Origin: Geosiphon pyriformis uo1
Lineage: Eukaryota; Fungi; Glomeromycota
DNA length: 64,000 bases
NCBI GenBank assembly: GCA_016748015.1
Contig: JAAOMT010000571.1
Span: 408,582-472,581, forward strand
Direction of reading: 5' to 3'
Made by a program: the position numbers and the translations under genes
Part shown: piece after piece, positions 1 through 64,000 of the stretch
Position numbering within the stretch: the first letter of the stretch is position 1
How the letters are laid out: the number at the start of each line of letters is the position of its first letter
The notes under the pieces: generated by a model
Database searches by the model: none
What the model was told of the DNA's origin: nothing
Seen by the model: the letters and a program-made list of their open reading frames with translations, nothing else

Positions 1-1580
1 ATACATCTTTTTATTCTTTCAAGTAGTCATTTCCTTATATATATCTCTTTTCTCACTAGTCTTTAATACACAAACGTTTACAATTATATTATAAATTTGG
101 ATAGAAAACCGTTTATCATTGCATATGTAACTTGAATTTTTATGGGGGAATTTCCAATGATAACTTATTTATTATGATTTATTTATATCTATTTTTGTAG
201 GAGTTTCAAAGTTTTTGAGCATTCACTATTAATTGAGGAAATTCAATGGCAGATGATTCTTTAAGGTTACAACAAATTAAAGTCATAAATTTGAAAAGAT
301 TAGATGAATAGTTTCTAAAATTTTGCTTTAATGAATATTAGAGTTTCGAGATTTAGTTACTGATTATCAGGAAGAGAGAGAATTAGGATAAAAACTTTGT
401 GAGTTAGATAAAACTTTGAATGGTGAGATTAAATTGAGTAATTTATTGAATATATAAAATATTATTTCTTGAGATTATTGACAATAGTTTTTTATTATAT
501 TGTTTTGAGAATAAAATATGTTTTAATTTGTAAATTCTTGGAATTCTAATTATTTGGTTAGGGTACTTGCAGAATAAATTCTTTTCCCATTTGATCCAAA
601 TTTTTTTTTAGAGACATATATCAATAATATAAATATTTTTAAAACTATTCTTTATTTATCTTTACTATTATCATTTAAATTTTAACCGATAAAAGAATCT
701 ATAGATTGGTTTCTATATACAATTAATTATTTTCATTAATTTTATATGCATTAAATTAAAATTAAATAAAAAGTCTAAACAAAAGAAAATTTTTCGAATT
801 CTCTAGACCATTGCGGACTGTCAATATTATTTGTTATGTCTGTAAATGTTTTTCAATACATTAATTTTAAACACAATAGTTTATTAAAATGATTGGTGCA
901 ATCCTAAACTAGGCATTTATAAATTACCATTAATAATTTTTTTTGGTTAATCTCTCAACTCCTCAAATAAACAATAATAAATTTATGTCAAAAAAGATTT
1001 CCATAAATAATAAAGGTTGAAATAGACTCGTGAAAAATGATACAAATTTTAATTTAGAAAAAATAATATTGAATCCATTGAATTAAAGACCCATTTTAAA
1101 AAATAATAATTAAAGTTGAGTAACAAACAAACAAACAAACCTTTTTTGTTGTTGTGAGTGAAGAAATATATTATAATAATATTCAAAAACTTTTGAGATG
1201 AGAAACCGTTTATTTTTGATTTAGTGGTCTATGAATATTTATTATTAAACATTTTTATCGTTTTTCCAATTTGATTCTAGAATTATTGTTTTATATATAA
1301 GATCAAAAGTTTTTTTAACAAAAGAATATATATGTTGATAAAAGAACCAATTAAATCTGTAAACTCTTTTATTTTGTATTTTTTACTATAATTTGTGTAT
1401 TAATAGTGTTAAATATAAACGTTAATAGGTATAAAAAAGAAAGATGAAATGAAAATGATTCTTTAAATTCTTTTCATCGTAATCTTGAATCTTCTATGAT
1501 AATAATACGTTTCCATAAATAAATACTTAAATTTCGAAATTTATTATAATAATCCCTTTATTATATTCAACATATAAATA

Positions 1581-2135
1581 ATGTCATCAAAAGAACTCTT
1601 GAAAAACAACATTTTTTCCATTGATGATGATGATGATGATGATGAGTTAAAAGTTTTTGAATTTGCTCAATCAATGATACAACCAACATCACCCGAGTCT
1701 GATATTCAAGTTACCGTCGATATAACCACAAAAAGACCTAACTTCAACCACTTAGAAAATGATGCTAATACAGATGAAAATTTTTTCAATTCCCATCAAG
1801 AAGTTTACTTTCATTTTAGCACTATTGTTGTTGAAAAGAATCAAAATCAATCTAAACCACAAGTAAGACAAACAACTTCAGTCAAACCTTTAGCTAACAG
1901 CAGCAGTGAATCAATCAGAAAATACTTACAACCGAATACAGAGCGACGAAGAAAACTTGTAAGCCCATTCATCCTTTATAGTAAACTTAAAAGTCCAGAG
2001 ATTGAGGCTTTACATCCTGATAAAAGTAAAGCAGTAATTGCAAAGATTATTTATAAATTGTGGTGGGAATTAGCCGTTGATGAACGTGAATATTGGGAAA
2101 GCGTTTCTGATGGGTTAAGGAACAAAACTTCATGA
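1581..2135 (+). CDS. HMG-box protein (MATA/SOX-like), single exon
   Basis: C-terminal RRRKLVSPFILYSK..HPDKSKAVIAKIIYKLWWELAVDEREYW matches the HMG-box pattern (F-I-L-Y, HP, W..L...E...W). TATA-like GTATAAAAAAG near 1429. Confidence 0.8.
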   Translation: MSSKELLKNNIFSIDDDDDDDELKVFEFAQSMIQPTSPESDIQVTVDITTKRPNFNHLENDANTDENFFNSHQEVYFHFSTIVVEKNQNQSKPQVRQTTSVKPLANSSSESIRKYLQPNTERRRKLVSPFILYSKLKSPEIEALHPDKSKAVIAKIIYKLWWELAVDEREYWESVSDGLRNKTS

Positions 2136-2312
2136 AGGAGATCATGAAGAGCAATATTATTCTTTTAATAAATAGTAGAAAGCGCTTTCAATTACTTTTA
2201 ACAGAAACCGAGATTTTTATTAATGACCTATAATTAGTGTATATCTTTTCAAATTTATCTAATAACCTTTATCATACTTCTGAACTTTAGTGAGAGTTTG
2301 AAGAAATGAGCT

Positions 2313-2313
2313 A

Positions 2314-2348
<35 letters not shown>
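2313..2348. repeat. (GATT)n microsatellite
   Basis: About 8 tandem GATT units. Confidence 0.9.
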
Positions 2349-4019
2349 TTAGTTTAGAATTTTTTCAAAGTTTAAAATTGTATTCATGATAGTTACTTGA
2401 AGCATTTCAACTAATATATTTGAATAAAATTTTAAAATTGAAATTTATCAATATATAAAGTCCTAAACTTTCATTGAAGTTGTTGGAATATACCATAAAG
2501 ACAAAATAAAATGTTAAACTTTAAATAATATTGATGTTTGATTAATTGAGATAAATTTATCTCTTCCCTTTAAAATTACCCAACATGCTCGAATCAATAC
2601 GTTCAATCATTATAAGAAATAGCTTTAATATATTCTCATAATTGACCTCAACTTTGAGAAGTAGACATGGGTTTCTCGGTAAAAATTTTTGATAAAATTG
2701 ATCCGTATATTTCACAGAATTGGGGAGGATTTAGATTTGATGTTAATGATCCCAATTTTGAATAATTTAATTTGTCAATTTATTGAAAGGAAATTTTTAA
2801 AAGCTAATATTATCTAAAATAAATAAATTTATTCTAAAAAAAAAAAATCGGTTCTTACTTTTGTCCTGATAATTTTAGAATTTGAATAGATATAACAAAT
2901 TTAACCAATTATTATGAACATAAAATTCGTAAAAACAAGTCACACCTTATACTTTTCAAGAAAACTCATTCGATGTTTTTAACATCTGCCTTTTAATCTT
3001 TAACAAAATTTTCAATTATTTTCAATGTTGTTGATTTAGAATCAAATATAGCTATTAAAATTCATTGAATAAATTATAAATAAATTTTTTTTTTTTTAAA
3101 TAATTTTTTTTTAAATTGATACCAAATTATCTAAATTTTTACCCACAATTTTACAAAACAAACTTATTAGCATAAAATAATATTTATTAATAAATATATT
3201 TTAAATGTTTTTAAAAATATAAAAAATAAACATTACTTTATTGCAATATATTTATTTATTTATTAGTTTTAAATGTATTTTTTTGATTAAAATATTATTA
3301 ACAAATAACTTTTTAAATTCTGCCAAACTTATAATATAATTAAAAATAACTTTTTGATTAAACATATTTTTTTGTGAACCAAAGACAGAAACAAAATTTT
3401 TTGTTTTTAGAAATCGATTTTCAAAGTCAAAAATCTGAAGAATTGACACCCAAGAATACAATTTAGAAAATAATTACCAAGCTCAAGTACAATAATATTT
3501 AACATTTAAAAATTTTTAATTTGCTGAAATTTTCAATCTTAAAAATATTTAAAAATAAAAATAAATCAAATTACCAAATACAAAGTTATCTAAACCAAAA
3601 TATTTTAATTTATTATAATAATCTGTCTTTAAATTTATTTTTAAATAATTTATATTTTATACTTTACCTATCGACATTTATTTTAATTTGCTTTTATCAA
3701 ATATATATTATAAGTAGCTTAATAAAATTATATTATTATAATATTATAATAAATTATTATTTAAAATATTAATATTTTTTGTTTAATTTTAACAATTTTA
3801 AATTATTAGTAATTATTATTGTTATTTTTATTATTATACAATCAATAATTTTTCAAATCATATAAATAAATTTTTTAATATTTAAAAAATAAGTTAAATA
3901 ATCTTTTTGTTAAAGATTTTTTAAAACATAATTTTAATAATTTTGCTTGTATAACAAATAAAAATACATAATTTAATAAAAATTTATTAACAATTAAATA
4001 ATTTATTATTATGTTAAAA

Positions 4020-4023
4020 TAAC

Positions 4024-4057
<34 letters not shown>

Positions 4058-4391
4058 TATAATTAGTTATATATAAATTAAATATTATTTAATACTATAT
4101 AACATCAAAGTATTCTAAATTAAACATAATTTATATGTTGTTTTTATATAATTAATTATCTAAGTAAGTTAAATTTAAACTATATTAAATTTATAAAAGC
4201 AAATTTATTTAATACAATTATTTTTTATATAATTGTAATCAAATTATTATTATTAAAAATTAAATTAACTAATTATATAACAGTTTTATTTGTATATAAC
4301 TTAATATATTAAAAGTTTAAAGCTTTTAAAAAACTATTATTTTTAACAAAAATTTTTTTATTAATAAAAAATTTTAATTTGTTATTAAATA

Positions 4392-4424
<33 letters not shown>

Positions 4425-5500
4425 ATAAATTTTTTATATTATATTTTATCTTAAGATTAATAATTTTTTACTTTAATTCTTTTAAAAATATTAATATTCT
4501 TTTTTATCTTAGCATTCACAAAAAAATATTTACTAATCTCATAATTAAAGTAACTAAAAAACTAATAAATTTAACAATAAATTTAATTAACAAATTTTAA
4601 TTTAGCCAATTCGAATTCCAAAAAATAAACTTAGAATTAATCATAAAATTCACAATAGTAATAGAAAAAAAAACCAAAATATAACTGTTTTTGTATAATA
4701 CTTTATATTAGTAAAATAATTTGTAAAATTTTTAAAGTCAACCACAAATTTTAATAAAGCTTAAAAAAAAAAACAGAAATATCTTATAATTTGTAACCAA
4801 TTAATTTACACTTTAATATTTGAAACATTATTAATAATTAAAGATTTTTTATCAAATATAATTTTTTTTAAAATATATAATTTAGCTTAAAAATTAAAAA
4901 TAATAACAATATATCTCAACTATTATGTAAAATTAAAAGACAAAAAAAAGAAACAAATGTAATTATATACTTAAAAAACTAAATTGTTAATTTTAAAAAC
5001 AGTACAACCAAATAAAAAATCCACTAATTTGGCTTTAAATACATTTTTTAAAATAATTATTTCTCTTTGATTTAAAACAAAAAAGATTTTAACACTATTT
5101 TTTTAACAAAAACTGACTAGCAAATTAAAGCTATATTTAAAAACTTATGCAATTTAAAATAGACAATATTATATTATTATTGTTCGATAGGTTTTATCTT
5201 ATTATTAAAAATTTATTAAAAGTATTCATACCATTTTTAACTTATTTATAGTGGCTTTTAAAAAAATATTACAAAAAGCAAACAGCAACAAAAATAGAAT
5301 TAGAATCAAGTATAATTATAAAAATAAAAATAATTATTAATTAATTGAATAAAAAAACTTAATTAAGTTTTAATATATTAAATAATAATAAGTTTATTAA
5401 ATATATTAATATTAATATTTGTTTAATTTTGTTGGCTATTTAAATATTATAATTTAGATTTTAATAAACATATTAAATTTTGGTTTAAGTAAAAAGTATT
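4020..5500 (-). mobile_element. Heavily AT-eroded ORF1-only non-LTR retroelement relic
   Basis: 4100-4360 aligns by eye with 31375-31600 and with the LINE 3' UTR. Reverse complement of ~5270-5310 resembles ORF1 at ~32975. (AAT)n tract at 4025-4055. Confidence 0.5.
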
Positions 5501-7716
5501 TTCTGTAATAAAAAATGCATAATTCGTATTTTTAATAAAATATTTATATATTGTAAATAAGTAAATAGTAATTGAATTATATTCAATAAAATAGTTAATT
5601 TTTTTCAAAAATTTTCAATTAAATTTAATTTTAAATATATTTTAACCAGTTTAATAAATCTTTTCTCAAGACAATTTGTGTATTAAAATTGTTATTTTGT
5701 TTGAACTGTTAATATTTTTTTATAAATATATTTTTTGTCTAAAATTTTTAGGTATTTTTTAATTAATTTTTTTATATTCTGTTTTTTTATTAATGACAAA
5801 ACATTGTTATAAATTTTTTCTCAATTTAATTACAATTATTTATTAACATTAAAAATAGTTTTTGGTTGTTTTTGGTTATTTTTAATTCCCGAATGTATAA
5901 AATTGCCAAGTAAAAAATCAATATATATAATTTTTTTGATTGTGTTGTTAAAACATGAAAAAAAAACAGTTTTATTTTGTTATATTTATTGTGCAATTGA
6001 TTGAACATATTAAAAAAAAAACTTTTTTGGTCAATTAAAATTTTTTTTTTGATTTAAAAAGTATTTATTTCAGTTTTGCAAGACTGTTATAGATTTTAAA
6101 TATTAAATTTTTGTTCTATCATAAATTTTTTTTTTAAACACATTTTTATATTTTCAGAGATTTAAAAATTTTTACATTATAGCTCCAAATGTGATTTTGT
6201 TATTTTCATGAGTTTTAACCAAAAAAAGATCAAAAATATCACAAAAAAGTGTAAATATAATGTTATCATTTAAACCAAAAAATTAACTTTAATAATTTCT
6301 AAAAACTTTATATTAAAATAAAAAGAAATTTCCTTTTGACCAATTTTTCGTGGGAGTTGAGAATAATTGGATTGGAACTTCTTTTTGAGTAAAATTCATA
6401 TAATTTTTTTTTTTTGAAAAATGTAGACTTTTGTAAAAATAGCGTTAAAACCTAAAAGTTTTTTTTGAAAATTTGCAACTGCCGAGAACTGTTAAAATTG
6501 GTGAATTCAAATGGTGAATAAACATTAAAAGTAAATAATTGCAAGCATAAAATATGATTTGACAGTAGAATGGTAAATAACAATCAAAACCTTATTGAAA
6601 AAATGATGTTTTTTATATAAAATTAAACAAGGTTTATTTTTAATTTGGACAAAAACATAGTCTTACTAAAACTTGAATTTTAAAAAATTTCAAGAAAGTA
6701 AATTTCTTGGATTAAATAATATGCAATGGGCTGAAACAAAAAGTGTACAAAATTCAATTAAGATACGCATTATTTTTTGAAAATTTGTTATTCTTGTTTA
6801 TCAAAAAAAGCTTAAAAATTTATATAAAATAATTAATCGAATGTAATGTCAGTTTCAAGAATTAAATAATTGTATAACCCATTAAAAAATGAAAAATTAA
6901 TTTCTTAAAGTTACAAGATTATCCCGCGGGAAATTGGATGAATACATTCAAGGGTTAAGCGTAAGATGTGGTAAATAAAATAAATTCTAACACATATTTG
7001 ACTCTTTGCACAACAAATGTGATTAAGAATGATGAGAAATTCAAAAAATTGATATATATAGTGCTGGCAAGATTTTTAAATCATATCACCTAAAAATATG
7101 TATAATCAAAATAATTTACAAAATCTGTTTTTTTTTTAAATCCGACCCTCAATAATTTACATACCCCAAGATGAAACGGAAATTTAAAAAAAAAAAGAAA
7201 GTTATTTGCGCAACAATTGTTTCGAATCTGTTAGTTACATTTCCAAATCAACAAAACTCCTTTTTTGTTTTTGCGAAACACAAAAGATATCTATATTATA
7301 TCCAAAAGCTTCGCATATTCATGAGCTTATTAGAAGACTTCATTCACAACAAACTGGTTAACAGAATCTTTTGTTAAAATATCTTAAAAAGGAAAAAATT
7401 GGTTATATTCACAAATCATAGATTTTCAAAAAAATATTCCAACAAGCTCTTAAAAATTAAATATGAATTTTATTGAGAATAATAATGAAATTGATATTCA
7501 CATGATCTAGAATGCTGATTTAATTACATGAATCTGAATGTGTACACCAGTGAAAATGCAAGAATTTATATAAAAATGATTCTGTGGAAGAATGTAACAA
7601 TTCGAACGGTTCTTTCCAGGGTAATTTTTGAAGTATGGTATATACATTTTGGATTAGTAACTAGCTTAATCAATTCTGGGTTCCCTATTTAGTTGTCGTT
7701 GTCATTGAACTAATCT

Positions 7717-9189
7717 TTAGTAAAGAGCTCGTTTTTCCTCCTGTCTCTTCCCGTTGCCGCGTTTCCATCCCCTGTTGTTGTTGCCATTGCTGTTGCCATT
7801 AAAGCTACCCCAATTAGCGTTACCATTTTTGTTACCATTCGCGCTACCGAGATTATTGTTGCCATTGTTATTTCCGTTGAAGTTGCCAAGGTTACCATTT
7901 CCATTATTGTTTCCATTACCGCCGCGTTTCCACCACCAGCCGTCCCTATTATTGTTGCCATTGCTATTTCCGTTGAAGTTGCCAATGTTACCATTTCCAT
8001 TATTGTTTCCATTACCACCGCGTTGCCACCACCAGCCGTCCCTATTATTGTTGCCATTGTTATTTCCGTTGAAGTTGCCAAGGTTACCATTTCCATTATT
8101 GTTTCCATTACCGCCGCGTTTCCACCACCAGCCGTCCCTATTATTGTTGCCATTGTTATTTCCGTTGAAGTTGCCAAGGTTACCATTTCCATTATTGTTT
8201 CCATTACCGCCGCGTTTCCACCACCAGCCGTCCCTATTATTGTTGCCATTGTTATTTCCGTTGAAGTTGCCAAGGTTACCATTTCCATTATTGTTTCCAT
8301 TACCGCCGCGTTTCCACCACCAGCCGTCCCTATTATTGTTGCCATTGCTATTTCCGTTGAAGTTGCCAAGGTTACCATTTCCATTATTGTTTCCATTACC
8401 ACCGCGTTCTTCTATTCTCTTATATAAGAGAGGATCTCTCTTATATACTAGAGGATCTCTCTTATATTCTTGAGGATCTCTCTTATATTCTTGAGGATCT
8501 CTCTTCCACCACCAGCCGTCCCTATTATTGTTGCCATTGTTATTTCCGTTGAAGTTGCCAAGGTTACCATTTCCATTATTGTTTCCATTACCGCCGCGTT
8601 TCCACCACCAGCCGTCCCTATTATTGTTGCCATTGTTATTTCCGTTGAAGTTGCCAAGGTTACCATTTCCATTATTGTTTCCATTACCGCCGCGTTTCCA
8701 CCACCAGCCGTCCCTATTATTGTTGCCATTGTTATTTCCGTTGAAGTTGCCAAGGTTACCATTTCCATTATTGTTTCCATTACCGCCGCGTTTCCACCAC
8801 CAGCCGTCCCTATTATTGTTGCCATTGCTATTTCCGTTGAAGTTGCCAATGTTACCATTTCCATTATTGTTTCCATTACCACCGCGTTCTTCTATTCTCT
8901 TATATAAGAGAGGATCTCTCTTATATTCTTGAGGATCTCTCTTCCACCACCAGCCTCCCTTGTTGTTGTTGCCATTGCTGTTGCCATTAAAGCTACCCAA
9001 ATTAGCGTTACCGTTGTTGTTCCCATTCGCGCTACCCCAATTATTGTTGCCGTTGTTATTTCCGTTGAAGTCGCCAATGTTACCATTTCCATTATTGTTC
9101 CCGTTACCACCACGTTTTTCATTGGCAGAGACGGCCACAGCATAAGCGAGAAGTGACAAGGTAGATAAAGTTATAATTTTAGGTGCCAT
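7717..9189 (-). CDS. Secreted Kex2-processed repeat protein (KEP-1), Asn/Gly-rich, WWW-KR repeats
   Basis: Signal peptide MAPKIITLSTLSLLAYAVAVSA, then NEKR. Nine 32-aa units GGNGNNNGNGN(L/I)GNFNGN(N/S)NGNNNRDGWWW(K/Q)R with 96-bp period, two longer units, six DPxxYKR units. Intact 490-aa ORF. Confidence 0.92.
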   Translation of the reverse strand: MAPKIITLSTLSLLAYAVAVSANEKRGGNGNNNGNGNIGDFNGNNNGNNNWGSANGNNNGNANLGSFNGNSNGNNNKGGWWWKRDPQEYKRDPLLYKRIEERGGNGNNNGNGNIGNFNGNSNGNNNRDGWWWKRGGNGNNNGNGNLGNFNGNNNGNNNRDGWWWKRGGNGNNNGNGNLGNFNGNNNGNNNRDGWWWKRGGNGNNNGNGNLGNFNGNNNGNNNRDGWWWKRDPQEYKRDPQEYKRDPLVYKRDPLLYKRIEERGGNGNNNGNGNLGNFNGNSNGNNNRDGWWWKRGGNGNNNGNGNLGNFNGNNNGNNNRDGWWWKRGGNGNNNGNGNLGNFNGNNNGNNNRDGWWWKRGGNGNNNGNGNLGNFNGNNNGNNNRDGWWWQRGGNGNNNGNGNIGNFNGNSNGNNNRDGWWWKRGGNGNNNGNGNLGNFNGNNNGNNNLGSANGNKNGNANWGSFNGNSNGNNNRGWKRGNGKRQEEKRALY

Positions 9190-9260
9190 TTAGAATCTCC
9201 TTTTCTTGTGAAGTGGTTTAGAGATATAGGAATGAAATTATTGTGAAGAAGGGAACGGTT

Positions 9261-9270
9261 CTTTTTATAC
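9261..9270 (-). promoter_or_regulatory. TATA box of KEP-1
   Basis: GTATAAAAAG on minus strand ~75 bp upstream of the ATG. Confidence 0.55.
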
Positions 9271-10313
9271 TTTTGAATACTCCTTAGCTGATTTATAGAA
9301 TTTAGAATTTAGAATTTTCATTTGTGATTGATTAGGGATTACACCATAAAAAAATCGAAAAAGTAATCGTTCTCCAAGCAATTTTAGATGACTATAAGGC
9401 TTAAATTTCTGGTTTCCATATGAGAACAATCATTAATAAGCCTCAAATGCTTTGAAATTCGGATACAGAAAAAGCCAAATTTAAGAATCTTTGGCATTGA
9501 AAATTTATCATATTGAAGCCTCTTTCTGTGGCTTTGAGTTTTAATTTTCAACCTAGATTGGTGGCAATAAAATTCTAAATCGTTGTTTGATCAACTTTCT
9601 TTTCCAGGCAAGATTTTATTGGCTAGCTTTTTTAACCGCTAATCTTCTTCAGCTATTAATTTATGGCAAATATAGCGTCATGTCAATATTCAGACCACGA
9701 TTGAAGCAAGATTCTTGTTTTCTAACGTTAAGCCCATTCTTGGCAAGACAAGTTTCTATTATTTATAAAACAATTAAGGCTCATTAACTTCTAACGCTTG
9801 GGGCAATCATTCTAAGGTTTTCCTTCTTAAGATTTTATTGGTTTGCTTTCTTGCCTTTTCAGGGCTTATATCCTTTCTTGGAACTATTAATTCAGGGTAA
9901 ATTTGCGAAGTAAAGCTGGCGAGATATTTAGTTAAATAGTGTTGTACTATTATCCATATTATATTCGAGGCATTCTTGGGAAAAAATTCTTAGTTTATCG
10001 ACAACAAGTTCGATGTAATAATAAAGCAAAGCCATGAAGTAGGATACGATGATTAGCCTAAATTTGGGCTCTTTTTTCAAGCTTTTTTACCAGTTAAACT
10101 ATGTTTCAACAATAAAATTGACGATCATAAAATAGGGGAGAATTTTGGAAGAAATAGTTCGTATTTGATTCATTAGAGTAGTGTGCTTTTTTACACTTAT
10201 AATAATAATACACTCTCGTAAATTTTTAAAATAACTTGACACAAAGCAAGAGTATTTTTTGTAAATTGACACCGAATTTTTAATTTTCCTCAATAATTTC
10301 GTTTTTCCATGAT

Positions 10314-11124
10314 TCAAGATTTTAGCGCCTCCAATTTCTCTACACTCAAAAATAAGGCATTTGCATCGAGAATAAGTAGCTCCTTATCAAAAATCATCAT
10401 TTTACCTTCAACAAAACCTTTTCTTCCTTCGAGTTTCGTAACCTTGCATTGGCATTTTACAATTTGGTTGGTAGCACAAGGAGTTCTAAAGTTCACATGA
10501 AGATAAGCTGTTGCTCCATTTTCGTGAGGAAAGTATGGATTTACCTTTAGTAGACAAAGTTGTTAGGGAAAAGTTTCTTACTAGATATTTTTTTATTTCT
10601 AAATATTAACTTACAGTCCTAGCAAACATTTCATCCATAATAGTTGACAACAACCCACCATGCACAATCCCATCATGTCCACATAAATCCCTACCAAGAT
10701 GCAAAAAAGCTAACAATTCCATCTTTTCCTTTGAAAAAAATACAACAGGGGGCACTGATAACCGTCCTTTTCCTAATAATGTGCCGGCTGTTAAATTATA
10801 TTTTCTGGTTTCTTCTCGTAACCATGGATATACTCTATTTTCCTCATAGCCTTTATCATTACGTAGCTGTTGAACGAGTGGATGGGAAGATATTTGTTCA
10901 TTGATTTCTCTAGCAAAAGCTAAATTTTCATCTTGCGAAATTGAAGTAATTCTGGGGGGGCGAGTTATAAAGACAGTGTAACGCCTCAAACCACCGGTTA
11001 CCAGAAGAAGCGAGATCCCTATTGCTGTCAAGCCGATTACTACTGTGGTAGTAGTTTTTGAATTAGTGAAAAGATTTGATCCCAAAGATTTAAATGCTGT
11101 TCCATAACCTGAGTTTGACCCCAT
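10314..11124 (-). CDS. PaaI/4HBT hotdog-fold thioesterase (THEM4-like), 2 exons (11124-10615, 10544-10314)
   Basis: HLGRDLCGHDGIVHGGLLSTIMDE motif. Second exon TAYLHVNFRTP..EGRKGFVEG..DANALF. GT-AG intron 10545-10614 keeps frame. N-terminal hydrophobic segment. Confidence 0.9.
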
Positions 11125-12984
11125 TTGAAACTTTAAAAAAATTTTCTGTTTGTCTTTAAAATCTTATGATGGGACAAAAAATTTAAAAAATCTTTTTTAA
11201 AAATGTACAAAGTTGGCTAGGGGAAAATAATTTGGTATGGATATAAAAACTCCGAAATTTGCCTTAATATTATATAATTCAAAAAGTGATGCGCCAAACA
11301 CCAAATAGATTTTATGATTGGTTAAGGATCTACTCAGGTCTTTAAGCAATAAGGAATAAACTGAATATTTTAATAAATAAAGCAAATGTTCAAAAAAAAA
11401 AAAATTTTATGAATATATTATTAAAATTCTATACACAAAAATAAGCCCTCAAGTTAAAACTTATATTCTGTTTGCTTAAAATTAAAATTGTGTTTTCAAA
11501 AAGAATTGAGAAATAAATAACTGAAAATCTCACTTTTTTCTTTTAATTATTATAACTTTTGTATTTGAAAAATTTGACTATATGATGAAATATAATCCAT
11601 TACAAAGCTTGATTCTTTTGAATATTATTCCACAAAAAATTAATTTCTATAAAGTAATAATAAAACTATATAATTTATTATTATTTGAAAAATTTAAAAA
11701 TTAAATTTATTAATTGATTAATTTTTTAATTAATTAAAAATTTGCCAATTATTTGAATTAGAAAAATATTTATTATTAAAATAAAACTTAAAAATTTAAA
11801 TATAAATATTTGAGAATGAAAAATTTAAAAAACAATATTTTTTTTAATTAAATTACATTTTAAAAATTAATAAAAACAAAATTATTTATAATTGGGTTAA
11901 ATATTTACCAATTTTTATAAAATGTATTTGTTTTAAGATTCGAAAAAATATTTTCAAAAACAAAAACTTTACAGAAAATTATTTAATTTTATAATTTGAA
12001 TTTAAATTTGAATTATATTAGTAAAAGATTTTATAATTAAGAGTAAAAACATTAATAATAATTAATATTTTACTTGATTATTTATTTAATTTAACTAAAG
12101 TTTCAAAATTAATCTTAAATTTTAGGTCAAAACTTAAATTAGAGTGTTATTTTTAATTTAAAACTATACAAATTAACAAATTCAAATTCAAAAAATAAAT
12201 AAATGACAAAATTAAAATATATTTACAAAATTCAGACATAAGAGATAAATTTTGAAGAACAACAATAAGCTAGCCAATAATTTCATAATTCAATATTAAA
12301 AGTACTTCAAAAAAAACTTTTTCATAATATTTGGCGAACTTTGTAAATAAAACAATTGAGCAAATGTATTAAAAACTTAAAAGGATGCTTATGTTCCATA
12401 GTCAATTTAATTAGAATTTTAGAAAAGATATTCTAGTTTTTCTCAAAGCTATACAATCACAATAGGAATAAGCCAGCTGTTTTTATATCTGCTGTTTTCC
12501 ATCTAATCAGCATAGTTATTTCGATCATTCAACAAAAAATTTACTTGCCAATTTATGAAAAAGAACTTTGGGTCACCGTTCGGCAATTATCACATAAAAT
12601 ATGTTATTCACAAATTTTTTTATTAAGAAGAGTCGCAAAATAAGCTTTCATCTTGGGATCATGGAACCTGTATGAGGCCAAAAGGTTAAAATTTTTGATA
12701 ATGGTAAATTCCTAAATGCATTGTGGCTACAAAGTTAGCTCTTCAATTGCGACAATATGAAAACCTTTTTTTGAATTTTGATAGTTAAGGAACTTCAAGA
12801 TTTAAATAGCTATTGATAAAATAAATATTGTTAATAATTTCAAGATTTTCTATATCTAAATTAAATTGATATTTTTGTCTCAAGATTTTAATTAAGTACA
12901 AGGAACATGAAAAAAATGCAAATAATTATTGTCATGATTGTCCTATATATTTCTATGTTACCAAAATGTTTCTTTTGAATCCAA

Positions 12985-13884
12985 TTAGTGGTTGAAATTT
13001 CCATTGTAATTTCCGTTAAACCAACCTACATTGTCGTTTCCATTACCGTTACCATTGAATGAACCATCATTGTAATTTCCGTTGGAATTTCCATTTAACG
13101 ATCCTTGGTTGTTGTTTCCATTACCGTTGCCATTGAATGAACCATTGTTTCCGTTGCCATTATTGTTACCATTCCCACTACCACGTTTATGGTTGAGATT
13201 TCCATTGTAATTTCCGTTAAACCAACCTACATTGTCGTTTCCATTACCGTTACCATTGAATGAACCATCATTGTAATTTCCGTTGGAATTTCCATTTAAC
13301 GATCCTTGGTTGTTGTTTCCATTACCGTTGCCATTGAATGAACCATTGTTTCCGTTGCCATTATTGTTACCATTCCCACTACCACGTTTATGGTTGAAAT
13401 TTCCATTGTAATTTCCGTTAAACCAACCTACATTGTCGTTTCCATTACCGTTACCATTGAATGAACCATCATTGTAATTTCCGTTGGAATTTCCATTTAA
13501 CGATCCTTGGTTGTTGTTTCCATTACCGTTGCCATTGAATGAACCATTGTTTCCGTTGCCATTATTGTTACCATTTCCACTACCACGTTTATGGTTGAAA
13601 TTTCCATTGTAATTTCCGTTAAACCAACCTACATTGTCGTTTCCATTACCGTTACCATTGAATGAACCATCATTGTAATTTCCGTTGGAATTTCCATTTA
13701 ACGATCCTTGGTTGTTGTTTCCATTACCGTTGCCATTGAATGAACCATTGTTTCCGTTGCCATTATTATTACCATTTCCACTACCACGTTTATCGTTGAC
13801 ATTTGTATCAGCATTGGCAGAAAGAACAAAAGAAATAAGAGCGGCATATGCCAAAGCAGATAAAGCGATGAATTTTGGTGCCAT
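12985..13884 (-). CDS. Secreted Kex2-processed repeat protein (KEP-2), paralog of KEP-1
   Basis: Signal peptide MAPKFIALSALAYAALISFVLSANA, pro-piece ending DKR, four near-identical 65-aa Asn/Gly units separated by KR (201-bp period; 33+3x67+65=299 aa). Confidence 0.92.
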   Translation of the reverse strand: MAPKFIALSALAYAALISFVLSANADTNVNDKRGSGNGNNNGNGNNGSFNGNGNGNNNQGSLNGNSNGNYNDGSFNGNGNGNDNVGWFNGNYNGNFNHKRGSGNGNNNGNGNNGSFNGNGNGNNNQGSLNGNSNGNYNDGSFNGNGNGNDNVGWFNGNYNGNFNHKRGSGNGNNNGNGNNGSFNGNGNGNNNQGSLNGNSNGNYNDGSFNGNGNGNDNVGWFNGNYNGNLNHKRGSGNGNNNGNGNNGSFNGNGNGNNNQGSLNGNSNGNYNDGSFNGNGNGNDNVGWFNGNYNGNFNH

Positions 13885-14053
13885 TTTTGAAATGAAATTA
13901 TAAAGATCTAAAAGTTGGGATTAAAAATTGGAAGCTTTAAAACGGATTCTTTCTTTGTATTGTGGAAATAATTTGATGAGATCAAATTTGCTAAACTTGT
14001 TGGATAGAAGACTTGGGATTTGAAGCAATGACCTTTTCTGAAGCCCTCCCCAT

Positions 14054-14064
14054 CTTTTTATATA
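14054..14064 (-). promoter_or_regulatory. TATA box of KEP-2
   Basis: TATATAAAAAG on minus strand ~170 bp upstream of the ATG. Confidence 0.5.
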
Positions 14065-14929
14065 TTATTCTCCTCGGCAAAGTCACGCTGTTTTCAATTT
14101 TCTTTCTTTCTTTTTTCTTTCTTTTGTTTGTCTTTGACCTCTCATAGAGACTCTATGAGAGTCTCATAAAAGCTAAGACTCATGAGAGCTAATTGATGGA
14201 TTTTTCTATTTGTTGATTTTTAACATATTGTTCATGCGAATCTATGAGAGCATGTAATAATGCACTGCCATCTTGATTTATAAATAAGAAAAAGAAAAAT
14301 ATCAATTGTAAGGAGTTTTGAATTAATTTGTTTTTCGATTATCAGATTCATCCGCCACAATTTTTCAGTTTTTATGACGGCCAACTGGCTGTGTAATTCC
14401 TGTTAATTGAGAAATACATGTTTAAATAAACCTACCCCTATTTCTAATAGTTTCTTTTAAAAATGACAAATTGTTACCTTGTATTATTTTTAGAAAATAC
14501 ATGTAATTTATCCCAAATAAAGGTTTACAAGAAAAGTTTGAATTAACATAACTAAGCTGAATTATTCTATGGGCTATAGTAATTTTGATCTTAAAAAATA
14601 TCGTTTTAACTTTGGTTGGATAGGTGAAACCCCAATAAAGATTTTCGGATTTCACCCCGCAAAGGTTATGATCAATCAATCTATATTTGTATCAAATATT
14701 GAACAATCAATCAAGTATTAGGTTTGTGTGTCTCTCTATGCTACTTTTTTAATGCAGCTAGAGTCAAAATTTGTATGTCAGCACAGTAAATTTATGAATA
14801 ATTTTTTTAAAAACAAAAATTGCTTCTCTCGTTTTCTAAAAATAATTATTACGATATTTGTCATTTCAAATTGATATTACTTTCTGAGATGGTGCTCTAT
14901 AAAAACACATAAATAATAGACAAGGATTG

Positions 14930-15480
14930 CCTATTATTTCCTGTATGGTCAAGGCTTTATCAACCAATGCCCCGAGAAAAGATCCCCGAGCGCTATTTTC
15001 ATCTCTATCTATCATAATCCAACAATTCCGGCAATTGTACACTTCGGACCCTCCGATTCTTTGATGTTAACACATTAAATACAAGTCTTAGATGTATAAG
15101 CTTGTTCTGGATAATAAGACGAACCCCTAATTCCTCGGCCTTGCTGATCAGGCGTTGTCGAAAGCGATAATGCGCCCAACAAAGTATTTTCCGAAAAGTT
15201 TTTCGTGTAATCTTTCTTGTCTTAGGATTCATATATCTGACACTTCAAAAGGAGGAATGATAATGGCATCGAATTCACGGGTAAAGAATCTAACTGATTT
15301 CTTTTGAATTTTCACTTTTTAGACGTATAAATTTTTACCGCATTCGAAAAATCGCTTTATCAAGTCCCCAGGCTATTTTATTCTTATGTTTTGAGGAGGA
15401 TGCTAATAGATTATCCTTTTCGCAAATGAGATCATCCAAGTACTTGTAAATGCGAACTATAGAATGTTCGCCAATCTTGT
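14930..15480 (-). pseudogene. Fanzor2/IS607 TnpB-like RuvC nuclease remnant (copy A)
   Basis: Frameshift-corrected reading: YLDDLI..FDAIIIPPFEVSD..RKITRKT..CWAHYRFRQRLISKAEELGV..(E)AYTSKTC.*C..GGSEVYNCRNC..IDRDENSARG. Contains stops and frameshifts. Confidence 0.85.
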
Positions 15481-18149
15481 CTACATCTGAAATTGATATA
15501 TCGCTGAGGAGAAAGGAGTTGATTTGTCGCCTGAGGTTCTATTTTTGCTTCAGCATTCTGAGAGGTTAGCTCAAGAAAGAGGGAGGGTAAGAGAAAAGGG
15601 TGGTGTATTTATGTTCACAATTTTGAAACTGATATTACCAACATTTTATCGATAAACATTCTTAAGCAAATCTTTCATCAGTGAAATTTACAAAATAGCT
15701 AAAATTTCAAGTTTTAATTGAATATTCCCATTGAATTCTAAAAGAATTGACAAGAAGCCATAAAGCATAATAGTTTGAATTTATTAAATTCAAGATTTTT
15801 TCATCTTATTCTTAACTAATGAATTTAAGAAAATAACACCTTCCCAAGCATATCGGGAATTCTTTAATATTGTAATTTCTTAATGTCTTGGATTTGATAC
15901 TGTCATATCTATATCACAAATTAATTATTTTTTAAAAGCTTGATGACGAAAAATTGTGCTAATTTTTGAATTTAAATATAAAAAATCTATTATTTTTATC
16001 TTTCATCAGAATATAATGTCTATTGCCTAAAAAAACATTTCAATCGAATAATTTGTAAACAGGATCATTTTCCTCTGTTCCAAAATGTAATACGATTTCA
16101 AAACATAAAATGAGAAATAAAAAACTTTCAAGTTTAAGTAAAATTATATGGAATTTTTTGTCTATTATGAAACTAAAAAATTTTAAATATTTACTTTTCA
16201 ACATGTTTAAAACAATTAAATTTGAATTTCTGTGCTAATTAAAAAGAAAATACCATATTTAATCAATTATTTTTTATATTGTTATTTGATTTATTAGAAA
16301 TGTTTTAAACTATTTTAATGGTTTACTTATTAATTATTAATACAAAACATACTAAACAAACCATATTTTAAACTATTTATTTTTATTACTAACATTATAA
16401 AACTATTTTGCTGTTAATATTTATTTATTTATTTATTTTAAATCAATGTTAATTTTATATCATTTTTTTCTCTTTTTTGATTTGTATTTTTGTTAGAATT
16501 AGCTTAAAAAGTAAGATATTTACTTTTCTAATTCATTGAATAAAAAATTGTTAAAAATCTGGTATTAAATTTTAAAAATATTAATTAAAACATAAATTAT
16601 AATAGCTGTGTTATTGAAATTGATTACATTAATTAAATTACTTACACATTCAATTTGTTTTCTGGTTAATATTTCTTTATATTGCTCTTAGTTATTTTCT
16701 TTAAAAATATTTCTTAGTGTATTAATTTCATTTATAATAATATATCAAAGACATTATTTGTATAAATTAAAATTATTATTATTTATAATAAACTATTTAA
16801 AATATATTGTTAATTAATAAAAAAATAAATAAATAAATAAAATGTTAAATTGTATTGAAATTTACAATATAATTATAAAATTATAAAATATTAATAAAAA
16901 CTTTTATGTTAAAGTGTGACTTCAATTATTTTTAATAAACAAACTTTTTTTAAATTTTAATTATGTTTAATAAATCAATTTACAGCTTTCTATACATATT
17001 AATCATAATTTAATTGAATGTATTTACAAAATTAAAATATACTGTATATAAAAAAATTGATTTTTGATTTCTAAAAGATATAGAAATACAAGTTTTCTGA
17101 TTTTCTGGTATGAAATTAAAATAGTTCAAAAAAGTTTACAGAAAAGTCATTGATGATGAGCCTAAACAGGTTCCGAAATCAGTATATTTAATGAAAAATA
17201 GTAAATATTTTCTGTTGCCGATCAACATTTAAGTTCGATCAATACTCCAATCTAAATTTGGCTGTGGCATTTGTCATTAATATTTCCTGTTCAGGTTTGA
17301 TTGATGGTGATGAAAAATTACATTCCTCAACATAAATAACTACAAATAGATTCGTTTAAAAGCTCATCAAAATTTGAATATAATATTCTTATAAACTTTT
17401 TTATTTAAATTTTAAAATTTTTTATTAGTATTAGAATATTTATAGTATTAAATCTTTGAATTAATTATTTTTAAATTTAGATATAATATTCAGTTTAAAA
17501 ACAAAATAGACAATTAGTAAATTATATATAAATTCAATCTATATATATAATTCAGGTTTTTTAAATATAATCACCAAAAAAATTTTCAATTTCAAAATTA
17601 AACATAAAATTTTTGAATTTTATTATTAAACAAATATTAGATATTTGTTCTTTTTACGAAAATAATACTAAAAATAACCACAAAATGATAAATATAACTT
17701 TTGTGCTTTTAAAAGTATTCAAAAGCTTTTTTATTTGTTTATCATATTTCGATAAAAATAAAAAAAATTTATGATTAAAAAAATTGTCCTTTTTTAAAAA
17801 CAATTTGTTTTAAATTCTGCTTTAATAATAATTTCAAATTTTTTGCAATTTTATTTTCAAAGGTGAAACTACTTTTATATTTATTAATTTGGCTGAAAGC
17901 TAATTTCAAAATATTTTTCTTGTAAGTACGCTGAATAAAAATGAGATATTTTTGAGGTTCAATTATTTACTTTCTTTCCATAATGAAGAGATCGATTATA
18001 GAAAAATACAAAAGTGTAGTCTTATCAACATTAGAAAATATACAGAAAGAGAGAGAGAGAGAATGGTACACCTGCAGTCACTCAGCATTACAAAGACAGA
18101 ATGTTAGATTGTTTAATACCAAATTTGAATACTCATCATTCCTAAGTAA

Positions 18150-18870
18150 TATTACTATTACTGTATGAGAATTAAGGCGCCGTCAAGCAATTCCCGGAAG
18201 AAAATCCCCAAATGGTCTTTATGTTACCACATCAGCTACAAGTCTTTAATATATAGGCCTCATTTTGGATGACAACACGTACTCCTAACTGTTAAGATGT
18301 TGAAGAGCGTTTCTCCGACAGTCTTCCGCATAATTTTTCTCGCCTTACGAATTGTCATGCCTGACACATAAAACGGCGGGATGATAATTTCATTAAATTT
18401 GCGAGTGAAGAAACGATCGCTTTTCTGTGGATTTCATTCTCCAGCCGCACGATCCTTCGTCGTATGTATGAGACTTGTTTTTTGAGTCCCGGGCCCTGTG
18501 TTCTTACGCTTTGAGTTAGAGACAGCCAGTTTAGCTTTTTCGAAATGAGATCATCCATATAATTGCACAGGCGAACAATTTGTCTGATGTCACAGAGGGT
18601 GAATGCCACGTGGAGTATGCAAACGCCAGGATCAATAAAGCCTCCATGAATGAAGCTGTATGATTTGGTTTCGTAGACTTATCTTTGCGTCTCATAGACC
18701 CAGGATAATGTCCATTCGAGAATATGTAAGCTTGCCGTCAGATTTAATCCTCTATGGATAGGGCCACTGTTCTTAGTTCGAACTGGAAAGGCCACAGCAC
18801 GTGTTTATCCTTATTATTTATAAAATGTCGTCGATGTGCACAGGTATATTTTGAGCGCGAAATCGTAATA
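18150..18870 (-). pseudogene. Fanzor2/IS607 TnpB-like remnant (copy B)
   Basis: RuvC-I IDPGV, IVRLCNYMDDLISK, RRRIVRLENEIHRKA, LGVRVVIQNEAYILKTCS*CGN, GIFFRELLDGAL. Internal deletions. Confidence 0.75.
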
Positions 18871-19448
18871 GTGTGATACAATGAGTTTCATGCTTTAATA
18901 ATTTCTGTCAGTTAGACCATTTCTTCCTTTAATAAAAGGTCACACTATCCAAATTAGGAACACATTTTTGCTAAAACTTGAGTTGACATGTAAATACCGG
19001 AAAATTTTATCAGACTTATTTTTTTAACGGTTGAACTTCGAACAAAGGGGTTTGGCGTTTTATTTCTTGGGTAATGAGTATTAAAAAAAAAGAAATATGA
19101 TAGAAGCGCGCAAAAAAAAACTGTACAAAAGAGAAAATTAATAAAGGAAACGATTTTTTTCACTTCTTGATCCTATACTGTCTGGAAAATTGAATTTATG
19201 AAACGAGGATATGTGCAAGGTTTGGGGTGTTAACCAAGAAATTTACATAAGGAAAAGGAGCACATAGTAAGATCGAATCTTACAAACATGTAAACAAGAA
19301 ATTATTCAACCGCGACTATGAACATTAATAAAATGGATCAAGAATCACATTCCAGCCGCCGCCTATCAATACCAAGTTGGAAGACTGGTGTTGCCGCAAG
19401 TAAAAATATTTTGTGTCCCGGAATTACGAGAAAAATGACCAAAACAAC

Positions 19449-22400
19449 TTAAATGTATAATCTTTTCACATCGTTGGTTCCAAATGCCTCACCACACTTT
19501 CCACATTTACGTTGACGAGTCTCTATCCGTGCATTAACACATTCTGCGCAAAAAACGTGCCCACATTTCACTATACAAGTATCAATCAAACGATCGCAGC
19601 AAACTCGGCACTTTACCATGTCCTTTAAATATTAAAAAATTAAAAAAATTGCTAATTTTTGAAAATTAAGGAACCAATTTTCCATCTTACCTTATATATT
19701 TGTTCAAGTTCTGATCCTGCAGCTTTGCTGCCTCCTGAAGATTGTCTCAGTTGTAAATCTTCCAGCCTTTTCTTATATACGCTCATTTCTTCTTGCGCTT
19801 TCCTTTTTAAATAGACCTCATTTTCAATTGCTCCAATCTTTTCTTTGTATTGATAAACAAGCTGTTGTGGCAATTACAAAATTTTTGCGGTGGGTCAGTA
19901 TATTGATATAGAATAGAAAGAGAATCGCAAGTTAAAGTAATGAAATTTACGTCGTTGTATTTGTTTTCATATTTAGTGAGCTTTTCTCGTAATGCACCGT
20001 TGTCCTGCATGCACTCTGTCAATTTCAGTTTGTGCGTTTGTATTACCGTAACGGCAGTCGCAGTTTCTTTCTCCAAATTAGCCTAAAAGAATAAAATTTA
20101 TCGCATTTAAATTAAAAGATTTGAAATTTTGTAAAAATTACTACTAACCAGTTGCTGATGAAGGTTTTTGATTTGATAATCCTGTTGTCGGATCGTTTCT
20201 TCCATTTTTAATCGCAGGGCAGCGTAATCTTTATTTTGTTGTTCGATAGAAGCAAATTTGTTAGTCAAGGCTTGACATTTTTGCTCCGCTTTCGATTTCT
20301 ATATCAATTTTATCGAAGAAGTGAATATTAAGCTTTTGGTTGCTACAAAGCTTAAAAAAAGCAATTTACGGACCTAATTAGCACATACCATTTCGGCTAG
20401 CCTCAATAACTCATTCTCATGCTTGATTATATCAAACATTTGCTGATTGGCCTTTTCATCAAGTTGCTGCATTGCTTTATCAAGCTCGGTAATTTCTCGT
20501 ACTTGTGTCATCTCTCGCTATTATTGAAAATTTATGTTATATCTTATTTAGGAAGAATAAGTTACATTATCAAAGATAAATTTCTTTACATGTTTTATTA
20601 CAGCAACTTCGTGAACCAATTCTGTTATTCGTTTATCTTTTTCTTCAATTTTCGCTGAAAGAATATGTAAAGGATCGTCTCCAGGATCACGAATTCCGTA
20701 TTTTTCGTCGTATTCATCTAAACGCCGCTTCAAAATATCAATTTCTTTCCGAAGATTTCGTTTAGAGACTAAAAGCTCTTGAGTCTGTTTTATCTCTTGT
20801 GGTGCATCTTTGTACGCCTCAAGTTTAATTCTCAGTTCAATATTTTGTTCCTCTGCTTTTCTGTTCAAAAGAAACTTTCAAATTAATGACCGTTTCTATA
20901 AATACAATAGCCCAATGAAGTTGAATTAATTTTTTACTGCTTGCCTTAATTTTCCTCTCAAGTCAGCGACCAAAGACATATTATATTTAAGCTCAATAAC
21001 ATCCGTATCATCGTTCGGCTCTTTCTCAATCGTATAATATTCAAAACTTTCCATGTCTCTACATTCATATGCAGCCCTTGCATTCTCAAGTCGGATCTCA
21101 TCCATTATGCGTCTTAATTGTGATTTTCGTCCATTTGCAAGTCGCCTTAGGGCAGGTATCTGCTGAAATCCGGGGCTATTTCGAGCTTTCGCTATGTCAG
21201 CCTCATGTATTGCAGCATCTCGTAATGCCCGAACTCGATTTAAGTCGGCTTCAATCATATGCATTTCCTTCGTAATTTCCAGTATTCTTTGATTTGCCTC
21301 TTTCTTTTTTCAAAAATTTTTGATGTTAAGATATGTTTTTAAAGAATAAGAAGATAATATAAATATTATTTTAGAACCTCGACTTGTTCTTGGAAAGCCC
21401 TACGATTTGCTTTCATGTCTTCCAAATCCCGCGTCAAGCTTTCAATAATGCAATTATAATGTTCAACCTTATCCTTCAGTTGCTTACATTCTGTATCCAA
21501 AAGCTTGTAGGTATGACTCTCAGTAATCCGATGTTCAGGAATGCTTTGATACTTGATTAATGAAACGAGAAATTAGATTAGATATTAATATAATTAAAGA
21601 GTAAAACATAGTGTACATACTTTCTGACTAGCCAAGAGGCTAATATAAAAATCTTTGAGATATTAGATATACCTTGATCCGATAATCTTCTAATTCTTGT
21701 TTTAATTTAATAATTTCGTCTTTTTGTCTTTCCATTTCCTTTCCACGGGCTTCATATAGTCGGTCTACTTCATTGTCGACTATAGAAGACTAAAATTTAA
21801 AAGAAAAGTGAATCAAAGAAAAACGAGCAGAAGCAAATATGTTTTAATACATACCCGTTCAGGCGACTCGACACGGTCAATTTGCGATATCGTTTCCGTT
21901 GAACTAGTAACATCATGATGCCAAAATCCGAGCGTAGGACATCGACTTCGATCAAACCTTTTTTCTGCTTTTTCAAGTTCGCTTTTAGTATCATCTAATT
22001 TTTCCTGAGTTGCCTCCAAGAGATTTTTCGTCTTTTGAAGTTGATTCCTTAGTGTTGTCACCTAATATAGTGAAATCGTCACCGTTAATCATAAAACCCA
22101 CGAAATAAATCCAAATCTTGGGTAAAAAAAAAATTAATAATGGAAATAGATGGAGTTACAAACTTCATCATACAAAGAGGAATAATCCGCCTTTAAAATT
22201 TCCAATTGTTTTTCCTGGTCTGCGTTGATACGATTAATTTCTTCATATTCTTTTTTGAGCACTTTAAGAATTCGATTCTCTCGAATTGCTGGTTCTTGTT
22301 CAACTTGGAGAAATTTTATAAATGAATTCCTTTCTTCAAACCAAACTATAATTTTTTCCAACAATGTTTTGACAACTTCACGTGTAAACAAGCATTTTTG

Positions 22401-23257
22401 TTTAATTTCTTGCTTCAGGTGCTCACTCGAAAGTTCATCAGACTGATTTAAGCGTACGAGGAAATTTGATTCGCGGATTCTGGCTAGTAATTGCCATAAT
22501 AATAACATTGATTAGCCAGGAATTGGATGCTAAAAAATATCGGTGAATTATATTCACGAAAAACTAATGAAGAAAAATCAAATTTCAAAAAATTCTGAGA
22601 TTCAAGTACCAGAATTTAGTGTTATTTTCGATAAACTTCCGTCATGATCAGCCCTCATTATTATCAGTCGTAGATCACTCAGTAGCTAAAAAGGTGTGAT
22701 TAATAATTTATAATATTTGTTTGGTGGAAAAAAATGGTTGGAAAAAACTTACTTGGTCCCAGTACTTATTGATGAGCCCAAGATGGTCATGGAGCATATC
22801 CTGATTATTTTCTAGCTTTTCCTTGAGACGCCCAAGTCTGTCAGCCTCACGTTTGTATTCATGCATCCGGCGTAGAACGGCTTCTTTTTGATAAGCCTTT
22901 CATATTAATTGGGTACAAAACATGAGACAGTTTTCGAATGACTTGTTGATAAAATTTAGCAAAATTTTTTTCCAAAAAAAATTATTTCTCAATTTATCAT
23001 AAGGTTTATCTGTTAAGTTTTAGGAGGACCTTTTAAAATATTTATCTGCACGAACATTTTTAAAGCAATACCTCAAGCGTCTCAGGTTTACCGACGTCAA
23101 CTTTTCCAGCCTCGTTCAAGTGAGTATTCATCGAGTTAGATATAATCGCCATGTTTACTGAGGAAATGTTTTGTGAATTTCCTAGAAATGGCCGCTTTGA
23201 GGGTGGGCTATTGTCTCGAGGACTCGCCGGTCTTGTTGAAGGAACTCTTTTCTCCAT
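19449..23257 (-). CDS. BRE1: E3 ubiquitin ligase Bre1 (multi-exon)
   Basis: Long coiled-coil exons and C-terminal RING KCRVCCDRLIDTCIVKCGHVFCAECVNARIETRQRKCGKCGEAFGTNDVKRLYI*. Confidence 0.88.
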
Positions 23258-23753
23258 CGTAGAGGCAACTTTTATTTCGAAAGTTAATGAGCCAAGTGGT
23301 TTATTGAATTTGAGGTGTCTAACATGAATCTATGATATATCAACTATAACTGATATTATGATTGGATCACTACATGTAACGGATTACACTTGTAATTACT
23401 CTAATGAGGTCACATGATAACTAAATTTCGTGACTTATTTGATAAAAACAATATAATTTCCAAATTGAATTAATGCAGAGTTTTAAATAAATTTATTACA
23501 CTTATTTATAAATTTTTTAAATTTATATAGTTTTCAATACTTTTTATGGTAAAGTTTTAGTAATGAACACTATACTTTAGCAAAACAAATATTTTGTGTT
23601 TAAGCCCTTTGATTAGAGCGATAAATCTTTTGAGCTACATGCATAAGGCATTGACAATCCCTGTTAGCTGATTAAATGATAAACCGTTAATATTTTTTAA
23701 AAAAAATTCCAAGTTTATACATATACTCTTTTCCGTTCCCTTTACCTCGAATT

Positions 23754-26318
23754 ATGTTCGAGCCCATGGGTTTTTACGGTAAGCTTCAAATGATAATCGT
23801 GAAAACCGTTCAAATCTCTCTTTTCTACAGTTTCTGTGCCCCTCATCCTTCACATATTACGATTTTTTTTGCTTCGATCAAAAGGGCTTCAAGTCTTGCG
23901 CGGCAAGACCTATGCACAAAAAGTTCAAGAAACTTTTAGGATATCTATGGTAATACTTGATGCCCTATATCGCTGTTTCGATTTCACATTACCCAAACTT
24001 TCCTTATTTTTTGCAATTTCAAATCTCGAACCCCCTAACAGGCTGCTCTTGATCATAAAATACAAGACCCTGAAGGTCGTACTTCTTTAAAAGTCACCTA
24101 TGGTGGACAAGACTTTATATTGTGTACCTTGACTCCCAGAATAGTAAGTGTGAAAATAAGCCACTTTGATGCTACCATCGCGTTATAATACATTATTTCG
24201 ACATTTATTTCTGATATCTCACTTGAAAGCAAGAACAGCAAATTCTTGATCTTGTATTTAACGAAGGAGAAGAGATTGTCTTCTCGATAATCGGCAACAA
24301 GTAAGTGGGGATATTTACTCTTCTCACAAATGACTTTCTTTTGTTTCTAATATTTAAAACTACTCAGTAATATCCATCTCACGGGGCATTACCTTGTCGA
24401 TGAAGATGTTGACAGTTATTACCACAGCGATGAAGATAGTCAAGACAGCTACGAGATAGAGAGCCTGTCCGACTTATCGGGCTCCGATAATTCTCTAAAG
24501 TTGGGAAAAAGAGTCATCAGACATTTTAAAAAACGTCCGAGAAGTCTCAGTGACAACGAAGAAGGAAAGGCAGACTCAAAAAGTCCCATTAAAATTTCCA
24601 AAAAGCCTATTGAGGAGGCTAAATATGAAATTGAAACGGACAAGCCCAAAGATCTTAAATCCCAAAAAAGAAAGAATCAAATTCCTATTACTTCCAAAAG
24701 TCGCAAATTTGATTCAGGGGCCGAAAAAGCAAAATTTTTGACCTCGAGTAGGAAGTCGTCAAAAAAATTAATACCCAATGAAAAACCTGTGAGTGGGGCT
24801 GGGATTGATTCCAATGAAGAGTCAGCTATCAAGCAAGAGGAAGAGGATAGTGATTACGAGATATCTGGGATACGAGATTTTCTTGATATAGAAGCGGAAG
24901 AAGACGACAACAACGAAAAAAGTGGTAGTTCTGAAGAAGATTTTGATATTCCAAAGAAACATGATTATACAGAGACGTTTAAAAGGCTTCAAAAAGGCCA
25001 AAAAGAGTTTAGAGCTCAAGATGAAATAAAACAAGAAAGACCAGCAAACAAAAAACAAAATTTAACAACTGGTCAATCTGTCAATCAAGTAACGAAAGAA
25101 AAGGGTAAAAAGCGCGAGAATAGTACGGAACAGAAAGATAAAGATAAGGTGAAAAATTTTAAATTTGAATAAGGACAGTCGTCGCATTTCGACCTTTCTA
25201 TATTAAAATTGACCAATTAATTAATAATAGAATCCACAGAAAAAGCAAAAGAAAACCAAGACAAAGTATGAATCCGATGAAGTTAAACAACTCGTTTACC
25301 CACTATCTCATGTTGATGAAACCATTTCTAAAGACCCTGAATCCAAGCAAGTTGGTTTTCCGGCCGAAAAATCCGAGAACAAAAACTCAAGTGTTATTCC
25401 CAGCAAAAACAAAAAGAACAGTGTTTCAAAACAGGAGAAACCAACCGATGATCAACCTTTATCAGTTGATCCAGCCCCAAAAAATTCTAAAGAAAAGCCC
25501 CCCAAAAAGGATCCCACTGACCCGGCTACAAAATCTTCGAAGGCAAGTCCTTCTATTTCATCCTCCTTAATTCCTGTTTTCCTTTGAAAGAGAATATAGC
25601 GACAAGCGTACTTACATTTTCTTCATTTACTATAGGTAACAAAAGTGACTACTGCGAGTGGCTTGATCATTGAAGACCATAAACTAGGCCAATTTGAGCA
25701 AGTCGCAAAGTCTGGCAAGAAGGTTAGGAAATCCGTGATTAACTATTTTTAGGTCCAAGAAAAAGATAACAATAACATTGTTTGAATAGATTTTGGTACG
25801 ATATATTGGCCGACTGCCTGATGGGACCGTATTTGATCAGAATATTAAAGGTACTCCATTCCGTTTCACATTGGGCCGGAATGAAGTGATAAAAGGTCAG
25901 AAAACTGGTTTATTTTGCTTTAATTAAAAATATCCTGAGAAATGATGTCATAATATCCACTTACCTGATATATGAAAACTGTACACATTAATTAGGCTGG
26001 GATGAAGGTATAGCTGGTATGCGAGTAGGTGGTGAGCGTAAATTACATGTTCCTGCAAAATTAGCTTATGGAAAGAAGGGTGCAAAACCTGGTAATGTGC
26101 ATTTAAAAAGTTTTTTCGATAGCAAGCCACTTAATTTTATCCGACTGATCAGAATTGATCTGTTTAATCATTTTAGCTATCCCCCCAAATACCAACTTAA
26201 CTTTCGAGGTAGGTTTTTTAACCAATTATTTGAAAATTTGCAACTCTTATCGGGATGCTCTGCTAATTAATTATGGTCCTTTTGCTTTATTTAGATCAAA
26301 TTATTAGCTGTCAACTAA
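23754..26318 (+). CDS. FPR4: Nucleoplasmin-like-domain FKBP peptidyl-prolyl isomerase (Fpr3/Fpr4-like), multi-exon
   Basis: N-terminal FYGLQV..ILCTLTP..IHLTGHY, acidic/basic middle, FKBP domain [54 protein letters not shown]. Confidence 0.88.
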
Positions 26319-27124
26319 AGTATCAAGAAATAACGATGATTCCTTTTTCCAATATCGGCAAATTGGTATTGAAAAAGAAAGTCTTTCATGAATTTTTAGC
26401 TCTTTAAGGCAATGGTAAAGTCAAGCTCTTTACTCACTATTGTTTTATTTGCGCACAGTTGTGCAAGATATCGTGATTTTGTATGAGCTCTCCTTTATAA
26501 CAGACAAGAGAAAAGGACATCGCCAAACTGGTGATAGAGATTAAAGAAAGCAGACATGCGGACAGATAGGTCTCTGATATTAGACCAATTTTCAGTTTCG
26601 TATTCCCGTCCTTTTTTTAATCATGCATAAAAACAAATTTTAATCCAGTATACATTCATTGAATTTCTGAAAAAGGTTGTAAAGAAGAAAATTGAGATAC
26701 CGAATCTCCGTTATAGCTAAACCTACATAACAAATATATGTTTTCTTCAAAGATGTGAATTTTTCCATGATATAGTCCTTTCTTACTTCCCTCATTAATG
26801 AATGCGATCGGGTTTGCTAGAGAACTTTGATCTATTGAGATTGGAAAAATGAAAGAGGTTAATTCTTTTGGTATGATTGAGTTGTACATAAATTTTTAAC
26901 GCGTCTTCGAAACTAGTTCTGGTCGCTCCATCAATCAGCCACTTGAATAAGTCTACTACCAATCATTTCTTTTCCATTACACCATATCAATCCAAAAATA
27001 GCTCTCGAACCCGTCTCGAATTATCAATTTTCATCATGAAACAATAATAAATTAATCCCCTTGAATATTAAGAATTAACAATATGATTCCTTGTCATCTT
27101 CACGCTTTCTAGCATCTCATCGTC

Positions 27125-28659
27125 TCAGTATTCTGGCCAATAAACAAAACCACCTTGGCTTACAAAAGAATGAGGGTCCGTCAAAGGCCATAATAAAATA
27201 AAGAAGCCAATGATCCCGATAATATACGCAAAGTAAACAACTTGAAGAATCGATAAGTGGGATTAGTGATAAAAAAATGAGCATGGGTTTAAACCCAGAA
27301 ATATCCAACTAACCATATCTCAAAACGGTAGTTGTGTCTTCTAAATCGATGCTCGGGAAACCCATGATATTACAAAAAGAGTGAGATAGAAACGGGGCTA
27401 AAATGCTACCTAATTTTTTTCATTTGTTTAAATTGAAAGAAGAAAGTTGATTATATTTGTTTATCACGTCAACCCTCACATAACAATGTGGATATACCCG
27501 TTCGAAGAAAAAGAAAAGTTGCAAGCCATCCAAACAATGTTGTATAGAGTAATTGAAAGACTATTAAATTAAAATATTTGAATTATTTTTTAGTTTGTTT
27601 GATTAAGAATGACTCACGCACTTACTAGCTCTCTGGATAGCAACTTGAGCGGCAATCGCGTCACGTCCATTATTCACAAAGTATTCCCAGGCGTGATGTA
27701 AATGTGCTGATCAATAGATTTACGCGTTAAGTCAAGGAATCCAGAATAAAAAATTTCAAGTAACCGTGTTAGAATTTCAGATGTTAACATAATTATTTTG
27801 AAATAAAGATACCGATTCCGAAAAAAAGAGGCGAATAAAATATTATGTGGGATGGGTGATAGCCGGAGTATACAAGGATCGGAACCATACAGCATCGAAA
27901 CACAAATTCCTCAGCTAGAGGTGCCTGCAATTGATAATCAGTAATGGAGTTAAGATGAAAGAAGTTTAAATTTTGAGATCAGGGAAAGAAAATTAATTAC
28001 AAATATATAAGTCCGAAAGCCAAGAAGGCTGGTTATGGGTTCAAGCAAATTATGTCGCCAACTGAAATGCGATTGAAACGGTAGTTGATGGTTAATTAAT
28101 AAGATAGTAAGAGGGCCGAGGAATAGTGTACAAGTGAGTAAAAGCGGTAGAGCTGCTATGGACAGGATTTTAAGAAAATTATATGGCAGATTAAGACCAA
28201 CGAGCGTAAAGGTTGTTTTAAGTTGGTCTATAGTGGATAGCTATTTCAACAGAATAGAAAGCGAAGATTTTAATGAATAAGAAAATTAATAGAAAATTTG
28301 TGCAAAAGATATCAAAATAAAAATGGATCTTAAAATTAATATTTACTTACCTCTTGTATAAACATATTTGATCCATTTAGTACAGCCCAGACTCCAAGAA
28401 ACGAGAAGAAACAGGTAGCTACTACAGCTTTCATTCGTTGTACGATAACGCGAGGATGGTGATTTGAGATACGTTGTTGGCCACCTATTCGCGCCCCAGG
28501 GAACACGTAAAGACCGCCTACGAAACCAAGTGTAAATATGGTACAAACGAGGAAACCTGAGGTCATCGATAATTTGGAACCAACTACCAAATTTGGGTGG
28601 AATGGTACAGATGGTGACTCGATAGATATTTTAAATGGGGGGGTAGGGTTATTATTCAT
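27125..28659 (-). CDS. RCE1: CAAX prenyl protease 2 (Rce1), 7 exons
   Basis: APLAEEFVFR, AHLHH, FQLLYTTLFGW..FLRTG, HSFCNIMGFP motifs across spliced exons. Confidence 0.92.
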
Positions 28660-31329
28660 TGTTAAGAGGGAAATGGTGGTAAAATGAAGAGAATTGATAA
28701 ATTTGTAAGAAGATACGAGAGATGAACTTGTATAAAAGTCAAGTTACAACAGTTGTCCATTGTGAGCAAGGTTTCACAATGTATGTTAAAGTCTACAAGC
28801 ACAATGGAAAGTATGAAAAGTTATTGGGAGTGGTATAATTATTAGTCGGGCGATGAATGCATATTGTCAATCAAGACTTTTTTCTCAACTTTCTCACGAC
28901 AATCGATCAATTCAGCTAATCTTTTTGAATTGAATCGGAATCACGTGATTGATACCAGCTTATCGAATTGCAATAAATTGACGAAAAACTCCGGAAAGAC
29001 AAGATTGTCATGCAGATTTTCCGATGGGCGGGCACTCCTTAAACTTTATTAGAGATATGAGAATTTAGGATTTTTTTTAATTTTAAAGAATATCGTTGCT
29101 CGATTCTGGAATGTCTCAAACCCCATCCCTTTCGAACATATCGAGGAGAAGATTAGGTGGGAATTACTGTGTAACCAAAACAGTAGAGAAATTTTTTACA
29201 TTGTTATTTTTTCATTGATGTATTTCGTCATTTATTTTAAACAACAATTCGTTTTAATTGAGAGGAAATCTCTTAACCTTTTCAGGATAGAAATAATTAG
29301 AACTACAATTTGCGTACCTCGCGCTGCATCGTGCACCAAGGCGCGATGATGCATTGGAAATCATTTAGTTACCTGTTAGAAAATTTGTTTAGGTCCAAAT
29401 TAGTTTAGAACTTTAGCTAAAACGTGGTAAAGGATCGTTCATTGCATAAACAGGTACTTTTTAGGTTTGAGTCGCAATTTATATTCTTTAATCCTTAATC
29501 AGGTCAAATATCTAAAATTAAAATATGTAACTTCATGGATCATCAATAATGAAGGAAATCTGGAATAACAAATTTGTTGATGTGGACGCATTATATAAGA
29601 TAATGCTAAGATTTTCAAAATGATAGAACCACTGACACGGTAGATTGTCCATCATTTTTGGCATGTAAGCCTCCGAGATGATAATTTAAAAATTTATTAA
29701 TTAGGTTTTGATATCGGAACTTTGGAATCGAACGTATAGAATATTAGTTTCATTTTCAAGATTTATTACGCGAGGCAAATAAGATGAAAAACCCTCTAAA
29801 ATTACTTAAAATCAATAATTAATTTCTTTCCAATGTTCAATGATAATAGGTTAAAAGTAATTTCTTTTCTTTTCTTTTAAGCTAACCACATTTTTGAAAT
29901 ATGAGGATTCCGAAATTCTGCATCGAGGGGCTAGAATTTTTTTATTTTGATCATGAGATGCTGGAGGTATGAAAAAATATATATACATTTTTAAATATTT
30001 CTTAATTGGAAATTGATAAATAAACTTTCCACTGTATTTGATGAAATTTGTACAAAAATATTCCAGATCGATAAACATAGTTTTTTGAAACGATCCGAGC
30101 GAAAAATTATATTTTCCAAAACTAACCGAAATTATTTGGAAATTACACCATTGGCTTTTTTCAATCCCTGAAACAGTGGTTTCGAATCGTTTTTTTGTAA
30201 ACTATTCGAATGAAAGTACATATAAACATTGGTATCAATTAATTTGATAGACTCTTCATTCATTTTTGGTCTTTTTTGTTTTGAAGACTTGCCAAAATTC
30301 AAAGGCTCATTGAACTTGATAAATTTGGTAATGAGTCGAAATCTTAAATTTATCTTTTTAATTACATGTATTATCTAAACCCCAAGCTTCAATGAATTCT
30401 TAGTGGTGAAAAGATATTACCAGGTTTTACTTTTATCATTTGGCTGATTTCTACAAAAAAATTTTCGATCTTGCCACATTTCCCCGTAGTTTGAAATTCA
30501 ACCTGAATTGGATTGTTAAATAATGGGCATCAACTATTGTTTGTTGTGTAACATAATTGTTTATTTATGTACTTGATTGTGAAATTAAAGGGAAACCAAG
30601 CTAAAAGTTCGAGCCTTTTAGATCGGGTTAATTTGGACTTGATAAGATTAGGTGGGTCGAAGGTGTTTAACCTCGGTGCTTTTATCACTTGATGATGTCA
30701 CGAGAAGGAATCTTATGTTGAGAATATTCTTTTACTTTTCCTAAATAGAAACAGGTAGCAATAATATAATATTATCTGCCTTTAAACAAATGTCTGCAAT
30801 TGCAATTAACATTCCAACATTTCCAATTAATTTCAAATCTATTTTTAACCGACATAAATATTTTTATCTTTTTGAACTTTAAATTTAGCCCAACACTTTA
30901 TTAAAAATTAAAATTATAAAAGTTGATTGAGTTGGCATTTACTTAATTATTAAGATTATTTTTTAAAAGAAAACATTATATATTAAGTTTTCTTTAAATT
31001 AATATTTATATATTAAACAAAAAATCCTGAATTAGTTTAAATAATCTAATATATGTTTTAAAATTATTATTTTTTCAACTTTAACCTTGTTTTTGAATTT
31101 TAACTATATATTTTTTAAATAATTATAATAAATTAATTATATTAAGATATATTAAAAAATTTTAATTAAAATAAAATAAAATAAAATAAAGTATAACAAT
31201 AAATAATATTATTATATATGTATATATATGTTAATAAACTGTAATATAATATAAAATAATATAAGTAAAATATAAAATAATAATTTAATTTTAAAAATAT
31301 ATTAATAATAATTAATTAAAAAAATAATT

Positions 31330-31950
31330 AATTTTTTATTTTATTTTATTTTATTTTATTATATTATATTAACAAAATATATATTCTAAATTAGAAACAA
31401 TTCATGTAATTTAACATATAACCAGTTACTTGAACCAATCTAAACTATATATTATATAATTATTTTTTACATAATTACAATTAATTTATTGTTACCAAAA
31501 ATCAAATTAGCTAACTATATAGCAGTTTTATTTGTATTAAACTTAATATTAAAAGTTTTAATCTTTTAAAAAACTTTTATTTTAGCAAAAAATTTATTAA
31601 TAAACAAATCTAAAAAACTTTACCAAAAATGTTAAAAATATTTTTAATATTAATAAAAACAATATTTTTATGGACATTTTATAAAGTAACAACAGCAAAT
31701 AAAAACAAATTCGAAAATGATTAAAACTTGGCAATATTAAAAGTAAAAAAATAAACAAAATTTGCAAGTTTAATCTAAAAAGCAATATTTAAAAAATTTA
31801 AAACCCAAAATTTGTACAAATAAGATTTATATTCTTATTTTAAAACAGATTTTACACTAATAAAATCAGTATATAGACTAAAAAATAGTTTTAATATAAG
31901 TTAACTTAATCTTAAAAAAACATTAAATATTAAAATAAGATTATTTATTT
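31330..31950 (-). mobile_element. Eroded 3' end of an ORF1-only non-LTR element
   Basis: 31380-31450 resembles the LINE 3' UTR (34355-34426). Upstream KTAI*LANL resembles the ORF1 C-terminus KTAKWLVKL (~34040). Confidence 0.55.
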
Positions 31951-32041
31951 AAAATTTTTTTAATAATTATTAATTGTTTTAAGTATTATTAAAAACAATA
32001 AAAAATAAAAAATAAATTTTTGTCTTCTTAATTTTATAACT

Positions 32042-34284
32042 ATGACCAAAGCAAAGAGTAAAAAAGCTGTATCTAATATCTTTTCTAAGATATTTTATAA
32101 GATTTCAACCAAAAGAGTTCTCTCTGTTGTAAAAACAACTAAACAGAATGTGTTAAAAGCTTTTTTTTATCTAATAATTATAAAAAACTGTCTTTGGTAG
32201 CTACTAAAGCTATTTTCTTATCTTTGGCTGGTTTTTTATTAGTCAAAGTTTTTTCAAAGAGACACACTTGAGTTAATTCTAATATTGTCTCTACTTCTTC
32301 AAAGAGCCCAAAAATATTTAATAACAGACTAATTAACAAGCTGGTCTTCTCTTCTATAGCTTCTACACCAGATGCTGCTAATATCTCTTTTTCAAAAAAA
32401 ATGATCAAAAAAACCAAAAGTTTAAAAAAATGGAAACAGTCACTTGTCTTTGTTATTGTTATATCAAATTTTTTTGTGATTTTCAATGAGATTTTAAGTA
32501 AGATTTCTATAATATCATCTAAAACAGACCAAGATTAATCATTGGCTGTATCACCAAATATGACATTTTCCAGCAGATTATCACTAGTTTTAAAAGCAAA
32601 TTAACTGTTTTCTGTAGTATTATTTATTCTTAAAAATTAAGTTAACCAAATAGAAATTAAATTATTTCCTTCTTTGATTTCTGGTGCTGTTACTGATAAT
32701 GTTTGGAAAATTATTACAAGTTGTCAAAGATTTACTAAATAAGTGGCCTTCACTCTGGTGTTTGGTACTACTTTTAAGATTAAATTGGCTTATGTTAAGG
32801 CTGTTTTTCAGTTTTTATATGGTTTTCTAAATGTAAAGTCAGTATTAAAAAACAATATAAAACTCTTTTGTGTGGAGTTTGCTTCTCAAGTGTCTTTAAA
32901 AACTGTATTTTTAGTTGAGCTTACAAGTTTTGTTTACTTAGTTACTCTTAAAATTGTCAAATTTTTGGTGGTTTCTGAGTCTGGTTCTTCTTCTACTGCT
33001 GTTGTACTATGTAATGTGCTTTTGGATGTCTGCTGCTAATATTAAAACAGTTTTTAATGTGTTTGGTAATATTGCTTATGTTGTGTTAAAGCCTGTTGGC
33101 ATTTGGCAATATGTAGTTGTTTATTTTAAAAAGTTGAACTCTGTTATGTCTGCTTTGAATTATTGGTCAGTTTTGGTAGACAAGAATAGTATTAGAATTT
33201 TTTTTTTGGTGAATCAAAATAAGATTATTTTGTTTTATAATAGGTTTAAGACCAAGCTGGTCAATTTTCTTTCTGACTGTACTGCTTTTAAAATCAGTAA
33301 TATGATTTCTTAAATTAATAATCAAACATGTTTCATTCCTTACTCTTCTAATTCTGGTTGTTGTTCTTAGTTTGCTCTAATTATGTTTGAATTTCAGATT
33401 GATCTAGATGCTATTATTGTAAAGACTAGTACACTAAAAAAGTGTTATATTTAGTGGAAAACACCTGGTTGTTAGTGCTGTTTTAAGTGTCAAGAAATAA
33501 GCCATTTGGCTGTGAATTGTAAAATGTCTTTGCCTTTTTTTTTTAAGACTTCCAAAATGTTTGCTTTATGCTTTGTGGGTTCAAAGTTTTATGCTAAAAT
33601 GTTTGTTCTTTTGAACTCTTTTGAATTCTTTCTATTAGTAACTTCTACTTCTTTTTCTGGAATTAATAATAATCTTTTGATTTTGTTTCAGCTTGTATCT
33701 CTGAAATTTGACTTGGCCAAGTTGTTAATATTAGTTAAATTTATTGTTAAGCTTGTTAGTAGATTGGTAACTGCTTTTAAACAATTTATTAAAAGTAATC
33801 TTATGTTTAGTAGCAAGCTTAAAAACAAAGTTAATAAGTTTATGATACATTTAAGTGCTTTTAGCAAATCTGTTAATAAGTTGGAAAAAAAGATAATTGT
33901 ATTAAAAACTAAATGTAGCATAGGTAATATTAATTTATTTGGTGATTTTGAAGTTCTAGTTGAAGTAAGTAATAAGATGTTTGGTAAATTAATAGTACTC
34001 TAAGAATTTGAATTTCTTAAGGTTAGGCCTAGTTTTATAAAAACAGCTAAGTGGCTTGTTAAGTTGGTTTCTAATAGTCTCATTTTATTTGATGTAATTC
34101 AAAAAATATCTATCTTAAACAAGTTTTTTTTTAAATTGTTAGTGTAGTGTTGTCTGAACTGGCTTGAATAGCTGGCTATATGTAAAAAATATATAAATTA
34201 CATCTAACTGGGATCTCTAGTTTTGACTTTGTATATTAAATAGTGATTGGACTACACTTATTAAATAAATAAATAAAAAAAAAA
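32042..34284 (+). mobile_element. ORF1-only (HAL1-like) non-LTR retroelement, degenerate
   Basis: Interrupted ORF from MTKAKSKK with RRM-like segments and CCHC knuckle CFKCQEISHLAVNC (~33478), stop 34145-34147, LINE-type 3' UTR and poly(A). No RT. Confidence 0.7.
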
Positions 34285-34290
34285 CAATAT

Positions 34291-35812
34291 TATTTTTTTT
34301 TATTGCTTTAACAAATGAGATCTAAACACTACTTAGAATAATACATCAAAGAAATAATCTAAACTAGATGTAAATTATGCATTTTCTACATGCGACCAGC
34401 CACTCAGACTGATCAGAACAACACTATGCAGATATATACACTAAAACGAAGGCATTAATGCTTAAAAAAAACAAACAATGCTTATAATAATCAAAACTTA
34501 TGCCAAATGTCTCAGCAATGCCAAACAACTTGACTACACCAGCTGAGAACCCCAAAGCCAAACTAGAAACTGAAACAACAGCCAAATCATTTAGAGGAAT
34601 CAGTTCTTTTTTCTCCATATAAGCCTAATATTTGGCATGAACCAGCCAGATGTCATTTCTAAAAACAAGACAAAGAGAATGCACAAACTTAACAACCTTT
34701 ACACCTGCAATTTTGGAATCACAGAAGACAGAAACAGCTTCCTAAAGCCAGCCATTAAAAACAAAATCTTTATAGAGAGCCATAGACACAAAGGTATTAG
34801 AAGTGCATGACAACAAAAACTGCAACACACACGAAGAAGATTGAAATAGACCAAAAATTGACCTTCAGAAAGCCACATGGGTATCTAATATCTATTAATG
34901 AGCAGAGCTGTCAGCATTACATAAGAAAACATGATCAGACATCTCTACAAAACCACAATATAAACACAGCACACTAAAGTAACTTCTGTCATAAAGATGC
35001 TTCTGAACTATAATAGACAATTAATAATACAAAGTCTTCATGAGATAAGTGCATGCATCAGCCATCAAACTGCTAGTAAAACTGGTGGTCATATGCAAAT
35101 TAGGCTGCCAAACCAATAAGAAGCTGTGCCAATCTATGTCTGAACGCATACTACTAGCCAAAAACCTGGAACCAATACCAATCTTCCAATAAGCACAACT
35201 GATAAAATGAAAAACATTACAAATAAAGTGTCTAGAGTTGCCAGAAACAACACTACTATTAGCCACTAAAAAGTGTTTTACTAAACAAGGAAGAAGACAC
35301 CATTCAGAAAAAGAGGCAACATCAGCAATTGTATCAGCTTGCTTATTCTCAAAGACACCAGAATGGCCTTTTACTTTGTGTCAAGCAATCCTTAAATTCT
35401 TATCACAAATAATATTTACAACATGCTGACGTTCAACCCAACAATGATTGCAAAAATCCAAACACATCAGATCCAATTCTGATTTACAAGCATCCAAAGC
35501 AGATTGACTATCCGAAAACAGATGAACAGAACTAAAAAGGAAAACACATTCCAGAGCCAATGCAATAGCTTGCATTTCCACCAAAGTAGACGACATCAAA
35601 CCCAAAACTCTAACACCCAAACCCAAATTAATGTTCTCAAAAAAAACCCTGGTACCAGCTTTTCTGTCAACTGAGCCCAAGTTTTCAGAAACCCATCTGT
35701 ATATACAGAAATACTGTCAAGGGTGACCCAAGAAAGCTGATCACAAATAGAAACAAACTTATTAGACTCAAAAATATTTACAGCACCAACATTATCCAAA
35801 ACAGAAAAATAA
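34291..35812 (-). mobile_element. LINE ORF2 3' part (RNase H + C-terminal Cys/His motif), 3' UTR and poly(A); interrupted by Gypsy
   Basis: VYTDG, STLVEMQAIALAL, LFSDSQSAL, KVKGHSG RNase H motifs; CLYCG..DHVFLC; T-tract at 34291-34302. Confidence 0.85.
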
Positions 35813-36704
35813 TGTTACTCATAGAATATAGAAAATATAGTATTATTAGTCAGTAAATATTAGCCAATCAGAGGTAGACGTAGTAAATGTGGAATTCCAG
35901 AATTCTTCTTAGAGGAATTGCAGGATTCCAGGAATTTCAGAATTCCCCAATAAGGAATTACAGGATTCCAGAATTCCAGGATTCTTCTCATCAGGAATTG
36001 CAGGATTCCAGGAATCCCAGGATTCCTGTCACAAAGAATTGAGGAATTGAGGAATCTTAATTATGTATATATAGCAGTAAGATTAAAAGCTGAAAAGATA
36101 GACCACTCAGTTTAGATTTAATCTAAGCAACATTCCAGTTCCCAATCATTAAATAAATAATTATTCCATATCTCAACCTACTCTCCACTATCAACATTTC
36201 ATGTTGATAATAATTGATACTTAACCACGCTGGAACAATAGCTCTTGATCATGGCTATTGATGGGATATTAACATACCAAATTGCCTTGGCTTATTGTTT
36301 TTATTTCTCTTTATTTTTTTTTTCTTTATTTTATTTTCTTTCTTGTTTTGATTTTGTTATTGTATATTAATTGATTAAAAGATTAAGCGCTGAGTTATTA
36401 ATGTCAAGGATAGTCTGGTAAAAGACCCAGAAATAAGGGTAGGATTTTATATATTATTGAATAACTTACCAGAAAGGCATGACTGCCAGACTAAATCCAG
36501 CCACCATGCTGAGAAAGAAATTGGGAAAACTTTTGGAAAGATACATCTACTATTGACACTATTGAATCTTTGTCTGTTATACAAAGAACTCCATCAAAAC
36601 CTTCAGATACAACACTTACAGAACATCATCAACAGAAGTAGCTTTTGAGCACCAAGTTATGGGTTTGTTATTTAATTCAACAGCAGAAATAATCACCTGT
36701 AACA
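35813..36704 (+). repeat. 5' LTR
   Basis: TGTTAC...GTAACA, direct repeat of 45116-46007. Confidence 0.95.
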
Positions 36705-36723
36705 TTTGGTGCTTCCTGTGAGG
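36705..36723 (+). other. Primer binding site, probably elongator tRNA-Met
   Basis: TTTGGTGCTTCCTGTGAGG directly after the LTR, complementary to ...CCTCACAGGAAGCACCA. Confidence 0.65.
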
Positions 36724-39700
36724 TATAATCCTACAGAGAACCAGCACCAATAACACCAAACCAAAAATGGCAGAATCAGAAAATATAAGAGCAAACCATT
36801 TAGAATTTGCAAAATTCTTATTTCAACACTATTGTCAATACTTGGGATTAAACCACAATCATATATCCACTGAATCAGCCTTCAATTTCTACGTCAACAA
36901 AAAGATTTTTTCTTTATTAGGAACACCAGTGAATACTGAATCAGCAAGAAAAACCTTCTATAGGGAATTAATTTAAAACACCAATCTACCAACAAATCAT
37001 AATTTCACATCCATCATCACTGAGATCAACAAAGAAATTAAACATCACACTTAACAAAGATATTCAATTACATACACTAGTAAAGGCAAGGGAAAATTAC
37101 AAACACCAGCAGTAACACTCAGAAAAATACAGCCACCTACTTGGAAGAAAAACAGAGTTGAATCTCCAAGCAACCCATCCTACTACTATACACCTGGAAG
37201 CGCCATTAACATATCATCAACAGACGTGTTCCCATCAACTGCGACATTAGCATTTAGACGATTTTTATTCCAAAGTAGACAAAGAAAAACAGAATTATTA
37301 AGACCATATGGCGAATACTTTGAGGGATTTAATTCGCGATCATCAACCCCATTAGGACTTTGATTACCACAACCTCTGCCAGATTTCAGAATCTCTGATC
37401 CATAGGAAGCAGCAGAATCAGAAAAAGAGGAAGAAGAATCAGAGGATCAAGAATTCACTTATCAATACCCGATCACTAAAAACCCAGAAGTTGAAACCCT
37501 GAATTTTCAAACTCAGCAAAATCCAGATCTAGAAAATTTGGAAATCAAAACTCCGAATCATCAAAGACAGAACAATCCAAACCCTGAATTAATTAATCAG
37601 CAAAACTTACCTTCAGTAATTGTCATCAATCAACCACTAATTAATCTCATAGCCGAACCCATACAGCAGCCATTTCAACTACCACCCCAACAACCAGTAC
37701 AACAACAACTGCTTCAACAGCCACCACAATCACTTAACTTAGATCCAATGGCCTATGCACCAATCACAAAACTTGACAACTTTACTGGCAAAGAGAATGA
37801 CACTCAAGTATGGCTGAATGATGTAAAAAAGGCCATTGCAGCCAATGGATGGAATAACGCCTGAGCAATGCAAGCCATTCCCTACTTTCTCAAGGATACC
37901 ACCAATTTATGGTATCAGAGCTTGATTAATAAACCACAAAATTTCAATGCCTTCAAAGTGGAATTCCTAAGATACTTCAGCAACAATAACAGTATCAATT
38001 GTCTAGTCAACACATTCACCACCATGAAACAAGGAGAAATAGAAGTTGTTACCACTTATCTGAGACGCTTTTATTGAAATCTGCGCCAAATTCAAGCAAT
38101 TGACACCAACTATTTTACAGCACTACAGATACTCAATCAGTTTATCCATGGCCTGTGCAGCAGCATCTTGCAACATGTACATCCATTGCATCCAGGCACC
38201 CTTCAAGATGCAGTTACATGCGCCAGAGATTTTGAATCTGCTGAGTCAGAGGCTAACCATGCCCAAGCTATTAATCTAGTAATGAATGAATCATCTGAAT
38301 TGGATTCCAAATTGGAGAAGTTCAGTGAATCAATTAATAAGAGATTGGAAGAATACTTAGCTGACAATTACGCCACTTATCAGCCTCCACAATGACACAA
38401 TAATCAAGAAAACTCTAATCATGCCCAAAATCAACTATGTCCATCTTCATCGACCAATCAACAGTGACAACAGAAAATGTGTATCTGCCACTATTGTGGT
38501 AAACAAGGACATATCCAAATTAACTGTCACCAGCGTTTAAATAACTAACAATCGGGAAATCAATATCGAAATCCCGATTGCCGATTCCAAACTCTGAATC
38601 AGTACCCAAATCAAAACCAACCCACTTACTTACCAGTAATACAGTCATTAATCTATCAGTCTCTGGTGTATTAAGCTCCAATCTATTAACTGCAGCCACA
38701 AGTAATTTATCAACAACCACAGTCACAAATAATCTATTAACCCCAATAAATCTAAACACCACCTCAAAGCTTACCACCCAACAGAACCCAAAGACCAAGA
38801 ATGATTCAACAGAGCTGGAGATTGGCAATGGTAGTCCATCAACTGATCCCCAATTCTTCACAGCAATTATCTGGATTATGCCAGTAGAATTTAGGTGCCA
38901 GTCAACTCCAGAACCTGAATTTCCAGAACTATTTAAGTCTCCTGATCACTCCAGAAAATGCCCCAACCAATAACTTGGCATTTGCCCAAAAATAACCACT
39001 TACCAGTAATATCCTACCTGCTATCATTACCAAAAATGAGTCTTTGGCTGTTATATTCCCATTCAAATTCGAGGAAACAACTGCAACACCATTATTTAAT
39101 AGAGCCGCTCTTGAAGCCAAACCAATCACCGTGATGTACACTAATACCAAAGTTGAAGGACAATCCATCAAATTGATCCTTGACAGTGGTTCAGCAGGCA
39201 GCATCATCACATAACAACTTATGGATTAATTAGGTTACCGAGTTGATCGAGCTACCAGCGCCAGAATCATTACAACTGATAGAGTGACCAAAACTCCAAT
39301 CGGCGAAATTGATGACTTCCCTTTCGAAGTCAATGGCATCATGACTTCTATTAAAGTTCTAGTGATGGAAGCCACTTAATACCAAGCTCTCGTTGGTAAT
39401 GACTGGCTATCCAAAGTCAATGTGACGTTAGACTGAAACATCCAGGAACTCCAGCTAACATATCAGGGCCAACACATATGTGTACTGGCCACGTGTAGCC
39501 ACTTCAAGACTCCTCCAAGAGAGAAACTATTGATCAAACTGGAGGAGGAAAAAAAAACCTACCTGGGAAGCCTACCAAGTGTTGTGGGCTGATGAAGAGC
39601 ACAACAAACTGCTGCCAATACTCCCCTGGGATGACAACAACAATGGAAAAGGGAAACAAAAGGAAGAACTTACCTGGAAAACTAATGACTTGACATAGAC

Positions 39701-40748
39701 TGACAATGATGAACAGGAACTGACACCAAGCTGGAAATGGAAAGAAAGCAACAAAGGGAAAGGAAAAGCGAAAGAAAAAGAGCCACTGCCAACAAACCCA
39801 TATACCTCTTATCAATACACAACACCACAACAATTTATCTATTGTTGACCCAAACTAGTGTGTGTTGATTGCAGCAAGAAATTGTCATCAATGGGTGCAT
39901 GCTGTGGCAATGACAAAGAATATCAGACAACAACCAAGTTCTATTGTCACACATGCCTCGTTGAACACTTTGAAAGACCAAAACAAGTGAGAAAATGGGA
40001 TAATACCCCATGTTTAGCCTGTGGAGAAACTCTTCTTGACAAAGGAATGTGGAATGACATTTTTGAGAGAGGAAGAATGTGTGACATGTCCTGCCAATAC
40101 ACAATCCTTATCAGTAACTGGATCAAGAAAAGAACACCCATAAAAGCCGCCTGGAGAAGAGCTGTACAATGATTGGACAGTTGTCCACACAATGACAATG
40201 AATTATGGTAGATGGCAATCACCAAAATTGAAGGCGCGTCACTAGAAGAAATCAGAACAATTAAAAACAACCCACCAAAACCCATCGAGCTCGACTGAAA
40301 CGCAGAGCCAGTCATAAATTTTCTAGAACCAGAAGAGTTCCATGAACACTACCAAAACTTGGCACCCACTAAAAAAGAGCAAGAACAATGGCTAGCACAG
40401 TTAAATACAAGACTGTGTTGCCATTGTTTAATTCTCAGTGACTTTGAATATTGTAACAATTGTAACTTCATTTACAATCCACCACCATGCATGATCTACA
40501 CGATTCCTGAAGAAAAAGAACCAATTAGCAGCTGCGCATCAGAATCAGAATTGCTGATCAATCGCGATCCAGACTCCGACGATGACGACAAAAACACCAG
40601 TTCCAGCTCTGTTCAAAATGACAATAACAACAAAAACAATTCAAACTCAGATTCAAACTCCAATTTAAACTATGAACAATACATTGCACTACCAGATCTC
40701 TCTAAGGAACAAGAGTTGAAATGGTATAGTGACAAGGGAGAAGGTATT

Positions 40749-41145
40749 ATGCCAGAACATGCACATGATACTGATGCAGAGTTTGATCTGAGGTATCCAG
40801 AAAAAGAGGCCATCAAATTGGAACCACATTCACGCATCTGCATTGATTTGAAAGTAGCACTAGAAATTCTGGCAACAACAATGATTTAATTAGCATCTAG
40901 AAGTAGTTTAGCAAAAAGAGAGATTAATATAAGAGAAGGAATAATTAACGCGGGATATGTAGGAAATATTATTGCTATGCTACAAAATGACTCAGAAAAG
41001 GCCTATATAATAGAGCCCAACGAAAAGATAACACAGGCAATATTCCTGCCTCTGGTTAGAGTAGCTCAGTTAGTATTAGTGGGAAAGAAGGAGGAATTAG
41101 GAATAACAGCGAAAGGAATACAGAAATTTGGGTCAACAGATAGAA
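40749..41145 (+). pseudogene. Retroelement-encoded dUTPase domain
   Basis: DAEFDL, ASRSSLA, GIINAGYVG, ITQAIF, AKGIQKFGST = degenerate dUTPase motifs I-V; one internal stop. Confidence 0.88.
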
Positions 41146-44100
41146 TAGATATACCAGTTAATATGGCAGAGGAAAAAATTGTTGGCCAAGAAGAAATTAT
41201 CTCAACCGGTCAAGCTATTTCCATTCCACCATATAACCAGTACATGCTAGCAATAGAAAGGAAGGAAAAAGACCAAGCACAAATTTTTGAAGCAGAAGCC
41301 AGTTTTTGTGAATCAGGAGAAGTTGGACTCATTAATCTCCACCTACCAGCCAAAAATTACAGCCACATCAAAATTCCTATCTACAACAACACAGGAAATA
41401 TCATAGTAATACCAGCTGGAACCATCATTGGATACTTAAACACTGAAATAGAGGATCAACCACCAAACTCCATTCCAGACTTTCCACAACTTTGTGAATA
41501 TGTCGATATCACATCACAAACAATATACAGACAAAGTGAATGTTATTTGCTTCAACCAGAACAATTGGAACAAATGAACATGGGAAACTTAGATCCACTC
41601 CAACGTATGCAACTCAAGATGTTGCTCAACCAGTTCAATAACATCTTTGTCAGCAAAAATGAGTTTGGCCAAACTAACATCATCCAGCATCAGATCAAGA
41701 CTGGAGATGCAATGCCAATTAAACAAAGAGCATATAGAGTACCACCAGCCAGCCACAAAATTATTCATCAAGAAATAAATCAAATGCTTGACAATAGGCT
41801 AATTCAGCCATCAATGAGCCCATGGTCATTACCAGTGGTACTCATCCATAAGAAAAATGGAAAGATCTGATTTTGTGTAGACTACAAGAAACTCAATAGT
41901 GTAACTCATGAAGACAGCTATCCAACTTCATGGATACAGAAATTATTCGATGCTTTTGGCGGGAACAAATGGTTCTCAACATTAGACTTGGACAGTGGTT
42001 ACTGGCAAGTGGCCATGGATTCAGCTGACAAAGAGAAGATGGCATTCACCACAAGAGAAAGGAATTTCGAATTTGAAATAATGCCATTTAGTTTAACCAA
42101 CACACCAGCCACTTTCCAATGGCTAATGGAAATCATCTATACTGGCTTATTGTGGAAATTAGTAGTTGTATATTTGGATAACACCAACGTATTCTCAAAA
42201 ACATTTGATGATCATTTTCATCATTTTCAACAAATGTTCGAAAGATTAAGAAGAGCAGAACTAAAGTTAAATGCAACAAAGTGCTTCTTTGGCAAGACAG
42301 AACTAAAATTTTTGGGACACATAGTCAGCAAAGATAACATCAAAACAGATCCAGAGAAAATAAAAATAGTAAAAAACTTTCCAGTGCTAACCAATATGAC
42401 AGAACTGAAATCATTCTTGGAATTTGCCAACTACTATCGATGTTTTATCAAGAACTTTTCTAAGATAGCACAGCCATTCAACCAACTGCAAACCAAGAAT
42501 ACAAAATATGAATGGACAGAAAGTCAACAAGAAGCTTTTAATATTCTGAAAAAAAAACTCATTTAAGCTTCAGTACTGATCTATTCAGATCACAGCAAAC
42601 CATTTATCATCACCACTGATGCATCCGGCCAAGCATTGGGAGCAGTATTATCTCAGAGAGAACCAGACGGCAGAGAACATCCAGTAGCATATGCCAGCAG
42701 AGGTTTAACACCAGCCGAAAAGAACTATGGAACACCAGAAAAAAAACACTTAGCAATATACTGGTTAGTCATGAAATGAAAAGAATACTTGAGCCAGAAG
42801 TTTGAAGTATACACAAATCACAAGGGATTAACATCACTCCAAAAACAAGAATTTGGAGATGGAAGACAGTCAAGATAGAAAATGGCACTCGCATTATACA
42901 ATTATACTATACATTACAAAAAAAGAAAAAACAACAGAAATGCTGATGGTTTGTCGCAAATGAGACAAATCTAAGAATATTTTTAACACAAAAATATAAC
43001 AAAACAAGAACAATACCAACGAAAAATATAACAAAAGATGAACATACAAAAATATCAACAACTTCAACATTATATAAACACTCAACAGTTCAAGGAGAAT
43101 TTATCTCAAACGGAATAAAAGAGTATCAAACAACAATCAAAATATTTTATCACTCACCAAAATATACTTTATCGGAAAAATTGAAAAGATCCAGATCAAC
43201 CAACCAGAGTAATTACAGAGCCAGAAAAAGAGACAATATTATTCAACATGCACTCAAATCCAACAGCAGGACATTTTCATAAAGAAGCAATCATGGAAAG
43301 AACCAGAAAAAGATACTATTGGTCATCAATGTATTCAAACATCATCTAATATGTTCAAAATTGTGATGCTTGTCAGTGAAGAAAAGGTACAAAACCCAGT
43401 AAACCATTAAGACCAATCAAAGTAGGACAACCATTCGACCATATTGGAATTGATCTAGTCGGACCATTAACAATCACCAGTGGAGGAAACAGATACATAA
43501 CAGTAGTCATGGACTATCTCACTAAATGGCCAGAGGTGAAAGCAATTCAAAGAGTGGATGCAGAATCCATTGCCAAATTTGTTCATCAGGATTTAATCTG
43601 TTGACATGGATGTCCAAAAGAATTATTATCAGACCAAGGAACTCATTTTGTAAACAAAACATTAACAGAATTGAGCCAAAGATTCGAAATTAAGAGACTA
43701 CTATTATCACTATACCATCCACAAACCAATGAATTAGTCGAAAGATTTAACAGAACATTGTATAAAGCAATAGCTAAACTCAGCCAAGAAAACCAGAACA
43801 ATTGGGATCTGTTGATACCATCAGTACTATTTGCTTATCAGACAATAAAGCAAAATACTACACAAGCAACACCATTTGAATTAGTATATGGTAGAACAGC
43901 AACACTACCAGTGGAAATAGAAGTCAGCACATACCTACCAAACCAATAACAGAAGAGAATTTCAAAAACATATTGTTAAGAAGAACATATGACTTAATGG
44001 AAACATTAGAAGACAAACAACAAAGAGCAGCTAATAATATACAAAAGTCATAAGAGAAACAAAAAGAAAAACATGATAACCAACTACCAAATAAACCAGT

Positions 44101-44442
44101 TGAATTCAGGTTTGGAGACAAAATACTACTACATCATATCAAAGTGGAAAAACAATGGAGTAGAAAATTTGACCCCAAATGAGACAGACCATTTCACATA
44201 GAAGAAATTCTAGGAAATGGAGCTTATAAATTAAGATTGAATAACAAAATCTTGACTAAAGCAGCACATAGAGATCGACTGAAACCATACCATCATATAG
44301 CATTATTATCCACCAGTAATATTTCACAATTAGGAGTACAAAGAATACTAGTCCAACCAGATGAGATTCCACAAGATCTGAAACCAATCATTATTATTGA
44401 CAACAATACATCCAATTGATCAACAAAAGAATATATAAGAAC

Positions 44443-45096
44443 ATGGTCAATGCAACAGAAGAGATCAGAAAAATAGAGATTATGGACAATATCTATTCAC
44501 TAGCCCAACAAATTTTTCAATTAATCCAACACCAGGAAATAGAAATTACCATCAATCAACAAACCATTCGTTACAAAAATACGGCAAAGATACCACAAAA
44601 CAAAGCACAGAAAAGACTTGAAAATGTGGTTGACAAGATCATGACCAAGGTAAAATTGGCCATGAAAGAACAACAAATTATCAGATTACACCAAGAACTT
44701 ACCAGAGAAACTTGGACTTGGTGGATACAACAATTTCCAAAAAACTATTGTTATTTTTACTTGGAACAACATGTAAATATCCAGAACTTGTACACCAACA
44801 AAACAAAATGGTTATTTGACACCACAATACTAAAACAACTAGAACAATTTGTGGGAAAAAACAATCTAATCACACAAGCTCAAGCCATTTACTGGTTATA
44901 TATGGAATTTCAAGACTGACCAGAAATCTTACTCAATACAGCAATGGATACAGTTACGAGTAATCAATTAGGAAAAATGATCAATGCCCAATTTGAAGAA
45001 CTACAAAATAAAATAACACAAGTAATACTCGAAAAAGAAGTTCAAGAAATAATTCAAGAAGGGAAATTAAAAGAATTAGATTTTGACGGAGCTTAA
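44443..45096 (+). pseudogene. Extra ORF of the Gypsy element between integrase and PPT
   Basis: 217 codons from ATG 44443 to TAA 45096 with a single in-frame TGA (44917). Confidence 0.6.
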
Positions 45097-45100
45097 TATT

Positions 45101-45112
45101 AAAAGAAGGGGA
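45101..45112 (+). other. Polypurine tract
   Basis: AAAAGAAGGGGA just before the 3' LTR. Confidence 0.85.
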
Positions 45113-45115
45113 TAA

Positions 45116-46007
45116 TGTTACTCATAGAATATAGAAAATATAGTATTATTAGTCAGTAAATATTAGCCAATTAAAGGTAGACATAGTAAATGTGGAATTC
45201 CAGAATTCCTTTCAGAGAAATTGCAGGATTCCAGGAATTTCAAGATTCTCCAACAAGGAATTGCAGGATTCCAGAATTCCAGGATTCTTCTCATCAGGAA
45301 TTGCAGGATTCCAGGAATCCCAGGATTTTTGTCACAAAGAATTGAGGAATTGAGGAATCTCAATTATGTATATATAACAGTAGGATTAAAAGCTGAAAAG
45401 ACAGACTGCTCAGTTTAGATTTAATCTAAGCAACATTCCAGTTCCCAATCATCAAATAAATAATTATTCCATATCTCAACCTACTGTCCACTATCAACAT
45501 AAAGTGTTGATAGTAATTGATACTTAACCACACTAGAACAATAGCTCTTGATTACAGCTATTGACAGAATATTAACATACCAAATTGCTTTGGCTTATTG
45601 TTTCTATTTCTTTTTATTTTTATTTTCTTTATTTTATTTTTTTTCTTGCTTTGATTTTGTCATTGTATATTAATTGATTAAAAGATTAAGTGCTGAGTTA
45701 TTAACATCAAGGATAACCTGGTAAAAAACCCAGAAATAAGGATAGGATTTTATATATTATCAGATAGCTTACCAGAAGGGCACGACTGCCAGACTAAATC
45801 CAGCCACCATGCTGAGAAAGAAATTGGGAAAACTTTTGGAAAGATACATCTACTATTGACACTATTGAATTTCTGTCTGTTATACAAAGAACTCCATCAA
45901 AATCTTCAGATACAACACTTACAGAACATCATCAATGGAAGTAGCTTTTGAGCACCAAGTTACGGGTTTGTTATTCAATTCAACAACAGAAATAATCACC
46001 TGTAACA
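45116..46007 (+). repeat. 3' LTR
   Basis: Direct repeat of 35813-36704. Confidence 0.95.
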
Positions 46008-46420
46008 ATGAGTAGTAGAGAAAGACATATCATTAAGAAAGGCAACAGAAAACTTAAACCATTCAGAAATAAGGCCACAGAGGTCCAATCTCTTCTACTG
46101 TTTAAAGGTGTACCAATCAAATATAGCACCATGACAATTGCAAAGCTGATCCACAAAAGCAATGCCATACTTCCAGAGTGAAGAGAGAAACTTGAGAAAT
46201 TTTGACTTGCCAAGAACAGTAGACATGGGCACCCCATCTTGAAAAAAAAAGAACTGGCCACAGATTCATCTAAGGACAAATTGCAATTAAAAAGAATGCA
46301 AATCATGTCTGTCAAAAAGTTATTAGAAGAACTGACCCGAATATAAACAGGAAAACTCAAAGGATAAATAGGATGCCAACACAAAACCTGCAAGTCATGA
46401 GACCTGTAAGCAAACAAACA
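46008..46420 (-). mobile_element. Upstream continuation of the Gypsy-interrupted LINE ORF2
   Basis: FAYRSHDLQVLCWHP..SNNFL. Joins in frame to the 35808 side (NDMSFSTTH|FSVLDNV) once the element and one TSD are removed. Confidence 0.85.
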
Positions 46421-46429
46421 ATATTATTA

Positions 46430-46960
46430 AAAAACAATTTAGTTTAAAATTAAGTAATTTAATAAGCTAATTAATTGAAAATATGTATAAAACATAATTT
46501 ATTTAGCTTTTAAATTAGTTAAAATTAACTAAAAATTAATATATTAAATAATATAATTAAAAATTAATTTTAACCAAAATTAATAATATGCTTTTATTAT
46601 TATTGTTTAAAATAATTTTTTTTTATTTACAATTATAATAAAACTGAGTATTATTAATATAAATAATATAAAACTAATAAAAAAGCCAAAAAAATCAAAG
46701 TTTTATTTCTAATAAAAAAAACTGGCTTTAATAATATTAAAATATTGCTAAAAATATTAGAAAAAACAAAATTTTCTAATATTTTAAAAAATTAATAACT
46801 AATTTATATTATTAATATACCAAAAAAATGCTTTATTTAATTATTTCTATAATAAAAAATATTTTTCTTGTTAAAGCTTTATTAATTACTATAAAAAAAT
46901 ATATTTATAACTTTTTTACTTTTTGTTTTGATTATAATTATAAAAAATAAAAAAGTTATT
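46430..46960 (-). mobile_element. Eroded ORF1 5' fragment
   Basis: Reverse complement ataatcaaaacaaaaagtaaaaaagttat matches the ORF1 start atgaccaaagcaaagagtaaaaaagctgt (32042). Confidence 0.5.
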
Positions 46961-47148
46961 ATTTTTTAATTTAATTATAAATAATAAAATTTTTTAATTT
47001 AAATTATAATAATAATAATAATAATAATAATTTGGACTGTATTTATTAAAATAATAATAATAATAATAATATATTTATTAAAATAAAAATTAATTATATT
47101 ACTTAATATAATTATTTTTAATTAAAAAAAAAACAAGTTATATATATA

Positions 47149-49378
47149 TTTTTTTTTTATATTTAACAAGTGAGGTCCAAACACTATCTAATACAATACA
47201 TTAACTAAGTGATCTAAATTAGGCATGAATCATGCATTTTCTACACATAACCAGTCACTCAAGCTAATCAGAACAATATAATGCATTTATATAAACTGAA
47301 ACCACACTATCTAAATCTGAAAAAAACTGACAAGAATTATGAAAACCAAAACTAACACTAAAAGCATCAGTAATACCCAACAATTTAACTACACTAGCAG
47401 AAAACACTAAAGAAAGCCTAGACACTAAGACTGAAACAAATCTATTATGTGAAATTAGTCCATTCTTCTCCATAAATGTCTGGTGTTTGACACAAGCCAA
47501 CCAAATCTTCTTTCTGAATGCAAGGCCAAATCTGCCCACAAAGTTTACAACTATCTAATCCACAATTTTAGAATCTTTAAAAATAGAAAAAAATTCCCAA
47601 TACCAATTATTGAAGACAAAACTCTTGCCCAAAGCCATACACATAGCAACATTAGAAGTACAGGAACTCAAACATTGTGATACACATAAAACCAAGCAAG
47701 ACAGACCAGAAATCACCCTCCATTCAGCTGCATAGGTGTCCAGCAACCAAACATGAACATCAAAATCAAACAAACAGGAGAAAGTATGGTCTGAAACATT
47801 AATATCTCCATAAAACAAACATATTACACTTGGATAACTCTTGACATACAAATGCTTATAAACAGTGACAGAAAGCCAGTAATGCAAAGCCTTTATAAAT
47901 AAGTGCAAGTGCAAGCAATATTCCTACTAATAAAGCCAAAGACCAAATACAAATCATAATGTCACACTAAGAATAACCTAAACCAATTAATGTCTGCATG
48001 CAAAAAGTCTATCACAACTTAAGAATCAGAGCCAACCTTTTAGCATGCCTAATAGACAGACTGAAATATATTACAAACAAAATATCTAGAATTAGTGAAA
48101 ACAATGTTACCACCAGTCCTAATATAATACTTAGTAATATAATGAAGGAGATACTAATTAAAGAAACAAGCAGCCTTTGCAAAAGTATTAGCATGTTTAT
48201 TGTCCAAAACACCCATATAATTCTTAATTTTATGCCAATTGACTTTCAAATTCTTTTTACAAATAACATTTACAATATAACAATGTTCAACTCAACACTA
48301 ATTCTGAAAGTTAGGATACAACAAGCCCAACTCTAATTTACAAGCATCCAGAACAGACTGATTGTTAGAGAAAATTTGAACTGAACTTGGACATAGTGGA
48401 GGACACCAAACCAGAAACTTTAACACTCAAACTCAAATCAATATCCTTAAAAAAAACTACCATGCCAGTCTTCATGTCAAGAGTTTTTAAACCACTAAAA
48501 GATTTATTCATGTAAATAAAAAAGCAACCAGCATCAACACCCAACAAATAGTCACAAATAATCTCAACTTTATGGAACTTAAGGATGTTCAATGAATCAA
48601 TGCCCACTGAAAGAAGAAAACAAATAGAAAAAGAAGAAACACCATTAAGAAAATGAACAGAAAGCTCAAACCAATCAGAAATTGGGCCATGTGTATCCAA
48701 TTTTTTCCATCATTTAAATGTCTTCCAATTAAAAATTATACCAGCACAATTGCAAAGCTGCTTAGCAAAAGCAATCCCATACTGTCAAAGCAAAAAGACA
48801 CATTTGAAAAACTTAAGACCACCAAAAACAAGAGACAAGGGGGTATTACTCTGGAAATAAAAAGCATTAGTCACAAGACCACCTAAAAACAGATCATACT
48901 TTAGAAAAATGCAAACTATACTAGCTAAAAAATTATTTGATAGATCAATATTGATGTGAAATGAAAAAAGCAAAGGATAGTAAGAATTCCAGCTAAGTAC
49001 TTACAGATTATGTGATCTATGTGCAAACAGACAATCCAGAATGCCAACTGAATTCAAAAACCAAACAATAGAAGCTGGCTTGCTTTCAGCTTGAATCTGT
49101 TCAAAAGTCTTTAAATTATATAATAAGAGATGATGAAGTACATCATTTGGAAAGTCATGCAGAAAACCAGATTTGGATCTCAAGCCCTTGTAAATCAAAG
49201 TGTCCTATTTATTACATATACTAACAAGAACAAAACTAAATTGAGATCTATAACTAACAATTAGAAAAAAGATAGCTGATACCAAATACAAGAACTGTTT
49301 ATTAGAGATAGTTTTTCTCAAAACAAAATTGGCAAAAAAACAAATATCCACATAAGCCTTAGCCAAACTGGGCTTTAT
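47149..49378 (-). mobile_element. Second LINE copy, 5'-truncated ORF2 with RNase H remnant, 3' UTR, poly(A)
   Basis: YNLKTFEQIQAESK, FAHRSHNL, SGLVSST, CLFYG..SDHTFSC; 3' UTR homologous to 34300-34426. Confidence 0.85.
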
Positions 49379-51057
49379 ATTTTAACATATTTAATTAAAA
49401 AAATTGATATAATATTATTAAAAAAATTATATACTTTTAAAATTATATTTAATAATTTTTGTTTTAATATTTAGTAAATTTTTAAAATCAAGTTGGTTTA
49501 AAAAAATTATTAAATTTTTTATATAAAATTTATATTAGAAAAATTTTAAATATTATTACTAAAATTAAGTTTTCTAAATTGTTTTTTTTATTATATTAAA
49601 ATTAATAAATTTACTGTAATTTTTATTTAGTTTTAAGTTTATTTTTATTATATTTTATATTATTTTTTAATACTTTTTGGTAATATTAAGAAGTTATTAC
49701 TATTAAAATAAAATATATTAATTTATAATAATATATTATAATTTATTTTAAAAATTTATTGATTAATTTTTGTAAATAAAAAAATATTTGTTTTAAAAAA
49801 CACATTTAAGTTCAAATTAATTGTTGTTTAATCTAATATAATTAGCTAAATTTATAATTAAATATGATTTATTTTTTGGTAATTTAATGTTAATTATTAT
49901 TATTAATTATTATTAAAAATATAAAATTATAGTTTTTATTATTTAAAAAGTTTTTAATATTACTATTATTAAAACTAATATATAATTATAAAAAAACTGG
50001 TATAATACTTAATTATAATTATAAAAATAAGAATTTAAATTTAAAATAAGATATTTTAAAAATTAATTAACTAGTTAAAAAAATTAAAACATAAAAATAT
50101 TTTACAATATTTGTTTACAGCAATTAATAATTAATAAATATTTTGTAAATATTTGAATTTTGTGTTAAAATACAATAAAAAAATAAGTTTTTTCATAGTA
50201 AAAAATTAAAATAGTTTTTAAAAATAGAAAAACAATTAAAAATTTTAAAATTTAAATATATATATGTTGTAATTAGTAAATAACAATTAAATTAAACTTA
50301 ATTAAAATATTATAAATAAAAAAATTATTAAAAAATATTAAGAATATTTATGTATTAAAAATTTTTAATAAATTTTGTTTATTTTATTATTATTAATTTT
50401 TTGGTTAAATTTTTTATTTTTAAAAAGTATTATAATAAAAATATTTTTAAAAATATTTAAATATTATAATATTGATTTTTAAAAATTTTATTATTAATTT
50501 ATTTTTAAGACTAATTATTTTTTTAAAAAAGTTGTAATTAATAATAATAATAATTAAAAACTTTAATAATAAATTATAAATTAACATAAAATATATATTA
50601 TTAAAAAATTAATGTTTATAAATATTAAATTATTATACAAATCAGAACTTAAATAAAATAATTTATATAAAAATGTATAAAATTTAATCTTTTATTTAAT
50701 TTTAACATATTTTCAATTGATCAATAATTAATTACACAATTATATTTTTAACTTTTCATGTAAAACAAACTAAGACAATTATAATCATTTCACTATATGC
50801 ATAATTTTGAAGTAAATATAAAAACAACTTAACATAAAATTCAGAATTCTCAATAAACCATTGATAGTTAGAGCAAAATATCAAATCAACATTATTTTCA
50901 AAATGTTTAATCTCGGATTCTCGATATCCCCCCACCAGAGCTATTTTGTATTTCATCATATTGAGTGGGCATAACTGTTGAGGTACCCTTTATCTAGAAT
51001 CAGATTCCCCATTTGTCATTTTCTGATATTTGGTTTCTTTTTTTCCAGTGTTCCCAC

Positions 51058-52423
51058 ATGTTTTTTTCGTTCCTGAAGCCTTCGGGAGTGTACGTAAAAG
51101 CAGTCAAATCTACCACCTCGAAAATTACTACCAATTATTGTTATCTATTATTCGATACAGAGTGTAGTATAACTGTGGGTCGTTTTGCCTTCTCCTCTGA
51201 CGCAACCTCAAGAAAGACTCCAGCATCCCCTCACTCTTCCGACTCTTTGAAAGAAACCATAGAAAAAGATAATACTCAGCCCACTAAGTTTCTTTCCACT
51301 CTTCAAACTTCGAGTTTACTCTCTCAACTCAAAGAAGTTCGTGAAAAACCTTGGTTTGATCATGTTCGTGAGCTTCAAAACGCTGTAAAGTACAAGGATA
51401 CGCAGGAAGCTCTTAGCGCAGCTTCAAAAGCGTTAAACGAATTTACTGGATATTCTGACGTTGAAAGACTAAAACAAAAAGTTATACAACAAGGTAATTT
51501 CGATCCCATTTTTTTGAGGATTTTTAAAGGTCGAACGATTAAATCTGACGAATATAGGATTAAATAATTATTTTATCTGAAATCTAGAGGATGAATTCCT
51601 AAACACACGTCAAAAATTAGCAGCCGCAAAAAGAGCTTATGAAGAAGCTATATCCACAAGATCAACCACGCAACGCGAAATTAACGATTTATTGCAACGA
51701 AAACATTTATGGTCGAACGATGACGTCATGAGGTTTACTGAGCTTTATCGTAACGAGCATTTAAACGAGCAAAGGGAAGCCGCAGCTAAAGAAGAATACC
51801 GCCAATGTGAAAAACAAGTTGAGAAAGAGTATACTGAGCTTACGAGATCCATCATGATGAGATATCACGAAGAGCAGATATGGAGCGATAAGATCCGCAG
51901 TGCATCTACATACGGCACTATCGCTTTGATGTTTTTGAACGTGTTGCTGTTCATCTGCGTTCAGACCGTATTTGAACCCAGGAAGCGACAAAAACTTGCA
52001 AATAAATTTGAACAGTTGTTGCTTAAAAAATCGGAGGAAGAGGCTAGCAAATTAGAAAGTGATCTTTTGCCCTTTATTGGTATCATCTCTCAACAACAAG
52101 AAAAGATTGATGAAATGCTCAATTTTCAAAGACAATCGATGCTTAATAATGAGACTCATAATTCTTCGAAAAAACAAGGAACATCTGACCTAGTAGATAC
52201 TTATCAGGAAATCATTGAGAAAGATTCAGAGCCAAATGAGCAATCTAGTCCATTGAAAAAAGTCGAGACTGTGGATACTGTTGATATGACAACTATAGAA
52301 AAGATTCCCGAGAAAGTTCCTCTGTTGACTGTTCGTGGAGGCAGATATTTTTGGGCCGGAACCATTGTTGGTGCAATTAGTGGAATTGCTCTTACTATTC
52401 TCTTTATGCCGGCAAACCGGTAA
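51058..52423 (+). CDS. SHE9: Mitochondrial inner membrane protein She9/Mdm33, 2 exons
   Basis: LNEFTGYSDVERLK, TQREINDLLQRKHLWS..FTELYRNEH, RYHEEQIWSDKIRSASTYGT, two TM segments. Confidence 0.93.
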
Positions 52424-55400
52424 TATTAAAGATAGCCAGCATATAGATTTCAAAATTTGTAGATAGTTTCCAGTAAATTAGAATATCATTTTAAAATTAT
52501 TCCTTTTTATGATCTCGTGGATTATCAATGATTTCGGGAAAAATTCCTCCATTCAAAAATTTTTGGGGCTCTTACAACAGGTAGGAATTGAGACGAACAA
52601 GATTTTTTGGAGCTCTTAAGCCTCACAGGATTTATTTTAATAAAACAGCAGTGATAAAGAATCAGGCAAACCTATGATCAGAAAAATAGGTCACCGAGGC
52701 GTCGCAATGTATAGCTGTTAGACCATTTGTGTTTGGGGATTATTGGTATCCCTTTTTTTCGCAACATCAAAGTCAACTTATCCAAATTGTGGTTTATCCA
52801 TAGGACGCTTACCTAACGTAATCGTTTTCCATATTACAATGATACCATGAATTTCCTCAGAACTTCATATCGAATTATTTGAATATCCACAATAATATTA
52901 GCAGGGCACAACATGGCTGCTATACTAACATTAAGTCTTTGTGCAGAAAAATCTATTACATGGGTGGCTACCCATCACAATTAAAGAAATTTAATATCAG
53001 ATGAAAATATTGGTAAAACCTCTAATGTTAATTTTTAAAGTAGCAATATTATAAACCTTTTTTACAATAATCATTGACTCAACTACTTGATTAACATTAG
53101 TATTATAGCGAAAGCATTTTGAGAGAATTAAGTCAATTTTATTATGTGGTTTGATGGTTTTTTTTTGTTTTTTATAAAGATTATATATATAAATGAAGAA
53201 AAATTTTAATTTATGATAAAAGTATTTGCAATTCTATGCATGAGTTTTTAAATTGGCCATCATAATAAGCATTGTTAATCTATAAAATTATGTTAAATTA
53301 TTCACAAAGTAAATCAATAAAATTGGATAAAAATTAAATAATTTATAGGAAATGATTAATTAAAGTAATAATTTTCTTTAAAAATTTTTACTTGATAAAA
53401 TCCAAAAGCTTTGAACACATTCATTAATTTAAATCGTACTACATAATTTCATGAAAAAAATATCAATTAGTGTTTTTTTATTTATTTTATTTTTACATTT
53501 AAATCAAATTAACATTATTGGTTAACATAAAATTTTATTATCACAACTTAATTGATCATTTTTACATGTATTTATATTTATATTAATTAAATTTAAATTA
53601 ACATGATTAAAGATTAATATAAAATATAGATTTCAATTTTTTCTTAATGTTTTTGCAAAGATAAGATGTTTATCGTAAATTCTTGTTCCTCTTCAAAATG
53701 TAACCATATGCTTTTGGTAGGCATATGAAACATATAGTTAAAAAGAAAAAACATTGGCCCGAGTTTAATCTCACAAAATTGTCCTATCCATATGGTTATT
53801 ATCTATATTTAATATGAAACTTAGCAATATTTGTGAATCGTCAAATGCATCAAAATTATTGTAAACATTGAGAGACTTTTGATCCCATGAATTTCTGAAC
53901 TTATCTTGTAGACCAAGCAGCACTTCGAGAAGTTCCTATGACACCTAATATTGAAGTTCTTGAAATTAAGTTCTTAATATTAATTTTATGTAGAGATGAT
54001 ATTTATTCGGTTTAAGCCCTTAGATGCGCAGATGAAAAACTTGAATTCATTCCTTTCGTATATCTTTTGTAGGGAGTTTTCTCCGGAAATATTTGTATAA
54101 TAAATTAGACGATTTTTTTGAGCTTTTAAAAGCAAAAATTCAAGCTGTCTGTTTTTTTTTTGAAAATTTATATAATTACATAATTACTCTTAATCTGGCT
54201 AAAAACTAATATTTTTCTTTGAATCAAACCATTTTTCACAATATCAAATCTTTTTCATCTAAAAAAGACTGCAAAAAACAGTGAATGTTATCATCTCAAT
54301 CAATTATGTTGGGTTTAATATTATCAAACCAACTTTTCCCCAAGAATTATGAAAGATTTATACATAATGATAATGGCATATAAAAATATTTCACACATTT
54401 ACTTCTATATTAAATTCTGTTTTAATTTGTTTATAGTTTTTGCAAAAGAATTCTTTTCACATAAAATTTTTCAATAATTTGAATATTTTTTCACTTTATA
54501 TAAGATTAACTGAATGTATTTATAAAATTTTAAAGAAAAATAACTGAAGATACATTAAAAAAAACCTTTCAATCAAAAATAAAACTTCTTTTTTTGCTTA
54601 ATTCAAGAATAATATCTTAAAAAAAAAGCATTTCGAAATTAGATATGAATCAATTAATAGAAAATATTTCCCCTCAAAAAAAAAGAAGATACTTAAATTG
54701 ATAATGAAAATAACCTAATTCCCATTTTTTAACATTAAATTTACACTCTTAATGTTTAAAATTTAAAAATATGATCAAATACAAAAAGTTTTTAACGTAA
54801 TTTCAAAAATATTAAACTAATTATATTGAAATTGGAAAAGCATTCATTAATTTGATTAATTCAATTCTTAGTTTTAATTTAATAATAAATATTAAATAAT
54901 CAAATTTGATAATATGACCACAACAAAATGTTATTAATGTAAAAAATTGATATTGAAAATTTCGGTTTTCTTGATTAAATTTAAAAAAATTTATTAAATC
55001 AAAATTTAAAATAATATAAATTGTTATTATAAATAAATACAATAAACCAAAATGAACAATATACAAGTTAATCTTTAATACAAATTTTTAGAAATCAAAT
55101 TTGTAAACATTATATATTTTTTAAATTATATTAAAGGCAAACATCAAATATAATAAACTTCTCTTAAATACATTTCTTAATGGTTTTTTATTAGTAAAAA
55201 AATACCTATCTATTCATGTAAAATAAAATAGGTTCAAAAATTGTTCGATAAGTATTCAGAAACAAAATTTTCCAAAAAAATCACCTAAAATAATAAAAAC
55301 CCTGGTCACTTGCGGTCTAAAGTCAATATAGAATAGTGAGACCATTCCGGATGATCAATAACTATTGCTAATCTAACGTTGCGAGCGCCAAACTGGTGGG

Positions 55401-55629
55401 TGAATGCAAAGGTAATTAACTCGTCCTTTTCACAATACAAGCATCTTAAATCGCATATGTTGCCGGTCATTAATAATTTCTAATTCCCGATGGAGGCACC
55501 GTTTAGTTACCATTGGAACTGATAGCCCTAGTAGTCAGCCCTTGTCTCCTTTGTAAATAACTAATAACTGCAAATAAATACTTTGTTCCTCTTTGATAAT
55601 ATGAATTATCAAAGAACCTTTGGGAACTT

Positions 55630-62039
<6,410 letters not shown>

Positions 62040-62275
62040 ACTTTTTCCACAGTTCAAAAATTTTTAAGAAATTTCATTTCAAGAATCTCGTGGTTTTATT
62101 TGATATTGAGGTAAAGATCCGGCTGATCTGCACATTTTTGCGCTTTTTGGTATATTGTGAGACGTGACTTATTAAATTTCTCCAGTTCCTAATCTCAACT
62201 TCATTCTCAAAAGCAGTTTGAAATAAGTCGATTTTCTCCCTACCTGCTGAATCAAAAAATTCATACACCAGAAAC
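62040..62275. promoter_or_regulatory. Short bidirectional promoter RPC1/SRP101
   Basis: 236 bp between divergent start codons. Confidence 0.6.
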
Positions 62276-64000
62276 ATGTTAGATCTCTTCACCATTTTCA
62301 CCAAGGGCGGAATTGTTCTTTGGTCGAAAACCTTCGCCCGTGTTACAAACTCCCCGGTAGACGCTTTGATCAAAGAAGTATTGATTGAGGAAAGAGCTGG
62401 AGCAAAAACATTTACAAAGGAATCCTTCAATTTGAAGTGGGTTTTTGCAAATGAACTCGATTTAATTTTTGTGGTTAGTAGAAACTTAAAAGCAAAAGGC
62501 TGATAGGTTAGGATTTACTTTTTCGTTGCTCATTGACTCGGCTACATTCTTTTACAGGTTGCCTATCAAAAAATACTTCAACTTGCTTACATCGACGAAT
62601 TACTTGCAACAGTGAAGAAGCTTTTTTGCGATAAATTCTTGAAAATAGTAAGAGATACCGAAAAGTTGCACTTGTTCCCATTTGACGATGATTTTGACAT
62701 GATTTTGAAAAATTTTGAAGATAAGGGAGTAGAGGTATTTTGTAAATTCAAATTTTCTATAGGAATTTGTCTAGAGAAATAGCAACCGAATTTTTAAAAT
62801 AACTGCCAGGATACTTTCACTACTATCATTTTATTTAGCACAGGAGATCGGCACCGCGAAAGTTTGAAGAAACCAAAAAATTTAAAGCAACTGTTGAAGG
62901 ATCGAAAAAATTAGGTTAGTAGATTAGCCTTTCGTATTATTTTGCCTGTCATCTTTTTGTTCATGCTTTTCCATATCTAGAAGCCAAAGATATCGCGGAG
63001 CAATCAAATGTCCCTTCATTTGATGATGAAAAAATTGCGCGTAATCTAGAAGCTTTGAGAAACCGCCGTGGAGGTAAAATTTCCCCAATTCGTGGTGGTC
63101 GCGTTAAAGCAGGAGGAGGAGTTAAATCTAATGATACTCGAGAAGTTTCCAAGTAAGTTTCAAAAATTAGCAAAAAATTAGCAAAAAATTAATTTTTTTT
63201 TATTCTTTTATAGCGAAAAAAAACAAGCAAAGAAAAAAGAAATGCGAAAATGGAATGGTGATCTAACAAAAGATGAACAGGAAAGTTTGGATTACAGCAA
63301 TAGTGGCTATGAAAATGACTATGATAATACACCCCTAGTGACACCACAACATTTAGTAGATACAGCTCATTTGGGTCATCGTAATGGTGATGGTCATTAC
63401 GAAGTTCAAGATTTGGGGGAGGAAGGCAATGAAGAATATGAAGGAGAATATGATCAATCCCATTCGGATGTTGGTTCCAATCTAGCTACTAAGAAAAGTG
63501 AAAATGGAATATTTTCCTTTTTCAAAAGTATGACTGGTCAAAAAGAGCTTACTCAACAGGACCTTGATCCTGTGCTGGCTAAAATGAGAGAGCATTTAAT
63601 TCAGAAAAACGTTGCCTCTGATATCGCCACTCATTTGTGTGATTCCGTAGCGAGAAATATAGTCGGGCAAAAACTGGGCAGTTTTAAGAGTAGGTTTGAG
63701 CCAGTATTGGGATTTTTGCTTTAAAAATCGTAAAGCATCATATATTCTTTCTTTTCTAGGCATACAATATACAGTTAAACAAACCATGGAGGTTGCATTG
63801 AAACGAATTCTCACTCCAAAAACATCTATCGACTTGTTGCGTGATATCTCACAAGTTCAATCGGAATCTCGTCCATATACTATATGCTTCATCGGGGTGA
63901 ATGGAGTGGGCAAAGTGTGTCACAATGAATTCAATTCTACTTTGATTTACTCATAAAATATAATCTTTTGATCATCCAATTTTTCACCTGGATTTTCTCT
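62276..64000 (+). CDS. SRP101: Signal recognition particle receptor alpha subunit (3' end outside window)
   Basis: [72 protein letters not shown]-loop. Confidence 0.95.

Follow-up and report, generated by a model that had tools for sequence, protein, structure and literature searches.

Gly/Asn-rich repeat proteins of the RIC family, predicted to be secreted and kexin-processed, at a locus of the symbiotic fungus Geosiphon pyriformis

The analysed window, a stretch of 64,000 nucleotides, carries two genes for Asn/Gly repeat proteins that are predicted to be secreted. Gene 1 (KEP-1) is an intact open reading frame of 490 aa at 7717..9189 (-), for which no intron is needed, and gene 2 (KEP-2) is an intact frame of 299 aa at 12985..13884 (-), the distance between the two being 3.8 kb; both were delimited from the ORF list and an in-silico KR digest, together with the sequence itself for gene 1. 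The first-pass annotation of this DNA, made from the letters alone, had described two intact same-strand ORFs at this distance with coordinates identical to those of the ORF list, and had rightly guessed an early-diverging symbiotic fungus as the host, the organism being Geosiphon pyriformis. Its remark that repeats in the region are otherwise heavily mutated was not borne out, since between window positions 1-24000 repeats of at least 120 nt were found only inside genes 1 and 2.

The two translations begin with related N-termini (MAPKIITLSTL... in gene 1 and MAPKFIALSAL... in gene 2). In both, the n-region is basic, 15-18 hydrophobic residues make up the core, and small residues (VSA or LSA) form the c-region. 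The predicted signal peptide of gene 1 comprises 22 aa (9124..9189, (-)) with the cut after VSA and is directly followed by the pro-piece NE-KR (9112-9123, (-)); that of gene 2 comprises 23 aa (13816..13884, (-)) with the cut after LSA, and is followed by the pro-piece NADTNVND-KR (13786-13815, (-)). The related signal peptides and short KR-ended pro-pieces noticed earlier were thus seen again in both translations, the signal peptides and the absence of a transmembrane segment being judged by eye, and homologues were scored as ER-signal positive by Schultz et al. (PMC8786786). In gene 1 the signal peptide and NEKR lead into Asn/Gly units, each with a Trp-rich tail and KR, the blocks being separated by short DPxxY-KR spacers. 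In gene 2 the pro-piece ending in DKR precedes four Asn/Gly units of 65 aa, which end in H-KR in units 1-3 and in H-stop in the last one. Asn accounts for 36-39% and Gly for 23-25% of the two proteins, and no Cys occurs in either translation.

The repeats, which take up over 80% of either protein, were delimited by Tandem Repeats Finder and a repeat search as an array of 96-nt (32-aa) units at 7852..8888 (-) in gene 1, where Tandem Repeats Finder also reports a duplicated 480-nt super-unit with 99% identity, and as 4.1 copies of a 201-nt unit with 99% identity at 12989..13804 (-) in gene 2. Digestion in silico at the 19 KR sites of gene 1 gives 20 fragments, including 10 similar Asn/Gly peptides of 30-62 aa, and also yields nine 5-aa spacers (DPQEY, DPLLY, DPLVY) and three 3-aa end pieces. 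The earlier annotation had counted about 11 peptides of 30-56 aa; a number of 11 is reached when the one degenerate QR boundary is taken as a cleavage site too. The 4 KR sites of gene 2 give 5 fragments, 4 of which are the similar 65-aa units that had been foreseen. The main predicted species are neutral to acidic (pI 4.2-5.8). The 30-aa unit, which gene 1 contains in five copies, has a predicted mass of 3219 Da and the 65-aa unit one of 6541 Da, within a range of 3.2-6.7 kDa for the predicted peptides. Lysine is found in KR far beyond the expectation from composition (19 of 22 lysines against 1.4 expected in gene 1, 4 of 5 against 0.07 in gene 2). However, as the units are 99% identical at the DNA level, much of the repetition reflects recent duplication, so that the KR sites did not arise independently of each other and their conservation within one gene says little. 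N-glycosylation sequons are absent from most members of the KR type (0 observed against 3-12 expected). Since this depletion is a consequence of the fixed register of the repeat, we did not count it as independent evidence.

Transcription was followed in a public run that contains cDNA-library linkers and is labelled 'RNA? (probably DNA)'. cDNA-derived contigs span 7885-9233 of gene 1, with a summed contig depth of 1e4 to 7e5 across 7885-9284, and a contig of depth 23557 matches 100 nt (9096-9195) exactly in the unique signal-peptide region of this gene; in the same run the depth is zero across 9285-13484, the 4.2-kb spacer. A loose contig end at 9233 reads CCCCGGCCG and then Illumina adapter, which on the gene strand corresponds to CGGCCGGGG, a sequence that we take to be the SfiI-cut end of a SMART-type cDNA linker. 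This linker-tagged end defines a 5' UTR at 9190..9233 (-), and a TATA box, GTATAAAAAG, lies at 9261..9270 (-), 28-37 nt upstream of it. Gene 1 is transcribed from this TATA promoter with its 5' end at 9233, and while the first-pass annotation had named a lack of transcription among the findings that would speak against it, gene 1 has deep linker-tagged cDNA cover. The gene is hugely over-represented in the cDNA-insert library, an abundance that may come from cloning or selection rather than from natural expression. For gene 2, light contig cover was found over 13485-13884, which is not uniquely assignable since the 5' part is common to two paralogues (L021 and L023). An alignment of the regions upstream of genes 1 and 2 gave no promoter sequence common to both outside the start-codon region, and the whole upstream region of gene 2 is shared with paralogues on two other contigs (C771 and C370).

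Searches of the organism's own genome with the two genes gave 63 and 69 matches, from which at least 32 intact family genes were recognised over more than 25 contigs; the "tandem pair" of the first-pass annotation was thus too narrow a description. In every member, 13-residue repeats of the form N-G-N-x-N-G-N-x-N-hydrophobic-G-x-x come after a hydrophobic N-terminus. One could suspect that genes 1 and 2 are merely frames left open by chance in tandem repeats that code for nothing, as several other frames on both strands are likewise open across the repeat arrays. Only the named frame, however, is opened by an ATG and a signal-peptide-like segment, the cDNA cover of gene 1 stops at a TATA-positioned 5' end, and 32 paralogues as well as other Glomeromycotina repeat the architecture. 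The cDNA, the signal-peptide start and the paralogues contradict an origin by chance, which we regard as hardly credible.

The family is large, clustered and split into kexin-partitioned and uninterrupted members, internal KR being present in 15 of the 32 and absent from the other 17. Members of 934 and 1067 aa consist of uninterrupted arrays, and in at least one member the sequence is broken by an assembly gap. Since about half of the members lack internal KR, the 13-residue Asn/Gly repeat and not the KR partition is the common denominator of the family, and the repeat can evidently work uncut. The 81 KR sites of the family stand in 59 distinct sequence contexts, usually after Y, W, H, E or D, and the internal ones are all placed at unit boundaries, although the unit length varies among the paralogues (30, 53-59, 65-68, 91-93 and 125-131 aa).

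Le Marquer et al. 2019 (PMC6339444) define the class of Kex2-processed repeat proteins (KEP) operationally by a signal peptide without a transmembrane segment and by KR/RR cleavage into 4 or more fragments, of which 3 or more resemble each other, with repeats over at least 15% of the protein; a kexin in the organism was required in addition. Genes 1 and 2 fall within this operational definition on sequence criteria, with the signal peptide judged by eye, and a kexin gene of the organism lies at about 603.8-605.7 kb of contig C608, where a P_proprotein match of 53 bits, over the cut-off, adjoins a Peptidase_S8 exon. The KEP architecture proposed in the first-pass annotation is therefore in agreement with the published definition and with the kexin encoded in the genome. 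As with the KEPs yeast alpha-factor, Ustilago Rep1 and Candida Ece1 (PMC6339444), a kexin is at hand in the organism, whereas genes 1 and 2 show no sequence similarity to these three, and their predicted peptides, with 30-65 aa, are far longer and of low-complexity Asn/Gly composition. An alpha-factor-type pheromone precursor was considered and rejected: the main units begin with GG, GS or QA and carry no Ste13-type X-Ala/X-Pro, and instead of a short Trp...Pro-Cys-Trp core there are Asn/Gly repeats of 30-65 aa without Cys. An Asp-Pro start is found in the 5-aa spacers of gene 1 only. UstYa (DUF3328, PF11807) gave no match in the whole assembly, a search made without a positive control and therefore weak evidence against a dikaritin or ustiloxin-type RiPP.

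The explanation that we consider likely as a whole is a local expansion of Gly/Asn-rich secreted proteins of early-diverging Glomeromycotina, cut by kexin into peptides. The pre-protein would enter the ER, Golgi kexin would remove the pro-piece after [E/D]-KR and cut at every internal KR, and a Kex1-type carboxypeptidase would trim the basic residues. Gene 1 could in this way release about ten secreted Gly/Asn peptides, uncharged to acidic, 30-62 aa long and with a Trp-rich tail at the C-terminus, and gene 2 four secreted peptides of 65 aa. The internal cleavage in genes 1 and 2 is predicted from the arrangement of the KR sites. Alternatively, these proteins could be structural or disordered wall proteins that lose the signal peptide, with or without the pro-piece, and in which internal KR is unused or serves for trimming only, so that the long Gly/Asn polymer itself would be what functions. 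The 17 members without internal KR and the long uninterrupted arrays are in agreement with such an uncut product, as are the role of GN-rich stretches as spacers in multi-domain hydrophobins and the assignment of the relatives by Schultz et al. (PMC8786786) to disordered proteins of the cell surface, of which some carry GPI signals. The restriction of KR to unit boundaries in 59 contexts and in paralogues of differing unit length argues against it, together with the kexin encoded in the genome and the KR-flanked runs of 5-aa spacers in gene 1, a pattern characteristic of prohormone-like precursors for which a polymer would have no evident use. We therefore hold an uncut wall protein to be unlikely and retain cleavage by kexin as the preferred reading.

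The first-pass annotation presented the locus as a candidate undescribed peptide system. A family of this kind is, however, already named in the same organism: GpRIC1-3 of Geosiphon pyriformis (cDNAs MH580277-9), from the 2018 thesis of Hoffrichter as cited in Schultz et al. 2022 (PMC8786786), are GN-rich secreted proteins in which KR was read as Kex2 sites leading to short secreted products. According to that citation, 22.3, 5.0 and 3.0% of the reads from a cDNA-insert library belonged to them, so that three RIC cDNAs account for about 30% of these reads, and the family name and source tie RIC to the cyanobacterial symbiosis stage. Genes 1 and 2, compared with GpRIC by description, belong to this RIC family. 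They share with GpRIC1-3 the Geosiphon origin, the ER signal, the Gly/Asn-rich composition, the KR sites and, for gene 1, the extreme representation in a cDNA library. The cDNA cover together with the footnote to Table S9 (PMC8786786) suggests that gene 1 is probably one of GpRIC1-3 and most likely the most abundant of them. Its 490 aa and the 299 aa of gene 2 differ from the lengths given there for GpRIC2 (456 aa) and GpRIC3 (470 aa), so that gene 2 at least is a further member. Unlike the three cDNAs as reported, the family extends far beyond three genes, with its 32 or more intact members. GN-rich relatives have also been described in Ambispora and Paraglomus (PMC8786786). Amlep_AGL4/5 of Ambispora leptoticha and Pabra_AGL2 of Paraglomus brasilianum carry a signal peptide, a KR-ended pro-piece and the same 13-residue repeat, and the H-KR unit boundary of Pabra_AGL2 is that of gene 2; in contrast, the 'IDPs' of these two species mostly have KR in the pro-piece only, with fewer and shorter units and no Trp-triplet tail seen.

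Database searches would, taken alone, leave room for a truly new peptide family. Neither Pfam nor NCBIfam has a model for it: Pfam gave only sub-threshold noise for both proteins (GRP, 14.8 bits against a cut-off of 30), and NCBIfam no match for gene 2. Neither the two ORFs nor any of five paralogues looked up by exact sequence occurs in a collection of 15 billion proteins, and only 41 weak matches were obtained among 1.84 billion representative proteins. A word-index search with gene 1 gave one match, a chimeric Geosiphon model, and a search of the protein collection with the N-terminus of gene 1 only gave none. The best matches in both protein searches are proteins of Geosiphon and Ambispora, with Ambispora P0003 as a direct HMMER match. 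Against novelty stand GpRIC1-3 of the same organism, which agree in composition, in the ER signal and in the Kex2 reading according to the thesis as cited (PMC8786786); a new family is thus very improbable. As the architecture and its Kex2 reading were previously published, no new class is opened.

The 13-residue repeat itself, for which no Pfam or NCBIfam model exists, reaches beyond Glomeromycotina into secreted bacterial, algal and ascomycete proteins. Its carriers are Geosiphon, Ambispora, Mesorhizobium, VPLPA-CTERM and type-I-secreted bacterial proteins, Coccomyxa and an ascomycete hydrophobin (Microdochium P0012), which keeps the same 13-mer register. GN-rich spacers or N-terminal extensions are known in the hydrophobins Claviceps CFTH1 and Cordyceps CmQHYD and in Trichoderma (PMC7827705). 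Genes 1 and 2 resemble these as secreted fungal surface proteins with Gly/Asn stretches but differ from them in having no Cys, no eight-cysteine hydrophobin domain and no Pfam match. AlphaFold2 gave no fold for gene 2 alone (pLDDT 34), whereas with a 22-row family alignment a paralogue (L028) was modelled with periodic short strands (pLDDT 68, pTM 0.49). Foldseek returned nothing from the PDB at E <= 1 for the L028 model, and unrelated beta-helix proteins at TM <0.3; a feature search of the ESM Atlas reached 0.83 at best, with unnamed bacterial clusters, below the meaningful level. Since perfect repeats readily give such models, we treat the solenoid picture as a lead. A speculative and rather doubtful extension would make the 13-mer an undescribed cross-kingdom extracellular module, folded as a slim solenoid with two strands per coil or as an amyloid-like ladder, which Geosiphon would have expanded to more than 30 genes with kexin sites inserted in about half, so that pre-cut, aromatic-capped blocks of few coils could assemble outside the cell at the cyanobiont interface.

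As for the role, the data suggest, weakly, a bulk extracellular material of the wall or symbiotic interface that would assemble with itself by way of its Asn/Gly ladders and its aromatic tails; a hormone-like signal of low abundance is held to be less probable. Among fungi that form no mycorrhiza, Geosiphon is the nearest relative of the arbuscular mycorrhizal ones, and it is, to our knowledge, the only known fungus with cyanobacteria inside its cells. Instead of forming a matrix, the released peptides might be directed at the Nostoc endosymbiont, as bioactive peptides comparable to the nodule-specific peptides of legumes or to Gly-rich antimicrobial peptides. The link of the RIC name and source, as cited, to the cyanobacterial symbiosis stage and the very high cDNA representation of gene 1 would fit, and Trp-rich tails could insert at membrane interfaces. 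On the other hand, the pI of 4.2-5.8 is unlike that of cationic membrane-active peptides, the close relatives in Ambispora and Paraglomus occur in fungi without a cyanobiont, and free-living bacteria and algae carry the same 13-mer, which together make a symbiont-directed function improbable and leave the bulk material as the preferred role. The deposited gene models mostly miss or mis-merge the family, and a gene list with exact predicted peptide masses is now on hand for peptidomics.

The window carries two intact reverse-strand open reading frames encoding predicted secreted Asn/Gly repeat proteins, gene 1 (KEP-1; window 7717-9189, 490 aa) and gene 2 (KEP-2; window 12985-13884, 299 aa). As described in the first-pass annotation, both translations start with a predicted signal peptide, followed by a short pro-piece ending in Lys-Arg (KR), a candidate Kex2 site, and by KR-bounded Asn/Gly repeats. 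Each signal peptide opens with Met-Ala-Pro-Lys and continues as a hydrophobic stretch closing in VSA or LSA. Their composition is 36-39% Asn and 23-25% Gly, with no Cys in either protein. KR occurs 19 times in gene 1 and 4 times in gene 2, against 1.4 and 0.07 expected from composition, and within one gene these counts are not independent events because the array copies (480-nt super-unit in gene 1, 201-nt unit in gene 2) are 99% identical; both arrays are young. When the proteins were cut in silico after each KR, gene 2 gave the four 65-aa units previously predicted and one 8-aa pro-piece. Gene 1 gave five identical 30-aa units, two pieces of 34 aa and one each of 53, 56 and 62 aa, together with nine 5-aa spacers (DPQEY type) and three 3-aa end pieces. 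The 62-aa piece consists of two units with a degenerate QR at their junction; a further cut there would raise the ten Asn/Gly peptides to 11, the earlier estimate for gene 1 being about 11 peptides of 30-56 aa. The statement that repeats in the surroundings are heavily mutated was not borne out, no repeat of at least 120 nt being present in window 1-24000 outside both genes.

Transcription was followed in one public run holding part of the stretch, mapped to window 7885-13884. Over gene 1 lay 5829 short contigs whose depths summed to between 1e4 and 7e5, including an exact 100-nt contig (depth 23557) over its start codon and signal peptide (window 9096-9195), and the 4.2 kb intergenic region from gene 1 to gene 2 had zero cover. 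A loose end at window 9233 reads, on the gene strand, as the Illumina adapter followed by CGGCCGGGG, the end that SfiI cutting leaves on a SMART-type cDNA linker. The run is accordingly an excised-insert cDNA library, and position 9233 marks the 5' end of a cDNA. Upstream of this position, at a distance of 28-37 nt, lies a TATA box (GTATAAAAAG, window 9261-9270). The assembly reads G at window 9013, and about 74% of the depth contributed by cDNA reads A. The substitution is synonymous (Asn codon 59 of gene 1, AAC to AAT) and may stem from allelic variation, from a difference between strains or from a paralogue of nearly identical sequence. The 5' 400 nt of gene 2 were lightly covered; the 5' part of the gene, like its entire upstream region, is common to paralogues on contigs C771 and C370, leaving the source gene of this cover ambiguous. 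Gene 1 and gene 2 are real genes, and gene 1 is transcribed.

The genes had been put forward as a candidate undescribed peptide system, a claim that is overturned by Schultz, Wu and Baumann 2022 (PMC8786786), who described "glycine- and asparagine-rich proteins" in Ambispora leptoticha, Paraglomus brasilianum and Geosiphon, the GpRIC/GN-rich family, and already read KR as a Kex2 site, the same inference as in the first-pass annotation. For Geosiphon, the paper cites three full-length cDNAs, all with ER signals; in an expression library sequenced as "extracted cDNA inserts", they took 22.3, 5.0 and 3.0% of reads. The public run agrees with this description, so gene 1 is probably one of the named cDNAs and most likely the most abundant one, although the lengths stated there for GpRIC2 (456 aa) and GpRIC3 (470 aa) equal neither gene 1 nor gene 2. 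The present finding is a correct rediscovery and no new system.

The 128.3-Mb assembly (792 contigs) was searched with gene 1 and a KR-free paralogue, giving 63 and 69 matches, respectively, on more than 25 contigs. The fetched loci yielded 32 distinct intact family ORFs, in each of which a hydrophobic N-terminus is followed by three or more 13-residue units (consensus N-G-N-x-N-G-N-x-N-hydrophobic-G-x-x); by autocorrelation, nearly all repeat every 13 or 26 residues. Clusters lie on contig C773 (379-422 kb; the window, C773:408582-472581, is included) and contig C580 (154-308 kb). An assembly gap, seen as a run of N, interrupts one member that lies upstream of the window by 29 kb (locus L013 2072-2998, plus strand; C773 ~379.1-380.0 kb), given which repeat copy numbers in the assembly may be unreliable for this family. 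Internal KR is present in 15 of the 32 members and absent in 17, among them two giants with uninterrupted arrays of 934 aa (locus L034 1410-4214, minus strand) and 1067 aa (locus L031 1774-4977, plus strand). N-glycosylation sequons number 66 in the former and 0 or 1 in most KR-partitioned members, against 3-12 expected from composition.

Across the family, 81 KR sites occur in 59 distinct local contexts, mostly after Tyr, Trp, His, Glu or Asp, and every internal KR falls at a unit boundary. This placement is kept in paralogues with units of 30, 53-59, 65-68, 91-93 and 125-131 aa, and its recurrence in such diverged copies makes the strongest sequence-level case for use of the sites. Several members contain runs of 3-12-aa spacers with KR on both sides of each. 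KR at the unit boundary recurs in Pabra_AGL2 of Paraglomus, where the unit closes with H-KR, as in gene 2 (PMC8786786 supplement). One member (locus L037 2009-3520, minus strand; contig C701 ~256-257.5 kb) has seven 66-68-aa units, all starting with Gln-Ala, the first six closing with Tyr-KR and the seventh with Tyr-stop; the N-terminal Gln left by the predicted cleavage could cyclise to pyroglutamate. Domain matches revealed a kexin-type convertase gene split into exons (locus L053, C608:603083-606253, minus strand), with a Peptidase_S8 exon (L053 2170-2595, minus) and the sole P domain match in the assembly (L053 1471-2109, minus). Kex2-processed repeat proteins (KEPs) are known as a class from the survey of 250 fungi by Le Marquer et al. 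2019 (PMC6339444), whose operational criteria define both genes as KEPs. From sequence, gene 1 and gene 2 belong to the KEP class, with predicted processing, and to the named GpRIC/GN-rich family.

Gene 1, gene 2 and five paralogues are all absent from a collection of 15 billion proteins, where the gene 1 N-terminus as query also found no match. The best database matches were Geosiphon pyriformis proteins. The single match of gene 1 was G9A89_006378 (P0001), a 697-aa model joining an unrelated N-terminal part to the repeats of a C580 paralogue minus its signal peptide. In the genome, that 496-aa paralogue begins with a start codon and signal peptide of its own (locus L002 1432-2922, plus strand; C580 ~252.7-254.2 kb), and the deposited model looks chimeric. 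Among 1.84 billion representatives, a full HMMER search found only 41 matches at E <= 1e-3, to Geosiphon, Ambispora, bacterial and algal proteins. Outside Geosiphon, the same 13-residue register occurs in other secreted proteins: Mesorhizobium proteins with signal peptides, metagenomic proteins that carry VPLPA-CTERM sorting or type I secretion signals, algal proteins of Coccomyxa and a Microdochium hydrophobin (P0004, P0005, P0009, P0012 (the hydrophobin), P0019, P0021 and P0030-P0051). The repeat falls outside all Pfam and NCBIfam models. In several bacterial members the motif A-P-V/I-A/T-L-T/S-D-x-Q-L precedes the repeats. In multi-domain hydrophobins, GN-rich stretches are spacers (PMC7827705). 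The register in bacteria, algae and the hydrophobin reflects either shared ancestry with the fungal family or convergent low-complexity sequence.

AlphaFold2 gave no fold for gene 2 alone (pLDDT 34). For a KR-free paralogue supplied with a family alignment of 22 rows, it placed two short strands in every 13 residues (pLDDT 68, pTM 0.49), a model for which Foldseek found no solved analogue. As a lead, these models would fit disorder or a slim stacked repeat. The predicted released peptides are neutral to acidic (computed pI of the main species 4.2-5.8), which counts against classical cationic antimicrobial action. Asn-Gly, present 64 times in gene 1, is the dipeptide most prone to spontaneous deamidation, and the predicted secreted products would therefore turn more acidic over time.

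Between the two genes, a 172-aa ORF with one hydrophobic segment (window 10606-11124, minus strand), without significant match in Pfam, probably belongs to an unrelated gene as one of its exons. Very low GC contents were observed at window 4001-6000 (12.5%), 16001-18000 (16.9%) and 30001-32000 (19.4%), with 25-40% elsewhere in the window.
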